A program made the translations under genes and the position numbers. Of a stretch of 64,000 bases of DNA, positions 1 to 64,000 are shown one piece after another. This stretch comes from Gammaproteobacteria bacterium. Its GTDB lineage: Bacteria > Pseudomonadota > Gammaproteobacteria > GCA-002705445 > GCA-002716945. Location: contig JAURQW010000010.1 in NCBI GenBank assembly GCA_030835925.1, positions 17,867 to 81,866 on the forward strand. The letters run 5' to 3'. Each line of letters begins with the position of its first letter. Position 1 is the first letter of the stretch. Below the pieces are notes generated by a model. The model searched no databases. It worked only from the letters and a program-made list of their open reading frames with translations, and had not been told where the DNA came from.

Positions 1-486
1 GGATGGATTAATTCCAGTTATTTTTGAGGCTTCAAGCAATCCTTCTGGGCTTGGTTTTGGTTCGCTCACCATATCGCCCGTTATAAGGCATGCCACCTTA
101 TCATCTATCAATAATCCTTTTAGTATTTTGTTGACATACTTTGAGTGTTTATTTGTTACAATCCCCCAAGAAATTTGAATTTTGTTCATATGATCAATTA
201 ATTTCTTCATGTCATCTATCATTTTAGTATGGACAAAGCACTTATTAGAATATTCTTGAAGAAATTCTGCTCTTAACAAAGATGAATCAATAGATCTTTC
301 ATTTACATGTGAAGCATATTCAATAACACCAACAGCACCTCTTGAAATATGAGTTTTTAATTCAAGACAATCAACAGATTTAAATCTATTACGTGACAGT
401 ACGACATTTAATGCATTGCACATATCTTTTGATGTATCTGCAAGCGTTCCATCTAAATCAAAAAGCACACAATTAATATTATTCAT
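1..486 (-). CDS. HAD-superfamily phosphatase (phosphoglycolate phosphatase-like); C-terminus lies outside the window
   Basis: Not in the ORF track because it runs off the window edge. My minus-strand translation from the ATG at 486 gives MNNINCVLFDLDGTLADTSKDM...GIVTNKHSKY...GDMVSEPKPSPEGLL. It has the HAD motif I (DxDGT). Its ATG overlaps the ubiG stop (ATGA). ubiG followed by a HAD hydrolase is the Pseudomonas arrangement. Confidence 0.7.
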   Translation of the reverse strand, partial: MNNINCVLFDLDGTLADTSKDMCNALNVVLSRNRFKSVDCLELKTHISRGAVGVIEYASHVNERSIDSSLLRAEFLQEYSNKCFVHTKMIDDMKKLIDHMNKIQISWGIVTNKHSKYVNKILKGLLIDDKVACLITGDMVSEPKPSPEGLLEASKITGINPS

Positions 487-1175
487 TTTTTCGTAGATGT
501 CATAAAATAGTTAATTTTCGTCATTGAGGAGAAGCTGAAACTATAATCAATTGGGTTTAGTTTAACACCTCTAATATCATCAATATCAAGACTGGCAAGT
601 TCTAACATTTTTGCTAATTCAGATGGTTTTATAAATTTTTTATATTGATGCGTACCTTCCGGAACAATATTAAGTATATATTCAGCCATTATTTTAGCAA
701 AAGCAAATGATACTATATTTCTATTTATTGTTGACAAGAATACTTTTCCACCTTGTTTGCATATAGATGAAATATCTTGTATTAACTTTAATTGATCAGG
801 AACATGTTCTATTAACTCAAAACAAACTATAGCATCATATTTATGATCAATCTTTTTAATATGATCTTCTAAACTTATGTTTAAGTAATTAATATTATGG
901 TTTTTTTCTTTTGCATGACTCTTGGCTATTTGAATAGTCTTTTTAGAAGCATCAAGACCTGTAACTTTTGCCCCCTTGTCTGTTAGTTCTTCTGCTAATA
1001 TCCCGCCACCACAGCCAATATCAAGTATATTAGAATTTTTAATATTTATATGTTGTTGTATATAGTCAAGTCTTAGAGGAGTTAAGTTGTGTATTAATTT
1101 ATATGGGCCGCGTTTATTCCACCATTCATGAGCAAATGAATCAAAATTATTAATCTCTTTTTCATCAATATTCAT
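483..1175 (-). CDS. ubiG: Ubiquinone biosynthesis O-methyltransferase UbiG
   Basis: 230 aa. N-terminal FAHEWWN..GPYKLIHNLTPLRLDYI and SAM-binding motif ILDIGCGGGILAEEL are typical of UbiG. Confidence 0.85.
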   Translation of the reverse strand: MNIDEKEINNFDSFAHEWWNKRGPYKLIHNLTPLRLDYIQQHINIKNSNILDIGCGGGILAEELTDKGAKVTGLDASKKTIQIAKSHAKEKNHNINYLNISLEDHIKKIDHKYDAIVCFELIEHVPDQLKLIQDISSICKQGGKVFLSTINRNIVSFAFAKIMAEYILNIVPEGTHQYKKFIKPSELAKMLELASLDIDDIRGVKLNPIDYSFSFSSMTKINYFMTSTKK

Positions 1176-2458
1176 TTCAACACCTGGTTTTTAATTGATA
1201 TAAATCTATCATATATCTTTTCTTCAATGATAGTCATTAATTTTTTGTTTTTCATTATGTATCTACCAGACATCCAAACATTATCAATATCATTAGATTT
1301 TAATTTCCTTTCTATACCATCAAATGAAGGTCGACCTCTTTTTAACAGTTCATTTATATTGACTGATATAATATCTGCTAAATATCCTTTAGATAACAAT
1401 CCCACACGATTTTCTAGTCCTATAGCTTTGGCGGAATTTATTGTTATAAAATTGAGTAAATCTTTTGTTTTAATCTCTTCTTTTGATACATTTGATAATA
1501 GTGATAGGATTGAGATTTCCTCAAGCATATCTGGTGATGAATCATCAATCACTGAGCCCGATGACATTGTAATATTTATTTTATTATCGAGAATATTTTT
1601 AATATTAATATTTTTTGATGAAATTTTTGTATATTTGTCAATGTCTAGGTTTACTCTATACTTTCTTAATATCTTAATATCTTCCTCATTAAGATTTATT
1701 GTCTCTAATAAAGTAAATTTATTGTTCAAAATTTCCATTTTTTCTAAATATTCAATAGGTCTGCAATTATAATTCCCAATAGAATATTTAATTTCTGCTT
1801 CTGAGTTACGAACACTCATCTTAACTGGAATATCTAGTTCATTTGATATCTTTGATATTTTATGAAGTATCTCTTTAGATATATCTTTTATTGATTTGGG
1901 ATTAAAGAAAAACTGTATGTCTGGATCACCATTATAATCATCAAAAACTCTTAGGGATTTATCTAAACATTGATTTTCATCATCCGCCCATTTACTTTTT
2001 GTATTTTGAATGCCTAATCCTATGGTACATCTAACATTTGTTTTCTTCGCTTGGTCAATCATCGACTCTGGAAATGCGCCGCTATCACACAGTGTTGTTA
2101 TCCCTTTTTTAATCATTTCAAGAATGCTAATCTTTGATGACACATCTCTATGACATTCATCAAGTGGGTCATTTTTATAATCAGTATATAAATTATTCTT
2201 TATCTTTTTTTTAATGCTATTTTGATTATGCCTCCATAATATTGATGAGTCGTTATAACTATTGATTAGTCCTGGTAGAATTATATGTTGCTGTAATAAT
2301 ATTTTATCATCTGTTGAATATCTTTTTGCGACTTGTGATGATGGCATGATGTCTTGAATTGTATTTCCATCGACAACAATTGAGTGATCCTCTAATAATG
2401 AGTTATTTTTATCATCAAGCATCCATTTAGTGCTTATAATTTTGTCTACATGATTCAT
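1172..2458 (-). CDS. Amidohydrolase-fold protein (MtaD / TRZ-ATZ family-like) with degenerate metal-binding motifs
   Basis: 428 aa. It has family-like N-terminal (ILPGLIN) and C-terminal (GYLADIISVN, VWMSGRYI) segments and sits where mtaD lies next to ubiG in Pseudomonas. The expected HxH after PGLIN reads SYN instead. Confidence 0.55.
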   Translation of the reverse strand: MNHVDKIISTKWMLDDKNNSLLEDHSIVVDGNTIQDIMPSSQVAKRYSTDDKILLQQHIILPGLINSYNDSSILWRHNQNSIKKKIKNNLYTDYKNDPLDECHRDVSSKISILEMIKKGITTLCDSGAFPESMIDQAKKTNVRCTIGLGIQNTKSKWADDENQCLDKSLRVFDDYNGDPDIQFFFNPKSIKDISKEILHKISKISNELDIPVKMSVRNSEAEIKYSIGNYNCRPIEYLEKMEILNNKFTLLETINLNEEDIKILRKYRVNLDIDKYTKISSKNINIKNILDNKINITMSSGSVIDDSSPDMLEEISILSLLSNVSKEEIKTKDLLNFITINSAKAIGLENRVGLLSKGYLADIISVNINELLKRGRPSFDGIERKLKSNDIDNVWMSGRYIMKNKKLMTIIEEKIYDRFISIKNQVLK

Positions 2459-2624
2459 AGTAAATATTATACTTAAATTATTTAAATTTTTCCTGTGATT
2501 TAGTGAAGATAGCCATTAAATCCAATATCATGCCTTATTTGGATAATTATAAATTATGTCGTGTATATGACTGGTTTATGATAAAATACTAATTTAATAT
2601 CCTATAAAGGAACTTCATCATTAT

Positions 2625-5162
2625 ATGGCAGAAAATCAAGAAATAAGATTCGAACAAGAAATGAGGCAATCATATCTAGATTATGCCATGAGTGTCATCG
2701 TAGGCAGGGCATTGCCGGATGTTAGAGATGGACTAAAACCAGTTCATAGAAGAGTATTATTTTCCATGCATGAATTAAATAATGGATGGAATAAAACATA
2801 TAAAAAATCCGCTAGGATAGTTGGGGATGTGATTGGTAAATATCACCCACATGGAGATTCAGCAGTATATGATACGATTGTCAGATTAGCCCAACCATTT
2901 TCCATGAGACACCCATTGGTAGATGGCCAAGGTAATTTTGGTTCAGTTGATGGTGACTCACCCGCCGCAATGAGATATACGGAAGTAAGAATGTCAAAAA
3001 TATCTCAAGAGCTATTGCAAGATATTGATAAAAGAACAGTTGATTTTTCACCAAACTATGATGGATCTGAAAAAGAGCCATCAGTTCTACCAACAAGGGT
3101 TCCGAATTTATTAGTAAATGGTTCAACTGGTATAGCGGTAGGGATGGCCACCAACATACCGCCGCATAATTTGGTTGAAGTTATAGATGCAACAATCGCA
3201 ATAATAGATGATCCGTCATTGTCCAAAAAAGACAAGATTGATGAATTAATTCAGAAAAGCAATATTCAGGGTCCAGATTTTCCTACATATGGAGAAATTA
3301 AAGATAACGGTGGCATTAGAGATGCACTCTTAAACGGAAGAGGTTCTTTTAAAATCAGAGCAAAACATATTGTTGAAAAAAAGGATAATGATAAAACATC
3401 AATCGTCTTTACCGAGTTACCATATCAGGTTAACAAAGCGAGATTAATTGAGAATATTGCTCAATTGGTCCGGGACAAAAAGATCAATGAGATCAGTCAG
3501 TTAAGGGATGAGTCTGATAAAGATGGTATGAGGCTTGTTGTCGAAATAAAAAGAGGTGAGCAACATGAAGTTGTATTAGGTTCTTTGTATAAGCATACAA
3601 ATGCTCAAATATCATATTCTGTGAATATGGTATGCCTTGTTGACGGTGAACCAAAAACTCTTGGTTTCATGGAAATCTTAAATGAATTTATTAAACATAG
3701 GCGCGAGGTTATCACAAGAAGAACTTTATATGATCTTGAAAAAGCTAAAAATAAAGCTCATATATTAGAAGGCCTAGGTATTGCTTTGTTGAATGTAGAC
3801 GATATTATCGCTCTTATAAAGAAATCCAAGAACACCATTGAAGCAAAGAGTTCATTAATATCTAAAGGTTGGAAACCAGGACAGTTAATTAAATTCCTTG
3901 GCATTGTCGATAAACAAACAGAAAACTTTATACCAAGCGATACCGAGTATGGATTAAATGGCAAAACATACAAATTGTCTGCCACTCAAGCTCAAGCTAT
4001 TTTAGATCTAAAGCTACAGAAACTAACTAATTTGGAGCAAGAAAAAATATTCTCTGATTATGAAATGACGATAACAGAAATAAAAAGATATATTAAAATT
4101 CTTACTCATACTGATGAGTTGGATGCAGTCATGAAGTTAGAACTTAATGATGTAAAAAAAGAATATGGCGAACCCAGGAGATCACTTGTATCTCAAGATG
4201 AAGGTGAGTTAAGAAAAGAAGATTTAATTAAAAAAGAAGAAGTCATTGTTGTTTTAACTAAGGCTGATTACGTTAAAAGACTGCCAGCTACTGATTTTAA
4301 AAGTCAACGGAGAGGTGGCCGAGGCATTAATGCAACAAAGTTTAAGGATGGTGATGAAGCCAAGCTTTTATGCCAAGCGCATACACATGATATAATTTTA
4401 TGTTTTTCTACACTAGGAAAAGTTTATGCTATTAGAGCCTTTGATATTCCTGATCCAAGTAGACAAGCGAGAGGGAGACCAATTAATAATGTTTTACCAT
4501 TGGAGACCAATGAATCAATTAGTACTTTTGTTGTAGTTAACTCATTTGAAGAGGATGCTTATTTATTTTTGTCGACTAAAAATGGCATGATAAATAAAAT
4601 CCCTATAAATCTCTTCAAAAAAATTAGGGCTACAGGATTAAAAGCTATACTTCTTAAATCAGGAGATGAGCTACTTGGTGCCCACTATACTGTTAAAGAT
4701 GAACATATCATGTTAGTAGCTCAAAACGGTAAAGCCATTAAATTTTTAGAGAGTGATGTTAGAGAAAGATTTAGAGGAACATTAGGAGTTAAAGGAATAA
4801 ACCTTTCAGGCAAAACTAAGTTGATTTCTATTCTTAAACCTATAGATGGTGAAATTATAACAGTGACAGAAAATGGTTATGGTAACAGAGTATCTGTTGA
4901 GAATTATAATATACAAAAAAGAGGAGGCGTTGGAGTTATTGGTATCAAAACCAGTAAACGAAATGGACAAGTTGTAGGCGCTGTAAATGTAAATCAAAAT
5001 GACCAAATAATTATGATTACAAACAAAGGTAAAACAATTAAAATAGCAGTAAGTGATATGCCTATAATCGGTAGAAATACACAAGGCGTGAGGCTTCAGG
5101 TACTTCAAGATGATGAAAAACTTGTAGCTATTTCAACAGAAACTATTGTTAATGATGAATGA
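2625..5162 (+). CDS. gyrA: DNA gyrase subunit A
   Basis: 845 aa. [28 protein letters not shown] and the QRDR-like [14 protein letters not shown] are unmistakable GyrA motifs. Confidence 0.97.
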
Positions 5163-6225
5163 TTTAAGCAAAATTAGAGCCGTAATAGATAAACTTGATA
5201 AGCAAATCATAAAAAATCTCAATGAAAGAGGCAAGCTTGCTCAAAAAATTAAAAAAGCGAAGTCATTGTTGAATAACAATAATATTTTCCGTCCCGAGCG
5301 AGAAGCTCAAATACTCAGAAGTTTAGAAAAATCTAATGACGGTCCATTAACAAATGAAAATTTACGTTCAATATTTCGTGAAATTATATCTTCATGTCTT
5401 TCATTAGAAAAAAAACTCAAGATTAGTTGTTTAGGCCCAGAGCAATCATATAGTAATATTGCCCTTGCAAAATTTTTTGGTTCATCAGTAGATATAAATT
5501 TTTATGACTCTATAAATTCTATATTTGATGATGTTAATACTGGGAACATGGATTTTGGTATTGTTCCTATTGAAAACTCTAATCAGGGTAGCATTAAAAT
5601 TACTATAGACCGGCTGATTAAAGAAGATATAAAAATTTGTGGTGAAATTAACCTTACGATCAAACATTGCCTTTTGTCTCACTCTAAAAACCTGAGCAAC
5701 ATTAAAAAAATATATGCTCATGAACAAACATTTCTTCAATGTAATGATTGGTTAACTAAAAATATGCCTGCTGCTCAAAGAATATTTTGTTCTAGTAATT
5801 CTGCAGCTGCAAAAAAGATTAAGAAAGTTAAAAATATTGCCGCTATAGCAAGTAAAAACTGTTCTACTTACTATAAGATTCCTATTTTAAAAAATAATAT
5901 TCATGATATTGCTGATAACACAACTAGATTCATAGTAATAGGTAACCATGATATTGATATAAGTGGAGTTGATAAAACATCAATTCTTGTATCAGTTCAA
6001 AATAAAGCGGGAGCACTCAAGAATTTGCTTGAGTCGTTATCTACCAATAGAATTAGTATGAGTAAAATCGAATCAATACCAACAAAAATTAATAACTGGG
6101 AGTACATGTTTTTGCTAGATATTGATGGACATACTAACAGTAAAAATGTTTCATCTGCGCTTAAAGATATCAAAAAAAAGAGTACTTTCTATAAATTTTT
6201 GGGTTCATATCCAAAAAGTATTTAA
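5152..6225 (+). CDS. pheA: Bifunctional chorismate mutase / prephenate dehydratase (P-protein)
   Basis: N-terminal chorismate mutase helix region ([13 protein letters not shown]...[12 protein letters not shown]), PDT domain ([14 protein letters not shown]...[13 protein letters not shown]) and C-terminal ACT-like region. The track ORF opens at TTG 5146; I prefer ATG 5152. It overlaps the gyrA stop. Confidence 0.88.
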
Positions 6226-6234
6226 GTTAAAATT

Positions 6235-7332
6235 ATGAAAACAACAACTTATCAGCCGGGTAAAAATATTGACGATATTAGAAAAAAATATAATATCAAA
6301 AGAGTTATAAAACTTGCATCAAATGAGAATCCTTCTGGCCCTAGCATAAAAGCTATTAATGCTGGTGTTAAAATACAAAAAAAAATTAATCGTTATCCAG
6401 ATAGTCATTCTGTTAAGTTAAAGCATGCTATTAATAGTTTTCTTTCAAAACCATTTATAAAATCTAATAATATTATTATAGGAAATGGCTCAAATGAAAT
6501 CCTTGAATTTGTTGCAAGACGTTTTTTGAATGAGAAATCTGAAGTATTGTTTTGTAAACATTCATTCTTGGTTTATAAAATTATCTCTAAGAATATGAAT
6601 GCTAAAATCATTGAATCAAAACCTGTTAATGAGCCTGGTTCAAATTATCTATCTATAGATCTACAGGATATGAGCAAACGTATTACCAGCAAAACTAAAG
6701 TTATATTTATAGCAAATCCTAGTAATCCGACCGGGACAATCTTAAAAGTAAAAGAAATAGATGGTTTTATTAAAAGAATTTCTAAAAAAATAATTGTTGT
6801 AATAGACGAGGCATATTATGAGTATGCACTTTTCAGAGGTTTTAAAAGCGCAATCAATTTACTAAAAAAATACCCTAATGTAGTTATAACTAGATCCTTT
6901 TCTAAAATACATGCTCTAGCTGGCCTCAGAATTGGTTATGGTATTGCATCAGACTCTATTGCTAAAGACTTTAATAATTATAGGCAGCCATTCAATATTA
7001 ACTATATTGCTCAGGAAATGGCAACAGTATCATTAAGCGACAAATCTTTTGTTAATAAAAGTTTAAAAGAGAATCATGAAGGAATGATTTACTTGAAGTC
7101 ATGCTTCGATGATTTGGGTATATCATATCTTGACAGTTATACAAATTTCTTAACTATAAACTTGGGCAAATACACTAAGAGAATATATAATGCGCTTTTA
7201 TGTCAGGGTATCATTCTCAGACCTTTAGATAACTATGAGTTGCCAAATTATCTCAGAATAACCATAGGAACGGAAAAAGAGAATAAACTATTAATCAGCA
7301 AACTAAAAAAGATTCTAAAATCAGTGAAATAA
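6235..7332 (+). CDS. hisC: Histidinol-phosphate aminotransferase
   Basis: 365 aa class II aminotransferase. Motifs IKLASNENPSGPS, NPSNPTGT and SFSKIHALAGLRIGY (PLP lysine). pheA-hisC-tyrA-aroA synteny. Confidence 0.85.
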   Translation: MKTTTYQPGKNIDDIRKKYNIKRVIKLASNENPSGPSIKAINAGVKIQKKINRYPDSHSVKLKHAINSFLSKPFIKSNNIIIGNGSNEILEFVARRFLNEKSEVLFCKHSFLVYKIISKNMNAKIIESKPVNEPGSNYLSIDLQDMSKRITSKTKVIFIANPSNPTGTILKVKEIDGFIKRISKKIIVVIDEAYYEYALFRGFKSAINLLKKYPNVVITRSFSKIHALAGLRIGYGIASDSIAKDFNNYRQPFNINYIAQEMATVSLSDKSFVNKSLKENHEGMIYLKSCFDDLGISYLDSYTNFLTINLGKYTKRIYNALLCQGIILRPLDNYELPNYLRITIGTEKENKLLISKLKKILKSVK

Positions 7333-7335
7333 TTT

Positions 7336-8187
7336 ATGTTTAAATCAGTATATTTTTATGGGCTTGGCATGATGGGTGGATCCCTAGCAGTAGCAGTGAA
7401 AAAATCAAAAATTACTCAGAAAATATATGCTTATGATATTAGTAAGTCTGATCTTAGTTTTGCGAAAAAAAATAAAATCATTGATAACTATGATCAAGAT
7501 GATTTCAAATATCTATCTAATGCAGATTTAATAATTATTTGTGCTCCTATAGGTGCTTATAAAAAAATCTTTAGTAATATAAAAAAATATAAAAAACCTG
7601 ACGCCATCATAACTGATATTGGGAGTACTAAAACAGAAATTTCTAATATCTATGAAAGTATTTTTACCAAGAATTCAAACTGTTTTATAGGCTCGCATCC
7701 TTTGACAGGCAAAGAAAATTCAACAGTAAAAAACTCAGATGCATCCCTTTTTAGTGACGCGGTTGTCTTATTAACGCCAGTTTCTGATGATACTGGTCTA
7801 ATTAAAAGTATTGGTGAATTTTGGTGTAAACTGGCTTGTAAAATTTTTGTATTAAATGCAAAACAGCACGATCTTGTTCTCTCAGAAACAAGTCATTTGC
7901 CGCATATGGTATCTTTTGCTCTAGTAAACATAATCTTAAACACTAAATCAATAGAGAAAATAGGAGATTTTACGGGTGGAGGTTTTCGTGACTTTGCAAG
8001 GCTAGCTCATAGTGATTCTACTATGTGGCAAGATATATGTCTGTCAAATAGCAAAAACATAGTGAAATCAATCAATCAACTTAAAAAAGAATTAGACCTG
8101 ATTAAATCACTTATTAACAAAAAAGACAAAAAGCTATTCAAATATTTCCAGAATATTAAATTGAAGTTAGAAATCAATGACAAATAA
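7336..8187 (+). CDS. tyrA: Prephenate dehydrogenase
   Basis: 283 aa. Rossmann GLGMMGGSLA, GSHPLTG and SHLPH motifs; sits between hisC and aroA. Confidence 0.8.
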   Translation: MFKSVYFYGLGMMGGSLAVAVKKSKITQKIYAYDISKSDLSFAKKNKIIDNYDQDDFKYLSNADLIIICAPIGAYKKIFSNIKKYKKPDAIITDIGSTKTEISNIYESIFTKNSNCFIGSHPLTGKENSTVKNSDASLFSDAVVLLTPVSDDTGLIKSIGEFWCKLACKIFVLNAKQHDLVLSETSHLPHMVSFALVNIILNTKSIEKIGDFTGGGFRDFARLAHSDSTMWQDICLSNSKNIVKSINQLKKELDLIKSLINKKDKKLFKYFQNIKLKLEINDK

Positions 8188-9478
8188 TTCAAGCCTAATT
8201 ATCAATCATTCAAGTCATCTTGTAGGTGAAATTAATATTCCTGGAGATAAATCTATTACCCATAGAGCTATAATCCTTGGCTCTATATCAAATGGTAGGA
8301 CCATAATCACTAATTCTCTATTATCTGAAGATTGCAAAAGGACAATTAATGCATTTAAAATGCTTGGTGTAGAAATAGAAATTCAAGACAAAATCGTCAT
8401 AGTAAATGGCAAAGGCTTGAATTCCCTAAAATTGCCCTCTAGCACTATTGATGCAGGTAATTCAGGTACGCTTGCCAGATTAATATCTGGAATCCTAGCT
8501 GCTCAAGAATTTAGTTCAGTAATAACAGGAGATGAGTCGCTTGTAAAAAGACCAATGCGTCGTATTATTGAGCCCCTAGAAAAAGCTGGAGCAGTGATCT
8601 CATCAGAAAATGGTCAGCTACCTATTTCGTTTGATAGACCTCTTTGCAAGCCTATAGAATTCACATCGCTAATACCAAGTGCTCAAATAAAATCTTGTCT
8701 GATACTGGCATCATTATTCATAAAGGGTAGATCTGAAATTGATGAATCTGTTAAGACAAGAGACCATACAGAACGAATGCTGCAATACCTTGACTATCCA
8801 TTATCAATTGATAATACAAAAATAGTCATCGAAGGGAATACTACCGTCATAGCCAAAAATATTTCTGTTCCATCTGATATTTCATCTGCAGCATTTCTAA
8901 TAGTTGCATCTCTGATAAAAAATAAATCAAACATTAGCTTAAGATCCATAGGAGTAAATCCATTAAGAACAGGGATAATTGATGTTCTAATTAAGATGGG
9001 AGCTGATATTAAATTAGTTAATCTTAGAAGTGTTTGTAATGAGCCCATTGCAGATATCCATGTAAAATCATCAAAATTAAAACCAATTAAATTAGCTGGA
9101 GATATTATATCTAGGTTAATAGATGAATTACCAATATTATTCATCGCATGCGCTTGTTGTGATGGCGTATCTGTTATTGAAGATATAGGTGAATTAAGAC
9201 ATAAAGAGAGTGATAGAATTAAATCTATGGAAGAGGGTTTAATGAATTTAGGAATAGATGTCAAAACAACACAAAATTCTATTGAGATTACTGGTGGTGT
9301 TTTCAGAGGAGGAATAGTAAATAGCTATGGTGACCACAGAGTTGCCATGTCATTCATCATTTCAGGTTTTGTCTCTCAGAAACCCGTCACTGTAACTGAT
9401 ACTGAAAATATTAATACCTCTTTTCCAAACTTTATAGATATACTTAAAGAAAACAATAATGAGATTTATCATGTATGA
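8177..9478 (+). CDS. aroA: 3-phosphoshikimate 1-carboxyvinyltransferase (EPSP synthase)
   Basis: 433 aa. PGDKSITHRA, AGNSGTLARL, LRHKESDRI and GDHRVAMSF are canonical AroA motifs. Confidence 0.93.
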   Translation: MTNNSSLIINHSSHLVGEINIPGDKSITHRAIILGSISNGRTIITNSLLSEDCKRTINAFKMLGVEIEIQDKIVIVNGKGLNSLKLPSSTIDAGNSGTLARLISGILAAQEFSSVITGDESLVKRPMRRIIEPLEKAGAVISSENGQLPISFDRPLCKPIEFTSLIPSAQIKSCLILASLFIKGRSEIDESVKTRDHTERMLQYLDYPLSIDNTKIVIEGNTTVIAKNISVPSDISSAAFLIVASLIKNKSNISLRSIGVNPLRTGIIDVLIKMGADIKLVNLRSVCNEPIADIHVKSSKLKPIKLAGDIISRLIDELPILFIACACCDGVSVIEDIGELRHKESDRIKSMEEGLMNLGIDVKTTQNSIEITGGVFRGGIVNSYGDHRVAMSFIISGFVSQKPVTVTDTENINTSFPNFIDILKENNNEIYHV

Positions 9479-10149
9479 ATAATATGATTCCTGTTATTAC
9501 AATAGATGGTTTGGCAAGTTCTGGGAAAAGTACTGTCTCAAAAAAACTCTCTAAAGAACTGGGTTTCTATATATTAGATAGCGGCATACTATATAGAACT
9601 TTTGCATATCTAAAGAGGATAGGTGAAATAGAATTATTTAATCAGGACAATATTAGTAAATTGATAAGAAATATTTATTTAGAACCTACCAAAAACCTAA
9701 GTTTTAATGTTTTATTTAAAGACACTAACATCACAAAACATTTGCATTTTGAAGACATCGGACACCTAGCTTCAGTAGTCTCAAAAGATGAGTTATTGAG
9801 AAATGCACTCCTTCCACTACAACATGATTGCATAAAGAAACCAGGACTAATAGCAAATGGACGAGACATGGGAACAAAAGTTTTTCCAAATTCTATACTA
9901 AAATTATATTTTACTGCTGATATAGAAGTGCGAGCAAAACGTAGATATGATCAATTAATCAAAAATGGATCAGACCCAAAATTTGAGGATATTAGGAAAT
10001 CTCTTCAAGATAGAGATGAAAAAGATATTAATAGAGCTATTTCTCCGTTAAAAGCAGCAAAAGACGCAGTTATTATTGATTCTACTGAATTAAATGTGGA
10101 GTCAATCCTTGATAAAATCCTTGAATTGTATAAGATAACAGGAACTTGA
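9475..10149 (+). CDS. cmk: Cytidylate kinase
   Basis: 224 aa. P-loop IDGLASSGKST and GRDMGT motif; ATGA overlap with aroA; aroA-cmk-rpsA synteny. Confidence 0.9.
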   Translation: MNNMIPVITIDGLASSGKSTVSKKLSKELGFYILDSGILYRTFAYLKRIGEIELFNQDNISKLIRNIYLEPTKNLSFNVLFKDTNITKHLHFEDIGHLASVVSKDELLRNALLPLQHDCIKKPGLIANGRDMGTKVFPNSILKLYFTADIEVRAKRRYDQLIKNGSDPKFEDIRKSLQDRDEKDINRAISPLKAAKDAVIIDSTELNVESILDKILELYKITGT

Positions 10150-10171
10150 ATTATAAGAGGATATTATATTA

Positions 10172-11497
10172 ATGGAAGCCCAATCAGAATTTGAAATTTT
10201 GTTTAATGACAGCATGGATAAGCTGGATATGACGCCTGGTAGCATCGTAACAGCTACTGTCATAGAAATTAGAAATGATTATGTAGTCATCAATGCCGGG
10301 CTCAAGTCAGAGGGAATAATCCCCAAAAATCAATTTCTAGATGTTAGCGGTAAATTAGAGATAGAGATTGGAGATCAAGTAGAGGTCACTCTTGATGTTA
10401 TTGAAGACGGTTATGGAGAAACCATAATGTCTCGTGAGAAAGCTAAAAGGACAAAAGTCTGGTCAGAATTAGAATCAATACAGAATAGTCAAGAAATTAT
10501 TGAAGGAAAGGTTTGTGGTAAAGTTAAAGGTGGATTTACTGTGGAACTTATGAACATAAAAGCTTTCTTGCCTGGCTCTCTTGTAGATGTTAGGCCAACA
10601 AAAGAAACAGACTATATCGAAGGAAAAATACTTGAGTTTAAAATAATAAAAATGGATAAAGTAAGGAATAATATTGTTCTCTCTAGAAAAGCTGTTTTAA
10701 TGGATCAAAACTCGAGTCCAGAAGAAGTTGCAGAAAAATATACTGAAGGAAAAAAAGTAACTGGGTTTATAAAAAATCTAACAGACTATGGTGCCTTTAT
10801 AGATCTAGGCGGCATCGATGGTTTACTTCATATTACGGATATCTCATGGAAACGTATTAATCACCCTAGTGAATTATTAAGAGTGGGAGATGAAATTGAA
10901 GTTATAGTTCTTAAGTTTGATACTGAAAAAAATCGTGTTAGTCTTGGCATGAAACAGCTACTAGATGACCCATGGGATAAAATTCCTGAAAAACTTGAGG
11001 TTGGTTCATCATACAATGGTGTTGTTGCAAATATAGCTGATTATGGAGTTTTTGTAGATTTAGGCGATAATGTTGAAGGTCTTGTGAGAACATCAGAATT
11101 AAACTGGACGAATAAAAATATTAACCCAAATAAAGTTGTTAATCTAGGTGACGAAATTCAGGTCAAAGTTATAGAAATTGATAATGAAAAAAGAAGAGTC
11201 TCGTTAAGTCACAAACAATGTTTGGATAATCCATGGTCTGAATTTGCAGAAAATAATAACAAAGGCGACATAATCACCAGCCAGATTAAGTCTATAACTG
11301 ATTTTGGTATTTTTGTTGGTCTAGATGGCGGCATTGATGGTCTCATACATATAACTGATATTACATCTTCAGAGGACAACCAAGAAGAGGCTATAAGGTC
11401 TTATAAAAAAGGTGATGATGTTCAGTCTATCATTCTATCAATTGACTCCGAAAGAGAACGTGTATCTTTAGGGATAAAGCAACTAGAACAAGATTGA
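10172..11497 (+). CDS. rpsA: 30S ribosomal protein S1 (short form, about five S1 domains)
   Basis: 441 aa. Contains repeated S1/OB modules (G.V...V..I.DYGAFVDLG.IDGLLHI.D). Follows cmk and precedes ihfB as in E. coli and Pseudomonas. Confidence 0.92.
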   Translation: MEAQSEFEILFNDSMDKLDMTPGSIVTATVIEIRNDYVVINAGLKSEGIIPKNQFLDVSGKLEIEIGDQVEVTLDVIEDGYGETIMSREKAKRTKVWSELESIQNSQEIIEGKVCGKVKGGFTVELMNIKAFLPGSLVDVRPTKETDYIEGKILEFKIIKMDKVRNNIVLSRKAVLMDQNSSPEEVAEKYTEGKKVTGFIKNLTDYGAFIDLGGIDGLLHITDISWKRINHPSELLRVGDEIEVIVLKFDTEKNRVSLGMKQLLDDPWDKIPEKLEVGSSYNGVVANIADYGVFVDLGDNVEGLVRTSELNWTNKNINPNKVVNLGDEIQVKVIEIDNEKRRVSLSHKQCLDNPWSEFAENNNKGDIITSQIKSITDFGIFVGLDGGIDGLIHITDITSSEDNQEEAIRSYKKGDDVQSIILSIDSERERVSLGIKQLEQD

Positions 11498-11510
11498 ATA
11501 ATACTTAACA

Positions 11511-11801
11511 ATGATTTTAAATAGATCTGAATTAATCACAAAGCTATCGAATAAGTTTAAATCCTTCACTTCATCAGATATTGATTACTCTGTAAAAAAA
11601 ATTCTTGAACACATTTCTAAATCTCTATACTCTGGTGATAGGATAGAAATTAGAGGTTTTGGTACTTTTTCTCTTCATAATCATAATTCAAGAACAGCTA
11701 GAAATCCAAAAACAGGACAATTGGTTGCCTTAGAAAAAAGATATAGCATTCATTTTAAGCCAAGCAAAGAGCTTAAAAATAGAGTAGATAATAAAAATTA
11801 G
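11511..11801 (+). CDS. ihfB: Integration host factor subunit beta
   Basis: 96 aa HU/IHF fold. IEIRGFGTFSLH...RTARNPKTG; position immediately after rpsA. Confidence 0.88.
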   Translation: MILNRSELITKLSNKFKSFTSSDIDYSVKKILEHISKSLYSGDRIEIRGFGTFSLHNHNSRTARNPKTGQLVALEKRYSIHFKPSKELKNRVDNKN

Positions 11802-11853
11802 ATCTTAATTCCCTTCTATTAATATCTGTAATAGCATAAAATAAAAAATAAGT

Positions 11854-12150
11854 ATGTTTAGAGTTTTAATATTTTTGATAATGTTAGGTCTATTGGCCTT
11901 ATCTATTACGCTATCAATGCTGAATCCGATGGAAATAGAAATTGATCTATACTTTCATGCATACAAAGCACCATTGCCATTATTTCTATTTGTCAGCTTT
12001 CTCATTGGATCATTCGTAGCGCTTTTATTTTTCTTTTCAGCATACATTAAGAACAAACATGAAAATAGAAATCTCAAAAGAATGATGAAGAATAAGGAAG
12101 ATGAAATTGATAATTTGAGAAAAAACCCTCTTAGAGATGATAACGAATGA
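11854..12150 (+). CDS. lapA: Lipopolysaccharide assembly protein LapA (YciS/DUF1049-like small membrane protein)
   Basis: 98 aa with two hydrophobic helices and a charged tail. It overlaps the downstream lapB, giving the ihfB-lapA-lapB order. Confidence 0.6.
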   Translation: MFRVLIFLIMLGLLALSITLSMLNPMEIEIDLYFHAYKAPLPLFLFVSFLIGSFVALLFFFSAYIKNKHENRNLKRMMKNKEDEIDNLRKNPLRDDNE

Positions 12151-13322
12151 TTTATATATTATCTCTCGTGATAGTGATTGTACTATCAGTTGTATACTAT
12201 TTTTATAAACCTACGAATAAGAAAAATAAAAATATATTTAATGCAGAGTACTACAGAGGGTTAAATTATCTTCTAAATAATGAGGAAGATAAAGCCTTCA
12301 AGATATTTACTGCTTTAATGGATGTAGATAGCTCTACAATTGAAACTCATCTTGCTCTCGGGGGTCTATATAGAAAAAGAGGGGAATTTGATAAAGCTAT
12401 TCTAATACATCAAAACTTACTGTCTCGACCTACTCTTGAAATCGAGTTGAAAAATCAGGCGTTATATGAATTGGCAAAAGATTTTTATAATGCTGGTTTG
12501 TATGATAGGTCAGAAAAAATATTTAAAAATATATCTGATATAAAGAATTATAAAAAATCTTCTCTAGAGTATCTCGTTAAAATATATGAAGCATCGAAGG
12601 ACTGGGAGAGAGCGATTGATTTAATTAAAACTATTGGTGACATTAAAGTAAATGGCCATGAGAAGGAGATGCTATTAGCTCAGTATTATTGTGAAATATC
12701 ATCGTTATACATGCATCAAAATCAAATAGAGAAATCTATAGCTATAACTAAAAAAGCTCTAAAAGTTAATCCTAAATGTGTTAGAGCCAATATACAGTTA
12801 GCTGATTGTTATACAACAAATGACATAGGAACATCTTGCCAGTATTTAAATGCAATTATTGATCAAGATAATAAGTTTGCAAGCCTAATAACAAATAAGA
12901 TCATTACCCTAGCAAAGAAACTTAATAATATGTCTGTGATCATGAAAACTATCGTATCAATCTCAAATTTAAAAGATATTAACTTCTTGCCTGAGATTTA
13001 TTTATTTCTATATTATGAAGATGAAAAAATTTTAGCTCAACAATATATTGATAAGTTTGAAGGTAACAATTTAATTAATAAGTTTACTATCACTCATACT
13101 TTATTATCATCAGATGATAATATGATGACGCCTCATATAAAAAACTTAGTCACTTCATATAATGAAATATTTTCACATAAGCATTTTTTTGTTTGTAATA
13201 ATTGTGGTTATAAATCTAATGAGTTAAACTGGTTATGTCCAAGTTGCAATAGTTGGGAAACTATTTACCCAAAATCAGCGATAGATTTACTAAGAGAAGG
13301 TGGAGTGAGTGAGTCAAGATAA
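12147..13322 (+). CDS. lapB: Lipopolysaccharide assembly protein LapB (YciM)
   Basis: 391 aa. N-terminal TM helix, TPR-like repeats and a C-terminal rubredoxin-type CNNCGY...CPSCNSW metal site. Confidence 0.8.
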   Translation: MIYILSLVIVIVLSVVYYFYKPTNKKNKNIFNAEYYRGLNYLLNNEEDKAFKIFTALMDVDSSTIETHLALGGLYRKRGEFDKAILIHQNLLSRPTLEIELKNQALYELAKDFYNAGLYDRSEKIFKNISDIKNYKKSSLEYLVKIYEASKDWERAIDLIKTIGDIKVNGHEKEMLLAQYYCEISSLYMHQNQIEKSIAITKKALKVNPKCVRANIQLADCYTTNDIGTSCQYLNAIIDQDNKFASLITNKIITLAKKLNNMSVIMKTIVSISNLKDINFLPEIYLFLYYEDEKILAQQYIDKFEGNNLINKFTITHTLLSSDDNMMTPHIKNLVTSYNEIFSHKHFFVCNNCGYKSNELNWLCPSCNSWETIYPKSAIDLLREGGVSESR

Positions 13323-13998
13323 TACTAACAAGATAATCATTGCCCTAGACTATAATAATAAGAAAGATGTGCTTGATCTTTGTGATCAGCTAGACCCTGC
13401 ATCTTGTAGACTGAAGGTTGGCAAACAGTTATTTACTCAACTAGGACCAGATATAATTGAATCACTCCATGCAAAAAACTTTGAAATATTTCTTGATCTA
13501 AAATTTCATGATATTCCAATAACAGTTTACAAAGCATGTTTGGTAGCGTATGAACTGGGCGTATGGATGTTAAATATTCATTTATTAGGTGGAAGAGAAA
13601 TGGTATTGGCGGCAAAACAAGCAAGAGATGAGCAAAATACTTCGGCCCTTCTAATTGGAGTAACTCTGTTAACTAGTCACAGCGACGAGTCTCTGGAATT
13701 TTTAAATCTTCCAAATCGTCTATCAACAGTCCAAAAACTCGCTCAGTCTGCTCATAACTGTCAAATTGATGGAGTAGTATGTTCTCCTTCAGATATAAAT
13801 AGTATCAAAGAGGTAACTTCAGATTTACTTTTTGTAACACCAGGGATAAGACTCGCAAATCAAGCGGATGATCATGCTAGAGTGTACACGCCTAAAAAAG
13901 CAATTCTAGCGGGCTCTGATTATCTAGTCGTCGGGAGACCTATCACAGAATCAAAACACCCCATGAAGGTCATCGATGAAATTAAATCTATGATTTAA
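13309..13998 (+). CDS. pyrF: Orotidine 5'-phosphate decarboxylase
   Basis: 229 aa. IIALDY, LKVGKQLF, FLDLKFHDIPIT and VVGRPIT motifs; lapB-pyrF synteny. Confidence 0.9.
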   Translation: MSQDNTNKIIIALDYNNKKDVLDLCDQLDPASCRLKVGKQLFTQLGPDIIESLHAKNFEIFLDLKFHDIPITVYKACLVAYELGVWMLNIHLLGGREMVLAAKQARDEQNTSALLIGVTLLTSHSDESLEFLNLPNRLSTVQKLAQSAHNCQIDGVVCSPSDINSIKEVTSDLLFVTPGIRLANQADDHARVYTPKKAILAGSDYLVVGRPITESKHPMKVIDEIKSMI

Positions 13999-14983
13999 AG
14001 TCATTCAATAATTTACTATAGCTATCTTTATGTCCTAGTTTAGCTCCATATACTTGGATAATTCTTGAAGAACAATAATTGGCAAAATTTAGAGATTCCT
14101 GAGGATTGGTTCCATCATATTTGTGCATATAGGCACCAAGAAACATATCACCCGCACCTGTGAAGTCTTTTGATGGTACATTTAATCCCTTCGTTGAATA
14201 TAAATTATGACTATCAAAACAAATTGCTCCATTACCCCCTAGTGTTATAACATATTCATTTGTTATACCTCTGAGAAATTCTTGCGCATCTTTTAAGTTA
14301 TCTGTTTCTGAAAAATTTAATGCTTCTTGTTCATTACAAAATACTATATCTGCCTTGTTTTTGAATAACTTTAATAAACTATCTCTAAAAAAAGAAACTA
14401 TATTTGGATCTGAAAGAGTTATAACTTTTTTTGTTGATGTTTGTTCAGTATACTCTAGCGCAGACATTCCAACAGACAATGTATCCTCAGATGTTACCAA
14501 GTACCCTTCAATCAATAAATACTCTGATGATACTAGTGCATCTTTATTAATATCAGTTATATCTAATAAAGATGATGACCCAAGATAAGTATTCATAGTT
14601 CTTTCATTATCTGGTGTAATTAAAACCAAACATTCTCCACTTCGTTGTTTTTCAGTTTGATTTACAAATGATTCTACTCCAGAATCAATTAAACATGTAA
14701 TGAAGTTGCTTCCTGTTTTATCATTCGAAACCTTACCTGAAAAACATACGCTGTTATCAAATTGAGCCATTGTAAATATAGAGTTTGCAACTGATCCTCC
14801 TGGAACAATTTTCTCTGGAGGCCTGATATTTCTCAAAGAATTATGAACCTTAAAATGTTTATCATATTCATTTAAGAGCATACAGCCCTTATCAAGACCT
14901 AAGCTTTTTAAAACCTCATCATTTACTTTATACTCATAATCAAGTAGCGCATTACCTATGCCATACATTTTATATTTATTCAT
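13988..14983 (-). CDS. PfkB-family carbohydrate/nucleoside kinase (adenosine kinase-like)
   Basis: 331 aa. N-terminal GNALLDY, GGSVANS, and the C-terminal PfkB signature DFTGAGDMFLGAY. Confidence 0.7.
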   Translation of the reverse strand: MNKYKMYGIGNALLDYEYKVNDEVLKSLGLDKGCMLLNEYDKHFKVHNSLRNIRPPEKIVPGGSVANSIFTMAQFDNSVCFSGKVSNDKTGSNFITCLIDSGVESFVNQTEKQRSGECLVLITPDNERTMNTYLGSSSLLDITDINKDALVSSEYLLIEGYLVTSEDTLSVGMSALEYTEQTSTKKVITLSDPNIVSFFRDSLLKLFKNKADIVFCNEQEALNFSETDNLKDAQEFLRGITNEYVITLGGNGAICFDSHNLYSTKGLNVPSKDFTGAGDMFLGAYMHKYDGTNPQESLNFANYCSSRIIQVYGAKLGHKDSYSKLLNDFKS

Positions 14984-15007
14984 AATTTTCCTTTCTATTA
15001 AATTTTA

Positions 15008-15060
15008 TAGCGAAGGAGGGAGTCGAACCCTCACGCACTTGCATGCAAGGGATTTTGAAT
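15008..15060 (-). pseudogene. 3' half of an interrupted tRNA-Leu(CAA): anticodon loop, variable arm, T arm and acceptor 3' strand
   Basis: Minus-strand read: ATTCAAAATCCCTTGCATGCAAGTGCGTGAGGGTTCGACTCCCTCCTTCGCTA. The T arm is GAGGG-TTCGACT-CCCTC. It is complementary to the 5' half at 20854-20891. Upstream sequence is not a D arm. Confidence 0.85.
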
Positions 15061-15061
15061 C
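15053..15061. repeat. 9-bp direct repeat TTTTGAATC at the left junction (target-site duplication or att core)
   Basis: Identical 9-mer at 20854-20862. Together the two copies correspond to the single anticodon loop/stem sequence of the uninterrupted tRNA. Confidence 0.8.
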
Positions 15062-15073
15062 ATTTTGAGTACA

Positions 15074-15097
15074 CTGTATGAATCGCAAACCCTTATA
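15074..15097. repeat. Left subterminal inverted repeat CTGTATGAATCGCAAACCCTTATA
   Basis: The reverse complement of 20826-20848 is CTGTATGAATCAAACCCCTTATA. There are 22 matching positions with two small indels. Confidence 0.8.
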
Positions 15098-15120
15098 TTC
15101 CAACACTTCTAGAACATCAA
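15092..15120 (-). promoter_or_regulatory. Candidate outward-facing sigma70-like promoter (TTGATG-17 nt-TATAAG) reading toward the tRNA 3' half and the PfkB kinase gene
   Basis: On the minus strand the -35 TTGATG is at 15120-15115 and the -10 TATAAG at 15097-15092, with a 17-nt spacer. It lies just downstream of the 28-bp repeat, the same layout as upstream of the island tRNA. AT-rich DNA yields such hexamers by chance. Confidence 0.25.
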
Positions 15121-15148
15121 AAAAAATGTTTGTGAAATGTTTGTGGTA
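15121..15148. repeat. 28-bp direct repeat AAAAAATGTTTGTGAAATGTTTGTGGTA (tandem AATGTTTGTG motif), left copy
   Basis: 27/28 identical to 20775-20802. The internal 10-11 bp motif is itself duplicated in tandem. Confidence 0.85.
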
Positions 15149-15224
15149 TATCTCTTATTTTCGCATCTTTTATCATTGATATAAATCTTAACAATTCTAA
15201 CATGAAAATATCATAAGAATAGTT

Positions 15225-15250
15225 TAAATAATCTACTTTAAGATTATTTA
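15225..15250. promoter_or_regulatory. Perfect 10-bp inverted repeat TAAATAATCT-N6-AGATTATTTA upstream of the first methyltransferase (possible operator)
   Basis: Read directly from the sequence. It lies 64-89 bp upstream of ATG 15314. There is no downstream T-run, so it is unlikely to be a terminator. A palindrome this size is only weakly significant in AT-rich DNA. Confidence 0.2.
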
Positions 15251-15313
15251 GGTATATTGGATATGGATAATAAAGTATAATTATTTCTATTTAATAAAAC
15301 TCACATAAGATGC

Positions 15314-16495
15314 ATGGATATATTAGTCAATTTTAAGCAAAACTTAAGTCTACCAAGACACTCATGGTTCAATATCAAAGAAGGATACAGTAGTCTATTA
15401 GTATCCAATATCATTGACGAACTAAATATTACTGATAAAGATCTGGTTCTCGATCCTTTTTCTGGTAGTGGAACAACAGTATTACATTGTGCTTTAAATA
15501 ATATTGAATCTATAGGTATAGAGGTAAATCCTTTTTTACACTTTTTATCAAAAAATAAATCATTAAATTTTAAAAAATCTCTTAAAGAAATTAGAAAGTC
15601 TATAGTAAATATTGATCTATCTGAGAGTTATGAAGAACCGCTACTATCTATTTCAAAAAAATTATTTGGAGGTCAACTAAAACAAGTACTTCAATTAAAA
15701 AAATATATCTCTAATATTAATGACATTAAAGTAAAAAACTTCTTACATACCGCATTTTTATGTAGTCTTGATTCTTGTAGTTATGCAAAAAAAGATGGCA
15801 ATGGATTACGATATCCAAAAAATAAAAAACCTAAAGATATCATCTTAGAATTTAATCAAAATGCATATTCAATGCTAGATGACATAGAAAAAACATGTAC
15901 TCTTAGAACACCAAGAATTATAAATAACAATACATTGAAGGAAATCACAAAGAAATCATTTAAAAAGCAATACTCAAATAAATTAAGTTTAATTATGTTT
16001 TCACCGCCTTATGCTAACTGCTTCGATTATACAGAGGTCTATAAAACAGAATTATGGTTTGGTGACTTTATTAAAAATTATAGTGAACTAAAAGTATTAA
16101 GAAACAAATCGATGTCATCACATCTTAATAAAGACTTTGCTAACATTAAATCTATTGAACTTATTAACTATATTAATAAATTAATTAATAAAAAATTATG
16201 GTCAAAAAAAATAATTCCTATGCTTAATAATTATTTTGTTGAATTTGAATTATTGCTAGAGAATTTATATGATTTACTAAAAAAAGAAAAATACTGTATA
16301 ATAGTTGTTGGTAATTCATCTTATGGAAATTGTGTAATTCCTACTGATATTATAATTACTAAGATTGCAACAAGAATTGGTTATTCATCTGCTAAAATTA
16401 ATGTTGTACGAAAACTAGGAACAAGTTCTCAGCAATATAAAAAAGTTGATAAACCAGATTTACTTCGTGAGAGTATAATTTACCTTCAAAAATAA
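15314..16495 (+). CDS. DNA methyltransferase (N6-adenine/N4-cytosine type; motif I precedes motif IV)
   Basis: 393 aa. SAM-binding LDPFSGSGTT is at nt 15452-15478 and the catalytic SPPY (MFSPPYANCFDY) at nt 16001-12. About 150 aa between the motifs and about 160 aa after them could hold a target-recognition region. Confidence 0.8.
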   Translation: MDILVNFKQNLSLPRHSWFNIKEGYSSLLVSNIIDELNITDKDLVLDPFSGSGTTVLHCALNNIESIGIEVNPFLHFLSKNKSLNFKKSLKEIRKSIVNIDLSESYEEPLLSISKKLFGGQLKQVLQLKKYISNINDIKVKNFLHTAFLCSLDSCSYAKKDGNGLRYPKNKKPKDIILEFNQNAYSMLDDIEKTCTLRTPRIINNNTLKEITKKSFKKQYSNKLSLIMFSPPYANCFDYTEVYKTELWFGDFIKNYSELKVLRNKSMSSHLNKDFANIKSIELINYINKLINKKLWSKKIIPMLNNYFVEFELLLENLYDLLKKEKYCIIVVGNSSYGNCVIPTDIIITKIATRIGYSSAKINVVRKLGTSSQQYKKVDKPDLLRESIIYLQK

Positions 16496-17196
16496 TGTTA
16501 AAACTTAATAAAATTTATAATCTTGATTGTTTAGATGGACTTTCTAAGTTAGATGATGAATCAATTGACTTGATAATAACATCTCCACCATATAATTTAG
16601 GTAATACTCATCATACTGGTACAAAAAAAACACAATCTTATGAAGATGATATGCCAGAAGTAGATTACCAAAAATGGCAGAAGCAAGTTCTTGATGAATG
16701 TTTTCGAGTTTTAACTCCTGTGGGTTCAATGATTTACCAACATAAGAATCGAATAAAAAAAGGACTTCAGATATCGCCTTACGAGTGGATATTTAAAACA
16801 AAATTTATTGTTAAACAAGAAATTGTCTGGATAAATAGGAGTCAAAATTTTGATAAAATTAGATTTTATCCCTTTACAGAGAGAGTATATTGGATGACTA
16901 AAAACAGTAAGATTAAACTCAAGAATACAATTAATAAACAGGATGTCTTTGATTGGACTGAATGGAGACCTGTAGGCACTAAGATGCAACATACGAGAGC
17001 ATTCCCAGAAAAACTGGTGTCAGATATGCTCGCAGTATTTCCAGATGCAAAAATAATATTAGATCCTTTTTTAGGTTCTGGGACTGTTGCTTATGTAGCA
17101 AAAAAACTTAAGAGAGATTATATAGGGTTTGATATTGATAAAGATTTCGTAAAACAAGCAAGATCAAGATTAAGAAAAAAAGATTTATTCGATTAA
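16495..17196 (+). CDS. DNA methyltransferase, beta-class N4/N6 (motif IV precedes motif I; N6_N4_Mtase-like)
   Basis: 233 aa. IITSPPYNLG (nt 16582-93) lies near the N-terminus and LDPFLGSGTVAYVAKKLKRDYIGFDID (from nt 17062) near the C-terminus. TAATG stop/start overlap with the upstream MTase. Confidence 0.85.
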   Translation: MLKLNKIYNLDCLDGLSKLDDESIDLIITSPPYNLGNTHHTGTKKTQSYEDDMPEVDYQKWQKQVLDECFRVLTPVGSMIYQHKNRIKKGLQISPYEWIFKTKFIVKQEIVWINRSQNFDKIRFYPFTERVYWMTKNSKIKLKNTINKQDVFDWTEWRPVGTKMQHTRAFPEKLVSDMLAVFPDAKIILDPFLGSGTVAYVAKKLKRDYIGFDIDKDFVKQARSRLRKKDLFD

Positions 17197-19869
17197 TATA
17201 ATCTTATTTTTAATTTTATTATGTTTAATTTTATCTGGGAATATTTGTTCCATATGTTTTGCAAAATAACCAAAATCATCTTTCCCTAAATTCAGAAAAG
17301 TTTCTAATTTAATGAAATTAATACCAATTAGCTTGAGTTGATCAGAAAATTCATTATTTAAACTGTCCACATAGTCTTTTGAATGTTTCTCATTAGACAT
17401 CATTATATCCAAATCTTTATTTTGATCTCTTATATATTTAATTCTTGCACAACATTTTTCAAAAGATTTATTATCAACATTTTCACAAATAGTAATTCCC
17501 CATAGAAACTCAACACGATTTATCTCTTTTACATTTTTCAAGACATTCATAGAAAAATTATATGGGAACCATGTAATATTATTCATTTTTTTTAGCATGT
17601 TAATAATCATATACTTGAATTGTTTTTCGGTATTATTATTAGCATATCTTTGTCCTTCTGTAGTTAGAGTAATTATATTATCAGTATGGTCTCTTATCAT
17701 TCCTGCTCGATAAGCATATGGTATAAGATTATTGTCAATTTTTTTATTATGAATATCACTATATTTCTTTTTAACGTCTGATTTTGTTAATTCTTCTTTA
17801 GAAAATACCCCAATTCCTTTATCAATTAGATTTTTCCATCCAGCAAATGCCATTCGTACAATATTAAATTTTGTTTTCGAAGAAACTATCTTTTCTGTAC
17901 TAAGTGTTTTTTTTAGTAATTTTATTTTTCCAGAATTTAATTTTGCAATTTCAAGTCTAATATTCTTTGAAATATTCTGCATGTTAATATCTTTATGATA
18001 AGATTTTACCTTGATTTTTCCACCTCCATTAGGGGTAGCAACTGATGTTGATAAATTAATCTTATCAATTTCATCTTCTAAACTTTTATCATGCGCTTTG
18101 ATTGCTTCAATTATTTCAAAAACATGTAAGAACTTTTTCCGATTATATTTTTTATCATATTTATCAATAATTATAGGAATAAATATTTTAGCAATCTTAT
18201 TTGGTCTATCTTTAGGTATTCTGAGACATCTTCCTACTGCTTGAACAATATCTATAACAGATTGTCTTCTTTCCGCGAATACTACACAATCTACATCTGG
18301 CACATCTATTCCTTCAGTAAGACATTTTGCATTAGTTAGAACTGCTTTTTTGGAATTCCTGAATTCTGACATTATACCTTTTCTAGTATCATCAGTTTTC
18401 TTTGAACTTATGGAGTCTACAAAATAATCCTTATTCTTAGTCAAATGGGATATTGCATTTGCTTTTGTATTTGCAGAGTTAATGCTATTAGTAAATACTA
18501 ATATTTTATTAGTGGAATAATTATCAATAAGTTTTTTAATTCCATCTGCAATTATCAAATCAAAGTTTTGAAACTTTTCGTTCTCAATTAAAGTATGTTT
18601 ATCAAGATGTAATCTACCTAAATCATCATCATATATTTCAATAATTATTTCATAATCAGCAATTACCCCTGCGTCTATGGCATCTCTGAATGAGTAGTGA
18701 TGGAATTCATTCCCATAATCATCTGTATCATCCATAGAATAAAAATCTAAACTCTCTATTTCTGCACTTGCTTTAATATTAGGTTTTAAAACTCTTGGTG
18801 TTGCAGTCATGAATAATTTCTTCTTAGTTAGTACATTAAAGCATGATTGATACTTCCTTTTTGCTACTCCGGCGGTTCTATGCGCTTCATCAATAAATGT
18901 TAAATCAAACTGAATTGATTTAGATGCTTCTAAGACTTTTGGTAAAGAATCATACGTAGATAAAATAACTATTGAGTCATCTATTTCAAGGAAATTTTTT
19001 ATTACTTGAGGATCAGTTGTATAATATGTGCCTAATTCACTCAGATCAATATCATAACGATCATCATCACTATCTGGTTTAAAAGAACTAACAACACAAA
19101 GAAATTTAAATTCTTTAGATCTGTATTTCAACCATTCATCTATAGTTTGTTTTACAAGATAGATACTTGGTACAACGAAAAGCGTTTTTTTACACTCAAG
19201 TTCTTCTTTTATCAGTAAAGAAGTAATAGTTTTACCTGTTCCACATGCAGAGATAAATTTTCCTTTATTTGTATGTTTAAATCCATCACATACATCATTT
19301 ACAGCAGTAGTCTGGTAAGATCTTGCTTCAAGTTTGTTACGTATGATTTCTTTATCTTGAATATATGCGGTAAGATTTTGGAAAAATAACTTATTTAGAA
19401 TATCTAAATCATTAAAAAGAATCACTCTAGGTATTTTTTGATTGTCTTTAAAGAATTCATGAGATATAGTTTTTACATTCGAAAATACATACCATCCGTC
19501 AAGTCTCTGACCTACTTGATATGATGTCATAAGTTTGTCAGCACCAATCTTTCTGTTCGACATAAACTTTGTCTGATAATTAAATATACTACCATCAGAG
19601 TGTATAACAATACCGTCACATCCACGTTCTTTTCCACTTTTAGGTTGTAAATTATATTTATTTTTTAGACTTTCTGGTATTTCATCAAAATGGTAGATTT
19701 CTTTTATTTGATATTTATCCTTATTTAAAAAAAAGTAAATGTAATTAAAATATTCAAATAAATCACCTTTATATGTTGTATCACCAATATTAGATAACTT
19801 ATCTTCTAATTCAGAAAAATTATTAAACTTATTTTTAATAAAGAAATCTTTACATTTAATAGTATTCAT
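17185..19869 (-). CDS. Mrr-like (PD-(D/E)xK variant) nuclease fused to an SF2 DEAH helicase/translocase (Type ISP / HsdR / Res-like), with an uncharacterised ~300-aa C-terminal region
   Basis: 894 aa. The N-terminus reads KGDLFEYF...ERGCDGIVIHSDGSIFNYQTKF (Mrr-type FE...D-G-[IV]...Q-x-K). Helicase motifs are ARSYQ, ACGTGKT (I), FIDEAHR (II), MTATP (III), TEGIDVPDVD (V) and QAVGRCLR (VI). The 3' end overlaps the MTase gene convergently by 12 bp. Confidence 0.85.
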   Translation of the reverse strand: MNTIKCKDFFIKNKFNNFSELEDKLSNIGDTTYKGDLFEYFNYIYFFLNKDKYQIKEIYHFDEIPESLKNKYNLQPKSGKERGCDGIVIHSDGSIFNYQTKFMSNRKIGADKLMTSYQVGQRLDGWYVFSNVKTISHEFFKDNQKIPRVILFNDLDILNKLFFQNLTAYIQDKEIIRNKLEARSYQTTAVNDVCDGFKHTNKGKFISACGTGKTITSLLIKEELECKKTLFVVPSIYLVKQTIDEWLKYRSKEFKFLCVVSSFKPDSDDDRYDIDLSELGTYYTTDPQVIKNFLEIDDSIVILSTYDSLPKVLEASKSIQFDLTFIDEAHRTAGVAKRKYQSCFNVLTKKKLFMTATPRVLKPNIKASAEIESLDFYSMDDTDDYGNEFHHYSFRDAIDAGVIADYEIIIEIYDDDLGRLHLDKHTLIENEKFQNFDLIIADGIKKLIDNYSTNKILVFTNSINSANTKANAISHLTKNKDYFVDSISSKKTDDTRKGIMSEFRNSKKAVLTNAKCLTEGIDVPDVDCVVFAERRQSVIDIVQAVGRCLRIPKDRPNKIAKIFIPIIIDKYDKKYNRKKFLHVFEIIEAIKAHDKSLEDEIDKINLSTSVATPNGGGKIKVKSYHKDINMQNISKNIRLEIAKLNSGKIKLLKKTLSTEKIVSSKTKFNIVRMAFAGWKNLIDKGIGVFSKEELTKSDVKKKYSDIHNKKIDNNLIPYAYRAGMIRDHTDNIITLTTEGQRYANNNTEKQFKYMIINMLKKMNNITWFPYNFSMNVLKNVKEINRVEFLWGITICENVDNKSFEKCCARIKYIRDQNKDLDIMMSNEKHSKDYVDSLNNEFSDQLKLIGINFIKLETFLNLGKDDFGYFAKHMEQIFPDKIKHNKIKNKIILIE

Positions 19870-19905
19870 CTAAATATTTTGGCATATTATGCATTACAAT
19901 GATAT

Positions 19906-20600
19906 ATGATCAAATTTAAAAACTTAGAACTTATTAAATCCTTATATGCTTATCAGAATGTTAAAATTACTGAGATTGTTGATTCTTATGACGACGCTAT
20001 CTTGTGTAGAAAAATATTAAGTAAAAGTTATAATTGGAGTTTACATGATACTCAACAACTCAATAATATATTAAAAAACACAAGTCATCATTCAGATATA
20101 AGAAATAATAAAGAATATGCGTTTAATATAATTACTAACTGGTTAATAGAAGACTTAATTTATGAAACACTAAGCATAGATTATGGAGTTACAAAAAAAT
20201 AGGATCTGATAATAATAGAAAACTACTGAATGGAAGAAATATTACTTCTGAACCTGATCTCTTAATCTCTTTAAAGAATAATATTATGATTGAAATTATT
20301 GCTAATTATCCCATAAAAGATTATTCATCATTTTGGGAGAAAGAGTTATATTTTGATTTAAGAGATAATAAAATGAATTCATTGCTAGATAGATGTAAGA
20401 CAAATAGAGTATTGATTATTGGCGTTGTTGTTGAAAAAAAACAGATTTTTATTATGGAGATTAATTCTGATACATCATTTCAACAAATCAGAAGTGAATC
20501 AAATTTTGGTTTCAAAAAAACATCTAGAATACACTTTCATGGCAGAAAAATAAAGTTGTATCCTATCTCGTCTCTTAATACAATTATAAGAAATATCTAA
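19906..20600 (+). pseudogene. Hypothetical ~231-aa ORF interrupted at an A7 tract (halves 19906-20202 and 20166/20286-20600); weak PD-(D/E)xK-like pattern
   Basis: ORF1 ends ...GVTKK-TAG immediately after A7 (20193-20199). The frame of ORF2 is open from 20166, and a -1 shift in the A-run joins them: ...VTKKIGSDNNRKLLNGRNITSEPDLLISLKNNIMIEIIANYP... The pattern E(LIEDL)...PD...IEI is reminiscent of restriction nucleases but has no clear lysine. Confidence 0.5.
20193..20199 (+). other. A7 homopolymer / A_AAA_AAA slippery heptamer directly followed by TAG
   Basis: In ORF1 frame the codons are aca aaa aaa tag. A -1 slip, or an A7-to-A8 change, continues in the frame of 20286-20600. Confidence 0.6.
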
Positions 20601-20637
20601 ATACCACATATCTTTTTTACTATTCAATAAAAACTAA

Positions 20638-20721
20638 TACCGATAATCAGAATCGAACTGATACTCTCTTGCGAGAATCGGATTTTGAATCCGACGCGTC
20701 TACCTATTCCGCCATATCGGC
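20638..20721 (-). tRNA. tRNA-Leu (anticodon CAA), intact, carried inside the island
   Basis: Minus strand: GCCGATA-TG-GCG-GAATAGGTAGA-CGC-G-TCGGA-TTCAAAA-TCCGA-TTCTCGCAAGAGAGT-ATCAG-TTCGATT-CTGAT-TATCGGT-A. It has the class II long variable arm. All stems pair (1-72 is G-U). No CCA is encoded. Confidence 0.9.
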
Positions 20722-20732
20722 ATTAGTCATTT

Positions 20733-20760
20733 ATCATACCAAAAACACAAACATTTTGAA
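20733..20760 (-). promoter_or_regulatory. Candidate promoter of the island tRNA-Leu (TTCAAA-16 nt-TATGAT)
   Basis: On the minus strand the -10 TATGAT at 20738-20733 lies 11 nt upstream of tRNA position 1. The -35 is at 20760-20755 and overlaps an inverted AATGTTTGTG motif copy (20746-20757). Confidence 0.35.
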
Positions 20761-20774
20761 AAGGCGTATGCACG

Positions 20775-20802
20775 AAAAAATGTTTGTGCAATGTTTGTGG
20801 TA
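20775..20802. repeat. 28-bp direct repeat AAAAAATGTTTGTGCAATGTTTGTGGTA, right copy
   Basis: 27/28 identical to 15121-15148. An additional inverted copy of the motif (CACAAACATTTT) is at 20746-20757 and a partial copy (AATGTTTGG) at 20915-20923. Confidence 0.85.
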
Positions 20803-20825
20803 ATTATTGTCTAATACTCAATAGG

Positions 20826-20848
20826 TATAAGGGGTTTGATTCATACAG
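20826..20848. repeat. Right subterminal inverted repeat TATAAGGGGTTTGATTCATACAG
   Basis: Reverse complement matches 15074-15097 (see the left copy). Confidence 0.8.
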
Positions 20849-20853
20849 TTTTG

Positions 20854-20891
20854 TTTTGAATCCCTCGTGTCTACCATTCCACCACTTCGCC
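20854..20891 (-). pseudogene. 5' half of the interrupted tRNA-Leu(CAA): acceptor 5' strand, D arm, 5' anticodon stem and loop
   Basis: Minus-strand read: GGCGAAG-TG-GTG-GAATGGTAGA-CAC-G-AGGGA-TTCAAAA. It pairs with the 3' half at 15008-15060. Positions 20854-20862 are the 9-bp repeat TTTTGAATC. Confidence 0.85.
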
Positions 20892-20901
20892 AGAGAAGAT
20901 A

Positions 20902-20930
20902 ATTGTAACAAATTAATGTTTGGCATCCAA
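20902..20930 (-). promoter_or_regulatory. Candidate native promoter of the interrupted tRNA-Leu (TTGGAT-17 nt-TACAAT)
   Basis: On the minus strand the -10 TACAAT at 20907-20902 lies 10 nt upstream of tRNA position 1, with the -35 at 20930-25. It would now transcribe the 5' half and read into the island toward the intact tRNA. Confidence 0.35.
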
Positions 20931-20948
20931 ATATGATACAATTTAATT

Positions 20949-21146
20949 ATGGATATAATGACATACATGATTGTTGCCATAGTAATTGTTATCTTTGCTT
21001 TTTATATTATAACTCAAATAAAGTTATCCAAAAAAATTGCTCTCAGAGACACTACGCTAGAGAATATTGAAGAAAAGCTTAAGAAACATAAGTTAATCGG
21101 TGGCAGACATAAGAGAACTAATAAAAAAAATCCTCCAATAGTCTAG
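20949..21146 (+). CDS. Hypothetical small membrane protein
   Basis: 65 aa with one strongly hydrophobic N-terminal helix (MIVAIVIVIFAFYIITQI) and a basic tail. No recognisable family. Coding status is uncertain. Confidence 0.3.
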   Translation: MDIMTYMIVAIVIVIFAFYIITQIKLSKKIALRDTTLENIEEKLKKHKLIGGRHKRTNKKNPPIV

Positions 21147-21147
21147 T

Positions 21148-21588
21148 TTAGTTATTTTTTTTTGCTGATCTAGCTCGTTTAGCCATTTCAGGCGAATATG
21201 CCTCACCTGACCACAGCATACTGTACACAATTTCTTCGTTACCATTTTCACAGACATCTATTACTTTTTGAAATAATGGTTGAAATGTATCACTTTTATG
21301 AGAATTTTCATGATCTTCATATGTTTTCCAAAAAGTTATTATCAAAGCTTCACGATCTTTAAGGTCAGATTCTAAAGCCTTGCCTATATTACTACCTTCA
21401 TTCGAGATTTGGCCACTGTTTAGAACTACCATACCACCTATAAAGCCTGTATCTGAGTGATAAGTTTTTACATTTTCACACATCAGCGCTACTCTTTCCT
21501 GAAGGTCATCGAGCGTATACTCTTTTTTCAAAATTACGCGATTAATTGTAACAATGCCGTCAAAAGGAAAATTATTTATTAAACTCAT
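21148..21588 (-). CDS. Hypothetical protein, possibly ABM/ferredoxin-like alpha+beta barrel domain
   Basis: 146 aa with non-repetitive composition. The segment LIITFWKTYEDHENSHKSDTFQPLF resembles ABM-domain proteins. The functional call is weak. Confidence 0.4.
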   Translation of the reverse strand: MSLINNFPFDGIVTINRVILKKEYTLDDLQERVALMCENVKTYHSDTGFIGGMVVLNSGQISNEGSNIGKALESDLKDREALIITFWKTYEDHENSHKSDTFQPLFQKVIDVCENGNEEIVYSMLWSGEAYSPEMAKRARSAKKNN

Positions 21589-21688
21589 AGTTCATTAGAA
21601 CAAATAATTAAAATTAAATCAATATAAGTATATACTTATATACAATAATATTGACATGAGTTTGAGACAATATATTATTTTTGTTTAC

Positions 21689-22720
21689 ATGAATAACACT
21701 TCTATAGATTTATATGATTATAATTTGCCAAAAGAGCAAATTGCCAGTGAACCATTAGATCACAGAGAACAGTCAAAGCTACTACATCTAACTTATAATG
21801 ATTTGCAGACCTATGAGCGAAAATTTTATGACTTATTAGATGTTTTAAATCCTGGTGACTTACTAATATTGAATAATACTAGAGTCATTCCAGCAAGAAT
21901 TAACATGCATAAGGAAACAGGTGGAAAAATCGAAATACTTTTTCATAGGAAAATTACCAATGAGATTTGTGAAGCTATATTCTCATCATCGCGACCACCA
22001 AAGATTAATACAACTTTAATTATGAATGATAATAAAATATTTAAAGTACTGTCTCTAACCAAAAATATCATAACTTTGAAATCAATAAATAATATGAGCA
22101 TTTTTGAAATATATGAAAAATATGGTGAAGTACCATTGCCTAAATATATTAAAAGAGCAGTCTCTAATACTGATAAGAAGAAATATCAAACTGTTTATGC
22201 AGAATCTAATGGATCAGTAGCAGCGCCCACAGCAGGTTTGCATTTTACCGATGATATGATCAAAAAGTTAATCGATAAAGGAATTAATATTAAATTTATA
22301 ACTCTTCATATAAGTTATAATACATTTAAACCTATAACTAGCGAGAGCTATCTAGATCATGAAATTGGAAGCGAGTATATTAATATTGAAGATGATATAT
22401 TTTCAATGATCAATAAAACTAAAAAATTAAAAAAAAGAGTTATAGCTGTGGGAACCACGGTTACACGAGCTATTGAGTTTTGTTATACAAATAATATTCA
22501 AAAAGCTTATAATGGTCCTGCGGATTTATTTATTTATCCTGGTTATAATTTTATAGCAGTTGACTGTATAATTACAAATTTTCACTTGCCAAAATCATCA
22601 TTGTTATTATTAGTATGTGCTTTTTTTGGTAAAGATAGAATTATTGATACATACAATTTTGCAGTTAAAAAAAAATATCGGTTCTATAGTTTTGGCGACT
22701 GTATGTTTTTGGAAAAATAA
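21689..22720 (+). CDS. queA: S-adenosylmethionine:tRNA ribosyltransferase-isomerase
   Basis: YNLPKEQIASEPLDHREQSKLL, APTAGLHFT and VGTTVTRA motifs. The track ORF opens at 21656; I prefer ATG 21689 (MNNTSIDLYDY), which matches the usual QueA N-terminus. queA-tgt-yajC-secDF synteny. Confidence 0.9.
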   Translation: MNNTSIDLYDYNLPKEQIASEPLDHREQSKLLHLTYNDLQTYERKFYDLLDVLNPGDLLILNNTRVIPARINMHKETGGKIEILFHRKITNEICEAIFSSSRPPKINTTLIMNDNKIFKVLSLTKNIITLKSINNMSIFEIYEKYGEVPLPKYIKRAVSNTDKKKYQTVYAESNGSVAAPTAGLHFTDDMIKKLIDKGINIKFITLHISYNTFKPITSESYLDHEIGSEYINIEDDIFSMINKTKKLKKRVIAVGTTVTRAIEFCYTNNIQKAYNGPADLFIYPGYNFIAVDCIITNFHLPKSSLLLLVCAFFGKDRIIDTYNFAVKKKYRFYSFGDCMFLEK

Positions 22721-23821
<1,101 letters not shown>

Positions 23822-23828
23822 GGATATT

Positions 23829-24152
23829 ATGAACTTTATTGAAATTGCGAATGCAGCAACAGAAACACAAGAACCATCAGCACTAGGTTTTTTATTACCT
23901 ATATTTATTTTAGTTTTAATGTATTTTATTTTGATACGACCTCAATCTAAAAAACTTAAAGAACATAAGCAAATGTTAACAGAGCTGAAAGTTGGAGATG
24001 AAATATCTACTGCTGGAGGTCTATTGGGTAAAATTATAAAAGTAGGTGAGTCATATATACAACTTAAGATATCTGATAATGTCGACATAAAACTACAGAA
24101 ATCATCTGTAAACAAGATACTCCCAAAGAATTCATTGGAGTCAATTAAATAA
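23829..24152 (+). CDS. yajC: Preprotein translocase subunit YajC
   Basis: 107 aa. TM helix then RPQSKKLKEHKQML..LKVGDEI.T.GG..GKI. Confidence 0.9.
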   Translation: MNFIEIANAATETQEPSALGFLLPIFILVLMYFILIRPQSKKLKEHKQMLTELKVGDEISTAGGLLGKIIKVGESYIQLKISDNVDIKLQKSSVNKILPKNSLESIK

Positions 24153-24154
24153 AA

Positions 24155-25936
24155 ATGTCTAGTTATCCGAGATGGAAATATTTTTTAGTATTGCTAGTTT
24201 TTCTAGCGTCAATTATATACTCACTTCCTAACCTATATCATTCAAAACCCGCAATTGAATTAAGCGTAGAAGATGTTAATATTTCAGAAATTATTAAAAC
24301 ATTAAGTCATCCTGAAGATGCTATTATCTATAAAGATAATAAGATGACTCTGCTGTTTGATAATACTGAATCTCAACTTTTATCTTATGACAAATTAAGA
24401 AAAACTAATCTCTTATCTAGTTATAGCTTAACTAGTTATATAGACTTGCCTGATTGGCTTAAATCTATAAACGCATACCCAATGTATTTAGGTCTAGATT
24501 TAAAAGGTGGTGTTCATTTTCTTTTACAGGTAGACAAAGATAATATAGAAAAAAATTTATTAAGAGAAATTGAGAGTGATGTTAAAAGTATTCTTATCGA
24601 AAATAAACATAGATATATATCTTTCACAAAAATAGATAATAAAGTTGAAATTAAATTTAGTATGGATAAACCTATTGAAAGTATTTTATCAGTTATTAAC
24701 AATCAAATTCCTAATCTCAATATAAATAAAAAAACTGAAAAAGGTTTTGTTGTTTTGCATATTACTCCATCTGCAGAGCTGATAAATAATGATATTAAAA
24801 GTGCATTAGCAAAAAACTTGACGATTCTTCGATCAAGAGTTAATGAATTAGGAGTTTCACAACCAATACTTCAAAAACAAGGTCAAGACAGAATTATTAT
24901 CCAACTGCCTGGTTTACAAGACTCTACAAGAGCAAAAGGTATTTTGGGTTCCACGGCTACTTTAGAGTTTAGGTTAACAAAAGGTACTCAAGAAGATTGG
25001 TATAATTCTAAAATTAATGGTGTGCCAACTGTTAATTCTTCAAGTTTATATAAAATGAGAGATGACACCCCTATATTATTATCAAGGAAGGTAATTGTTG
25101 GAGGCGCAGATATAAAGGGTGCAAACAGCGGTTTTGATTCAGATACAAATAGCCCTGCAGTATTCGTCAATTTGAGTGATTATGGTGCATCGAAGATGCT
25201 TGATACTACAAATAAGAATATTGGCAATAGAATGGCAGTTGTATTTGTAGAAAAAAATAAAAGCGAGGTTATAAATGTAGCTGTTATAAGAGAAGCATTT
25301 AGCAAAAGATTTCAAATTACTGGCTTAAATATGGACGAGGCTCAAGATTTATCTATTCTTTTAAGATCTGGAGCTCTGAGTGCGCCGATGGAGATCGTTG
25401 AAGAGAGAACAGTGGGCCCTAGCTTGGGTGAGTCAAATATACTAGCTGGTAAGAATTCTATGTACTTTGGATTATTCTTGGTAGCTTTGTTTATGCTAAT
25501 CTATTATAGATTATTTGGTTTTATAGCTAATATAGCACTTATAGCTAACATTGTTATTATTGTGGCTATATTATCTCTTTTTCAAGCAACATTAACTTTA
25601 TCAGGAATTGCAGGGATAGTATTAACTGTTGGCATGGCGGTAGATGCAAATGTTTTAATATTTGAGAGAATCCGAGAAGAGATTGTAAACGGAAGCTCGC
25701 CGAATGCTAGTATATATTCGGGTTATCAAAAAGCTTTCTCTACAATTTCTGATGCAAATATTACAACATTAATTGCCGCAATTGCTTTACTTACAATAGG
25801 GACCGGAGCGGTAAAAGGCTTTGCTATAACACTTGTAATTGGAATTCTATCTTCAATGTTTACATCTATCGTAGGCACTAGAGCTTTAGTGAGTCTCATA
25901 TATGAAAAAAGAAATTCAAGGAGTCTCTCTATATAA
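24155..25936 (+). CDS. secD: Protein translocase subunit SecD
   Basis: 593 aa. N-terminal YPRWKY, LGLDLKGGVH, and the C-terminal six-TM SecD/F domain. Confidence 0.93.
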   Translation: MSSYPRWKYFLVLLVFLASIIYSLPNLYHSKPAIELSVEDVNISEIIKTLSHPEDAIIYKDNKMTLLFDNTESQLLSYDKLRKTNLLSSYSLTSYIDLPDWLKSINAYPMYLGLDLKGGVHFLLQVDKDNIEKNLLREIESDVKSILIENKHRYISFTKIDNKVEIKFSMDKPIESILSVINNQIPNLNINKKTEKGFVVLHITPSAELINNDIKSALAKNLTILRSRVNELGVSQPILQKQGQDRIIIQLPGLQDSTRAKGILGSTATLEFRLTKGTQEDWYNSKINGVPTVNSSSLYKMRDDTPILLSRKVIVGGADIKGANSGFDSDTNSPAVFVNLSDYGASKMLDTTNKNIGNRMAVVFVEKNKSEVINVAVIREAFSKRFQITGLNMDEAQDLSILLRSGALSAPMEIVEERTVGPSLGESNILAGKNSMYFGLFLVALFMLIYYRLFGFIANIALIANIVIIVAILSLFQATLTLSGIAGIVLTVGMAVDANVLIFERIREEIVNGSSPNASIYSGYQKAFSTISDANITTLIAAIALLTIGTGAVKGFAITLVIGILSSMFTSIVGTRALVSLIYEKRNSRSLSI

Positions 25937-26838
25937 TGTTTAAATTAATAAGCCTAAATAGTAACTATAATTTTATTGGGAAAAGAAAGCCTGCTATTAT
26001 TTTATCAACTTTCTTGATTCTAGTAAGCGTTTCAAGTTTTTTTATACAAGGTCTAAATTGGGGTATAGATTTTTCTAGTGGATATGTTGTACAGCTAAAA
26101 TTTGATAATAAAATATCTATTAATGAGATTAGAAATACTTTTGAGGGTAATGATATTAATGATGCTGTCATACAGTCGTTTGGTAGTAATAAAGAAGTTC
26201 TTATTAAACTTAAAGAAGATAGTAACTTCAACAAAGAATCTATAAATAATTTTTTAATCAAAAGTTTTTCCAATGAAAATCCATTTAAGATTATTAAACT
26301 TGAATTTGTTGGTTCGCAAATTGGAGATGAATTAAGAGAAAAAGGTGAGTGGGCGATGTTAGTAGCGCTACTTAGCATACTTGTATACATAGGTTTTAGA
26401 TTTGAATTCATATATGGAATTGGGGCAATTATTGCACTTATACATGATGTCATCATAACTCTTGGTTTCTTTTCTATTTTTCAAATAGAATTTAATCTCA
26501 GTGTTTTATCTGCAGCATTGGCAGTCATTGGGTATTCCCTGAATGATACTATTGTTGTTTATGACAGGATTAGGGAAAATACCAGAGTAGTTAAAACAGA
26601 TAAGTATGATAATTTGCTTAATAATTCTATAAATCAGACTCTATCACGAACTTTCATAACATCTTTAACTACGATGTTTGTATTAATCTCTTTGTATGTA
26701 CTTGGCGGTGCCGCCGTCGAATTATTCGCTCTTGCAATGATGATTGGAATACTAGTAGGAACATACTCATCAATTTTTATTGCAAGTACTAGCCTATTGT
26801 TGTTAGGAGCAAATGCTGAGATTAGAGAGAACGACTAA
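25936..26838 (+). CDS. secF: Protein translocase subunit SecF
   Basis: 300 aa. GIDFSSGY, IGYSLNDTIVVYDRIREN; start overlaps the secD stop. Confidence 0.93.
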   Translation: MFKLISLNSNYNFIGKRKPAIILSTFLILVSVSSFFIQGLNWGIDFSSGYVVQLKFDNKISINEIRNTFEGNDINDAVIQSFGSNKEVLIKLKEDSNFNKESINNFLIKSFSNENPFKIIKLEFVGSQIGDELREKGEWAMLVALLSILVYIGFRFEFIYGIGAIIALIHDVIITLGFFSIFQIEFNLSVLSAALAVIGYSLNDTIVVYDRIRENTRVVKTDKYDNLLNNSINQTLSRTFITSLTTMFVLISLYVLGGAAVELFALAMMIGILVGTYSSIFIASTSLLLLGANAEIREND

Positions 26839-27611
26839 CCTATCTTTGATAAAACTTTCTTATGTATTAATTCTTTAGCTGCCAATAAAGAGTTACATTT
26901 GCTGATATCATTTTCCCCATTAATACCTGTTACCAGTACACCTGATTCCCTGCAAATTAATAAACCAGCTGCATAGTCCCATATCTCTATCTTTGGATAA
27001 ATTAATAAATCAAGTTTGCCTTCTGCCATGTATATCAACTCTAGAGATTTCGATCCAAAAAATCTTTGATTACCGTCCAGCATATGCTCGAGGTTTAATT
27101 TAATCTTATTATCGTTTATTACATATAAAATTTTTTCGTTTTTAATATTTGTATTTCTTATTTTTTTATTTTCATACACAGCTCCTTCTCCTTTTACAGC
27201 TGTCACTAACTGATCTTCAACAGGATTATAAATAAGAGAAGCCTGTATAACCCCATTCAGAAAGATGCTAATGGTTATATTAAATAAAGGGATTTTGTTA
27301 ACAAAGTTTTCATAACAGTCTAAGGGATTTATAACCCATACATACCCTGTACCGTCATTAACATTAGATGAATATTTAATATTAGAAACTTTCTTTTTGA
27401 CCTCACTGATATCTATATTAGTTGGGCCTAAACTATCATTTTCATTAAAAGGATATGATTCACCTATCGACTCAATCATATGAATATATAAGAGCAGGTC
27501 TAAATGATCATAAGATCTTAAGTCATCTTGGTTTTTAGACTTATAAATATTATTAATTATTTCTGCTGCTGACCGGCATGCTTTTAGTGCTATATTTAAT
27601 CTAGGTTGCAT
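26835..27611 (-). CDS. suhB: Inositol monophosphatase family protein (SuhB homologue) with degenerate metal-binding motifs
   Basis: 258 aa. N-terminus MQPRLNIALKACRSAA parallels E. coli SuhB, and WDYAAG is retained. WVIDPLDGTTNF is replaced by WVINPLDCYENF. It is divergent from trmJ-iscR as in E. coli. Confidence 0.7.
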   Translation of the reverse strand: MQPRLNIALKACRSAAEIINNIYKSKNQDDLRSYDHLDLLLYIHMIESIGESYPFNENDSLGPTNIDISEVKKKVSNIKYSSNVNDGTGYVWVINPLDCYENFVNKIPLFNITISIFLNGVIQASLIYNPVEDQLVTAVKGEGAVYENKKIRNTNIKNEKILYVINDNKIKLNLEHMLDGNQRFFGSKSLELIYMAEGKLDLLIYPKIEIWDYAAGLLICRESGVLVTGINGENDISKCNSLLAAKELIHKKVLSKIG

Positions 27612-27649
27612 GTTGTGTTAATCCAATAAAATAACCATAATACTACAAT

Positions 27650-28363
27650 ATGTTTTCAAATGTTCATATAGTTTTAGTAAATACGTCTCATCCAGGTAAT
27701 ATAGGTTCTACCGCGAGGGCTATGAAAACAATGGGTTTTAAGAATTTATCATTAGTTAGCCCAAGAGAGTTTCCATCTAAGAGGGCTGATGCGCTGGCTG
27801 TGGGTTGTTCAGATATACTAGATAATGCAAAATTATATACAGACTTGCCTTCTGCAATTGAAGGTTCAAATATAAATATTGGTTTATCTGCAAGATCTCG
27901 TCGTGCTTCAATACCATCCATGTCAATAAAAGAGTGCACAACTTATATAGTTAATAATGATAATATTAATATTAATCTTATTTTTGGAAATGAGTCTTCT
28001 GGTTTGTCCAATGAAGAGCTTTTAATATGTGATTATATTGTTAGTTTGCCTACTCACAATGATTATACTTCGCTAAACTTATCTGCTGCTGTTCAAATAC
28101 TTACATACGAGCTATATAAAAGTTCAAATCAAACTCCAGATATAAATGTAAAGCAATCTAAACCAGCATCATCAAAGGAGCGCAACTTTTTTATACAATC
28201 ATTAATTTCATTGTTGGGACATACAAACTTTATAACATCAAAGAATCATATTTCCCTAACTAAGAAGATCCATATCCTGTTTAATAAGTCTAACCTTGAA
28301 AAAGAAGAGGTAAATATGCTGATGGGAATCATTAGCTCCATCAATAAAAAGCTTAAGAAATAG
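27650..28363 (+). CDS. trmJ: tRNA (cytidine/uridine-2'-O)-methyltransferase TrmJ (SpoU family)
   Basis: 237 aa. VLVNTSHPGNIGSTARAMKTMGF, FGNESSGL, and position upstream of iscR. Confidence 0.85.
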   Translation: MFSNVHIVLVNTSHPGNIGSTARAMKTMGFKNLSLVSPREFPSKRADALAVGCSDILDNAKLYTDLPSAIEGSNINIGLSARSRRASIPSMSIKECTTYIVNNDNININLIFGNESSGLSNEELLICDYIVSLPTHNDYTSLNLSAAVQILTYELYKSSNQTPDINVKQSKPASSKERNFFIQSLISLLGHTNFITSKNHISLTKKIHILFNKSNLEKEEVNMLMGIISSINKKLKK

Positions 28364-28398
28364 TTGATAAGATTACTAGGTTATAGGATAATTAATCC

Positions 28399-28866
28399 AT
28401 GAAACTTACAACTAAAGGACGTTATGCAATAATAGCTATGGTTGATTTAGCCATAAATGGAATAGATGTACCTGCACCTCTGAAAGAGATTTCAATTAGA
28501 CAAAAAATCTCTCTTTCCTATCTAGAACAACTTTTTTCTAAACTTAGAATGCGTGGGCTAGTAAAAAGTATACGTGGACCTGGTGGAGGCTATATGCTTA
28601 ATAAGGATCCATCAAATCTAAATTTATTAGATATAATAACAGCTGTAGATGAAAAAATTGATCAAACTCAGTGCGGAGGCGCAATGAACTGTATTAATGA
28701 CAAACCTTGCTTGACGCACTTTATTTGGACAGATTTAAATAATAAAATTAATGATTATATGAGAGAGATAACATTGAGTGATATAACATTAAGAAAAGAC
28801 GTACAAAATATTATATTTTTAAGGGAGAATAAAAATGTCATCAGGAATCAAAGAGCAGAAAAATAA
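28399..28866 (+). CDS. iscR: Fe-S cluster assembly transcriptional regulator IscR (Rrf2 family)
   Basis: 155 aa. [10 protein letters not shown], Rrf2 wHTH, and the Cys cluster C..GAMNC.....C. Confidence 0.88.
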
Positions 28867-28873
28867 ATTAAGC

Positions 28874-30082
28874 ATGCCTATTTATTTAGATTACTCAGCA
28901 ACTACACCAGTTGATGAGAGAGTAGCTAAGGCAATGGCTGACTGTCTGACAAAAGAAGGAACTTTTGGAAATCCTGCATCTCGATCTCATCCATATGGGT
29001 GGGATAGTGAAAAACTAATAGATCAAGCGAGAGTTAACGTCGCTAACTTATTAGGTGCTGATAAAAGAGAAATAATATGGACAAGTGGAGCAACTGAATC
29101 AGATAATCTTGCAATTAAGGGTGCCGCATATTTTTATAAGGAAAAAGGAAATCATCTTATTACTCTATCTACTGAGCATAAAGCTGTTTTAGATACTATG
29201 AGATTTCTAGAATCTGAAGGTTTTGAAGTCACTTACCTAGACCCTCAAGACAATGGGTTAGTTGATATTGATGAATTAAAAAAAGCTATCAAACCAACTA
29301 CTATCCTTATTTCCATCATGCATGTGAATAATGAAATTGGAGTCATACAAGATTTGGAGTCTATTGGTAAGTTATGTAAAGAAAATAAGATAGTTTTTCA
29401 TGTAGATGCTGCTCAAAGCCCTGGAAAAGTTGAGATAGATGTAAATAAATTTAATATTGATCTATGTGCTTTATCTGCTCATAAAGCATACGGACCAAAA
29501 GGAATTGGAGCATTGTATGTAAGAAGAAAACCTAGAATTAGGTTGCAGCCACAGATGCATGGCGGAGGTCATGAAAGAGGTTTTAGATCAGGCACATTAC
29601 CAACACATCAAATTGTAGGTATGGGCGAAGCATTTAAATATGCTAAAACTGAAATGGCTAAAGATAATAAAAAAATTAAGAAACTCAGAGATATGCTTTG
29701 GGATGGTTTGAAGGATATGGAAGAAATATACCTTAATGGTGATCTTAACCAGCGAATACCTGGTAATTTAAATATTAGCTTTAATTTTGTTGAAGGCGAA
29801 AGTCTTATTATGGCAATCAAGGATATTGCGGTATCATCTGGATCAGCATGTACATCTGCTAGTTTGGAACCTAGTTATGTACTAAGAGCTCTAGGAAGAG
29901 AGGATGAGCTTGCACATAGTTCTATCAGAATGACTATAGGTAAATACACCACTGAGGAAGAAATTTTGCACACTATAGATTTATTAAAAAATGCAGTTTC
30001 CAAACTCAGAGACCTATCTCCTTTATGGGATATGTATAAAGATGGTATAGATCTAAAAACTGTTAAGTGGGCATCACATTAA
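28874..30082 (+). CDS. iscS: Cysteine desulfurase IscS
   Basis: [24 protein letters not shown] (PLP lysine) and [21 protein letters not shown]. The track ORF starts at 28835 inside iscR; ATG 28874 gives the canonical N-terminus. Confidence 0.95.
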
Positions 30083-30086
30083 ACTT

Positions 30087-30410
30087 ATGACTATCACGAT
30101 TACAGATAATGCTGCAAAACATGTTTCTGCCCATCTTTTATCAAGAGGCAAAGGAATAGGTCTAAGATTAGGTGTAAAAACAACTGGTTGTTCAGGGTTA
30201 GCATATGTAATAGAATTTGCAGATAAAATTGAGACTGATGATAAAATTTTTGAAGACAAAGGTATTAAGCTGATCATAAATCCTAAAAGTTATGCATATT
30301 TAAAAGGAACAGAGCTAGATTTTGGTAGAGAAGGGCTCAACGAGGGTTTTAAATTTAATAACCCAAATGTCAAAGATAAATGCGGTTGTGGCGAGAGTTT
30401 TAATGTTTAA
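30087..30410 (+). CDS. iscA: Iron-sulfur cluster assembly protein IscA (A-type carrier)
   Basis: 107 aa. [13 protein letters not shown] and C-terminal CGCGESF. It follows iscS directly, with no iscU between them. Confidence 0.9.
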
Positions 30411-30925
30411 TGGATATTCTAAAACAGAACTTTTTTGAATTATTTAATATAGATATTTCAGTAGATATAAATAAATCTGATCTAGATGAGAAACTAAAAA
30501 TCTTACAGAATAATTTTCATCCTGATAAATTCACAAGTGGGTCAGATTTTGAGAAAAGATTAGCATTACAAATTTCTTCATATATAAATGATGGCTATAA
30601 AATACTTGGTGATATAGTCCTAAGAGTGGAGTATATTTTAAAGATTAATAACTTCAACAAAGATGAATCTACAACAATTAATGATATTGATTTTTTACAA
30701 GAACAAATTATGTATAATGAGCTCATTGAATCTTTAAAAGAAAAGTTGGAAGATAATGTAATAGAGGACAGCCTCTCAGACATTAAGTTAAAATTAAAAA
30801 ATACGATTAATAATATTAAGCTATCTTATCAAGATCGTGAGTTTGAAGATATGTGGCAGAATTTATCAAAGCTGAGGTTTTATATTAATAATATTAATGA
30901 ACTTATAAAAATGAGAAATAAATGA
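30410..30925 (+). CDS. hscB: Fe-S co-chaperone HscB (J-domain)
   Basis: 171 aa. J-domain with FHPDKF; located between iscA and hscA. Confidence 0.85.
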   Translation: MDILKQNFFELFNIDISVDINKSDLDEKLKILQNNFHPDKFTSGSDFEKRLALQISSYINDGYKILGDIVLRVEYILKINNFNKDESTTINDIDFLQEQIMYNELIESLKEKLEDNVIEDSLSDIKLKLKNTINNIKLSYQDREFEDMWQNLSKLRFYINNINELIKMRNK

Positions 30926-32757
30926 GTTTGCTTCAAATATCAGATCCTACAATAACAAATGAGAATCTAAAAAAATTCGTAGTTGGTATCGATCTTGGAA
31001 CCACAAATTCTTTGATTGCTTCATATGATTTAAATCTTAGAATTTATCAAGAAAATTCATCTAAACTAATACCATCTGTTGTTGGTATACAGAAGGATGA
31101 TAATATTCTGGTTGGAAATAATGCATGTCTTCAATCAGACTCTGATACTACAATTATCAGATCAATAAAAAGAATAATGGGGTTATCTTATGAAGATATT
31201 AATAAGCTTGACCATCAAGAAAACTTTCCAGTTGTTAGGGCACAAAACGATCTCCCTTGCATTGCTGTTAATGATAAAGAGTATTCAGCTATTGATATTT
31301 CTTCTAAAATTCTTTCTCATCTTAAACAACTCGCTGAGTCTATGGAAAACAAAACACTTGATGGCGCAGTTATAACTGTTCCCGCATATTTTAATGATAT
31401 ACAGCGACAAGCAACTAAGAATGCTGCAAAATTGTCTGGTATTAATGTTTTGAGATTATTAAATGAACCTACTGCTGCGGCTTTAGCATATGGCCTTGAG
31501 TCTAATGAGACAGGCTCATTTGTGATTTATGATTTTGGAGGAGGTACATTTGACGTATCTGTGCTTAATTTAGATAAAGGTATATTTAAAGTGTTATCAA
31601 CAGATGGTAATACTCGTCTTGGTGGAGATGATATTGATAATGCCATAAGTATTTGGCTATCAAATAATTATTCATTCATGAAAAAATATAGCTATAGTGA
31701 AATTAAAGAATATGCAAAATCTATAAAAGAGTCTATTGCGAATGAAGAGTCTATTTCTATTAAAGTAAATGAAAACCCAGTGACTCTTTCTCAGGACCAA
31801 TTTCAAGATATTATTGCTCCAATTCTAAATGAAACTTTTGAGATAGTGAAGAATGCTATTACAGCTTCAGGTTTATCTCCTAGTGAAATTAAAAATATTA
31901 TATTAGTCGGTGGTTCAACAAGAATAAATTGCATTAAGAATTTATTGGAAAAAAAATTTTCTTGTTCTGTCTTAAATAACATTGACCCTGATATTGTGGT
32001 TGCTCATGGTGCAGCAATACAAGCATCTTTGTTATCTGGAAATAATAAAGATAATATCCTTTTACTCGATGTTTTGCCCCTGTCTCTTGGTATCGAGACA
32101 TATGGTGGGCTTGCTGAAAAAGTAATCCTAAGAAATACACCAATACCTATAAAACTCAGAAAAACTTTTACTACTTTTAAGGATGGGCAATCTAAGTTGT
32201 TAATAAACGTTATACAGGGTGAGAGAGAGCTGGTTGACGATTGTAATTCATTAGGTAGCTTCATCTTGTCAGATATCCCATCAATGGTTGCTGGAGGTCC
32301 TAGGATTGATGTAGATTTTCAAATTGATGCAGATGGTATTTTGTCAGTTTCGGCAACAGAAACAACAACAGGAAATACATCAAGAATTGAAGTAAAGCCA
32401 TCATACGGTTTATCTGAATCAGATATTACTCAAATGATTAATGATTCTAATGAAAGCGCAGAAATTGATATGAATTTAAGACGTCTCAACGAGTCTATTG
32501 TAGAAGGCAAGAGAGTTGTGTATGCATTGGAGCAAGCACTCAATAATGATGGTAAAGATCTTTTATCAAATGAGGAGTATCAGTCGATTATTGATAAATT
32601 AGATATCCTAAAATCGAGCATATCTGGTGATAATTCTGACTTAATTGAGCATGGAATCAGAGAAGTAGAAAAACAATCTGAGTTTTATGTTGAACGAAGA
32701 ATGAATAGTAGTATAAAGTCACTCATTGCAGGCAAAGGGATAGATGATATACTGTAA
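30922..32757 (+). CDS. hscA: Fe-S chaperone HscA (Hsp70 family)
   Basis: 611 aa. [35 protein letters not shown]. Confidence 0.95.
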
Positions 32758-32763
32758 AACGTA

Positions 32764-33105
32764 ATGCCAAAGATAACTTTTTTACCAAATGAAGATATAT
32801 GTCCAGAAGGAGCCACTATTGAAGTTGCCAAAGGAACAAGTATATGCCGAGCTGCATTAGATAGCGGCATATCTATAGAGCATGCCTGCGAATTATCATG
32901 CGCTTGCACGACATGCCATGTGTATGTAAAAGAAGGCCTTGATTCTCTATCAGATGCTACTGATGATGAGGATGATTATTTAGATAAAGCATGGGGGTTA
33001 CAAAGTAATTCAAGACTAAGTTGCCAAGCCATTGTGGCCGATGAAGACTTAATTGTTGAAATACCTAAATATACAATAAATCATGCTTCGGAGCGTCACT
33101 CATGA
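32764..33105 (+). CDS. fdx: ISC-type [2Fe-2S] ferredoxin
   Basis: 113 aa. Adrenodoxin-type C.....C..C...(n)..C pattern (ACELSCACTTCHV ... SRLSCQ). hscA-fdx-iscX order. Confidence 0.9.
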   Translation: MPKITFLPNEDICPEGATIEVAKGTSICRAALDSGISIEHACELSCACTTCHVYVKEGLDSLSDATDDEDDYLDKAWGLQSNSRLSCQAIVADEDLIVEIPKYTINHASERHS

Positions 33106-33299
33106 CACTAAAATGGACAGATAGTCTTGATATTGCAATACAACTGGATGAGAAATTCCCAGATGTTGATCCTCAGCAAATAAGATTTACTGATCTTCAT
33201 CAATGGATTTGTGAATTAGATGACTTTAGTGATGATGCCTCTAAATCTAATGAAAAAATTTTAGAAGCTATACAAATGCTTTGGATAGAGGAGAAGTAA
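33102..33299 (+). CDS. iscX: Fe-S assembly protein IscX (YfhJ)
   Basis: 65 aa. LKWTDS..IA..L...FPDVDP..IRFTDLHQWI..L.DF.DD closely parallels E. coli IscX. Confidence 0.88.
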   Translation: MTLKWTDSLDIAIQLDEKFPDVDPQQIRFTDLHQWICELDDFSDDASKSNEKILEAIQMLWIEEK

Positions 33300-33301
33300 T
33301 C

Positions 33302-33703
33302 ATGGCTTATGAGAAAAGTCTTGGCATCATAAAACCTGATGCTGTAGAAAGAAATTTAATAGGCTCAATTATCAAAATTATTGAGGATAACGATATTAAG
33401 ATCAATCAGATGAAGATGTTAGAGTTAACTTCATCCATGGCTGAAGAGTTTTATAATATTCATAAAGGCAAACCTTTCTATGAAAAGCTAATTTCTTATA
33501 TGACATCAGGCCCAGTTGTTTTAATGGTTCTTGAGGGCAATGATGTGGTGAAGAGATATAGAGATTTGATGGGTAAAACAAACCCCGAGGATGCTGCTGA
33601 GGGCACGATCCGTAAGTTGTATGCTAAAGACACTACTTTTAATTCCGTACATGGCTCTGATAGTATTGAAAATGCTTTAACTGAAATCAGTTTATTTTTT
33701 TAA
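33302..33703 (+). CDS. ndk: Nucleoside diphosphate kinase
   Basis: SLGIIKPDAV, NSVHGSDS (active-site His). The track ORF opens at 33281; ATG 33302 gives the canonical N-terminus. Confidence 0.92.
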   Translation: MAYEKSLGIIKPDAVERNLIGSIIKIIEDNDIKINQMKMLELTSSMAEEFYNIHKGKPFYEKLISYMTSGPVVLMVLEGNDVVKRYRDLMGKTNPEDAAEGTIRKLYAKDTTFNSVHGSDSIENALTEISLFF

Positions 33704-33714
33704 CCAAATCAATT

Positions 33715-34998
33715 ATGAAAAATAACGCTATACAATCAATAAAGGGTTTTAAAGACATACTGCCCTCTGAGATTAAATATTATAAGTATATTGAAAAAAT
33801 AATATTTGATATTTCAAATCAGTATTCCGTCAATGAACTTAGATTGCCATTCATAGAAAAATCAGAATTATTTATGAAATCAATTGGTGATGACACAGAT
33901 ATCGTTAATAAAGAAATGTATAATTTTATTGACAAGAATGGAGAGTCAATCTGCTTGAGACCTGAGGGCACTGCCTCTGTTGTTAGGTCAGTGATAGAAC
34001 ATAATCTAGTTTATGATCGTGGACTTAAAAAACAAAAATACATGTACTATGGTCCTATGTTCAGACATGAAAAACCACAAAAAGGACGATATAGACAGTT
34101 CAATCAATTTGGTATTGAATACTTTGGTTTCAGTGATACTAATAGTGATTTAGAATTAATTATATTAGGCGGTCATGTTTTTGACAAACTTGGACTTAAA
34201 AATATCAAGCTTCATATAAATTCACTAGGAGATAAGGATGATAAAAAGAAATATGCGGGGATTGTGACAAAATTTTTTACGTCAATTAAAAGTAAACTTG
34301 ATGATTATCAACTAAATACATTAAATAAAAACCCACTAAGATTATTGGATAGTAAAAAAGATAATATAAAAGATATTTTAGAAAAAATACCTACTATGAC
34401 CGAGACACTCTCCAATGAATCAAAGTCAAGATTTAATATACTATTGGATAAATTAGATGTTATCGGTATAGATTATATTCTAGATAATTCTATTGTCAGA
34501 GGCCTTGATTATTATAATGATACAGTTTTTGAGTGGCGAGATATGTCTTTAGGTAGTCAAAATGCTGTTTGTGCGGGTGGTAGATATGATTCTTTGGTGA
34601 AAAATACTGGAGGCAACGATGTTCCAGCTATAGGTTTTGCAATGGGTATCGAGAGAATTGTTGAGCTAATAAAAAATATCGATATCTCTTTTGATAAGCA
34701 ACAGTTCATAATACCAATAATATCAACATTAGCTGAAACTGAATCATACGCAGTAGAGTTAACTACCTCCCTTCGTCATCGGTATCCATACTTGAGTTTT
34801 TATACTACTGATAGCTCTGCAAGTCTATCCTCGCAGACTAAAAGCGCCTTAAAAATTAATGATACTTTTATTATTCTTGTAACTAATGAAAATATTAAGG
34901 ATAAATCTATTACAGTTAGGATGAAAGAAAATAAAATGAATGATACCATCCTTACCAATGATGAATTAATTAAACTTATGGATAAATCTTATGGCTGA
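33715..34998 (+). CDS. hisS: Histidine--tRNA ligase
   Basis: 427 aa. Class II motifs LRPEGTASVVR, YYGPMFRHEKPQKGRYRQF and GGRYD. Confidence 0.93.
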   Translation: MKNNAIQSIKGFKDILPSEIKYYKYIEKIIFDISNQYSVNELRLPFIEKSELFMKSIGDDTDIVNKEMYNFIDKNGESICLRPEGTASVVRSVIEHNLVYDRGLKKQKYMYYGPMFRHEKPQKGRYRQFNQFGIEYFGFSDTNSDLELIILGGHVFDKLGLKNIKLHINSLGDKDDKKKYAGIVTKFFTSIKSKLDDYQLNTLNKNPLRLLDSKKDNIKDILEKIPTMTETLSNESKSRFNILLDKLDVIGIDYILDNSIVRGLDYYNDTVFEWRDMSLGSQNAVCAGGRYDSLVKNTGGNDVPAIGFAMGIERIVELIKNIDISFDKQQFIIPIISTLAETESYAVELTTSLRHRYPYLSFYTTDSSASLSSQTKSALKINDTFIILVTNENIKDKSITVRMKENKMNDTILTNDELIKLMDKSYG

Positions 34999-35608
34999 GA
35001 ACTATACTGAAGAAGAAGATAAACTAATAAGTTGGTTTAAAGAAAATTATATAAATATGATAATAGGTGTTGCTGTCGGAGTAGGACTGGTTTTAGGGTA
35101 CAATTATCAACAAGATAATACTCTTAATAACCAATATGAGATATCATTAAAGTATGAAAGAGCCTTAGCTGGTTATCAGGAAAAAGAATATACTTCTATA
35201 CTTTCACTATCTGAAGAATTATCTAAGACTGACCCTGAAAATATCTACACCTCTTTATCAAACCTTTATACAGCTAAAATATATCATGATAAAAAAGAAT
35301 ATGACAACGCATTAAAATCATTAAATCATATAGCCAACAATTCTAAATCTAATGAAATATTGAATATAGCAAAGTTAAGGTCAGCAAGAATTCTCATATA
35401 TCTTAAAAGATATGATGAAGCAAAAGACACAATTCTCTCAATTGAGAATTATATTACTCAAGTAATTCCAACAGAGTTATTAGGTGATATTGAGTACTAT
35501 AGTAATAATCTCAAAGAAGCTAAAAAGATCTATCAACTAAGCCTCAAAAATGAAATGACTCCTAATAAGAGAAAAATCATTGAAAATAAAATCAACTCAA
35601 TAAATTAG
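34991..35608 (+). CDS. yfgM: YfgM-like ancillary SecYEG translocon subunit (TM + TPR-like)
   Basis: 205 aa with an acidic N-terminus, one TM helix and a TPR-like body. hisS-yfgM-bamB-der order as in E. coli. Confidence 0.65.
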   Translation: MAENYTEEEDKLISWFKENYINMIIGVAVGVGLVLGYNYQQDNTLNNQYEISLKYERALAGYQEKEYTSILSLSEELSKTDPENIYTSLSNLYTAKIYHDKKEYDNALKSLNHIANNSKSNEILNIAKLRSARILIYLKRYDEAKDTILSIENYITQVIPTELLGDIEYYSNNLKEAKKIYQLSLKNEMTPNKRKIIENKINSIN

Positions 35609-35609
35609 T

Positions 35610-36821
35610 ATGAATAAATTAATTATTTTAAGTTTATTATTTTTTATATCTAGCTGTAACAGTTTGAAATTACCTTCAGTATTGAATATTACTAACTTAA
35701 ACTTATCTGAAAAACAAGATGCTTCTATTAATATTCAGACTATTTGGTCTACAGATATTGGGAATAAAAGAGATTATAAAACTGGCGTTCTTCAACCTTA
35801 TTTTGTAGATGGTATCGCCTATACTATCGATAGTCATGGCTTAATTAGCGCAATTAAATTATTAGATGGCAATACTCAATGGACAGCAAGTCTTGACATG
35901 AAAGTATCGTCAGGATTAACTATGCATAATAAAAATATATACTTTGGCACTAACGATGGAATGTATCATGGCTATGACTTAGAAACTCTGATTAACCCAT
36001 ATTCTCTTTTTGATAGTCTAAATTTCATTGATTTCTTGGATGATAAGGTTTTAGAGCCCAAAATGAGTATCCAGCTTAAAAGCGAGGCATCTTCACCTGG
36101 TAAAGGCATTGATGATTTAATTATCATAAAACTCGATGATGGTGATACAACAGCTATAAATATTAAAAACAATAATATTGAATGGAATTATAAGGGTAGA
36201 AATGTCCCACTTAGCATTAAAGGATCGGGTTCTATTGCATCACAGAATAACAATATATATGTTCCTCGAGATGATGGTAATATAATTTCATTAGTTTCAT
36301 CTAGTGGTAAATTAAATTGGTTAGCATCAATCTCACCGAGATCAGGTAGAAATGAGCTTGAGTCTCTGAGAGACGTCGAAATAGCACCTGTTATCAGTAA
36401 TGGAGTTTTATTTATAGGATCTTATCAGGGCAACTTAGTTTCTATTGATACATTGAATGGTAATATAATTTGGTCTAGACCTATGTCAGTCATGTCGCAT
36501 TTTAGTGTAGATGATAGTAGCCTCTATGTATCTGATGATTCTGGATACATATATTCAATTGACCGTTATAATGGCTCTATACAGTGGAAGCAAAATACAC
36601 CGAATAATGTCCAGTCTACTCAAATTTTTATCATAGATAATTATATAGTTTCTTTAAGTGTTGACGGTCATATAATCGTAATTGACAAATTAGATGGAAA
36701 ACTTCTTGTTTTTAAAAGTATTTTGAGTGATATAGATCCTCAAGCGAATGGGCTATTAGAAGATAAAGTACTTTATATAGTCAGTAAAAATGGTAGACTC
36801 AACGCAATTAAAATCAATTAA
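35610..36821 (+). CDS. bamB: Outer membrane protein assembly factor BamB (lipoprotein, beta-propeller)
   Basis: 403 aa. Lipobox LLFFISSC and repeated PQQ-like blades (G.L.A.....G...W). Confidence 0.85.
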   Translation: MNKLIILSLLFFISSCNSLKLPSVLNITNLNLSEKQDASINIQTIWSTDIGNKRDYKTGVLQPYFVDGIAYTIDSHGLISAIKLLDGNTQWTASLDMKVSSGLTMHNKNIYFGTNDGMYHGYDLETLINPYSLFDSLNFIDFLDDKVLEPKMSIQLKSEASSPGKGIDDLIIIKLDDGDTTAINIKNNNIEWNYKGRNVPLSIKGSGSIASQNNNIYVPRDDGNIISLVSSSGKLNWLASISPRSGRNELESLRDVEIAPVISNGVLFIGSYQGNLVSIDTLNGNIIWSRPMSVMSHFSVDDSSLYVSDDSGYIYSIDRYNGSIQWKQNTPNNVQSTQIFIIDNYIVSLSVDGHIIVIDKLDGKLLVFKSILSDIDPQANGLLEDKVLYIVSKNGRLNAIKIN

Positions 36822-36829
36822 TTGTTATC

Positions 36830-38140
36830 ATGAAGAATAGTATTGCTATAGTTGGCAGAACAAATGTAGGTAAGTCCCTTTTATTCAATAAACTTACTCG
36901 TGCAAGAAAATCACTTGTTATAGATTATCATGGTGTCACTAGAGATATTAATAGTGGTTATTTGCTATTGGGTAATCGTTCTTTATATATTGAAGACACC
37001 GGTGGTATTCCTGAAAAAAATGATAAATTTAGCAGTCAAATTCTAGAAAAGGCATCTCAGTCAATTACAAAAGCTAGATTAATTTTATTTGTGGTGTCTG
37101 CAGCAGATGGACTCACTCTTCAAGATCATGAAATTTGTAAAATGTTAAGAAAGCTTGATAGAGAAATTATTCTATTGATTAATAAAACAGACTTATCAAA
37201 AAAATCTCAACCAGTAAGTGATTTTTATAAGTTAGGCATTAAGGATGTTCTTCTTATATCAGCTAAAAATAATACCGGTTTGTCAGAATTAAAAGATAAG
37301 CTTTCTCTTACTATAACTGGAGAGGAAATAGTTGAGAAAGATATATTTAGGAGAGTTTCAATTATAGGAAAACCTAATGCTGGAAAATCTACATTAATCA
37401 ATACTTTGCTAAAAGAAGATAGGATGATTATATCAAGCGAAGCAGGTACTACCTTAGATGCAATTGAGATACCATTTATGTTCAAAAATAATAATTTTTT
37501 ACTTTATGATACAGCCGGAATTACACGTAAGTCAAAAACAATATCTATAGTTCAAAAATTTAGTATCAACAGTACATTAAATACTATTAAGACTACAGAT
37601 ATATGTGTATTTATGATTGATGCTGATGCGGGCATAACAAAACAAGATAAAACTATTCTTAATATAATTAGAAAAAGTAATAAGGCTTTTATCCTCGCCA
37701 TAAATAAAATAGATAAAAAAAGTAAAGAAGAGATATTAGAGCTCAAGAAAGATTTAAAGTATTTTTCCAATATAACTGACAATGCTGCCATAATTATGAT
37801 ATCGGCAATTAATAAAGATAATATTAAAAAACTTCTTTATACTTTATCAAATATCTCTTATTCCATTTATAAACGATATAAGTCATCACAATTGACCGAT
37901 ATACTGAATGAGGCTTTAGTTGATCACCCGCCTCCTATGATCAACAACAGAAGAATCAAACTTAAATTCGCCCAACAGGCTAAATCGGATTCACTTTCTA
38001 TCATAATTCATGGTAATCAAACAGACAAACTGCCATCGTCGTATGAAAAATATCTTAAAAACTATTTTATTGATAAATTAGATTTAGTAGGTATACCTAT
38101 AAAAATAACCTTATCAACACAAAAAAACCCATTCGATTGA
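36830..38140 (+). CDS. der: Ribosome biogenesis GTPase Der (EngA)
   Basis: 436 aa. Two G domains (GRTNVGKS...DTGG; GKPNAGKS...DTAG) plus a KH-like C-terminus. Confidence 0.93.
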   Translation: MKNSIAIVGRTNVGKSLLFNKLTRARKSLVIDYHGVTRDINSGYLLLGNRSLYIEDTGGIPEKNDKFSSQILEKASQSITKARLILFVVSAADGLTLQDHEICKMLRKLDREIILLINKTDLSKKSQPVSDFYKLGIKDVLLISAKNNTGLSELKDKLSLTITGEEIVEKDIFRRVSIIGKPNAGKSTLINTLLKEDRMIISSEAGTTLDAIEIPFMFKNNNFLLYDTAGITRKSKTISIVQKFSINSTLNTIKTTDICVFMIDADAGITKQDKTILNIIRKSNKAFILAINKIDKKSKEEILELKKDLKYFSNITDNAAIIMISAINKDNIKKLLYTLSNISYSIYKRYKSSQLTDILNEALVDHPPPMINNRRIKLKFAQQAKSDSLSIIIHGNQTDKLPSSYEKYLKNYFIDKLDLVGIPIKITLSTQKNPFD

Positions 38141-38151
38141 ATGGGTTTTTT
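38121..38151. terminator. Rho-independent, potentially bidirectional terminator between der and the convergent DUF4242 gene
   Basis: AAAAAA-ACCCATTC-GATT-GAATGGGT-TTTTT. An 8-bp stem is flanked by A- and T-runs. The der stop codon (38138-40) lies in the hairpin. Confidence 0.6.
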
Positions 38152-38170
38152 AAATCATAAGTTTTAAATA

Positions 38171-38443
38171 TTACTCAGCTGTCTTAGGGCTAATAATATT
38201 TTTTACTTCTGAAATTTTATTTGCTGGAAAACCGCCTGTATCAGCATGTTCTTTGATTAAGTCCGCATTATCTGCATTATAAACGCAGTAAACTTTATCT
38301 CCAGTTACATAACTGTGGACCCATTCAATTCCAGTTCCCATGTCTTTTAAAATTCCACATGACTTTTGTGAAATTCCTTGAAGATCCTCTTGTTTTAAAT
38401 CTCCTGCTCCAGGGATTTCTCTTTCTATTACATATTGTGGCAT
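38171..38443 (-). CDS. DUF4242-family small protein
   Basis: MPQYVIEREIPGAGDL...ISQKSCGIL...WVHSYVTGDKVYCVY.A.N...I.EHA..GGFPAN.ISEV matches the DUF4242 family as I remember it. The start is moved from 38500 to the internal ATG (38443) to remove the overlap with the upstream gene. Confidence 0.7.
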   Translation of the reverse strand: MPQYVIEREIPGAGDLKQEDLQGISQKSCGILKDMGTGIEWVHSYVTGDKVYCVYNADNADLIKEHADTGGFPANKISEVKNIISPKTAE

Positions 38444-38486
38444 ATTACCCCTCCTTATTTGTATATTATCTATTTTGCTATGATTT

Positions 38487-39344
38487 TCATGAACCTTCAA
38501 GGTTTAAATGTTCTATTGTCCTTTTATCTATGAGCAATTCTGGGTCGATATATGTATTATTCACCAATACCGACCAATGCAGGTGTGCTCCCGTTGATTT
38601 CCCAGTTGTGCCTACTCTGCCTATAATTTGACCTTTTTCAACATATTGATTTTCTTTAACAAGGATTTCATCGAGATGAATCATAATACTCTTTAGACCT
38701 CTACCATGATCAAGAAATATTGATTTACCATTATAGAAAAAATTACCAGTTAATGTGATCTTGCCTGATGAAGGAGCAACAACAGAAGTACCAATATCAG
38801 CCGCTATATCATATCCATTATGATAATTACCCTCTGTACCATTATAAAATCTTTTAGTTCCAAATGTACCCGTGGTAATTCCTTTTACTGGTAAAATAAA
38901 TTCTATATCAGGATTATTTTCAAACCATATTTTTCTTGCTTTAACTAACTTTATTCTATCCTTTTTTATTTTTTCTAGTATTTTTTTAGTTGGCTCAGTA
39001 TATTTTTTATTGACATTAATTTTCTGAGTTTTAAAATTTTTCTGCACAATATTTATTCGAATTTCTCTTAAAACATCTCCATCTTTATTTTTTATTTCAA
39101 AGCTATGCTGCTCAGTTTTTAGGTGATATGATAGCCCATAAAGAAGATAAAACTTATTATCTTTATTCCACTTAAGTATTTTTTGTCCATCTATAAGAAG
39201 ATCTTGATTATACTCTGCCTTGGTTATCTCGGTTACATAAATACCACCAGGGTGAACATTTGAGAAATTACTTGAAGCATATAAGGATGGGATATGAGAA
39301 TAACTTATAATGAAAATTAATATATAGAATCTAATTAATCTCAT
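38487..39344 (-). CDS. M23-family metallopeptidase (murein DD-endopeptidase-like), secreted
   Basis: 285 aa. Signal-like N-terminus, HNGYDIAA..GT.V.AP..G, and GKSTGAHLHWSV. Confidence 0.85.
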   Translation of the reverse strand: MRLIRFYILIFIISYSHIPSLYASSNFSNVHPGGIYVTEITKAEYNQDLLIDGQKILKWNKDNKFYLLYGLSYHLKTEQHSFEIKNKDGDVLREIRINIVQKNFKTQKINVNKKYTEPTKKILEKIKKDRIKLVKARKIWFENNPDIEFILPVKGITTGTFGTKRFYNGTEGNYHNGYDIAADIGTSVVAPSSGKITLTGNFFYNGKSIFLDHGRGLKSIMIHLDEILVKENQYVEKGQIIGRVGTTGKSTGAHLHWSVLVNNTYIDPELLIDKRTIEHLNLEGS

Positions 39345-39724
39345 GTCAGTATTTTGTTATTATCTTTCCATCCCTTCTTGATATATTTTGTACTTATTGT
39401 AGTGGTAATACCGCCTCTAACTTTCCAATATCCAATAACAGACATATATCTCGGTTTTATCAAGGTTCTAATATCCTTTAGTATGGAATTGGTGTTATCT
39501 TCATGAAATGCGCCAACATCTCTATAAGACCCCATATATAATTTTAATGACTTTAACTCAACGCATAATTTGTCCGGAACATATTCGATAGCAAATTCCG
39601 CAAAATCTGGTTGACCTGTTAATGGACATAAGCAAGTAAATTCAGGTATATCCATGGTAATTAAATAATCTTCCTTTATCTCTGGATTTTTGAATGTATC
39701 CAAGATTTTACTATGTAATTTCAT
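39341..39724 (-). CDS. queF: NADPH-dependent 7-cyano-7-deazaguanine reductase (unimodular type)
   Basis: 127 aa. EFTCLCPLTGQPDFA and the SLKLY..S(Y)R motif. Confidence 0.9.
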   Translation of the reverse strand: MKLHSKILDTFKNPEIKEDYLITMDIPEFTCLCPLTGQPDFAEFAIEYVPDKLCVELKSLKLYMGSYRDVGAFHEDNTNSILKDIRTLIKPRYMSVIGYWKVRGGITTTISTKYIKKGWKDNNKILT

Positions 39725-39788
39725 TTATGTATCTCCTGATAGTAGTATTATACCTGAGATAATATTATAATCTATTGAAGGGTTCTCT

Positions 39789-42623
39789 ATGCGTCTAACT
39801 AAAATTAAATTAGCTGGTTTCAAAACATTTGTTGATTCAACGACACTTTCTTTTCCGAGTAATCTGACAGGTATAATTGGTCCAAATGGTTGTGGGAAAT
39901 CGAATATAATTGATGCAATTCGTTGGGTAATGGGTGAGTCATCAGCTCGAAATCTAAGGGGAGACTCGATGGACGACGTTATCTTTTCTGGCTCATCCTC
40001 AAGATCCCAAGTTAGCAAAGCATTTATAGAATTGTACTTTGATAATGAGAATAATACCTTAGATGCTAAATTTGCTAAATATTCCGAGATAGTTATCAAG
40101 AGAGAAGTCTCAAGAGATGGGGTCTCTAATTACTATTTAAATAATACAAGATGTCGCAGGAAAGACATTAAAGAAGTTTTTTTAGGAACAGGCCTTGGTC
40201 CAAGAAGTTATGCAATTATTGAACAGGGAATGATATCGAGATTAGTAGAGGCTAAGCCTGAAGAACTTAGAAGTTATCTTGAGGAGGCGGCTGGTATCAG
40301 TAAATATAAAGAAAAGAGAAGAGAGACTGAACTTAGGCTCAAGCATACAAAAGACAATCTGAATAGACTGAATGATGTGATGAAAGAAATAACATCCCAG
40401 CTTGGTAAGCTTGAAAGACAAGCAAAAGCCGCGAAAGACTATAAAGAGCTCCGTGAGAATGAGAAGGACCTAAAATTAAATTTATTAAGTTTAAAATGGA
40501 ATAATTATAATAGTGAAATAGAGATGCTGGATGCTGACATAAGCAGGAGTAATATAGAGCATGAAAAACAAAAATCCTTAATTACAGGAAAAGATAAATT
40601 AATTGAAGAAACAAGGATTAAGAGAAGTAATGAGCAAGATTCATTTAACGCAATACAGGCTGATTTTTATCATATAGGCAGCGAAATTGCGAGATGTGAG
40701 AAAGATATAGAGCATAGTGAGCAAACTGAATCTTCGAGATTAAAGTCAATAGATGAGGTGATCCAATCGATCGAGAATCTAAAAAATAAATATACTGCTG
40801 AAAATGACAGAAGTGTAACAATTGATGAATCTATTATAAATAAACAAAAACAACTTTCAGCAATAACAGATAAGTTAGAAAAATTAAATAATGAAAAAGT
40901 TAATGCTAATAATGCATTACAAAATTGGCAGCTACAATATAATAACTTTATTTCTGAGCAATTAGAAACTAAAAATAAGCAGGAAATAGAGAAAACAAAA
41001 ATAAGTGCATCAGAAAAGTCTATAGATTTATTATCGAAGAGATTAAAAATACTCGAATCATTTACAATGCCAGAAGACAAGAGCTCTGAAGACAAGAATG
41101 ATATCATGGTGTCAGCAAGTGAAGTTCAACAGCAGATATCAACACTACTGGTTGATATACAAAGATCGGACTATTTAAAATCTAAAACTGATAAACTTTT
41201 GAACTTATTGCCAAAGAACCTTAAAAATTTATCTGAAAGCTTTAAATACCTAGTCAAGAAAATCAAGTTGCTTGTTAGATCTCAGCAAGATGAAATTAAT
41301 GACATTAAAATCAAAATAGAAGATTACCAAAAAGATGTAGCAAGGGGAAATGAAGCTCTAGTTTCTTTAAAAGATAAAATTCTTAACAATGATAATATTA
41401 AGATTAAATTCGACAAAGAACGAATTGAGTTCAAGCAGATAATTGATAAAGTATTATGGGATACTGATGAATGTCAATCAGGTCAAAATGATATAAATGT
41501 TGCAATTTCATCATTAATGTCTGAAAAGTCAGCAGTTCAGGAAAATATATCCCGTTTAGATATTGAAATCGCCCAAATGAATGACAGGAGATTATCCCTA
41601 TTATCAAATGAAAATGATGTTGAAAAACCATCATCAGATATGCAGAATTTACTTAAAAAACTTCTAAAAGATAAAAAAAGCAAAGAATCACAGCTAGGTA
41701 CTTTAAGAGATAATCTGTCTACATTGGATAATCTGATATTAACTTATGAGTCTGAAAAGAGCGATATTAATAATATTATTTCTGACATAAGAGAACTCCT
41801 TGAAAAAAATAAAATCTCATTAAGCGAGAAGACAGCTCAAAGAAACTCTCTGAAGGATAATGCAGAAATACCTATAACGGAAATTGAAGAGGCTTTACAG
41901 AAAAAAGTCCCTGATGAAACAATAGATGTGTTAGAAAAAAATATTGATAGAGTACAAAAAAGAATAGAATCGCTTGGTGCAATTAACTTGGCGGCAATAG
42001 ATGAATTAAGAGATCAAGAGGAAAGAAAGTTATATTTAGATAATCAATATAACGATCTATCTAAATCTGTTCAAACGCTAGAAAATGCAATTTCAAAAAT
42101 AGATCAAGAAACTAAGTCTAAATTTAAAGAAATCTTTGATCAAATTAATAACAACCTTAACAACTTTTTTACTAAAATATTTGGAGGAGGTAAAGCTTAT
42201 CTTGAGTTAACAGATAATGATCTTCTCAATACAGGTGTTTCCATAATGGCCAGACCGCCGGGTAAACTTGTTAAAAATATAAACTTATTATCAGGTGGAG
42301 AAAAAGCTGGTGTAGGCATAGCTTTTGTTTTTTCAATTTTTAAAATTAATCCTGCTCCTTTTTGTTTACTAGATGAAGTTGATGCTCCTTTAGATGATGC
42401 CAATAATAATAGATTTTGCAATGTAGTAAAAGAAATGTCTCAAACAGTACAATTTATATTTATCACACATAATAAATCAACAATGGAATTGGCTGATGTT
42501 TTATCTGGAGTAACCATGCGAGAGGCCGGTGTATCAAAACTTGTGTCTGTAAATGTAAATGAAGCTGTCAATTTAACATCTGAAAAGAAAATAAATTCTG
42601 AGACAGCTAATACTCAAAACTAA
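39789..42623 (+). CDS. smc: SMC chromosome-condensation ATPase, short form without a recognisable hinge domain
   Basis: 944 aa. N-terminal head (GPNGCGKSNIIDAIRWVMGE) and C-terminal head (LLSGGEKAG...LLDEVDAPLDD). About 600 aa of heptad-like, charged sequence lie between them, with none of the Gly-rich hinge motifs. Confidence 0.85.
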   Translation: MRLTKIKLAGFKTFVDSTTLSFPSNLTGIIGPNGCGKSNIIDAIRWVMGESSARNLRGDSMDDVIFSGSSSRSQVSKAFIELYFDNENNTLDAKFAKYSEIVIKREVSRDGVSNYYLNNTRCRRKDIKEVFLGTGLGPRSYAIIEQGMISRLVEAKPEELRSYLEEAAGISKYKEKRRETELRLKHTKDNLNRLNDVMKEITSQLGKLERQAKAAKDYKELRENEKDLKLNLLSLKWNNYNSEIEMLDADISRSNIEHEKQKSLITGKDKLIEETRIKRSNEQDSFNAIQADFYHIGSEIARCEKDIEHSEQTESSRLKSIDEVIQSIENLKNKYTAENDRSVTIDESIINKQKQLSAITDKLEKLNNEKVNANNALQNWQLQYNNFISEQLETKNKQEIEKTKISASEKSIDLLSKRLKILESFTMPEDKSSEDKNDIMVSASEVQQQISTLLVDIQRSDYLKSKTDKLLNLLPKNLKNLSESFKYLVKKIKLLVRSQQDEINDIKIKIEDYQKDVARGNEALVSLKDKILNNDNIKIKFDKERIEFKQIIDKVLWDTDECQSGQNDINVAISSLMSEKSAVQENISRLDIEIAQMNDRRLSLLSNENDVEKPSSDMQNLLKKLLKDKKSKESQLGTLRDNLSTLDNLILTYESEKSDINNIISDIRELLEKNKISLSEKTAQRNSLKDNAEIPITEIEEALQKKVPDETIDVLEKNIDRVQKRIESLGAINLAAIDELRDQEERKLYLDNQYNDLSKSVQTLENAISKIDQETKSKFKEIFDQINNNLNNFFTKIFGGGKAYLELTDNDLLNTGVSIMARPPGKLVKNINLLSGGEKAGVGIAFVFSIFKINPAPFCLLDEVDAPLDDANNNRFCNVVKEMSQTVQFIFITHNKSTMELADVLSGVTMREAGVSKLVSVNVNEAVNLTSEKKINSETANTQN

Positions 42624-42627
42624 CATC

Positions 42628-44628
42628 ATGTCTTCTGATAAATCTGCATTAACAAAAAAATATAAACTTTTGATACAAAAAATTAATCATCATAATAAAA
42701 TGTATCATACTTATGATAGTCCTGAAATCTCTGATATAGAATATGATAAATTATACTCTGAACTGAAAATTTTTGAGGAGCTTAATCCAAACCTTATAGC
42801 AAAAGAGTCTCCTACTAACAGAGTTGGCTCAAAGCTTTTAAGTGGATTTAGTAAAATAAAACATACAAGACCCATGCTGTCACTTTCTAATGCAGCTACA
42901 TATGAGGATTTTTCAAGTTTCTATATAAGAACCACCAAAGATCTTAAAAACAATAGCTTTATTCTATCAGCTGAACCAAAATTTGACGGCCTTGCTATTA
43001 GTATCACATACATAAATGGATATTATGAGTCAGCTGTAACTAGAGGTGATGGCTATATTGGTGAGGACGTTACTTCTAATGTAAAAACTATCAAAACACT
43101 CCCATTAATTCTTGAAGGGGAAAATATCCCATCTAAATTATCATTAAAGGCTGAAATCTACATGAGTTTAAATGATTTCAAAAAACTAAATAATGCTTTA
43201 TCACATAATGAAGAAAAAACTTTTGCTAATCCAAGAAATGTAGCTGCAGGCACCATAAGGCAGTTAGATCCAAATGTTGCATCACAAAGAAATCTCAAAA
43301 TATTTTTTCATGGACTCATTGATGATGATACATTCTCAGATCTGAGTCACTCTGACTCATTAAATAGATTAAAATCTTATGGTTTGCCTGTCTGTAATTT
43401 AAATAAAAAAATATTGAATATAAAAGAAGCAAAAAAGTATTATGATCATCTCAATAAAATTAGATTATCATTACCATATGAGATTGATGGTATTGTTTTT
43501 AAAGTTGATAGCTATGAACAACAAGAAATTCTTGGCTCAACTTCCAAGGCACCGAAATGGGCGATAGCATATAAGTTTAAATCTATAGAAGAAAAAACTA
43601 AACTCCTAGGAGTAACATTTCAAGTTGGCAGGACAGGTACAATAACACCTGTTGCAGAGTTAGACCCAGTTAATATTGGTGGAGTAAAAGTCTGCAGAGC
43701 TAGTTTACATAATATGGATGAAATTAATAGAAAAGATATCAGAATAAATGATATAGTTTTTGTAAAAAGAGCTGGGGATGTAATTCCTGATATTGATCGA
43801 GTATCATTATCTGATCGAGTAAAAAGTGTAAAAATAATAGCTCCAAAGAATTGTCCCGCATGTGATTCGCCGCTGATCAAAATATCGATGCAATCGATAT
43901 ATAGATGTAATAATAATTATAAATGTAAACCACAAATTATTCAGTCGATCATGCACTTTGCATCACGTAAAGCAATGAACATCTCCGGCCTAGGAGAAAG
44001 CATCATCGAATCGTTAGTTGATAAGAAACTTATAAATAATTTTGTTGATCTTTATAAATTAACTCTAACACATATAAAAAGCCTTGATAGAATGGCTGAA
44101 AAATCTTCTGATAAACTCATAAGATCTATATCTGATTCAAAAAATACGACATTTGATAAATTTATCTTCTCTCTTGGTATTAAAGAGGTAGGTATAACCA
44201 CTGCTGAGTCTTTAGCACAGAACTATCATAGCGTTGAAGATCTTATGTCTGCAAGTCAAGCTGAACTTTGTTCTATTAATGATATTGGTGAAATAGTAGC
44301 AGAGAATATACATAATTATTTCAGAAATAAAAAAAATCAAAATAAGATAAATAATCTAATTAAACTTGGTATTAATATTAGTTTTACAAGAACTGTTATT
44401 GATAATAAACTATCAGGCAATATTTATGTCATAACTGGCACATTCAAGAATATTAGTAGGGCAGATATAGAGAGTGCTCTTAATAAACATGGAGCTAAGG
44501 TAACTAATTCTGTATCAAAGAAAACTACAGCATTGATATTGGGAGCTAATCCAGGTTCTAAACATAAAAAGGCAAAGAATTATAATATCAATATTATCAG
44601 TGAAGATGACCTTATTAAGCTTCTCTGA
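42628..44628 (+). CDS. ligA: NAD-dependent DNA ligase
   Basis: 666 aa. Adenylation site EPKFDGLA, Zn-finger CPACDS...C..NYKC, HhH region and C-terminal BRCT. Confidence 0.95.
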
Positions 44629-45427
44629 GTAGCTCGTTGATTCCTACCTTAGACCTAGTTTTTTCATCAACTTTTTTTACAATTACTGCACAATAAAGGC
44701 TATATTTTTGGTCTTTAGATGGAAGCGATCCTGAAACAACAACAGAGCCCTCAGGAATGACACCATAAGATACTTTCCCGGTTTCTCTATCATATATTTT
44801 AGTACTTTGGCCTATGTAAACTCCCATTGAGATTACTGAATTCTTTTTGACTATGACGCCTTCCACAATTTCTGATCTAGCTCCAATAAAACAATTGTCT
44901 TCAATAATAGTAGGGTTTGCTTGAAGTGGTTCTAGGACTCCACCAATACCAACACCACCTGATAGATGTACATTTTTACCAATCTGCGCACATGAACCAA
45001 CTGTTGCCCATGTGTCTACCATAGAACCATCATCAACATATGCGCCAATATTCATAAATGACGGCATTAGAACTACATTTTTACCAACATAAGTTCCTTC
45101 GCGTGCAATAGCCTGGGGTACAATTCTTATATTATTCTTTTTTAAATATTCTTCTTCAGTATTGTTAAATTTTGATGATAGTTTGTCATAAAATTTCGTA
45201 TAACCTGTATCAGTTATTTTATTCTCTCTTAATTTAAAGGAAACAAGGATAGCTTTTTTAACCCACTGATTAACTTTCCAATCATTATCAATATACTCTG
45301 CGACTCTTAACTCGCCGCTGTTTAAGGATATTATTGTTTCTTCGACTGCTTTACTAACTTCATTTTTATCCATATTCTCCATATTTGAGGAATAAGCTTG
45401 CTCTATTATTTCTTGGTTTTTGTTCAT
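44615..45427 (-). CDS. dapD: 2,3,4,5-tetrahydropyridine-2,6-dicarboxylate N-succinyltransferase
   Basis: 270 aa. Hexapeptide-repeat region ([40 protein letters not shown]) and the DapD-type N-terminal domain. Confidence 0.88.
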
Positions 45428-46827
45428 AAGGTACTCGGAATTTTATTATCTGATTTATTATTGTTAATTATATTATCTTGTGAATCTAAGAATACAAGTA
45501 TATCATAATATTGTCTAATATTTTGAACATACTTTACAGTTTCCCATCCTCTTGCGTAACCAAACTTAGTTTTTTTATAGTACCTTGATTGGCTTAATTT
45601 CAAGAGATAGGGTTCGATTGATTTCCAGTCAGAAACAACTTTATTATCTTTTTTAGCAAGATCTATAGCATCTATAATATGTCCATATCCAATATTATAT
45701 GCAGCTATTGCAAACCATATCTTGTCCTTATCATTTATGCTATTAGGAACTTTATCTAACATCTTTTTTAAATACTTAGCACCACCATATATACTGTCTC
45801 TAGGATTTGTTCTATCGTTTACCTTCATATCTTTCGCAGTATTTTTTGTTAACATCATAATTCCTTTTACACCAGTGTATGATATAGCATCTTTGTTCCA
45901 GTGAGATTCTTGATAACCAATACTTGCCAATAATCTCCAGTCATGCCCATACTTTTTGGAAAAGCTTTTAAAATAAAACTCATACTGTGGAAAAATATTT
46001 GCAAGATCATTAACAAAATTCTTGCTACCAACAAAATTATATTGTGGACCATTGTTAAGATTTCTTTGTTTTATATATTTTAATTTATTTTCTTTTATTA
46101 TAAATGTAAAAAACTCTGAAATCTTTTCCTGCAAATGGTTGCTAGAATCATCTGGGAGCGTCCAATAACTTTTTATATCAGTTGCAATTTTAAAGACACT
46201 TGAAATTTCCGGGAAATCATCTTGATAAAAAAATAATTCATCTGACGATAATACTGTATATCTAATTTTATTTTCTAGTAATAAATGTACTATCTCATCT
46301 ATGTTAGCTGAATCTAAAATATTATAATTAGCTTTAGTTGGTTTGAAATACTTATTAACAATAGTCTCTATCTCAGGCGAATCTATTATGTTTATAGGAT
46401 CTTCAGATATTTTATCTAAATCACTTAGTTTATTATAATATTTATTATTATAAACTAAATGATAATCCGTCTTTCTGTGTGAGTAAATTTGCCCCTTTCT
46501 TTCAATAAGACCAACATCTACGAGAATATCTATTTTTCTTTCATTAAGATCGTTAATTGCCTCTTCAATACTATTGATAGTTTTTATTTTTAGATTAACG
46601 TTTAGGTGTTGGGATAATTCTTTAACTAATTCGTAAGTAAACCCTATTTTTTGATTTTTTATTTCATAATATGATGCAGGCCCCGTCCTAATTCCAATTA
46701 TGATCTCATCATTTTTAAGAATTCTCTCATAATCATTCACATTGAAGGGTAAATAGAGTTTAGATATTCCTATAATGACTAAAATAAGAAATGTTACATA
46801 TAATATTCTAGATAAGAGGTTTAGCAT
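45424..46827 (-). CDS. mltF: Membrane-bound lytic murein transglycosylase F
   Basis: 467 aa. N-terminal periplasmic solute-binding-like domain and C-terminal SLT domain ([12 protein letters not shown]...AYNIGYGH). Confidence 0.8.
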
Positions 46828-48674
46828 TAGTCACTATTGTTTGCTCTATTTTGTGAGGCATTCATAGGCTTTTTATGATTAATGTTTTTACCTTGATAAC
46901 CCTTATTCTTATTAAAAGATTTAAACTTATTATTGTATTTATTATAGCTATTTTTATTATATTTCCTGCGACCATTATACGATCTATGCTTATATATTTT
47001 TTTTGTTTTTATACCAAATAATGATTTAATTTTATTTATCAATCCTCTAAGTAAGCTAACTCTTCTCTTTTGAGGCGTTTTTTTAATAGCAACAGGTTTC
47101 GGAGGAGAGCTTTTTGGTGTAACTGCACTAACAATTGCTTCCTCATAATGCGAACTTGTTTCATTCAATGTTTTTGTATTTTTTTCATTTATTTTATTCA
47201 ATGATGCCTTGAATTCTTCGCTAGTTCTATTTTCTCTATCTATATGATAGTTAGCGCCTTCAATTGTATTATCAGGCACAACCTTGATCGTAACTTTCTG
47301 CCTTGACTCTATCCCTTGTATTAATTCTCTCTTATCATTTAAGAGATACGTAGCAAGTCTTACTGGTAAGTAGACAGTTAGGGGTTTGCTATTTTTCATA
47401 GCTTCTTCCTCTAGCATTCTTACTAAATTTACAGAGAGAGTTGATAGTGATTTGATATGACCTACTCCACCACATGTAGGACATTGTTGATTATTATTAT
47501 CTATGATAGATGATTTTAATTTTTGTCTTGAGATTTCCATCAAACCAAATTTTGATATTCTGCTAAATTGAATTTTAGCTTTATCAATTTTCGCTAGTTC
47601 AGCCATTTTTTTCATGACTGATTTTTGAGAATTAATTGACATCATATCGATAAAGTCAACTACTATGAGGCCACCTATATCTCGTAACTTCAATTGAGTT
47701 GATAGTGAAGCAGCTGCCTCTAGATTTGTGTTTAATGCGGTTTCTTCTATATCACCACCTTTTGTAGATTTAGCTGAATTAACATCTATGCTTGTTAAAG
47801 CCTCTGTCGTATCAAAGACAATATTTCCACCTGATGGTAAAGTAACTTTTTTTCTATATACACTCTGCAGCTGTGTTTCAATTCCAAAGTTACTAAATAT
47901 TGGAACAGGCTTAGTATAATGTTCAACCTTTACTTTTGAGTGAGGTATAAAATGTTCTTTAGCATTCATGAAATCATCATAAAACTTTTTATCATCTATT
48001 ATTACTTCATTGATCGATTCATCTACATAATCTCTTATAACTCTTGCAAGCATGCTGCTTTCTTGATAAATAAGAAAAGGTGCTTTTTTTAGTACTGAAT
48101 TTTCAAGTATTGATTCATATATTTGTATCAAATAATTCATGTCCCATTCAAGCGTCTCTTTGTTTGTATCAAGACCAGAAGTTCTCATGATAATACTCAT
48201 ACCATCGGGTATATTCATATCATTTAATAATTTTTTTGCAGCCATCCTATCGTTCCCTTCTAGTCTTCTTGAGACTCCACCTGTATTGGGATTTTTGGGC
48301 AATAGAACAAGGTATTTTCCTGCTAGGCTCAAATAAGTTGTTAAAGCCGCACCTTTGGTGCCCCTTTCTTCTTTGTCTATCTGGACCACAATCTCTTTAC
48401 CTGACTCAATGCAGTCACGAGATGTTTTTTGTTTACCTGGTGTGAATATATCTTGTGATATCTCTTTAAATGGCAAGAAGCCATGTCTTGACCTACCAAA
48501 ATTTACAAAAGCGGCTTCTAAACTAGGTTCTACTCTAGATATTGTTCCCTTGTATATATTTGATTTGATGTTTTTCGATGGTAAATCTATGTCTAATTCT
48601 GCCAATTTGTTGTCTTCGACTATAGCCAAGCGCAACTCTTCTCTCTGAGAAGCATTTATTAAAATTTGTTTCAT
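46827..48674 (-). CDS. rne: Ribonuclease E (catalytic domain with a short, basic, low-complexity tail)
   Basis: 615 aa. MKQILINAS.REE.R.A....L.ELDI, S1 domain (NIYKG.I.RVEPSLEAAFV.FG), DNase-I-like and Zn-link (CPTCGG) regions. Divergent from rluC as in E. coli. Confidence 0.88.
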   Translation of the reverse strand: MKQILINASQREELRLAIVEDNKLAELDIDLPSKNIKSNIYKGTISRVEPSLEAAFVNFGRSRHGFLPFKEISQDIFTPGKQKTSRDCIESGKEIVVQIDKEERGTKGAALTTYLSLAGKYLVLLPKNPNTGGVSRRLEGNDRMAAKKLLNDMNIPDGMSIIMRTSGLDTNKETLEWDMNYLIQIYESILENSVLKKAPFLIYQESSMLARVIRDYVDESINEVIIDDKKFYDDFMNAKEHFIPHSKVKVEHYTKPVPIFSNFGIETQLQSVYRKKVTLPSGGNIVFDTTEALTSIDVNSAKSTKGGDIEETALNTNLEAAASLSTQLKLRDIGGLIVVDFIDMMSINSQKSVMKKMAELAKIDKAKIQFSRISKFGLMEISRQKLKSSIIDNNNQQCPTCGGVGHIKSLSTLSVNLVRMLEEEAMKNSKPLTVYLPVRLATYLLNDKRELIQGIESRQKVTIKVVPDNTIEGANYHIDRENRTSEEFKASLNKINEKNTKTLNETSSHYEEAIVSAVTPKSSPPKPVAIKKTPQKRRVSLLRGLINKIKSLFGIKTKKIYKHRSYNGRRKYNKNSYNKYNNKFKSFNKNKGYQGKNINHKKPMNASQNRANNSD

Positions 48675-48945
48675 TTGGAATCCTGTAATTCATTTTCTCT
48701 CTTTTCTATATGATTTTTATTATATTTTAAAAGGGTAGGGCTCTAACTTATTTTTAAACTCTATTTCCTACCATTAATAAACATTTTTTCGTTAATTACT
48801 GCTGCTATTTCCTAATATAACTTGTTCAACAGCACTTTTTCTTTATTTTCAATGATTTAGCCTTTAAAATGACTAATTCGTATTAAACAATATAAAAATC
48901 TTTGAATTAATATATCAATGATTTACACTATCTTCAAATAATATC
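48675..48945 (-). promoter_or_regulatory. Long rne 5' leader / divergent rne-rluC promoter region
   Basis: 271-bp non-coding gap, unusually long for this compact window. E. coli rne has a long autoregulatory 5' UTR. I could not identify specific hairpins with confidence. Confidence 0.3.
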
Positions 48946-49878
48946 GTGTCTAATTCAAATAAAATTACTGTTAGGAAAGTCACAATTGGCAAGGATCAAG
49001 AAGGCCAAAGAGTGGACAATTACTTAAGAAAGATGTTGCCTGGAGTCCCAAATAGCCTAATTTATAAAATCATCAGAGACGGACAAGTTAGGGTAAATAG
49101 CGGAAGAATTAAGCCTTTATACAAACTTAAAAATAGGGATATAGTGAGAATTCCACCGGTTTCAATTGATCTAAAACCTCAGTCTTTATCAAAATCACTC
49201 ATTAAAGATATTAAAAAAATTATATTATATGAGAATGACGATTTCATGGTTATTGATAAACCTGCTGGCATAGCTGTTCACTCAGGATCAAAAATTAAAA
49301 ATGATATCATGTCTAGTTTAAGATCAATTGAAAAATACAAATCATTGTCTTTGGTTCATAGGCTTGATCAAAATACGAGCGGGTGCCTAATTTTAGCTAA
49401 GAATTATCAGTCTGCCTCCGGATTAGGAAAAATATTTCAATCAGGAATGGTTGAAAAGAATTATCTGTCACTTTTATCTGGATCACTAAGCGGGGACAAA
49501 GTGGCTGTAGAACAACCAATTATTCGTAATAAAGATAATAGAAGTAATTCTGTTTCAATTTCTAAAGACGGAAAAGATGCGTTTTCATATATTACGTTAA
49601 TTAAACAGTATAAAGAATGCTGTCTTGTAGACATTAAAATAGAAACAGGACGCATGCATCAAATTAGAGTCCATGCTTCAAGCATCAATCAACCAGTGTG
49701 TGGCGATACTAAATATGGAGATGTGGATGTTAATAAAAGAATGAGAGATTATGGTCTAGGGAGAATGTTTCTCCATGCAAAAAAAATTTCTTTTTTTTAC
49801 AATGGAAAGCATACTATTGAGTCTCCAACTCCTGAAGATCTATCATTAGTAATTGATAAACTTAAAAATCAATTATAG
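48946..49878 (+). CDS. rluC: 23S rRNA pseudouridine synthase RluC (RluA family with S4 domain)
   Basis: 310 aa with a GTG start. S4-like N-terminus, the HRLD catalytic motif (LVHRLDQNTSG) and GRMHQIRVH. Confidence 0.82.
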   Translation: MSNSNKITVRKVTIGKDQEGQRVDNYLRKMLPGVPNSLIYKIIRDGQVRVNSGRIKPLYKLKNRDIVRIPPVSIDLKPQSLSKSLIKDIKKIILYENDDFMVIDKPAGIAVHSGSKIKNDIMSSLRSIEKYKSLSLVHRLDQNTSGCLILAKNYQSASGLGKIFQSGMVEKNYLSLLSGSLSGDKVAVEQPIIRNKDNRSNSVSISKDGKDAFSYITLIKQYKECCLVDIKIETGRMHQIRVHASSINQPVCGDTKYGDVDVNKRMRDYGLGRMFLHAKKISFFYNGKHTIESPTPEDLSLVIDKLKNQL

Positions 49879-49911
49879 TATTAATATGTAGATAAATGAG
49901 AGTTTAAAGAA

Positions 49912-50805
49912 ATGAGCGATGATAAGTTACTAAAAAATATAGTTGATTCTCTGATAGAGGAGCGAAAGTCAGATAAAAAATTCAAATTCTTAACAAGATC
50001 TATATTTTTTGTCTTTATACTTTTTTTAGTAGTTTCCATCATACTCTCTTCAACAGATAATATAAATCAAACAAATAAACATGTGGCAGTAGTAGAGGTT
50101 ACTGGAATGATCTCTTCAGCTGGACCAGTGAACCCTGATGTAATTCTTCCACACATACAGAATGCAGTTAAGAATGATAACTGTGTTGGGGTTATCCTCA
50201 AAATTAATAGCCCAGGAGGAAGCGCAACTCAATCAAAGATTATATTTGATGAAATAAAAAAAATTAGGTTAAAAACGGATAAAAAAATATATGCTGTTAT
50301 CGATGATGTAGGAGCTTCCGGTGGTTATTATATTGCAGCGAGTGCTGATCAAATATTTTCAAGCTCTTCAAGTATCGTAGGATCAATTGGAGTAAGATTA
50401 GACAGTTTTAATGTTTCTCGATTAATGGATAAATTGGGTGTTGATTCACAGACACTATCATCTGGTAAAGATAAAACAATGCTTGATCCCTTTTCGCCAT
50501 TAACACCTGAACATCGTATTCATTTGGAAAGACTTTTAAAAAATATTCATAACCAATTTATACAAGATATTGAGTCATCTAGAGGTGACAAAATAACCCA
50601 AGATGTCTTTACAGGTTTATTTTGGACAGGTATAGAGGCTAAAAGAATTGGCCTAATCGATGATTTATTATCTACATATGATGTGAGTGAGAAATTTTTT
50701 AATAACAACCCATTGATTGTTTATAATAAAGAAAAAGATATAGTTAAAGAATTATTAAATTCAACCTTAAACACATCTAATACAATCTTTGGTATTAAAT
50801 ATTAG
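49912..50805 (+). CDS. sppA: Signal peptide peptidase SppA, 36K type (S49 family)
   Basis: 297 aa. N-terminal TM helix, INSPGGS, ASGGYYIA. Confidence 0.8.
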   Translation: MSDDKLLKNIVDSLIEERKSDKKFKFLTRSIFFVFILFLVVSIILSSTDNINQTNKHVAVVEVTGMISSAGPVNPDVILPHIQNAVKNDNCVGVILKINSPGGSATQSKIIFDEIKKIRLKTDKKIYAVIDDVGASGGYYIAASADQIFSSSSSIVGSIGVRLDSFNVSRLMDKLGVDSQTLSSGKDKTMLDPFSPLTPEHRIHLERLLKNIHNQFIQDIESSRGDKITQDVFTGLFWTGIEAKRIGLIDDLLSTYDVSEKFFNNNPLIVYNKEKDIVKELLNSTLNTSNTIFGIKY

Positions 50806-51698
50806 TGATGTTCTATAAAATCTTCTCGAAGATATTGGAAGACAAAACACATTGTATCTCATTAAAGAAAAACCCCAAAAATGATTTACTAGCAGAATTT
50901 ACAATAAAAAGTACAGTAAATACTTATAAGGGTTCATTTGGCAAAACTTTGATTTTAGGGGGATCTGATGGTTATCTTGGTGCTGTGTTGATTTCTGGAA
51001 TTTCGGCGCTAAGATCAGGATCACGATATGTTGAAATATTTTCAACTGAACGCCACCTTTCCTTAATATCTACATATCAACCAGAGTTGATTTCATCATC
51101 AGCTTTTGATGGATTAGAGAAGAAACTTGGATCATATAAAAATTTACTTCTAGGTCCAGGCATGGCGAATGACGAATGGTCAACGAAAATATTTTCATTG
51201 TTTAAAGATTTTATTCTCAATAATGAATTAGATAAAAATATCGTTGTTGACGCAGGGTTTTTGAGTTTACTATCTAATGATCCATTTAAAAATGATAACT
51301 GGATTTTAACTCCACATATTGGAGAAGCAGCCAATCTTTTAAATACAAGCAAAGAAAATATCATAAAGAATAAAATTGATTCCGCAAAACAAATTCAAAA
51401 GATATATGGGGGAATAATTATTATCAAAGGCCATGAGACTATAATTCAGACAGAGACTCAAACATTTATATGTGGACATGGTAATAGTAGTATGGGTACA
51501 GCAGGCATGGGGGATTGTTTGGCTGGGATCATTATATCACTGATATCTTTGGTGAATAAAAAAGATTATAATAATGCTGTATTATATGCAGTAGCTGCCC
51601 ATTCTCTTGCTGCAGATAATGTCTTATCCAGTCAAGGTGGAATTGGAATTTTAGCCAGTGATGTAATAGTTGAAATTAATAAATTATTAAATGATTAA
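50805..51698 (+). CDS. nnrD: ADP-dependent NAD(P)H-hydrate dehydratase (YjeF C-terminal domain only)
   Basis: 297 aa. GKTLILGGSDGYLGA, LTPHIGEA, GMGDCLAG. Upstream of tsaE as in E. coli and Pseudomonas. The N-terminal epimerase domain is absent. Confidence 0.8.
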   Translation: MMFYKIFSKILEDKTHCISLKKNPKNDLLAEFTIKSTVNTYKGSFGKTLILGGSDGYLGAVLISGISALRSGSRYVEIFSTERHLSLISTYQPELISSSAFDGLEKKLGSYKNLLLGPGMANDEWSTKIFSLFKDFILNNELDKNIVVDAGFLSLLSNDPFKNDNWILTPHIGEAANLLNTSKENIIKNKIDSAKQIQKIYGGIIIIKGHETIIQTETQTFICGHGNSSMGTAGMGDCLAGIIISLISLVNKKDYNNAVLYAVAAHSLAADNVLSSQGGIGILASDVIVEINKLLND

Positions 51699-51719
51699 AT
51701 AATACTTTAACAATATACA

Positions 51720-52151
51720 ATGAAAAAAAAATACTATCATATCGATGATGAAAAACTTTATTATAAAATAATTAGTAAATTAAAAATCTCTCAAGAAAAA
51801 TCGATTATCTTTTTAAATGGTGAAGTAGGAGCCGGTAAGACTACTTTTGTGAAATCGTATCTATCATCTTTAGGCGCAGATAATGATGCTACAAGCCCAA
51901 CGTTTACAATAGTAAACGAATACTTAGATATGTCTCAAAAAAAAATTTATCATTATGATTTCTATCGTTTAAAAGATAAAAATGAATTATTTGAGATAGG
52001 TATAGACTATTATCTCGATCAGCCTGGTATTCACTTTATTGAATGGTCTAAAGAGTTTCTAAAATATCTTCCTAAGCCTGATATAAATATTTCATTTCTC
52101 ATTCTTCAAAGCTCAAGATTAATCACGGTTGAAGTTAATAATGAAAAGTAG
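51720..52151 (+). CDS. tsaE: tRNA t6A37 biosynthesis protein TsaE
   Basis: 143 aa. P-loop GEVGAGKTTFVK, SPTFT, HYDFYRL. Confidence 0.88.
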   Translation: MKKKYYHIDDEKLYYKIISKLKISQEKSIIFLNGEVGAGKTTFVKSYLSSLGADNDATSPTFTIVNEYLDMSQKKIYHYDFYRLKDKNELFEIGIDYYLDQPGIHFIEWSKEFLKYLPKPDINISFLILQSSRLITVEVNNEK

Positions 52152-53082
52152 ATTACCGATAATATGTGTAATGGGATGTACCTGCACAGGCAAGACAGAG
52201 TTAGCCATAAGTTTGCAAAAAAGTTTTCCAATTGAGATCATAAGTGTTGATTCAGCTATGATATATGAAGAATTAAATATTGGTACAGATAAACCTTCTA
52301 ATGAAATTCTTAATACCGTTAAACATCATCTTATAAATATCCGCAAACCGAATGAAGATTATAATGTTGGAAACTTTTATAAAGACACGGAGCTCTTAAT
52401 CAAAGATATTCATATGCGTAATAAAATACCTCTGCTCGTAGGTGGTTCCCTGATGTATTTTAATAGTTTATATAAGGGATTATCTGATCTTCCGGATAAA
52501 AATGTTATAGAAAGAGAGTTAATTGACTATTTAGTAAGTAAATATTCATTAAGAGATCTACATTACTGTTTAAAGCACATTGACTTGACATCATACAATA
52601 AAATTAATCGAAATGATTCTCAGAGAATACAAAGAGCAATTGAAGTTTATTTGACAACTGGCAAACCAATTTCTTCATTCTTTGATAACAAAAAAAGCTT
52701 CCTCGATGCTTATGATGTAATAACTATACAAATGCATTCGAAAGAAAGGTTATTTGTTCATGAGAGAATTGAATCAAGAACAAGAGAAATGTTTCAGAAA
52801 GGTTTGATAGAGGAAGTAGAATTTGTTTCTAGAAAATATAATCTTACTCGAAAATCTAAATCCATGAAAATTATAGGCTATAAGCATGTATTAGAGTTCT
52901 TGGAAAATAGTGGAAATTTTGAAGATCTAGTAAATCAGTGTATTTTTGCTACCCGCCAACTTGCTAAGCGACAAATTACCTGGCTCAAACAATTTCCCTC
53001 AGATATTGAGGTTGATATTAAGAATTTTGACCCCAATATTATTTGTAGGCTAGTTGACAGTCATTGCAATTTAAGTAAATAG
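52141..53082 (+). CDS. miaA: tRNA dimethylallyltransferase
   Basis: P-loop GCTCTGKT, ISVDSAMIYEELNIGTDKP, HHLI and GGS.MY motifs. The track ORF opens at TTG 52129; ATG 52141 is preferred. Directly upstream of hfq. Confidence 0.88.
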   Translation: MKSRLPIICVMGCTCTGKTELAISLQKSFPIEIISVDSAMIYEELNIGTDKPSNEILNTVKHHLINIRKPNEDYNVGNFYKDTELLIKDIHMRNKIPLLVGGSLMYFNSLYKGLSDLPDKNVIERELIDYLVSKYSLRDLHYCLKHIDLTSYNKINRNDSQRIQRAIEVYLTTGKPISSFFDNKKSFLDAYDVITIQMHSKERLFVHERIESRTREMFQKGLIEEVEFVSRKYNLTRKSKSMKIIGYKHVLEFLENSGNFEDLVNQCIFATRQLAKRQITWLKQFPSDIEVDIKNFDPNIICRLVDSHCNLSK

Positions 53083-53139
53083 TGTCAATATTAACTATAT
53101 AACTATCAATAAGAGCATTACGTTTAGTAGGGTATTAGT

Positions 53140-53358
53140 ATGCAAGATAATCTTCAAGATAAGTTCCTGAATAAGCTTAGGAAAGACAAGATTCAGGTCT
53201 CGATTTTTCTCATGAATGGTATTAAACTCGATGGTGTTATAGAAGCATTTGACCCATATACTATTATGCTCAAAAATAAAATAACTCAGAGTATATATAA
53301 ACATGCAATTTCAACAATTGTCCCAAGTCAATCTACTAAAATAGAAATTGATGAGTAA
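53140..53358 (+). CDS. hfq: RNA chaperone Hfq
   Basis: 72 aa. LQDKFLN.LRK....V.IFL.NGIKL.G.I..FD...I.L......[10 protein letters not shown]. Confidence 0.95.
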
Positions 53359-53396
53359 AGGTCTTTATATTATGATGTATTCAAAGGAGTATTTAT

Positions 53397-54533
53397 ATGG
53401 CATGGAATGAACCTGGCGGCAACAAAGATCCTTGGAGTCGCAAACCCAAGGGTAACTCAGAAGTAGATAAACTGATTAATGAATTTTCAAAATCATTCAA
53501 AGACCTACTTGGTGGCTCAAGTGGTGGCTCAGGTACAAATAAAAAGAACACATCAATTTTTATAGCTCTAATTGCGGTATTTTATTTATTAAGCGGTATA
53601 TATATCGTGAATGATGGTGAAAGAGGAGTTGTTCTTCAATTTGGTAGTTATCATTCTATGACTTCTCCCGGTCCTCATTGGGTGCCTAGATTAATTCAAA
53701 AAGCAGAAATCGTTGATGTTTCAAAAATAAGATCAAGCCAACAAAAAGCAGTTATGTTAACTGAAGACGAAAATATAGTAAGTGTTAATTTTGCAATCCA
53801 ATACGATGTGAAGGATGCAAGTGATTTTATTTTCAATTTGAGAGATCCAGATGAAACTTTAAGTGCAGCAGGTGAAAGCGCTATCCGAGAAGTGGTTGGC
53901 AAAAATAGCATGGATTTTATAATAACTGAAGGCAGAGAAGAAATCGCTTCTAATACAAAAGACCTGCTTCAAAGATTGCTTGATGAGTATCAGTCGGGTA
54001 TCAATGTACAAACTGTTAATATTCTAGAAGCCCAACCTCCAGAGCAAGTTCAAGATGCATTTTCTGATGCCATAAGAGCCAGAGAGGATGAACAACGATA
54101 TATTAACGAAGCTGAAGCATATAGGAATGAAATTATTCCTCTTGCTCGCGGGGAAGCTGTGCAGATATTGGAAGAAGCAAAAGCATATAAGGTTAAAATT
54201 ATTAAATCTGCTGAGGGTGAGGCGTTAAGATTCTCAAATTTATATGAAGAATATGAAAAAGCTCCTCAGGTTACAAGAGAAAGGCTTTATTTAGAAGCGG
54301 TAGAATCTGTATTAGCCAATACATCAAAAGTTATGGTTGATGTAGAAGGTGGAAACAATCTTTTATATCTACCTCTAGATAAAATAATGGAATCTAGAAC
54401 AAGGAATCTAGATGATTCAAATACTTCACCCAATCAGGATTTGAACAGAGGAACAATTAATTCTTTATCCGAAAAAATTAGGAATAATAGAAATAGTTTT
54501 AATTCAAGAAAGAGAGATTTTTACAGTGAATAA
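53397..54533 (+). CDS. hflK: FtsH modulator HflK (SPFH/band-7)
   Basis: 378 aa. MAWNEPGG..DPW N-terminus, TM helix and SPFH domain. hfq-hflK-hflC order. Confidence 0.9.
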   Translation: MAWNEPGGNKDPWSRKPKGNSEVDKLINEFSKSFKDLLGGSSGGSGTNKKNTSIFIALIAVFYLLSGIYIVNDGERGVVLQFGSYHSMTSPGPHWVPRLIQKAEIVDVSKIRSSQQKAVMLTEDENIVSVNFAIQYDVKDASDFIFNLRDPDETLSAAGESAIREVVGKNSMDFIITEGREEIASNTKDLLQRLLDEYQSGINVQTVNILEAQPPEQVQDAFSDAIRAREDEQRYINEAEAYRNEIIPLARGEAVQILEEAKAYKVKIIKSAEGEALRFSNLYEEYEKAPQVTRERLYLEAVESVLANTSKVMVDVEGGNNLLYLPLDKIMESRTRNLDDSNTSPNQDLNRGTINSLSEKIRNNRNSFNSRKRDFYSE

Positions 54534-55392
54534 TAGAAATATAGTAACAATATTACTGGCAGGCTTAATAATAATATCTTCATCTGTTTTTATTGTCGAT
54601 GAGAGAGAAATCGCCATTAAATTTAGGCTTGGTGAAATTGTGAAAACTTATGATGAGCCTGGAATCTTCTTGATGATTCCTTTTATAAATAACATTAAAA
54701 AATATGATTCACGTCTTCTGACAATGGACTCTAAGCCTGAACAATTTTTGACTAGCGAGAAAAAGAATGTAATCGTAGATTCATATGTTAAATGGAAAAT
54801 CACAGACCCTCAGAATTTCTATAGATCTTCTAAGGGTGATGAAAGAATTGGCATAAATAGATTATCACAAATCATTAATGACCTAACAAAAAGTGAATTT
54901 AGTAAGAGAACTATAAATGATGTGGTCTCGGGTGATAGAGTTGCATTAATGAATACAGTGAGAACAGAGGCAAACAAAGCATCTGCAGCACTTGGAATCT
55001 CGGTCATAGATGTTAGGGTTAAAAAAGTTGATTTACCTGATGAAGTTAGTAATTCCGTTTATGCTCGTATGGTTAAAGAGCGTGCTACAGTTGCTAAGTC
55101 ATTTAGATCCAAAGGTAAAGAAGAAGCTCAAGGTATTACCGCATCTGCTGAAAGAGAGTCAGCTACAATTGTCGCAGAAGCTTACAAGGAAGCTCAAGTT
55201 ATAAAGGGTGAAGGCGACGCAATATCAACTGAAACTTATGCCGCTGCTTATAATGTCAGCCCTGAATTTTATTCGTTTTATAGAAGTCTTTCTGCATATA
55301 AAAACACATTTAATACAAGACAAGATATTCTTCTAATTGATCCGGAGTCGGACTTCTTTAAATATTTCAATAATCCTTTGGGTAAAAAATAA
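54526..55392 (+). CDS. hflC: FtsH modulator HflC (SPFH/band-7)
   Basis: 288 aa with a GTG start overlapping hflK. N-terminal TM helix and SPFH domain. Confidence 0.9.
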   Translation: MNNRNIVTILLAGLIIISSSVFIVDEREIAIKFRLGEIVKTYDEPGIFLMIPFINNIKKYDSRLLTMDSKPEQFLTSEKKNVIVDSYVKWKITDPQNFYRSSKGDERIGINRLSQIINDLTKSEFSKRTINDVVSGDRVALMNTVRTEANKASAALGISVIDVRVKKVDLPDEVSNSVYARMVKERATVAKSFRSKGKEEAQGITASAERESATIVAEAYKEAQVIKGEGDAISTETYAAAYNVSPEFYSFYRSLSAYKNTFNTRQDILLIDPESDFFKYFNNPLGKK

Positions 55393-55583
55393 TTGATATT
55401 TGGCATGTAATACTAATAGCTGTTTGTATTACTATCATCCTAGAAGGCATGATGTTATTCATCACTCCTACATATACAAAAAAAGCGATCCTTTATTTTA
55501 GCGAACTAAGCAATAAGTCTTTGAGAATAATTGGTCTTATCTGTATGATATTGGGGTTAGGTCTTTTTTTATCAATTATTTAG
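55392..55583 (+). CDS. YjeT/DUF2065-like small membrane protein (no canonical start codon found)
   Basis: Not in the ORF track. My translation is (I)DIWHVILIAVCITIILEGMMLFITPTYTKKAILYFSELSNKSLRIIGLICMILGLGLFLSII*. It resembles E. coli YjeT (..LEGLGPMLYP..W...) and occupies the same slot after hflC. The frame opens at 55386, with only ATA/ATT codons available before the first TM helix. Confidence 0.45.
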   Translation: MDIWHVILIAVCITIILEGMMLFITPTYTKKAILYFSELSNKSLRIIGLICMILGLGLFLSII

Positions 55584-55590
55584 GACAATT

Positions 55591-57844
<2,254 letters not shown>

Positions 57845-57852
57845 ATTAAATT

Positions 57853-58602
57853 ATGAAAGAAACATTTCAATATATCTATGGTATTCATACATGTAATGCT
57901 CAGCTTAAACTTGATCCCAATAGTATAACTAAAGTATTTTTTAAAAAGCCTCCTTACAATAATCATCTAAAAACAATTTTTGATAAATGCAAATCTTTGA
58001 GTTTAGATATGATTGAACTTGAAAGGGATCGACTTACTTCGTTATGCTTATCATCAAAACATCAAGGAATTGTGATAGAATTATCGAGTAAGTTATCATC
58101 AGGATTTAATCTTGACTTATATTTACAAACTGAAAAAAATCCATTTATAGTTATCTTTGATTCTCTTCAAGACCCTAGAAATCTTGGTTCTTGTATAAGG
58201 ACATCTAATGCTGCTGGTGCTAGTTTAATTATTAAGAAGAAATCTAATTCCTGTGAGATATCACCGTTGGTCCATAAAACAGCCTCAGGCGGATTACAGG
58301 GATTGTCATTACTTGAAACAAATAATGTTTTATCAGTCATAAAAAAATTAAAAAACAATAATATACGAGTAATTGGTACTTCAGATGCTGTTTCCAAGTC
58401 AATATATGATCTGCAGCATATAATGTCTGGTGTTGCAGTAATTATTGGCGCAGAAGGAGAGGGTGTTAGTAGGTCTTTACTAGAGTCATGCGATGATGTT
58501 TGCTCGATTCCAATATATGGGTCTGTTGAATGCCTAAATGTGGCTGTAGCGACTGGTATTACGCTTTATCAGATCAAAAAACTTATCAAAAAAACTAAAT
58601 GA
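57853..58602 (+). CDS. rlmB: 23S rRNA (guanosine-2'-O)-methyltransferase RlmB (SpoU family)
   Basis: 249 aa. L30e-like N-terminal domain, DPRNLGSCIRT.NAAG, GAEGEG.S, and SLNV(A)VA-like CLNVAVA. Confidence 0.8.
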   Translation: MKETFQYIYGIHTCNAQLKLDPNSITKVFFKKPPYNNHLKTIFDKCKSLSLDMIELERDRLTSLCLSSKHQGIVIELSSKLSSGFNLDLYLQTEKNPFIVIFDSLQDPRNLGSCIRTSNAAGASLIIKKKSNSCEISPLVHKTASGGLQGLSLLETNNVLSVIKKLKNNNIRVIGTSDAVSKSIYDLQHIMSGVAVIIGAEGEGVSRSLLESCDDVCSIPIYGSVECLNVAVATGITLYQIKKLIKKTK

Positions 58603-58654
58603 ATATTTGAAATATACTGGATACTAAAGTAGTATTCGCATATTGGATAAAACT

Positions 58655-58984
58655 ATGAAAAATTACGAATTATTATTAATGTTTAATGTAAACCAAGAAG
58701 AGTCTACTAACAAGACTGTGGATAAGTATAAAGACCTTATCAAATCTAAAGATGGTAGCGTAGATAGATATGAAGATTGGGGAATAATGAAACTAGCTTA
58801 TAATATCAATAAAATTAACAAAGCTAGATATATCCTACTAAATTTTGAGGCTTCAAATGAAGTATTGGCTGAATTAACTAGCTTAATAAAATTCAACGAT
58901 AATATAATTAGACACATGTTCATAGCGCAAGATAAAAAGATTACAGAGCCATCTATAATGATGCAAAACAGAGAAAGAGCGTAA
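58655..58984 (+). CDS. rpsF: 30S ribosomal protein S6
   Basis: [12 protein letters not shown]...EDWG..KLAY.I.K...A.Y.L. The track ORF opens at TTG 58643; ATG 58655 is preferred. Confidence 0.9.
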
Positions 58985-58989
58985 ATATT

Positions 58990-59205
58990 ATGGCAGAAGA
59001 GCTTACAAAGAAAAAATCCGATCTAATTGATCAAATTGATTATAAAAACTTGGGTTTTTTGAAAAAATTTATTACAGAATCAGGTAAAATATCACCCAGA
59101 AGAGTTGCAGGGACATCTGCTAAAGAACAGAGAAGAGTTAATAAGGCAATCAAAATAGCTAGACATCTAGCATTATTGCCATTTTGTGATAATCATAAAC
59201 AATAA
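58990..59205 (+). CDS. rpsR: 30S ribosomal protein S18
   Basis: 71 aa. IDYKN...LKKFI.ESGKI.PRR..GTSAK.QR....AIK.AR.LALLP. Confidence 0.93.
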
Positions 59206-59717
59206 TGGATGTATTACTTCTAAAAAATATTAAAAAGCTTGGCGAGATTGGATCTAAGGTCTCTGTTAAGTCAGGTTATGCTAGAAATTTTCTATTGCCT
59301 ACAAATCAAGCGGTCTTGCCAACAAAAGAAAACCTAGCAAAAGTTGAAGAACAAAAACAAGAATTATTAAAAATTGAAGAGGAAATGAGATCTAAAGCTT
59401 TGCTGGAGCAAGAGAAATTTAATAATTATGAGCTCTCTTTTGAAGTTAATATCCAAGAAGAAGATAAACTTTTTGGTTCTGTAACGTTACAGAATGTAGT
59501 GGATAAATTAAAAGAAGATGGTTTTGATTTACCAAAAAAACAAGTGAATCTTCCGTCAGGTCCAATTAAGATATTCAAAGATGATTATATTGCAACAATC
59601 AGCCTACACATAGATGTATTAGTAACGGTCCCAATTAAGCTCATTAAGATTACTAAATCGCCAGAAGAAACTCCTGAATCAACAGAAGTTGAACTAGACA
59701 CAGATACTTCTTCATAA
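59205..59717 (+). CDS. rplI: 50S ribosomal protein L9 (with an acidic C-terminal extension)
   Basis: 170 aa. M.VLLL.NI..LG..G..V.VK.GYARNFL.P. Confidence 0.92.
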   Translation: MDVLLLKNIKKLGEIGSKVSVKSGYARNFLLPTNQAVLPTKENLAKVEEQKQELLKIEEEMRSKALLEQEKFNNYELSFEVNIQEEDKLFGSVTLQNVVDKLKEDGFDLPKKQVNLPSGPIKIFKDDYIATISLHIDVLVTVPIKLIKITKSPEETPESTEVELDTDTSS

Positions 59718-59892
59718 ACATACGAAACTTAAATACAATAAAATCTATCTAATCATTCATATGATGCTATATGTTTCATAGTTAAATTTTTTATATCTAA
59801 ATACTTATGAGTTCCTTGATATTTAATTTATTCCACAATATTTCCACAGACTCTTATCTATAAAATCTATTATTTTTCAGTTAGAATAAATC

Positions 59893-61251
59893 ATGGATAG
59901 CAAAATACCATCTACACCAAAATCACTAGAAGCTGAGCAAGCCTTTTTGGGATCATTAATTATGGATTCATCTGCATGGGATCAGATATCTCATTTAATT
60001 CAGTCTAAGGATTTCGTTGATGTGAATCACAAAATTATATTTAACGAAATTTATGATCTTGCTTCTGCTGGACAAATCATAGATGTTGTAGTCCTAGAAG
60101 ACTGTCTTAAAAGCAAAGGTGTTCTAGATAAGATTGGCGGCCTTCCATACCTTGGGCAATTAGCTAGAAAAGTACCTACATCAGCTCATATCAAAGCATA
60201 TGCAGATATAATTAAAGAAAAATCTATTATGAGAGAACTAATTAACATAAGTAATCGAACAGTTCAGGCTGTACATCAGAGTGAGCACGGTGATGTTAAG
60301 GAGGTTTTAGATAAAGCAGAATCAGAAATTTTTGGAATATCTTCTCTATCAGCAGTAAATGATGGGTTGCATAAAATTGGTCCGGTTGTGAATTCATATA
60401 TTGAAACCGTATATAGTAAAAAAAATAGTGATGAAGTTGATTATCTTTTAACTGGTTATAGTGAGTTTGATAAATTAGTTTCAGGTTTGCAAAAATCAGA
60501 TCTAATAATAATAGCTGGCAGACCATCAATGGGAAAGACAGCATTTGCGATGAATATAGCTCAAGATATAGTCTTTAAACAGAAAAAAAAAGTTGGGTTC
60601 TTTAGTCTTGAAATGTCTGCACAATCTATTGCCTTAAGAATGCTTTCATCTCTAAGTTCTGTCTCACAACAAAAAATTAGAACTGGCGACTATGAGGCAT
60701 CACCTAAAGACACAAAACAAGTCACGTCTGCGATAGAAATGATGAATGATTGTGATTTTTATATTGATGATACTGCTGCAATATCACCAATGGATTTAAG
60801 ATCAAGAGCAAGACGCATGAAAAGGGAGTCAGGTATTGATATGATAATTGTTGATTACTTGCAACTAATGTCTATACCACAATATTCAGAGAACAGAGTA
60901 AACGAAATTGCCGAAGTAACAAGATCATTGAAGGCCATCGCTAAAGAGCTTGATTTGCCTGTAATAGCTCTATCACAACTTAACAGGGGCGTTGAAACAC
61001 GTAATGATAAACGTCCTTTTTTATCTGATCTAAGGGAATCAGGCTCTATTGAACAAGATGCTGATCTTATTATATTTTTGTATAGAGATGAAGTCTATGA
61101 TCCGAATACAGACCAAAAAAATATTGCGGAAATACGTGTAGAAAAACATAGAAACGGGCCTACCGGATTCGTGAAATTAACATTTGTGCCACATTGCACT
61201 AGGTTTGAAGACTACTTTCCACAAGTCTATGATGGAGTAGGAGAATATTAA
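59893..61251 (+). CDS. dnaB: Replicative DNA helicase DnaB
   Basis: 452 aa. P.S.EAEQAFLGS, GRPSMGKTAFA, VDYLQLM, SQLNR and LRESG.IEQDAD motifs. Confidence 0.95.
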   Translation: MDSKIPSTPKSLEAEQAFLGSLIMDSSAWDQISHLIQSKDFVDVNHKIIFNEIYDLASAGQIIDVVVLEDCLKSKGVLDKIGGLPYLGQLARKVPTSAHIKAYADIIKEKSIMRELINISNRTVQAVHQSEHGDVKEVLDKAESEIFGISSLSAVNDGLHKIGPVVNSYIETVYSKKNSDEVDYLLTGYSEFDKLVSGLQKSDLIIIAGRPSMGKTAFAMNIAQDIVFKQKKKVGFFSLEMSAQSIALRMLSSLSSVSQQKIRTGDYEASPKDTKQVTSAIEMMNDCDFYIDDTAAISPMDLRSRARRMKRESGIDMIIVDYLQLMSIPQYSENRVNEIAEVTRSLKAIAKELDLPVIALSQLNRGVETRNDKRPFLSDLRESGSIEQDADLIIFLYRDEVYDPNTDQKNIAEIRVEKHRNGPTGFVKLTFVPHCTRFEDYFPQVYDGVGEY

Positions 61252-61252
61252 A

Positions 61253-61576
61253 TTATTCTTCCAGAAATTGTAATTTATTCTCTTTGTTTTCCCATTCTTT
61301 AGCATCCTCAGGAGCGTCTTTGAATTCTGTTAATATCGGCCACTTTTTTGATAATCGCTCATTTAACTCTAAAAAATTTCTATTATCATCCGTTATATCC
61401 TCATCAGATATAATTGCATCTATTGGACATTCTGGAACACACAAACTACAGTCTATACATTCGTCAGGATTGATTACTAAAAAATTTGGACCTTCATGGA
61501 AACAGTCTACAGGACAAACTTCCACGCAGTCAGTATATTTACACTTTATACAATTTTCTGTGATAACATATGTCAT
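61253..61576 (-). CDS. fdxA: 7Fe ferredoxin (3Fe-4S + 4Fe-4S), FdxA type
   Basis: [29 protein letters not shown]...[12 protein letters not shown]. The start is moved from 61639 to ATG 61576, which gives the canonical TYV N-terminus. Confidence 0.88.
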
Positions 61577-61637
61577 AAGAGTATTATTTTGCACTATATC
61601 TATAGTTTTTGCACATAAAAAATAAAAAATATTAAGC

Positions 61638-62507
61638 ATGAAAAAAATAAGAAAAGCAGTTTTTCCTGTAGCAGGCTTAGGGACAAGATTTCTCCCTGCG
61701 ACGAAGGCCAGTCCAAAGGAAATGTTGCCAATAGTAGATAAACCCCTTATTCAATATGCCGCAGAAGAAGCTGTTCAAGCTGGTATCGAGCAACTTATCT
61801 TTGTCCTTGGCAGAACTAAAAATGCGATTATAGATCATTTTGATGCTGCTCCAGATCTCGAATCTGACCTCAGAAGCAAAAATAAGAATTCTCTCTTGAA
61901 AACCGTTCAAAATATTGTACCTAAGAATATTGACTGTGTCTTTGTTAGACAAGATTTGCCATTAGGTCTTGGTCATGCAATTTATTGTGCTAAAAGTATT
62001 ATAAATGATGAACCTTTTGCAGTTATTTTAGCTGATGATTTAATAAAATCTAAAACACCATGTTTAAAACAAATGATTAATTTATATAGTGATATTAATT
62101 CGACAATAGTAGCCATTGAAAAAATTAACAAGAAAGATTGTAACAAGTATGGAATTATAGATTATTCATCCAAGTCTAAGTCTTTATATAGCCTAAAATC
62201 AATCATAGAAAAACCCAGTAATGCAAAAGCTAAGTCTAATTTAGCTGTTGTTGGAAGATATATATTACCTTCGAATATTTTTGGCAAAATCAAAAAGTCT
62301 AAACCCGGTGTTGGAAAAGAAATACAGATAACAGATGCAATTTCTGGATTAATTGAAGATCATGATGTGTATGGGTATGCTTTTGAAGGGAAAAGATTTG
62401 ATTGTGGAAGTAAATTAGGCTATTTGAAAGCAACTACTGAGTATGCGATGGAACACAAAGAATTATCTAGAGACTTTAAAAACTATCTAAAAAGATTAAA
62501 AATATAG
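61638..62507 (+). CDS. galU: UTP--glucose-1-phosphate uridylyltransferase
   Basis: 289 aa. [43 protein letters not shown]. Confidence 0.93.
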
Positions 62508-62557
62508 AAAATATTATTGATGATATTCTATTTATCAATTATGATGCCTTATCTTAT

Positions 62558-62630
62558 TCCTCGGTAGCTCAGTTGGTAGAGCGAGTGACTGTTAATCACC
62601 AGGTCGGCGGTTCGAGTCCGTCCCGAGGAG
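62558..62630 (+). tRNA. tRNA-Asn (anticodon GTT)
   Basis: TCCTCGG-TA-GCTC-AGTTGGTA-GAGC-G-AGTGA-CTGTTAA-TCACC-AGGTC-GGCGG-TTCGAGT-CCGTC-CCGAGGA-G. It forms a clean cloverleaf. No CCA is encoded. Confidence 0.93.
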
Positions 62631-62634
62631 TAGT

Positions 62635-63810
62635 TTAAAGAGAGTTGACTATTCTTTTCATGGCTTCTTTTAGAGAATCCATGTCAATAGCAATAGATAT
62701 TCTGATGTGACCTTCTTGACCAAATGCACTTCCCGGAACAACCGCAACTTTAGCAGTATTTAATAAATGGAGTGCTAATTCTGTATCATTAGTAATTTTT
62801 TTGCTATTTGCTATATATTCTTTGAATGAAGGAAAAACATAAAATGTACCATCAGTTTCTTTACACATGACCCCGTCTATCAAGTTTAATTCATTAACAA
62901 CATAATCATGTCTTTTTTTATATTCTTTTGTCATTAGTGGCATTTCGTCACATGTTTGCGATAGAGCTGCGCAAGCCGCAGCCTGCGAAATTGAACTTGC
63001 ACAAGATGTACTCTGAGACTGAAGAGTTTTCATTTTTTTTATGATTTCTTTATTTCCTGCAGCATACCCAATCCTCCATCCTGTCATTGAATATGCTTTT
63101 GATACACCATTGAGCACAATTGTTCTATCTTTTAATTTAGGACATGCATTCACAATGTTATGAAACTTTTCTTTATTCCAATGAATATGTTCATATATAT
63201 CATCAGATGATACGTATACGTCATTGTATCTTAAAAGAATATCACCAAGTTTTCTCAATAACTCAGAGGTAAAGTATTTGCCACTAGGATTATTTGGACT
63301 GTTCAACATGAATAATTTTGTTTTATTAGTTAGAAGCGCTTCAAAATCAGATGGATTTATATCAAAATTCTCTTCATAACTTGTTTCAAGCATTATTGGA
63401 GTTCCACCTGAATATACAACCATGTCAGCATAAGATACCCAGTATGGCTGAGGTATGATAACTTCATCGCCTTCATCGATTAATACTTGTAGAAGATTAA
63501 ATATTGACTGTTTACAGCCAGCTGACACAATTACTTCATCCATCTCATAATCTAGATGATTCTCATTTTTGAATTTGCTGATTATTGCTTTTTTGAGATT
63601 TACAGTGCCATCCACAGATGTATACTTTGTCTGTCCACTATCTATGGCATTTTTCGCTGCTTCTTTAATATATTGAGGTGTATCGAAGTCAGGCTCACCT
63701 ACAGTTAAGACAAGCACATCCTCTCCATTTTGGCGCATTTCGTTCGCCTTGGATGTTAGTGCCATTGTCGATGATGGTTTAATTAATTTTATTCTATTTG
63801 AGAACGTCAA
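62635..63810 (-). CDS. Class I pyridoxal-phosphate aminotransferase (aspartate aminotransferase-like)
   Basis: 391 aa with a TTG start. GEPDFDTP, NSPNNPSG, and SKAYSMTGWRIGY (PLP lysine). Confidence 0.85.
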   Translation of the reverse strand: MTFSNRIKLIKPSSTMALTSKANEMRQNGEDVLVLTVGEPDFDTPQYIKEAAKNAIDSGQTKYTSVDGTVNLKKAIISKFKNENHLDYEMDEVIVSAGCKQSIFNLLQVLIDEGDEVIIPQPYWVSYADMVVYSGGTPIMLETSYEENFDINPSDFEALLTNKTKLFMLNSPNNPSGKYFTSELLRKLGDILLRYNDVYVSSDDIYEHIHWNKEKFHNIVNACPKLKDRTIVLNGVSKAYSMTGWRIGYAAGNKEIIKKMKTLQSQSTSCASSISQAAACAALSQTCDEMPLMTKEYKKRHDYVVNELNLIDGVMCKETDGTFYVFPSFKEYIANSKKITNDTELALHLLNTAKVAVVPGSAFGQEGHIRISIAIDMDSLKEAMKRIVNSL

Positions 63811-63880
63811 CGTATTTCCTTGATATGTAATATTATCTCAAACGAGTCTTTTAAGTCAACTTCATGTTAAAATATTTTAT

Positions 63881-64000
63881 ATGAAGAAGTTTAATCTTGT
63901 TTCAAAATTTAATGCTGCTGGTGATCAACCTATGGCAATTAAGTCTCTAATTAAGGGGATTGAGTCTGGTGACCAGCATCAAACATTGCTTGGTGTTACT
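63881..64000 (+). CDS. uvrB: Excinuclease ABC subunit B, N-terminal 40 codons (continues beyond the window)
   Basis: My translation is [40 protein letters not shown]. It matches the UvrB N-terminus (F.L.S.....GDQP.AI..L..G......QTLLGVTGSGKT). Confidence 0.8.

Follow-up and report, generated by a model that had tools for sequence, protein, structure and literature searches.

The closest known principle to the arrangement described here is tRNA-dependent lysogeny, for which phages provide an experimental precedent. In the actinobacteriophage Fionnbharth, other K4 phages and the Cluster L phages, attB lies inside a tRNA gene, and attP and attB share about 10 bp, so that integration leaves the tRNA unrestored; the attP core lies between putative arm-type sites (Guerrero-Bustamante and Hatfull, 2024, PMC10865867, where the Lj965 prophage of Lactobacillus johnsonii is also cited). 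Classical islands (Islander, PMC4383910) encode an integrase, and an element-borne 3' segment restores the target. Tycheposons and additive flexible genomic islands are known from marine and freshwater oligotrophs; tycheposons bring their own tyrosine (or large serine) recombinase and replication genes, and leave partial repeats of the same tRNA (bioRxiv 10.1101/2020.12.28.424599; PMC10872708). To tRNA regeneration by islands there is one experimentally studied exception, the phages with a spare tRNA. Elements without a recombinase gene can be moved in trans, among them CIMEs, IMEX (host XerCD at dif), the pdif modules of Acinetobacter plasmids and integron cassettes. These are small, bounded by recombination sites and dependent on an enzyme encoded elsewhere, and they can stack in arrays. 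To our knowledge, none of them targets an anticodon loop or replaces the gene that it destroys.

We analysed a stretch of 64,000 nucleotides from a gammaproteobacterial contig (JAURQW010000010.1), referred to as the window. Its host tRNA-Leu(CAA) gene consists of two halves on the minus strand, separated by an insert of 5,792 bp (15062–20853) and flanked by a 9-bp direct repeat, TTTTGAATC, with copies at 15053–15061 and 20854–20862. The 5' half (20891–20854; acceptor 5' strand, D arm, 5' anticodon stem and loop) forms an attL-like left junction, and the 3' half (15060–15008; loop, 3' anticodon stem, variable arm, T arm, acceptor 3' strand and A73) an attR-like right junction. On the minus strand the repeat copy at 20854–20862 reads GATTCAAAA; it includes the 7-nt anticodon loop TTCAAAA, the common core. 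An earlier sequence-only reading had proposed that the gene is split in its anticodon loop by an insertion of about 5.8 kb, and both halves and both repeat copies were found exactly as it described. Deletion of the insert plus one repeat copy (15062–20862) in silico rebuilds the gene, as that reading had maintained: ARAGORN calls the joined sequence tRNA-Leu(caa). On the real window, ARAGORN finds no tRNA at either half or either junction, and the host 5' half continues into non-tRNA DNA, which bears out the view that the gene is truly broken and not regenerated. The same reading had overlooked the insert's own intact tRNA-Leu(CAA), the absence of an integrase and the structured ends.

The uninterrupted version exists in relatives. 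Every base of the rejoined gene agrees with the intact tRNA at locus L002, from a MAG in which the kinase next to the tRNA is 94% identical to that of the window. Neither half has decayed, as had been suggested earlier: both match the L002 gene exactly, and the 5' half has the same sequence as the corresponding portion of the uninterrupted gene in ten other empty-site contigs. When the joined flanks were aligned to ten independent empty-site contigs, they gave one ungapped block over the junction, with 95–99.5% identity. The site is bordered by queA and ORFs of 146 and 65 aa to one side and by a PfkB kinase gene and pyrF to the other. Contigs that encode an identical copy of the 65-aa, 146-aa or kinase protein either are empty (L008, L009, L010, L014, L015, L056, L063 and a 29-kb JGI contig) or have the same restriction-modification cassette (L012, L016, L059 and L069). 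The insertion is recent and still polymorphic in the population, which explains the undecayed halves. An assembly artefact is excluded, because the same occupied structure recurs in three other assemblies (L012 = L017; L016 and L059 = L068; L069).

The insert carries a complete tRNA-Leu(CAA) of its own (20637–20722, minus strand; ARAGORN; Rfam RF00005, 59.7 bits), located 131 nt inside the junction and 67% identical to the split host gene. A promoter-like site (20733–20762, minus strand; TTTTCA, 18 nt, TG-n-TATGAT), assigned by consensus match only, ends about 11 nt upstream of this tRNA. At equal distance from the tRNA, the −10 box TATGAT of the window is replaced by TAGAAT in the related cassettes L001, L025 and L070. 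The only differences between the cassette tRNAs of the window and L001 are three fully compensatory acceptor-stem pairs; that of L072 shows one compensatory pair difference, in the variable arm. Across eight cassette tRNA variants, 18 of the 27 pairs covary without any stem break. These compensatory changes and the covariation indicate that the cassette tRNA is under selection. UUG makes up 13% of the Leu codons in host genes. The presence of a complete tRNA-Leu(CAA) with a promoter-like site supports the view that decoding capacity would be replaced by the insert rather than lost, and we infer that the cassette tRNA is expressed and needed.

Both ends of the insert are structured. At the near end, next to the host 5' half, an inverted-repeat arm, CTGTATGAATCAAACCCCTTATA (20826–20848, minus strand), lies 5 nt inside the core. 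Compared with the reverse complement of the far-end arm, TATAAGGGTTTGCGATTCATACAG (15074–15097, minus strand), it shows 23 matching bases in a gapped alignment of 26 columns. The arms, 5 and 13 nt from the core, are unusually far away for tyrosine-recombinase core sites. The near end of L001 has a homologous but diverged arm. The far-end arm, a non-coding sequence, is about 93% conserved between the window and L001; it also precedes displaced 3' halves in L021, L023, L024 and L065. Further inside, the near end has a doublet, CACAAACATTGCACAAACAT (20780–20799, minus strand), a candidate arm-type protein-binding site that is conserved in L001, L025 and L070, with a third, inverted copy at 20746–20754. 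A repeat search revealed a far-end doublet, CACAAACATTTCACAAACAT (15126–15145, minus strand), in the same orientation, conserved in L001, L021 and L023. Within the 64 kb, the CACAAACAT doublet occurs at the two element ends only (expected 0.01). Abutting the true core at the far junction is a second loop-like unit, the pseudo-core ACTCAAAAT (15062–15070, minus strand); the number of loop-like units at this junction is one in L024, two in the window and three in L021. All junctions read in the family, left and right, have TTCAAAA or a one-base variant of it (CTCAAAA, TTCAGAA) in common. The family-wide core measures 7 nt, the repeat of the window 9 bp. Two unrelated families of end sequences, FAR1 and FAR2, target the same anticodon loop.

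The cargo of the window cassette is predicted to be a restriction-modification system. Two DNA methyltransferases (393 aa, 15314–16495, and 233 aa, 16495–17196; plus strand) were recognized by Pfam N6_N4_Mtase and by PADLOC MTase_II (E 1e-73 and 6e-40). An 894-aa ATP-dependent restriction nuclease-helicase (17185–19869, minus strand; Pfam ResIII and Helicase_C) matches the Type IIG and Type I REase models of PADLOC and matches the Type ISP enzymes LlaBIII (E 6e-47) and LlaGI (1.5e-43) over their N-terminal part. Two small ORFs on the plus strand (19906–20600), of 98 aa (19906–20202) and 104 aa (20286–20600), gave no match in Pfam, PADLOC or PHROGs. They accompany the restriction-modification cargo in L012, L068 and L069 and are absent from L001 and L025; they belong to the cargo of this cassette and lie outside the family core.

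Cassettes of this family occupy the same chromosomal site in uncultured marine Gammaproteobacteria. Their constant parts are ends of about 130 nt and the complete tRNA; their size ranges from 0.36 to 5.8 kb. The cargo may be a restriction-modification system, a nuclease, a MORN-repeat protein, T5orf172, in one case a TylF methyltransferase, or none. The TylF methyltransferase is found in L001, which has the same host tRNA and split as the window and homologous ends around a 1.5-kb insert. The minimal member, L025, comprises 363 nt with a promoter and the tRNA, no ORF, and both ends kept. In five cases (window, L001, L025, L070, L076) non-tRNA DNA follows the host 5' half, and about 130 nt on lies the intact tRNA, complete with a 5' half and with acceptor and anticodon stems of its own.

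In L019, L020, L021 and L071, 3' halves of different tRNA-Leu(CAA) genes form arrays. The island of L071, the one seen complete, starts with the host 5' half, the near end, the intact tRNA, T5orf172 and a first 3' half, followed by a 292-aa ORF, a second 3' half, a 261-aa ORF, the host 3' half and the kinase gene. It holds three displaced 3' halves against one 5' half. Displaced 3' halves differ among themselves. When they were compared by eye with the extant 5' half, neither their anticodon stems nor their acceptor stems were able to pair with it, so that each derives from a different whole tRNA. Far-end/loop junctions exist for six or more distinct 3' halves of target tRNAs, and in each the join is at TTCAAAA or at a sequence that differs from it by one base. 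Modules are evidently also shuffled by homologous recombination via the conserved tRNA, since one T5orf172 array was found behind differing near ends and differing host tRNAs; one combination of near end and tRNA precedes differing cargo. Such recombination could explain part of the polymorphism.

No integrase or transposase is encoded in the insert, in the whole 64-kb window or in about 20 related cassettes, and neither a Phage_integrase nor any other recombinase domain was detected in the window insert by Pfam, PADLOC or PHROGs. The hallmark recombinase/replication module of tycheposons is likewise absent from the window cassette and the about 20 relatives, and phage genes are absent from the window cargo (Pfam, PADLOC). 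A viral-contig scan for the junction revealed no circular attP form, and an autonomous relative of the cassette was found neither in one metagenome scan nor in the viral-contig scans. With the element sequence as query, the latter gave nothing, or only chance matches or an unrelated phage; generic tRNA-Leu genes were the only matches in phage BLAST. There is no dif-like site, attC-like site or adjacent IntI gene at the locus.

We consider it probable that the insert is a non-autonomous, site-specific, tRNA-replacing integrative cassette which is moved in trans by a recombinase. Read along the tRNA strand, its backbone would consist of a near end of about 130 nt (inverted-repeat arm, CACAAACAT repeats, promoter), the complete tRNA-Leu(CAA), the cargo, and a far end of about 110–130 nt (CACAAACAT repeats, inverted-repeat arm, pseudo-core). 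The target of the cassette would be the resident tRNA-Leu(CAA), with recombination at its anticodon loop. As the shared sequence would be the loop TTCAAAA only, extended by chance to 9 bp in the window, the resident gene would be split and not rebuilt. The cassette tRNA would take over UUG decoding, and loss of the cassette by anything other than precise excision would then be difficult. The recombinase may be supplied from elsewhere in the genome or by a helper element. A tyrosine recombinase seems the most likely enzyme, because the 7-nt overlap, the symmetric anticodon stem and the arm-type repeats on both sides correspond to the classic layout. One enzyme may not explain everything, because FAR1 and FAR2 both target the same loop. 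Multi-cassette islands may have arisen by repeated strikes on whichever tRNA-Leu(CAA) was then intact, each leaving a 3' half; given the three 3' halves and one 5' half of L071, simple nesting would not suffice for array growth without an extra step. More tentatively, with slightly less than even confidence, we propose that such recombinase-free 'tRNA-swap cassettes' are an undescribed class of mobile module which destroys and replaces tRNA-Leu(CAA), is moved in trans and builds defence islands.

An unlikely alternative is that the insert is a dead relic: an integrase-bearing island would have lost its integrase, and its states would now spread only by homologous recombination through the flanking core genes, the tRNA and the 3' halves. 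The lack of any recombinase and of a circular junction fits this view, as does the shuffling of T5orf172 arrays, near ends, tRNAs and cargo. However, the absence of a recombinase from at least 20 independent cassettes, together with the retention of both ends by the 363-nt member, favours a systematically non-autonomous design over repeated loss. In addition, each of the at least six target 3' halves joined at the loop core would need its own site-specific event, and both end types are conserved non-coding sequence.

A non-autonomous DDE-type transposon, MITE-like or composite with cargo, which uses a transposase encoded elsewhere, strongly prefers the anticodon loop and makes a 7–9-bp target-site duplication, is considerably less probable. 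Such an element would account for the inverted repeats of about 23 bp near both ends, the short flanking direct repeats and the lack of an element-encoded enzyme. The inverted repeats are not terminal, however, but set inward from the direct repeat by 5 and 13 nt, and the CACAAACAT doublets are direct, not inverted, between the ends. By eye, the FAR2-type ends of L025 have inverted repeats of at most 4–5 bp around the core. The recurrence of TTCAAAA or a one-base variant at all junctions read is more readily explained by a shared crossover core than by a staggered cut.

We give little credence to a classical tRNA-targeting island, in which an element-borne 3' part would restore a working hybrid tRNA at one of the junctions, all remaining fragments being displaced copies, even though the 3'-half arrays look like the repeats of partial tRNAs in tycheposons and additive islands. 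Neither the five host 5' halves that run into non-tRNA DNA nor, by eye, the displaced 3' halves that cannot pair with extant 5' halves agree with it, and at this locus a tRNA-regenerating island is rejected by the sequence itself.

A functional split or intron-containing tRNA gene, joined by giant-intron splicing or archaea-like trans-splicing, can practically be dismissed. In its favour, the two undecayed halves are collinear and share one strand, and the ambiguous insertion point spans the canonical 37/38 intron position. But recent insertion accounts for the lack of decay, the insert contains a tRNA of its own and protein genes in opposite orientations, the archaeal/eukaryal tRNA-splicing endonuclease is not known from bacteria, and a group I or other tRNA intron is rejected by Rfam, which at a permissive threshold (E ≤ 0.1) identified in these 7 kb (14500–21500) the cassette tRNA and one chance-level sRNA match but no intron or ribozyme family.

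The locus presents the spare-tRNA trick in tiny cassettes without an enzyme gene, with mostly defence cargo, in uncultured ocean bacteria. If the cassette is moved in trans as proposed, this would be a testable route by which defence genes are gained and exchanged in streamlined marine genomes without obvious mobile-element machinery, and it would point to an undiscovered recombinase that recognizes the anticodon loop. It would also account for the wholesale differences in tRNA-Leu(CAA) at this site between near-identical strains. The cassette tRNA would then serve as a built-in addiction or selection marker, and repeated strikes would keep turning over the sequence of a housekeeping tRNA in one abundant marine group of Gammaproteobacteria. 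The tRNA diversity (at least eight covarying variants at one locus) might help in evading toxins or phage nucleases that attack tRNAs. tRNA-based island finders, which search beside an integrase for a displaced 3' fragment and a regenerated tRNA, would miss or mis-delimit such cassettes.

Among systems that move in trans, the cassettes resemble CIMEs in being bounded by attL- and attR-type sites, with a repeat core and conserved structured ends, and in having no recombination genes. Unlike integron cassettes, they have no attC-like site and no IntI/attI platform, the flanks being the queA side and the PfkB kinase/pyrF side. With tycheposons and additive islands they share streamlined aquatic hosts, cargo beside one particular tRNA, defence genes in this cargo, and strings of partial tRNAs from successive integrations (L019, L020, L021, L071); they differ from tycheposons by the lack of hallmark genes, the replacement of a whole tRNA and the heterogeneity of the 3' halves.

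Integrases reportedly include an anticodon-loop sublocation class (Williams 2002). As in this class, the crossover would take place in the 7-nt anticodon loop flanked by a symmetric stem. The tRNA target, the direct repeats at the ends and the displaced tRNA fragments that mark old events are common to the cassettes and to classical tRNA/tmRNA islands and prophages. In contrast to the classical islands of Islander, the cassette has no tyrosine integrase gene, and the disrupted tRNA is not restored but a whole tRNA gene with its own promoter-like site is supplied. What stands at the two ends is dead, a 5' half on one side and a 3' half on the other, and the live gene lies between them.

The likeness to tRNA-dependent lysogeny extends to the attB-like site, which overlaps the anticodon loop of a host tRNA-Leu(CAA) gene, to the short core (9-bp repeat, 7-nt family core) with no functional tRNA at the junctions, and to the tRNA carried by the element (20637–20722). 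These phages have their own tyrosine integrase, whereas the cassettes encode none and the 363-nt L025 has no ORF at all. Unlike temperate phages, the cassettes measure 0.36–5.8 kb, contain no phage genes, carry mostly defence-type cargo and accumulate in arrays.

The interruption of the host tRNA-Leu(CAA) gene was confirmed by joining its two halves in silico and by comparison with related genomes. On the minus strand, the 5' half (20891-20854) reads GGCGAAGTGGTGGAATGGTAGACACGAGGGATTCAAAA and the 3' half (15060-15008) reads ATTCAAAATCCCTTGCATGCAAGTGCGTGAGGGTTCGACTCCCTCCTTCGCTA. The sequence-only reading had placed an insertion of about 5.8 kb with a 9-bp repeat between these halves, and this holds: the interrupting DNA amounts to 5,792 bp and a single copy of the 9-bp repeat. 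ARAGORN calls no tRNA at either half of the intact window, and a tRNA-Leu(caa) once 15062-20862 is deleted. A search of genome collections with the adjacent PfkB kinase as query led to a metagenome-assembled genome (MAG; L002, kinase 94% identical) in which an intact tRNA-Leu(CAA) sits directly between the 65-aa ORF and the kinase; this tRNA is identical to the rejoined window sequence. The joined window flanks also align with 10 independent contigs bearing the empty site, at 95–99.5% identity, in one ungapped block across the junction. An occupied arrangement like that of the window recurs in three other assemblies, which rules out an assembly artefact as origin of the split. Taken together, the rejoined tRNA call, L002, the empty-site contigs and the three occupied assemblies establish that the split is real, precise, recent and naturally polymorphic. 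The resident gene was split precisely at the anticodon loop and has not been regenerated.

The only tRNA that ARAGORN calls in the split-gene region lies inside the insert. It is a complete tRNA-Leu with the same anticodon, CAA (20637-20722, minus strand; Rfam tRNA, 59.7 bits), separated by 131 nt from the host 5'-half junction and only 67% identical to the split gene. A promoter-like site (TTTTCA-18-TG-TATGAT, by sequence match) lies upstream of it on the same strand. The sequence-only reading, correct on the split, had missed this gene, which was found by ARAGORN and Rfam. Interpretation of the locus as a tRNA intron or split tRNA was rejected, as an Rfam search of 14500-21500 at E ≤ 0.1 matched no intron family.

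The cargo of the window cassette comprises two N6/N4 DNA methyltransferases and an 894-aa nuclease-helicase similar to LlaGI and LlaBIII, two Type ISP enzymes, over their N-terminal part. Two small adjacent ORFs on the plus strand, of 98 aa (19906-20202) and 104 aa (20286-20600), separate the restriction gene from the cassette tRNA; searches of Pfam, PADLOC and PHROGs gave no match for either, and the pair invariably accompanies restriction–modification (RM) cargo of the window type. A weak Rfam match to RT-6 RNA inside the restriction gene (17704-17771, plus strand; 24.3 bits, gathering score 46.7, E 0.057) is most likely due to chance.

Another MAG of the same species group (L001) carries an insert of 1.5 kb at the same place in the same host tRNA, with a TylF-type methyltransferase as its sole gene. 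The two inserts have the near end (on the side of the host 5' half) and the tRNA in common, homology stopping about 13 nt past the tRNA, and share about 130 nt of the far end at 93% identity. Their tRNAs differ solely by three fully compensatory acceptor-stem pairs (GCCGATA/TATCGGT versus GCCACCA/TGGTGGT). A metagenome scan with the variable arm of the cassette tRNA yielded nine contigs. A minimal member in the same host tRNA (L025, 363 nt) consists of promoter, tRNA and ends, with no ORF at all. On other contigs, the cargo includes NucS/PD-(D/E)XK nucleases, MORN-repeat proteins, a NOV_C protein, T5orf172, a Schlafen/AlbA_2 protein, an HNH nuclease, an Mrr-helicase, Type I and Type IIG RM systems, and MT-A70 or N6_N4 methylases. 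Across the family the non-coding ends are conserved and the cargo is variable, and occupancy by cassettes is polymorphic in nature. A homologue of the NucS-like cassette gene was also seen in a different context (L066, 3700-3830), where its neighbours are a doublet in direct orientation (AAAAGTGTGTGTAA twice) and what seems to be the degenerate 3' part of a different tRNA; other tRNA genes may harbour analogous cassettes.

The host is an uncultured marine Gammaproteobacterium represented by MAGs. The G+C content is 30.8% for the window and 26.6% for the insert. More than 4,000 variants of the neighbouring 146-aa gene occur in ocean metagenomes, indicating that the host is very abundant there.

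Every family junction that we read has TTCAAAA or a one-base variant (CTCAAAA, TTCAGAA) in common, and the 9-bp repeat of the window is this 7-nt core plus two chance matches. Window-type ends contain an inverted repeat of about 23 bp, 5 and 13 nt from the core. Near each end of the window insert lies a CACAAACAT doublet, both in the same orientation; the rest of the 64 kb has none. A loop-like pseudo-core, ACTCAAAAT (15062-15070, minus strand), abuts the core on the far side. Loop-like units of about 10 nt vary in number at the right junction: one in L024 (~955-966), the pseudo-core ACTCAAAAT fused straight to the 3' stem; two in the window, pseudo-core and true core; and three in L021 (~1185-1215, tRNA orientation), the pseudo-core and two GATTCAAAAT units. 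Such variation may have been left behind by repeated recombination or by slippage. A second, unrelated far-end family targets the same loop (…AAATTGTGGGG…GAAGTCT, abutting TTCAAAA). The near-end arm of L001 has diverged, and the ends of L025 are unrelated to those of the window. A long hairpin at attP, the predicted junction of the circular cassette, forms in the window element; it was given no weight, since the attP sequences of L001 and L025 fold without a comparable one. A DDE-transposon reading of the insert was rejected. The 7-nt overlap, the symmetric anticodon stem and the arm-type repeats on both sides would correspond to the layout of a lambda-like tyrosine recombinase.

On five contigs (L019, L020, L021, L065 and L071), an array of two to four units, each made up of cargo, far end and 3' half, lies behind one intact tRNA-Leu(CAA). 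Within any one island, the sequences of the 3' halves diverge in anticodon stem, variable arm, T stem and acceptor. As read by eye, the displaced 3' halves would mispair with the extant 5' half (e.g. 3' TCCGA/TGGTGGT or TCGCT/CACTGGT facing 5' AGGGA/GCCACTG or TCGGA/GCCACCA), so that each derives from a separate, once complete tRNA. The classical mechanism, in which 3' segments brought by elements restore a constant host 5' half, is thereby excluded. Different tRNA-Leu(CAA) sequences were hit repeatedly and independently.

Simple nesting of cassettes was found not to suffice as an explanation. The one island seen complete (L071, reached by a T5orf172 look-up; L070 has the same head and the flanking genes on the queA side) reads host G-type 5' half, near end, intact tRNA, T5orf172, first 3' half, 292-aa ORF, second 3' half, 261-aa ORF, host 3' half, kinase. 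Its three 3' halves stand against a single 5' half, that of the host, and the array therefore did not grow by nesting alone. Simple nesting predicts stacked 5' halves left of arrays; look-ups of 146-aa protein variants for these yielded only cassette-free sites. A deletion between near ends, which are direct repeats, could have removed the inner 5' halves. Excision from an inner left site to an outer right site could instead release composite circles with internal scars from the outset. The identical T5orf172 array is found behind different near ends in hosts with different native tRNAs (L070, L075, L076, L072), which indicates that whole arrays move and/or that homologous recombination through the conserved tRNA shuffles modules. 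In L072 and L074 (20-105, tRNA orientation) the cassette tRNA is a variant: its anticodon loop reads CTCAAAA, and its variable-arm stem has changed in a compensatory manner from CTC…GAG to CTG…CAG, the T5orf172 gene behind it being identical. Five array contigs that include the intact tRNA (L019, L021, L022, L023 and L024), all from assembly MDSV01, break inside it or just upstream, which suggests that short-read assembly is defeated at the left junction by strain heterogeneity or by repeats.

Strains with a roughly 90% identical 146-aa neighbour differ completely in the tRNA-Leu(CAA) gene found here (L026, 10720-10802; L045, ~3220-3300; L035, 4768-4851; L003, 9899-9980), with 54–81% identity between types. 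In the lineages of the 146-aa protein variants P0030 and P0032 the tRNA at the site is inverted. A degenerate far-end-like remnant (…GTCAATAAATATAGGGCTATAGAGTCAT…) is left before the kinase. Among eight host-type and cassette-borne variants, double compensatory changes affect 18 of 27 predicted pairs and no pair is broken in the acceptor, D, anticodon or T stems, indicating that all look functional. The locus thus appears to have been overwritten repeatedly. All eight have a G1-U72 wobble atop the acceptor stem and A73 (alignment A3, columns 1 and 83); ARAGORN lengthens the acceptor stem by one extra T-A pair.

The window insert contains no integrase, transposase or other recombinase: none was detected among all five insert ORFs (Pfam, PADLOC, PHROGs). 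Pfam revealed no recombinase either in 27 window ORFs, the larger ones not named from gene order shared with annotated relatives, or in about 35 ORFs from related cassettes; Pfam-negative ORFs were re-checked against PHROGs, and about 20 cassettes yielded no recombinase. The cassettes encode no such enzyme. Window ORFs covered by direct scans or named via shared gene order are all housekeeping, and the genes of related cassettes are mainly of defence type or without assigned function. A tRNA-Asn(GTT) (62557-63810 region) has directly after it a 391-aa ORF in opposite orientation (62635-63810), the classic position of an integrase; Pfam identifies it as a class I/II aminotransferase, and there is no island.

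In IMG/VR, pattern scans with the cassette tRNA, the G-type tRNA, both far-end types, the type-2 near end and the predicted attP junction (…CATACAGTGTACTCAAAATGATTCAAAACAAAACTGTATGAATC…) gave no match. The CACAAACAT doublet gave five, four of which lie within apparent coding sequence and are taken as chance; the fifth is on contig L044. BLAST of both cassette ends against 50,697 phage genomes returned only generic tRNA-Leu matches. An unrelated phage-like contig of about 40% G+C (L044, 5830-7200; IMG/VR UViG_3300013094_000128) carries the exact 24-mer CCACAAACATTTCACAAACATTTT, identical to the far-end doublet of the window and flanked, as read by eye, by a sequence like a tRNA 3' fragment and a tyrosine integrase-like ORF. 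This weak lead may hint at the type of integrase that binds such repeats, or may be coincidence.

We propose that a circular cassette recombines with the anticodon loop by conservative site-specific recombination, with the enzyme, probably a tyrosine recombinase, provided in trans. The cassette tRNA would functionally replace the split gene, an ‘addiction’ stabilising the cassette, and arrays would grow by repeated targeting of whichever tRNA is intact at present. The anatomy of the cassette is near certain; we judge the overall account of its mechanism to be fairly likely.

We found no published account of such tRNA-replacing cassettes. The window locus lacks the defining features of integrons and, according to Rfam, of tRNA introns, the hallmark recombinase and replication genes of tycheposons, and both the integrase and the regeneration that define classical islands. 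It resembles CIME, IMEX elements and pdif modules as an att-bounded module that would be moved in trans; to our knowledge, none of these targets a tRNA loop or carries a replacement gene. A short core, a tRNA that is not rebuilt and a tRNA of matching isotype carried by the element have been experimentally established in mycobacteriophages as ‘tRNA-dependent lysogeny’, and the same principle was noted for prophage Lj965 (PMC10865867). The window locus shares three of the defining features of this system and departs from it in two: the cassette encodes no integrase and is not a phage.

Follow-up and report, generated by a model that had tools for sequence, protein, structure and literature searches.

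How does an island that encodes no recombinase come to lie in a tRNA gene, between ends that look like the attachment sites of an integrative element? In the window, by which we mean the whole 64,000-nucleotide stretch of gammaproteobacterial DNA analysed here, a 5.8-kb restriction-modification (R-M) island (15062-20853) splits the resident tRNA-Leu(CAA) gene, encoded on the minus strand, within its anticodon loop. We consider it rather likely that this island is a non-autonomous, trans-mobilised integrative cassette of the tyrosine-recombinase type, and an enzyme from outside the island probably moves it.

An island in the anticodon loop of tRNA-Leu(CAA)

The resident gene is split into a 3′ part (tRNA positions 30-83, core included; 15008-15061, minus strand) and a 5′ part with the native promoter region ahead of it (20854-20891, minus strand). 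Joined, the two make up a tRNA of 83 nt with no difference from the intact gene in the sister species G007. A 9-bp direct repeat, TTTTGAATC, flanks the island with one copy at each junction: a left copy spanning anticodon loop plus stem (15053-15061, plus strand) and a right copy (20854-20862, plus strand; family D7 in the direct-repeat listing). This core is single at the exact empty sites, which we found with an intact 83-nt tRNA both in G007 and in the same-species metagenome contigs L108, L109 and L115, the flanks of the latter being 99-100% identical to the window. The occupied allele exceeds the empty one by exactly the island and one core copy, and the G019 MAG contains both alleles. 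Insertion through a short shared core that is duplicated at both junctions, together with a precise empty site, is the pattern of a tyrosine-recombinase element.

Only these 9 bp are common to island and host; the host tRNA is therefore not rebuilt, and no tRNA 3′ half follows the host 5′ half. The island carries a tRNA-Leu(CAA) of its own (20637-20722, minus strand; ARAGORN, Rfam tRNA 59.7 bits), the sole intact one in the assembly. It can be aligned with the resident tRNA only over a 43-nt stretch (81%) and has a promoter-like site, TTCAAA-16-TATGAT with TG (20733-20762, minus strand). This promoter-equipped copy would compensate for the loss of the host tRNA, a mode of entry that may be termed ‘tRNA-dependent integration’.

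The remaining cargo consists of R-M genes only, and Pfam and PADLOC searches detected no phage genes in the island. A type II DNA methyltransferase of 393 aa (15314-16495, plus strand; PADLOC MTase_II 1e-73, Pfam N6_N4_Mtase) and an N6/N4 DNA methyltransferase of 233 aa (16495-17196, plus strand; Pfam PF01555 1.8e-33) face an 894-aa ResIII/helicase restriction-type enzyme (17185-19869, minus strand; Pfam ResIII and Helicase_C), the N-terminal half of which matches PADLOC REase_MTase_IIG (1e-67). Two small ORFs of 98 and 104 aa (19906-20600, plus strand) have no family match and are not conserved in sister islands. The initial annotation had noticed no recombinase or transposase among the island ORFs, and Pfam, NCBIfam and PADLOC searches agree with it: neither PF00589 nor any other recombinase was detected in the window island or in seven sister islands. 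The recombinases of the window genome are XerC and XerD only. Across the 37 genomes of the order, XerC and XerD are present throughout, four unrelated P4-like integrases with different arm repeats occur, and no serine recombinase was detected. As the enzyme is encoded neither in the island nor in the host assembly, the integrase would have to come in trans from a helper phage or another helper element.

Architecture of the island ends

Both junctions are built as the initial annotation had described them. On the left, the core is followed by 12 nt (ATTTTGAGTACA, 15062-15073), the inverted repeat IR-L (CTGTATGAATCGCAAACCCTTATA, 15074-15097, plus strand), 23 nt and a 28-bp repeat (15121-15148, plus strand). 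On the right, a 28-bp repeat (20775-20802, plus strand) is followed by 23 nt, the inverted repeat IR-R (TATAAGGGGTTTGATTCATACAG, 20826-20848, plus strand), the 5 nt TTTTG and the core. The 28-bp repeats are in direct orientation, as proposed; a repeat search recovered them as family D3 (96%) with 27 of 28 positions identical. The left one comprises two tandem 11-bp AATGTTTGTG units, and the right one is conserved in G018, G019, G022 and G005. The outer repeats are inverted, as described: their outer 11 nt (CTGTATGAATC / GATTCATACAG) pair perfectly, and the remainder pairs only with an indel of 1-2 nt, which is why the pair is not among the 25 longest reported by an ungapped repeat finder. By itself this inverted repeat is not significant, since the same AT-rich 6 kb contains 125 imperfect inverted pairs; it carries weight because it lies 3-12 nt from both junctions and is conserved in other genomes. 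IR-L is kept with 0-2 mismatches in G005, G002, L048, G009 and L050, and IR-R is near-identical in G019, decayed in G005 and replaced in G018 and G022.

The 12 nt of ATTTTGAGTACA comprise an additional core, ATTTTGAGT, that is an alternative to the first, and 3 further nt. It is through the segment equivalent to 15062-15073 that the host loop variant GGGATTTTGAGTCCC is joined in G019, where the right junction reads ...TTTTGAATC-ATTTTGAGT|CCC. The double core explains both this junction and the uneven gaps of 12 and 5 nt. The attP deduced from the two ends would read rep - 23 nt - IR-R - TTTTG - TTTTGAATC - ATTTTGAGT - ACA - IR-L - 23 nt - rep, with a predicted circle junction of ...CATACAGTTTTG-TTTTGAATC-ATTTTGAGTACACTGTATG; no such circular junction was seen in the assemblies, which break inside the arms. 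Entry would proceed by recombination of the 9-bp attachment-site core with the identical anticodon-loop sequence of the resident tRNA-Leu(CAA). To the left of the core, attP (GTTTTG) does not mimic the anticodon stem, which tells against this reading.

What would bind these repeats? Most likely the inverted repeats and the AATGTTTGTG tandems are recognised by a tyrosine integrase of the lambda type that has an arm-binding domain, IR-L being the proposed core-proximal site (it includes TGAATC, as does the core) and the tandems the proposed arm-type sites. The putative arm-type repeats lie on both sides of the core at conserved positions in up to seven left and five right arms, and every left arm has two to three tandem AATGTTTGTG units at a constant distance from the core. 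An integrase-bearing P4-like element at tRNA-Glu in G018 has the same end layout, each of its ends carrying 11-bp repeats (GGGGGGTCAA) in tandem and directly oriented, which we count in favour of the att reading. Several features sit less well with an integrase: the inverted repeats are 26 bp apart, compared with the 6-8 bp overlap between classical core-type sites; IR-R is not kept in G005, G018 and G022; a motif copy overlaps the island-tRNA promoter; and no recombinase using these sites was found, all eight examined islands lacking one.

The inverted repeats and the AATGTTTGTG tandems are not host promoter elements. In a genome-wide search, the tandem motif is absent upstream of other tRNA/rRNA genes and confined to the island arms. 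The exact 10-mer occurs five times in the 0.92-Mb assembly, always within the two arms and thus clustered in ~190 bp, compared with about four scattered copies expected genome-wide from base composition. Of two further copies listed in the initial annotation, the inverted one is confirmed at 20746-20755, in the spacer of the island-tRNA promoter-like site, where a second, regulatory role is possible. The ‘partial copy’ at 20915-20923 (AATGTTTGG) lies in host DNA, recurs at the G007 empty site as AAGGTTTGA, and is treated here as a chance match because the genome contains 90 one-mismatch copies.

Conserved arms and competing explanations

The same arms are found in five further species (three genera) of the order and in metagenome contigs, around unrelated cargos: R-M systems, a HEPN-like ORF, Schlafen/DUF6994, TylF and glyoxalase. 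The repeats persist in independent copies of the element: the left arm, made up of inverted repeat, 23-nt spacer and tandem motif, accompanies four other cargos. Besides the window, it is carried by G005, G002/L049, L048 and G049, with a relic in G009. Its identity to the window arm is 79-91% in G005, G002 and G009; L048 and L049, which also carry it, are metagenome contigs, and the G049 arm is a diverged homologue. The right arm and island tRNA occur in G005, G018, G019 and G022, which represent three genera with pfkB proteins ~49-55% identical to that of the window. With the repeats kept in relatives and the motif missing from other tRNA/rRNA promoters, the att reading withstood both checks put forward in the initial annotation and is supported.

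The elements fall into two types. Type A (G002/L049, L048, G049) carries a tRNA 3′ half, so that the tRNA is rebuilt and a 52-54-bp direct repeat results; type B (window, G005, G018, G019, G022) shares the core only and carries a whole tRNA. L048 contains a tandem array of two different elements with one tRNA 3′ half each, the kind of structure that repeated insertion by an integrase typically leaves. Against the att reading, searches of IMG/VR, GenBank phages and 400 sampled genomes of the class did not recover the arms. An autonomous element with these arms was likewise not detected in the order's genomes, in IMG/VR, among GenBank phages, in GTDB genomes or by a scan of one metagenome, with MAGs often missing mobile DNA. 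In its favour, a tyrosine integrase gene and a tRNA 3′-fragment of the viral contig L106 enclose a sequence that matches the left repeat at 24/24 nt, with degenerate copies on the other side. A relaxed motif occurs in 20 viral contigs; among five whose flanking ORFs were inspected by eye, only L106 has an integrase nearby.

Could the islands instead be fossils? They would then be decayed remnants of autonomous elements or prophages whose integrase was lost and whose site-specific movement has ended; presence and absence within a species would reflect homologous recombination of the flanks with empty alleles, and the arms would persist by descent. We regard this as unlikely. An integrase was found nowhere, G009 has a relic arm, and in G005 the right arm is only 76% identical and its inverted repeat decayed, while the host flanks are 94-97% identical. 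The tycheposon study (bioRxiv 10.1101/2020.12.28.424599) reports, moreover, that in Prochlorococcus the bulk of the island DNA falls outside the integrase-carrying elements that could be delimited, with integrase fragments and partial tRNAs scattered across the islands. However, the same ~90-bp left arm is found in five complete islands with five unrelated cargos, none of which contains even an integrase fragment. The arm is 79-81% identical across species whose pfkB is only 65-67% identical to that of the window, whereas the intergenic DNA beside it has no evident similarity by eye. Finally, the exact difference between empty and occupied alleles argues against the fossil reading, and hosts whose tRNAs have three different sequences share the same anticodon-loop junction, which requires site-specific events to have happened repeatedly.

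It is more doubtful still that the AATGTTTGTG tandems have a promoter or operator function instead, serving the island tRNA and the first cargo gene, although such a role would be compatible with the att reading. The 20746-20755 copy lies upstream of the island tRNA, the first cargo ORF is downstream on the repeat's strand in 5/5 left arms, and in L048 an ATG lies 17 nt past ...TGTGATAAAAT, which by eye resembles an extended -10. An intergenic stretch with the motif is also common to the related viral contigs L129, L133 and L137, and in L129, the one checked, no integrase lies near it. Yet a consensus scan returned no promoter at the left repeat, the right repeat is directed away from the island tRNA, no other tRNA/rRNA promoter of the genome has the motif, and the equal 23-nt spacing to the inverted repeat in both arms has no obvious promoter logic.

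We see a comparably small chance that the tRNA-Leu(CAA) anticodon loop is an integron-like docking site at which recombinase-less defence cassettes are exchanged by a non-cassette recombinase. The enzyme would be host XerC/XerD or a kind missed by current recombinase profiles, and each fixed tRNA-carrying cassette would replace the resident tRNA gene, which would account for the presence in the genus, at a single syntenic locus, of five tRNA-Leu(CAA) sequences unrelated to one another.

That the cassettes are mobilised by host XerC/XerD, in the manner of IMEX elements or of the pdif modules of Acinetobacter, is very improbable. The pdif modules are cassettes without a recombinase, bounded by inverted Xer sites; XerC/XerD are the sole recombinases common to all 37 genomes, and the inverted-repeat part GCAAACCCTTAT loosely resembles part of a dif-like site, GGAAACTTATG, on contig C22. 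However, the core and inverted repeats do not fit the 11-6-11 dif layout, leaving the boundaries without a dif site, and the candidate dif on C22, GATTGTCATAA-GGAAAC-TTATGTTAAAG, aligns with them over a short stretch only, the XerC-arm side having no similarity. To our knowledge, Xer systems do not use arm-type repeats and have no tRNA target.

A MITE- or MIC-like transposon cassette, mobilised by a DDE transposase that duplicates 9 bp of the target, would fit the inverted repeats near both ends and the 9-bp direct repeat but is hardly credible: the inverted repeats are non-terminal, being set back from the junctions by 12 and 5 nt, type A combines the same left arm with a tRNA repeat of 52-54 bp and lacks the right inverted repeat, the target is invariably the same nucleotide stretch of one tRNA, and an island-only search found no transposase among the ORFs. 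Just as remote is a split tRNA whose halves are expressed separately and annealed via the inverted repeats; the 5′-half trailer and 3′-half leader are complementary over ~22 nt, but this complementarity is lost in G005, G018 and G022 and absent from type A, the 3′ half sits downstream of methyltransferase genes in antisense orientation and no promoter was found for it, a complete replacement tRNA is present, which does not suit a Nanoarchaeum-type split, and we know of no bacterial enzyme that would join such halves.

Known systems and implications

The trans-mobilised integrative cassette that we favour can be compared with several known systems. tRNA-dependent lysogeny has been described for actinobacteriophages (Fionnbharth, cluster L, Gaia; Guerrero-Bustamante & Hatfull 2024, PMC10865867). 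Their common core is ~8-10 bp (8 bp in Gaia, which targets tRNA-Leu-CAA), sister elements with a 43-44-bp core rebuild the tRNA, and the pairings Boilgate/Fionnbharth and Omega/Gaia mirror that of types A and B (PMC10865867). As in these phages, attB lies in a tRNA gene, the core is short and the tRNA is not rebuilt; their experimentally studied attP sites likewise have pairs of arm-type sites flanking the core, and the phages carry a tRNA that matches in isotype (PMC10865867). In contrast, the islands are 0.6-5.8 kb in size, have neither phage genes nor an integrase and reside in a genome-streamlined marine gammaproteobacterial host, and their attP would contain two tandem cores and flanking inverted repeats, with the tRNA gene directly beside it.

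Islander-type islands (PMC4383910) share the insertion in the anticodon stem-loop, the displaced tRNA fragment at the island end and the tandem arrays seen in L048. They carry an integrase and regenerate the tRNA, whereas the window island does neither. Phage HP1 is a further case of integration into a tRNA anticodon loop. Streptococcal CIMEs (ICEberg, PMC6323972) similarly have att sites without a recombination module and depend on the integrase of another element, but their att sites are also those of a known ICE in the same genomes, with which they move by accretion; in our case, the MAGs contain no autonomous partner element. With the tycheposons of Prochlorococcus (bioRxiv 10.1101/2020.12.28.424599), the cassettes have in common streamlined marine hosts, islands at particular tRNAs, repeats of partial tRNAs, arrays, and defence or niche genes as cargo. 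Tycheposons, however, are defined by their own tyrosine/serine recombinase and often have replication genes, of which the cassettes have neither, and the cassettes, unlike tycheposons, replace the tRNA.

tRNA-dependent integration, described in 2024 for actinobacteriophages, would thereby extend to very small, recombinase-less defence islands in streamlined marine Gammaproteobacteria, hosts with almost no mobile-element machinery. The attP (~190 bp) and attB (anticodon stem-loop) offer concrete handles for finding the missing recombinase. Such integration is a possible mechanism for the turnover of defence genes at one tRNA locus in bacteria with XerC and XerD only, and also for the divergence of the resident tRNA-Leu(CAA) between sister species, in which a broken host gene would give way to the island copy. 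Where a cassette carries the sole copy of a tRNA in the cell, only precise excision lets that cassette be lost safely. Should tRNA-Leu(UAA) be unable to serve UUG codons fully, the island tRNA would act as a simple addiction device for the defence genes.

A polymorphic island in a tRNA-Leu(CAA) gene

The resident tRNA-Leu(CAA) gene of this uncultured marine gammaproteobacterium (genome ~1 Mb, 31% G+C) is broken within its anticodon loop by an island at 15062-20853: its 5' part lies at 20891-20854 and its 3' part at 15061-15008, both on the minus strand. Joined via a single copy of the core, the two parts form an 83-nt tRNA. The sister species G007 has the identical gene, intact, at its syntenic site, and shares with the window the order pfkB - tRNA - orf65 - orf146 - queA - tgt. 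The site is empty (attB, GCAAGGGATTTTGAATCCCTCGTG) in three metagenome contigs (L108, L115 and L109) with an identical orf146 protein and flanks 99-100% identical, and the island is present in two others (L111 and L121); the island and one copy of the core are the exact difference between the occupied and the empty allele. As contigs of the same species occur with and without it, the island is a presence/absence polymorphism within one species. It carries a tRNA-Leu(CAA) of its own (20637-20722, minus strand) with a promoter-like site, TTCAAA-16-TATGAT; this gene, alignable to the resident one only over a 43-nt stretch (81%), is the only intact tRNA-Leu(CAA) gene of the assembly. The cargo comprises two DNA methyltransferases, a ResIII-helicase restriction-type enzyme and two small ORFs, and no recombinase match was found among the cargo ORFs.

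The initial annotation had described ends resembling attachment sites, and every feature it listed at the two junctions is present in the sequence. On the left, the core TTTTGAATC (15053-61) is followed by 12 nt, an inverted repeat (15074-97), 23 nt and a 28-bp repeat (15121-48); on the right, a direct copy of the 28-bp repeat (20775-802, 27/28 identical to the left one) is followed by 23 nt, the inverted repeat (20826-48), 5 nt and the core (20854-62). A lone inverted copy of the repeat's motif is found at 20746-55. Pairing between the two inverted repeats is perfect for the outer 11 nt but requires a small indel towards the inside; by itself such a repeat is unremarkable, since 125 imperfect inverted pairs occur in these AT-rich 6 kb. 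Within the 0.92-Mb assembly, the 10-mer motif AATGTTTGTG has five exact copies, all of them in the island's two arms. A genome-wide search with the core, the motif, the 28-bp repeat and the inverted repeat found the repeats to be unique to the island, so the idea of a host promoter element is rejected. The supposed partial motif copy at 20915-23 did not hold up: it is host sequence, also present at empty sites, and reads AAGGTTTGA in G007; we treat the resemblance as chance. An 8-bp hairpin, TGCACGAAAAAATGTTTGTGCA (20769-20790), overlaps the first unit of the right repeat; it looks terminator-like on the plus strand, and its sequence is conserved in two relatives, G018 and G019.

Related islands and the double core

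Islands in the same anticodon loop were found across the genomes of the order and in public collections, and we compared their arms by alignment and their cargo by Pfam search. In type A, one end of the element includes a copied 3' half of the tRNA, by which the host tRNA is rebuilt, and the ends are marked by a 52-54-bp direct repeat; the other end corresponds to the window's left arm, with ATTTTGAGTA(A/C)A, the inverted repeat, a 23-nt spacer and tandem ATGTTTG(T/A)G units. Type A islands hold a 386-aa ORF with an N6/N4 methyltransferase (genome G002, the same element as in contig L049), a 351-aa ORF with an R-x4-H motif, read as HEPN-like (contig L048), or a glyoxalase-family ORF (G049). 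In type B, only the short core is common with the host tRNA, and a whole tRNA-Leu(CAA) adjoins a homologous right arm; the cargo is the R-M system in the window, TylF in G005, a Schlafen protein, DUF6994, a MutS_I fragment and the HEPN-like ORF in G018, and a C5 methyltransferase with a 270-aa ORF in G022, while the G019 element is cut by the contig end. The G019 MAG holds both alleles: one contig ends with an intact tRNA and another with the host 5' half, the right arm and the island tRNA, the host upstream sequence being common to both.

The island hosts span three genera, with pfkB proteins only ~49-55% identical to that of the window, and the islands sit in three different resident tRNA sequences, yet their arms are still recognisably alike; one insertion inherited vertically therefore cannot explain them. 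Contig L048 (MDSZ01187916.1) carries an array of two distinct elements, one behind the other, and either has a tRNA 3' half of its own. The second (reverse-complement 1591-2801) sits at the same tRNA with a different arm, GACTTCGAGTTCAACAACCCCACATT, and encodes a T5orf172/MUG113-domain protein; by eye, the G018 and G022 arms look related to this arm. At an unrelated locus, a left-arm relic abuts a degenerate tRNA-Leu 3' fragment, GGCAAGGGATTC (G009 C1:465273-465354, locus L043; also L050 and L051), the G009 copy lying ~2 kb from a tRNA-Ser cluster with two tRNA-Ser(GGA) genes.

Joining the ends of the window's island gives a deduced attP of the form rep - 23 nt - IR-R - TTTTG - TTTTGAATC - ATTTTGAGT - ACA - IR-L - 23 nt - rep, with the predicted circle junction GGTTTGATTCATACAGTTTTGTTTTGAATCATTTTGAGTACACTGTATGAATCGC. 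Contigs encoding the island methyltransferase or the 104-aa ORF contained no circular junction; they have chromosomal context or break inside the arms. The attP has a double core, which accounts for the unequal gaps of 12 and 5 nt. The host loop of the window, GGGATTTTGAATCCC, shares TTTTGAATC with the first core; in G019, where the host loop is GGGATTTTGAGTCCC, the right junction is ...TTTTGAATC-ATTTTGAGT|CCC, so the crossover there used the second core. The double core suggests that the element has moved between hosts differing at loop position 32.

The tRNA genes themselves vary at this locus. Within the genus (nine species, L031-L038), the resident tRNA-Leu(CAA) between pfkB and orf65 falls into five unrelated sequence types and is inverted in G004, G006, G008 and G009; the other genera of the family have one nearly invariant type. 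The G022 island tRNA (L116 4773-4854) and the resident tRNA of G003 share 95% identity, which suggests that island-borne copies gave rise to resident genes. When related tRNAs are compared (window 20637-20722 with L030 3334-3419; L116 4773-4854 with the G003 resident gene), almost the sole differences are fully compensated acceptor-stem changes (GCCGATA/TATCGGT versus GCCACCA/TGGTGGT; GGCGTGG versus GGCGAAG), with G1-U72 and A73 kept throughout; selection to escape tRNA-targeting nucleases is one possibility. Elsewhere in the same assembly, outside the window and close to the end of a contig (C10:78498-80008), 1.3 kb separate two identical tRNA-Ser(GCT) genes. What looks by eye like part of a photolyase gene lies between them, together with a long open frame on the minus strand; this resembles another tRNA-bounded insertion.

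Search for a recombinase

None of the eight islands contains a recombinase gene. That no integrase accompanies the window's element, as the initial annotation had observed, extends to its genome, where the only two PF00589 proteins are the XerC/XerD pair: one exceeds the curated cut-off for XerD, and the other has XerC as its best match, falling just short of the XerC cut-off. The order comprises one family and 37 species in the reference set, represented by MAGs that often miss mobile DNA (the window's assembly is 83% complete); across these 37 genomes, PF00589 proteins are XerC, XerD and four P4-like integrases (G018, G048, G045 and G012), and no serine recombinase (PF00239) was found. The P4-like integrases were considered as helpers and ruled out, because their elements lie at tRNA-Glu and tRNA-Arg (context readable in G018 and G045) and have different arm repeats, tandem GGGGGGTCAA in the same orientation near both ends, as read in G018. 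The G018 element (L101 8700-13770, on contig C3) spans ~4.5 kb at tRNA-Glu(TTC), and G048 holds near-identical copies of its integrase and three further ORFs.

Scanning for exact copies of the left inverted repeat gave no match in IMG/VR, only G005, G002 and G009 among GTDB genomes, and, in a single scan, four metagenome contigs, none with an integrase. The conserved right arm had no match in IMG/VR and none outside the window's own genome among 400 genomes of the class; by blastn against GenBank phages, the left arm found nothing and the right side only generic tRNA-Leu matches. A relaxed motif scan of IMG/VR returned 20 contigs, and we examined by eye the flanking ORFs of five, one of which (L106) combines the motif with a neighbouring integrase and tRNA fragment. 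There, 24 of 24 nt agree with the left repeat of the window in a stretch bordered by the start of a tyrosine integrase gene on one side and by a tRNA 3' fragment on the other, with degenerate motif copies on the far side of the fragment. Since the other four viral contigs have no integrase nearby, this is a single case and the match lends weak support to the att reading. The L106 region (5735-5975; IMGVR_UViG_3300013094_000128, 40% G+C) looks like an attP, in the order degenerate CACGAACATTTTT copies, tRNA 3' fragment ending CCA, hairpin, CCACAAACATTTCACAAACATTTT (the 24/24 match) and a 410-aa tyrosine integrase.

Mobilisation in trans and its rivals

The islands are probably cassettes mobilised in trans by a recombinase of the tyrosine type, which we judge the most likely reading. 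Comparative evidence and published precedent support the att-site reading of their ends, and we infer that protein binds the repeats. The closest described system is tRNA-dependent lysogeny, in which recombination by a tyrosine integrase joins attP to an attB inside a tRNA gene; as only ~10 bp are common, integration does not restore the host tRNA, and a phage-encoded tRNA with the same isotype makes up for the loss (PMC10865867). Putative arm-type sites flank the core in pairs, Gaia targets tRNA-Leu-CAA with an 8-bp core, and near relatives whose cores are 43-44 bp long do rebuild the tRNA (Boilgate versus Fionnbharth; Omega versus Gaia) (PMC10865867). The split between type A and type B is the same dichotomy. 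Unlike these phages, however, the islands are non-phage and very small (0.6-5.8 kb), hold defence-type or accessory cargo, and have no integrase. CIME-type non-autonomous elements are likewise integrase-less; for the islands, no autonomous partner is known. Tycheposons have a common ecological setting and island-building logic with the islands but are defined by their own recombinase. For a genuine integrase-bearing element in the same order, the P4-like one of G018 gives the pattern: tandem 11-bp direct repeats on either side of a tRNA-derived core.

The main rival, which we consider unlikely, is that the islands are immobile remnants whose polymorphism is kept by homologous recombination of the flanks. 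The decayed right arm of G005 would fit such fossils, but five unrelated cargos are accompanied by a conserved left arm, and different host tRNAs show one and the same junction. It is possible that the repeats act as a promoter or operator, which need not exclude an att role: one motif copy lies inside the spacer of the island tRNA promoter, and each of the five left arms is followed by a first cargo ORF on the strand of the repeat. Movement by Xer fails the comparison with dif: the one dif-like site, a candidate chromosomal dif at C22:26654-26681 (GATTGTCATAA-GGAAAC-TTATGTTAAAG), bears no convincing likeness to the att site. The assembly has no copy within 7 mismatches of E. coli dif. A DDE-type cassette fails on the type A relatives, and a trans-annealing split tRNA is ruled out by the arm alignments.

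With mobilisation in trans as the preferred reading, the enzyme behind these recombinase-less cassettes, in genomes where only XerC and XerD seem to be present, is worth following.

Follow-up and report, generated by a model that had tools for sequence, protein, structure and literature searches.

A host tRNA-Leu(CAA) gene, here designated A, is split into two halves that lie 5.8 kb apart on the same strand of the window, by which we mean the whole 64-kb (64,000-nucleotide) stretch of DNA that was analysed. The segment between the halves (15062-20853) is probably a site-specific insertion into the anticodon loop of A, derived from a family of integrase-less cassettes that docks at tRNA-Leu(CAA). 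Within this 5.8-kb insert lies a second, intact tRNA-Leu(CAA), designated B.

A host tRNA-Leu(CAA) gene interrupted at its anticodon loop

The window is AT-rich (~31% GC), and the genes outside the insert are housekeeping genes in gammaproteobacterial order: gyrA, aromatic amino-acid genes, cmk, rpsA, lapA, lapB, pyrF, and a PfkB kinase gene, followed by queA, tgt, yajC, secD, secF, and isc genes. ARAGORN called 2 tRNAs in total, one of which is B. The two parts of A lie at the edges of the insert, next to the PfkB gene (3' half) and a 65-aa open reading frame (ORF) (5' half):

15008-15061 (minus strand): displaced 3' half of A, spanning the anticodon loop through discriminator A73; no difference from the 3' part of the uninterrupted tRNA at L003, L005, and other empty sites
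20854-20891 (minus strand): displaced 5' half of A, opening with core copy 3 at 20854-20862; likewise no difference from the corresponding 5' part at empty sites

Rejoined, these halves give exactly the intact 83-nt tRNA found at empty sites L003, L004, L005, L010, L030 (NCBI GCA_038101125.1), L031, and L032. At these sites, and on one 29-kb JGI contig, the same flanking genes enclose an uninterrupted A within a 164-bp gap, and the flanks of the window are 98.8% and 99.4% identical to those of L003. The split halves and the intact empty sites together bear out a claim made in an earlier note on this DNA, namely, that the host gene is interrupted without being regenerated; what adjoins the 5' half of A is non-tRNA sequence, and the island does not restore the disrupted gene. 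Misassembly was considered as the source of the split and rejected, because independent assemblies cover both the left junction (L001/L033 and L034) and the right junction (L006/L011, L012/L022, and L013).

A 146-aa protein encoded in the flank (window 21148-21588) has >4,300 homologues in marine metagenomes, which suggests that the host clade is very abundant in the ocean. Some of these homologues are named "ligand-binding protein SH3" and come from metagenome-assembled genomes (MAGs) labelled Gammaproteobacteria.

The ends of the insert

Both junctions, as well as the anticodon loop of B itself, carry the same 9-mer, TTTTGAATC (15053, 20683, and 20854). The earlier note had proposed a 13-bp core in three copies. 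The full 13-mer occurs only at 20680; at 15050 it is matched with one mismatch, and at the third site not even with two, so the shared crossover core is 9 bp and not 13. The sequences adjoining the core at the two ends of the insert are organized as follows:

15053-15061: core copy 1 at the left junction, TTTTGAATC, made up of the anticodon loop and 2 stem nucleotides
15062-15148 (plus strand): left-end module LE1 (repeat family D4), with spacer ATTTTGAGTACA, a 24-nt inverted-repeat arm at 15074-15097 (CTGTATGAATCGCAAACCCTTATA), and a 28-nt direct repeat at 15121-15148 (AAAAAATGTTTGTGAAATGTTTGTGGTA)
20722-20853: right-end module RE131, with a promoter-like TTCAAA-16-TATGAT element (20760-20733, minus strand), a direct repeat at 20775-20802, an inverted-repeat arm at 20826-20848, and spacer TTTTG

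The left and right copies of the 28-nt repeat are 96% identical and in direct orientation, and the motif occurs twice in the 64-kb window versus 0.02 occurrences expected. The outer ~55 nt of RE131 is an inverted copy of the start of LE1, whereas its repeat part is in direct orientation. Three diverged variants of RE131 (window/L017, L016/L029, and L021) are homologous from end to end, with a mean column identity of 77% compared to 93 to 99% identity of the host flanks. Three copies of AAATGTTTG, two direct and one inverted, flank or overlap the promoter-like element of B at window positions 20733-20802; all are kept in the three RE131 variants, with the inverted copy in the tRNA-proximal part. 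A scan also flagged a hairpin at 20769-20790, within RE131.

An LE1-type module follows every displaced tRNA half in the related contigs L021, L026, L028, and L024. A second, short left-end type (~35 nt, GACTTCGnGTACAnnnnCCCACAnTTT) was seen after some tRNA halves in L024, L025, L027, and L029. In L024 (reverse-oriented, ~100-330 and ~1111-1330), a second TTTTGAATC core stands between this short end and the standard left end that comes after it, so that the short end looks like a stub left by a different kind of element. At one cassette junction of L026 (6577-6600), TTTTGAATCA, which is the 9-nt core plus one base, occurs twice in tandem.

Possible links between these ends and known recombination sites were also considered. 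An exact 21-nt motif, ATGTTTGTGAAATGTTTGTGG, lies between a tyrosine integrase gene and a 3'-end tRNA fragment in the viral contig L014 (5773-7200, 5840-5925), which is unrelated and has only this motif in common with the island. A relaxed form of the repeat motif gave 10 further matches in viral contigs, in coding-like sequence and with no tRNA gene; as these are plainly chance matches, the occurrence in L014 may be due to chance as well. With this single integrase-linked occurrence, the identification of the ATGTTTGTG repeat as a known integrase arm site was kept as a weak lead only. A reading of the left end as a Xer/dif site was also dropped, since the match by eye of ~13/22 arm positions to Escherichia coli dif was too weak.

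Cargo of the insert and search for a recombinase

The cargo encodes proteins of restriction-modification (R-M) type, along with a gene of no recognized family:

15314-16495 (plus strand): DNA methyltransferase, 393 aa (Pfam N6_N4_Mtase; PADLOC MTase_II, 1e-73)
16495-17196 (plus strand): DNA methyltransferase, 233 aa (Pfam N6_N4_Mtase, 1.8e-33; PADLOC MTase_II, 6e-40)
17185-19869 (minus strand): restriction-type helicase-nuclease, 894 aa, with ResIII and Helicase_C domains (Pfam, 2.6e-23 and 1.9e-18)
19906-20600 (plus strand): 230-aa gene without family match, frameshifted in the window; intact alleles P0004 and P0006 in L016-L020

At the family level, the R-M cargo consists of two methyltransferases and a ResIII helicase with a type IIG-like N terminus, the nuclease partner being a candidate only. 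The N-terminal 415 aa of the 894-aa helicase-nuclease match the PADLOC model for type IIG restriction enzyme-methyltransferases (1e-67). The 230-aa gene had no match in Pfam, NCBIfam, or PADLOC and is rare, with two clusters among 5.8 billion proteins. In the window, an AA insertion in an A-run at 20193-20194 leaves ORFs of 98 and 104 aa; the sequence differs from the intact allele by 2 substitutions and this 2-nt insertion, and the frameshift is also present in L012. We considered whether either ORF might be a small recombinase and rejected this, as they are two pieces of one frameshifted gene.

No recombinase (integrase, transposase, or excisionase) was found in the island or in the tested window ORFs with Pfam, NCBIfam, or PADLOC, and the same three collections revealed no recombinase domain in related cassettes and contigs. 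The tyrosine integrase that the Islander definition places beside the attachment site is thus missing, with no Phage_integrase match in the island, the tested window ORFs, or the related cassettes, and no excisionase was found in the island or related contigs. None of the ~50 contigs examined is an integrase-bearing relative at the same site, and a circular (attP) junction of the window insert had no match in IMG/VR.

The island-borne tRNA-Leu(CAA)

The intact tRNA gene begins 132 nt inside the right junction (the earlier note gave 133 bp):

20638-20721 (minus strand): intact element-borne tRNA-Leu(CAA) B, identified by ARAGORN, Rfam, and cloverleaf fold; its anticodon loop holds core copy 2 (20683-20691)

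The presence of an intact class II tRNA-Leu(CAA) inside the island, as first proposed from the letters of the sequence, is supported by an ARAGORN call (20637-20722, minus strand), an Rfam tRNA match of 59.7 bits at 20638-20721, and a fold into a clean class II cloverleaf with anticodon CAA. B possesses the features of a class II tRNA-Leu(CAA): a long variable arm, the CAA anticodon, G18G19, and discriminator A73. Like the broken gene, it lies on the minus strand, an orientation that had been described correctly, as had the differences between A and B in the acceptor stem, variable arm, and T arm. At 68% identity to A, B is not a duplicate of it.

In an alignment of A, B, the tRNA variants B' and C, and a hybrid tRNA in L017, 99.2% of cells pair according to the cloverleaf, and 14/24 pairs show both-sided changes; no shuffled or slid control came close. 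The acceptor stem of B differs from that of the L016 tRNA at 6 nt, which amount to three fully compensated pairs, and the 70-nt core of B is identical across many samples. B is thus structurally sound, and it may be expressed and charged with leucine. The promoter-like TTCAAA-16-TATGAT element to which the earlier note had pointed is indeed present at 20760-20733 on the minus strand, with a TG preceding the second hexamer, but such sites are no commoner in the stretch upstream of B than in shuffles.

Two relatives of B are less well formed. The L017 hybrid has mismatched acceptor strands, with one A-G mismatch, and could be either a recombinant or an assembly chimera. In L015, positions 1-2423 hold a diverged, pseudogenised copy of the same R-M island in which the helicase gene is fragmented; its tRNA B is degenerated by many changes and gave no ARAGORN call, and the coverage of this contig is low (1.46x).

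The description of B as a foreign gene holds in part. B is foreign to the strain, yet it resembles tRNA halves circulating in sister lineages. The combination of G1.U72 and A73 with no encoded CCA is common to all variants and to D and E, which are native tRNAs in two other species. A search of 185,579 species representatives for a donor returned a sole exact match, L021, itself an island-bearing strain of the same group. A phage origin was rejected: by blastn against 50,697 phage genomes, the best match to B was 75% identity over 77 nt, and exact scans of IMG/VR for B, for a C-type half, and for the left-end junction had no matches. The shared G1.U72/A73, the lack of an encoded CCA, and the empty phage searches argue for an origin of B within the pool of the clade itself, as opposed to a distant donor or phage.

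Occupied sites and cassette arrays in related genomes

Relatives of the insert were collected with an exact 30-mer from inner B (searched in one genome per species and in JGI metagenomes) and by look-ups of the island proteins. This yielded about a dozen informative contigs, all of them short metagenomic ones, in which repeats are possible chimera points.

The same host site is occupied by different content in different strains. L016 carries the same R-M genes and 230-aa gene as the window, but another variant of the tRNA and of the adjoining 131 bp. In L021 (MAG Gammaproteobacteria bacterium LRMED-303), the left end is the same and A is likewise split, but the only cargo gene is one for a TylF-type methyltransferase, and the tRNA is of B type. 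L029 has the different, short left end, zero cargo, a tRNA, and a split A. In all four fully read occupied A sites (window, L016, L021, and L029), a matching 5' half of B and the 131-bp module lie between the cassette 3' half and the stranded 5' half of A, which indicates that the whole tRNA is element-derived. As three diverged versions of the tRNA plus 131 bp are found at the same host site, replacement is a recurrent outcome and not an accident.

The cargo of the window and that of L016 are 99.7% identical, whereas RE131 is clearly diverged and the acceptor stem differs, which places a breakpoint inside the tRNA. The 5' acceptor strand tracks the module variant: variant 1 has GCCGATA, whereas variants 2 and 3 both have GCCACCA. 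The 3' strand tracks neither cargo nor module: the same R-M cargo occurs with TATCGGT in the window and with TGGTGGT in L016 and L017. The strands match each other in the window and in L016. Among contigs, the 5' and 3' halves of B co-vary independently, and the best reading of B is as a composite of two element-borne parts joined at the anticodon loop: a 5' half with the promoter-like element and the inverted end module, and a cassette 3' half.

A typical cassette has a conserved left end of ~100 nt and one to four genes, most of them for anti-phage defence, together with a tRNA-Leu(CAA) 3' half that extends from the acceptor end to the anticodon loop. The clearest array is that of a sister species (L026), whose flanks are about 72% identical to those of the window. 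From the PfkB side, it reads:

L026 unit 1: 3' tRNA half, left end, 460-aa NOV_C/EVE protein
L026 unit 2: 3' half, left end, 469-aa MORN-repeat protein
L026 unit 3: 3' half, left end, 282-aa MORN-repeat protein
L026 unit 4: 3' half of B', left end, 328-aa NucS-like nuclease
L026 end of array: intact tRNA-Leu(CAA) C, ~36 nt from the apparent start of the host small ORF

Each unit has one gene between the conserved ~100-nt left end and the ~50-nt tRNA half, and C is intact and in its native position adjoining the host small ORF. This array shows ordinary 3'-end regeneration, four times over, and it is only in this sister-species array that regeneration of the target tRNA was seen.

Similar arrays with other cargo, encoding no recombinase, were found in L024, L025, L027, and L028. 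Their cargo is as follows:

L024, L025, L027, and L028: Eco57I-type enzyme, Mrr-helicase, HNH nuclease, Schlafen/AlbA_2 protein, and T5orf172 protein

Further cassettes have split B' at its loop. In L023 and L025, a new left end with type I R-M-type genes comes directly after the end of a TylF cassette and the B' 3' half; in L025, these are three large genes in hsdM/S/R order, the type I label coming from a reading of the translated N terminus. In L026 and L028, it is the standard left end with a NucS-like gene that comes after the B' 3' half, the same NucS-like cassette standing behind different neighbours in the two contigs. The cassette 3' halves of B, B', and C are 80 to 93% identical among themselves and 57 to 65% identical to the 3' half of A.

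A possible route to replacement of the tRNA gene

When a cassette enters a compatible tRNA gene, its 3' half would join the resident 5' half and so regenerate the gene, and the old resident 3' half would be pushed outward at each integration, allowing arrays to grow. By direct reading of the sequences, the 5' acceptor strand of A (GGCGAAG) cannot pair with either cassette 3' strand (TGGTGGT or TATCGGT), and a plain cassette in A would therefore leave a tRNA with a broken acceptor stem. The insert in A would also bring the 131-bp module, with its promoter-like element and a matching 5' half, so that a functional tRNA B would be entirely element-derived, with both halves of A stranded at the ends of the insert. 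B in turn becomes a site at which more cassettes dock. Read in the direction of the tRNAs, this part of the window runs A 5' half, core, inverted end module with the promoter-like element, B 5' half, core (the anticodon loop of B), B 3' half, cargo, left end, core, and A 3' half.

A tyrosine-type recombinase, supplied in trans, would presumably catalyse recombination at the 7-nt loop with its symmetric flanking stem, and the end repeats would be its putative binding sites. The parts could have arrived in one step, on a circle carrying intact B with the expected junction ...GATTCATACAGTTTTGTTTTGAATCATTTTGAGTA..., or in two, with the 5'-half module and the 3'-half cassette arriving separately. 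Among the related contigs, neither a 3'-half cassette alone in A (junction ...GAGAATCGGATTTTGAATCCCTCGTGTCTACC...) nor a 5'-half module alone in A (junction ...GCAAGGGATTTTGAATCCGACGCGTCTACC...) was observed. Homologous recombination via the conserved tRNA and end modules could also explain part of the cassette shuffling.

We put forward, tentatively and as a possibility that we would not call probable, that tRNA-Leu(CAA) is the platform of an integron-like system in an abundant group of marine gammaproteobacteria with streamlined genomes. In such a system, a trans-acting recombinase would insert small defence cassettes at the anticodon loop in two mirror-image forms (3' half plus cargo and 5' half plus promoter) that are jointly able to replace the whole tRNA gene, leading to its repeated turnover.

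Other readings of the locus

The earlier note saw in the insert a single self-contained island whose complete foreign tRNA is a deliberate means of disruption and replacement, one that would make the host island-dependent. The intactness of B, its orientation, the promoter-like element, and its presence at every fully read occupied A site are in keeping with this, and TTG makes up 1.4% of host codons, so UUG decoding is required. As an outcome, disruption and replacement stand, and they recur; as a strategy of a self-contained island, they do not, because no recombinase or other mobility gene is present and the cassette family normally regenerates the 3' end of its target, as in L026. The halves of B also act as separate modules. 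We thus regard a self-contained device as unlikely. The dependency argument is weakened further by the decayed island copy in L015 with its degenerate B and by the L017 hybrid with its mismatched acceptor stem. Uninterrupted A alleles are common in the same population, which implies that loss or absence of the island is tolerated at the population level. Moreover, UUG is usually also read by tRNA-Leu(UAA) carrying a modified U34, and strict dependency of the host on B (addiction) is unlikely.

It might also be argued that no site-specific recombination takes place at present, that A was split once, anciently, and that the locus is a flexible genomic island swapped by homologous recombination via the flanks, the tRNA, and the end modules. 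The failure to find a recombinase in the window ORFs tested or in related contigs would fit such swapping, as would the shuffling of cargo and end-module combinations with breakpoints inside the identical 70-nt tRNA core, and replacement islands are documented in marine bacteria, as cited in 10.1101/2020.12.28.424599. What makes this account improbable in our view is the precision of the junctions, whose position in the loop does not vary across the three tRNA types A, B', and C, and the opening of every cassette with the same ~100-nt module. The presence of the same NucS-like cassette behind different neighbours (L026 and L028), the three diverged RE131 variants at one junction in hosts that are at least 93% identical, and the extra tandem core copy (TTTTGAATCA) at one L026 junction also speak against it. 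Finally, B could be a non-functional passenger, an attachment-site remnant in a host that decodes UUG otherwise, in which case nothing has been replaced. Its decay in L015, the mismatched acceptor pair in L017, and a promoter-like element at chance level all point that way. We give this reading little credence, given the perfect cloverleaf of B with G18G19, A73, and a class II variable arm, the identity of its 70-nt core across many samples, and the three acceptor pairs fully compensated between B and B' beside 99.7% identical cargo.

Possible turnover of tRNA-Leu(CAA) among sister species

Genes for tRNAs are normally far more conserved than adjacent protein-coding DNA. At the orthologous locus, species whose flanks are 72 to 78% identical hold tRNA-Leu(CAA) genes that are only 62 to 76% identical. 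L035-L043 carry tRNA-Leu(CAA) D (e.g., L035 10720-10802) in opposite orientation to the flanks, and L044-L048 carry a further, very different tRNA-Leu(CAA) at the same locus (e.g., L045 10768-10851). An alignment of the L035 and L045 flanks (hosts of D and E, 78%) breaks exactly around the tRNA.

Comparison of these loci is in keeping with repeated replacement of the tRNA-Leu(CAA) gene, of which the window would be an intermediate caught in the act. Such turnover, if true, would account for the very different, and even inverted, tRNA-Leu(CAA) genes of sister species. The usual rule is that an element integrating into a tRNA gene restores the gene that it cuts. What would be new in relation to this rule is that the cut gene is broken on both sides and that a different allele, built of element-borne parts together with an upstream module, takes over. 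This would represent a route for the horizontal replacement of a core translation gene and a possible cause of strong tRNA divergence among related species. Ordinary mobile elements are scarce in genome-streamlined ocean bacteria, and a compact, recombinase-free cassette format, if borne out, would stock defence genes in these abundant organisms. The left-end module and the tRNA-half junctions provide sequence signatures with which such cassettes could be mined and their recombinase sought.

Comparison with known systems

Full-text literature searches found no published description of this arrangement, although many of its elements have counterparts. Integron arrays are composed of mostly co-oriented one-gene units, each with a structured recombination site and no recombinase inside the units, and some carry defence genes. 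The cassettes described here likewise form arrays of mostly co-oriented one-gene units that each end in a structured site, free of recombinase and with defence cargo, but the analogy is functional only: no integrase was found, there is no IntI, attI, or attC, and the repeat units are tRNA gene halves and conserved end modules instead of attC sites.

It is standard for tDNA islands to integrate at the anticodon loop, to displace gene fragments, and to accrete in tandem (PMC4383910, PMC8371274), and the anticodon loop and stem form a natural tyrosine-recombinase site (PMC8371274). Compared with tyrosine-integrase tDNA islands (sublocation classes of Williams 2002; Islander, PMC4383910), the insert shares a tRNA target, an anticodon-loop crossover flanked by a symmetric stem, a gene fragment displaced to the far end, a short direct repeat at both junctions, and the formation of tandem arrays. 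In contrast to these islands, that of the window lacks an integrase and does not rebuild the host gene on the resident 5' part and promoter. Instead, A is displaced in both its halves, and its role passes to a complete tRNA that is element-derived and has its own upstream module.

Tandem integrations separated by partial tRNAs are known from Prochlorococcus tycheposons and from additive flexible islands (10.1101/2020.12.28.424599; PMC10872708). These resemble the present cassettes in their streamlined marine hosts, their tRNA-anchored hotspot with partial-tRNA repeats between units from successive integrations, the pushing of older elements inward by newer ones, and their defence cargo. Unlike the cassettes, tycheposons carry their own tyrosine recombinase and replication modules; no tycheposon-type recombinase, replication module, or packaging module was seen in the cassettes examined, which are units of one to four genes with a conserved ~100-nt end and about half a tRNA each.

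Elements without an integrase that are mobilised in trans have been described as CIMEs (PMC5704250). Like CIMEs and other integrase-less elements moved by accretion (PMC5704250, PMC6323972), the cassettes have flanking attachment sites, carry no recombination genes, and stand in tandem at a shared site. They differ in being much smaller and more numerous, in having a tRNA half as the attachment site, and in that no cognate integrase-bearing element was found at this site among the ~50 contigs examined.

The only described element that carries the 5' part of a tRNA belongs to the pTN3-like archaeal integrases, whose attB is a tRNA 5' half (PMC8371274). That system is archaeal, encodes its own integrase, and restores the same tRNA sequence, whereas here the 5' half comes from a different allele. 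Besides the replacement of the cut gene, the locus thus differs from these systems in the very small size of its cassettes, which lack a recombinase, carry half a tRNA plus a conserved end, and are integron-like in function, and in a possible mirror-image 5'-half module, for which the archaeal pTN3 group is the only described parallel.
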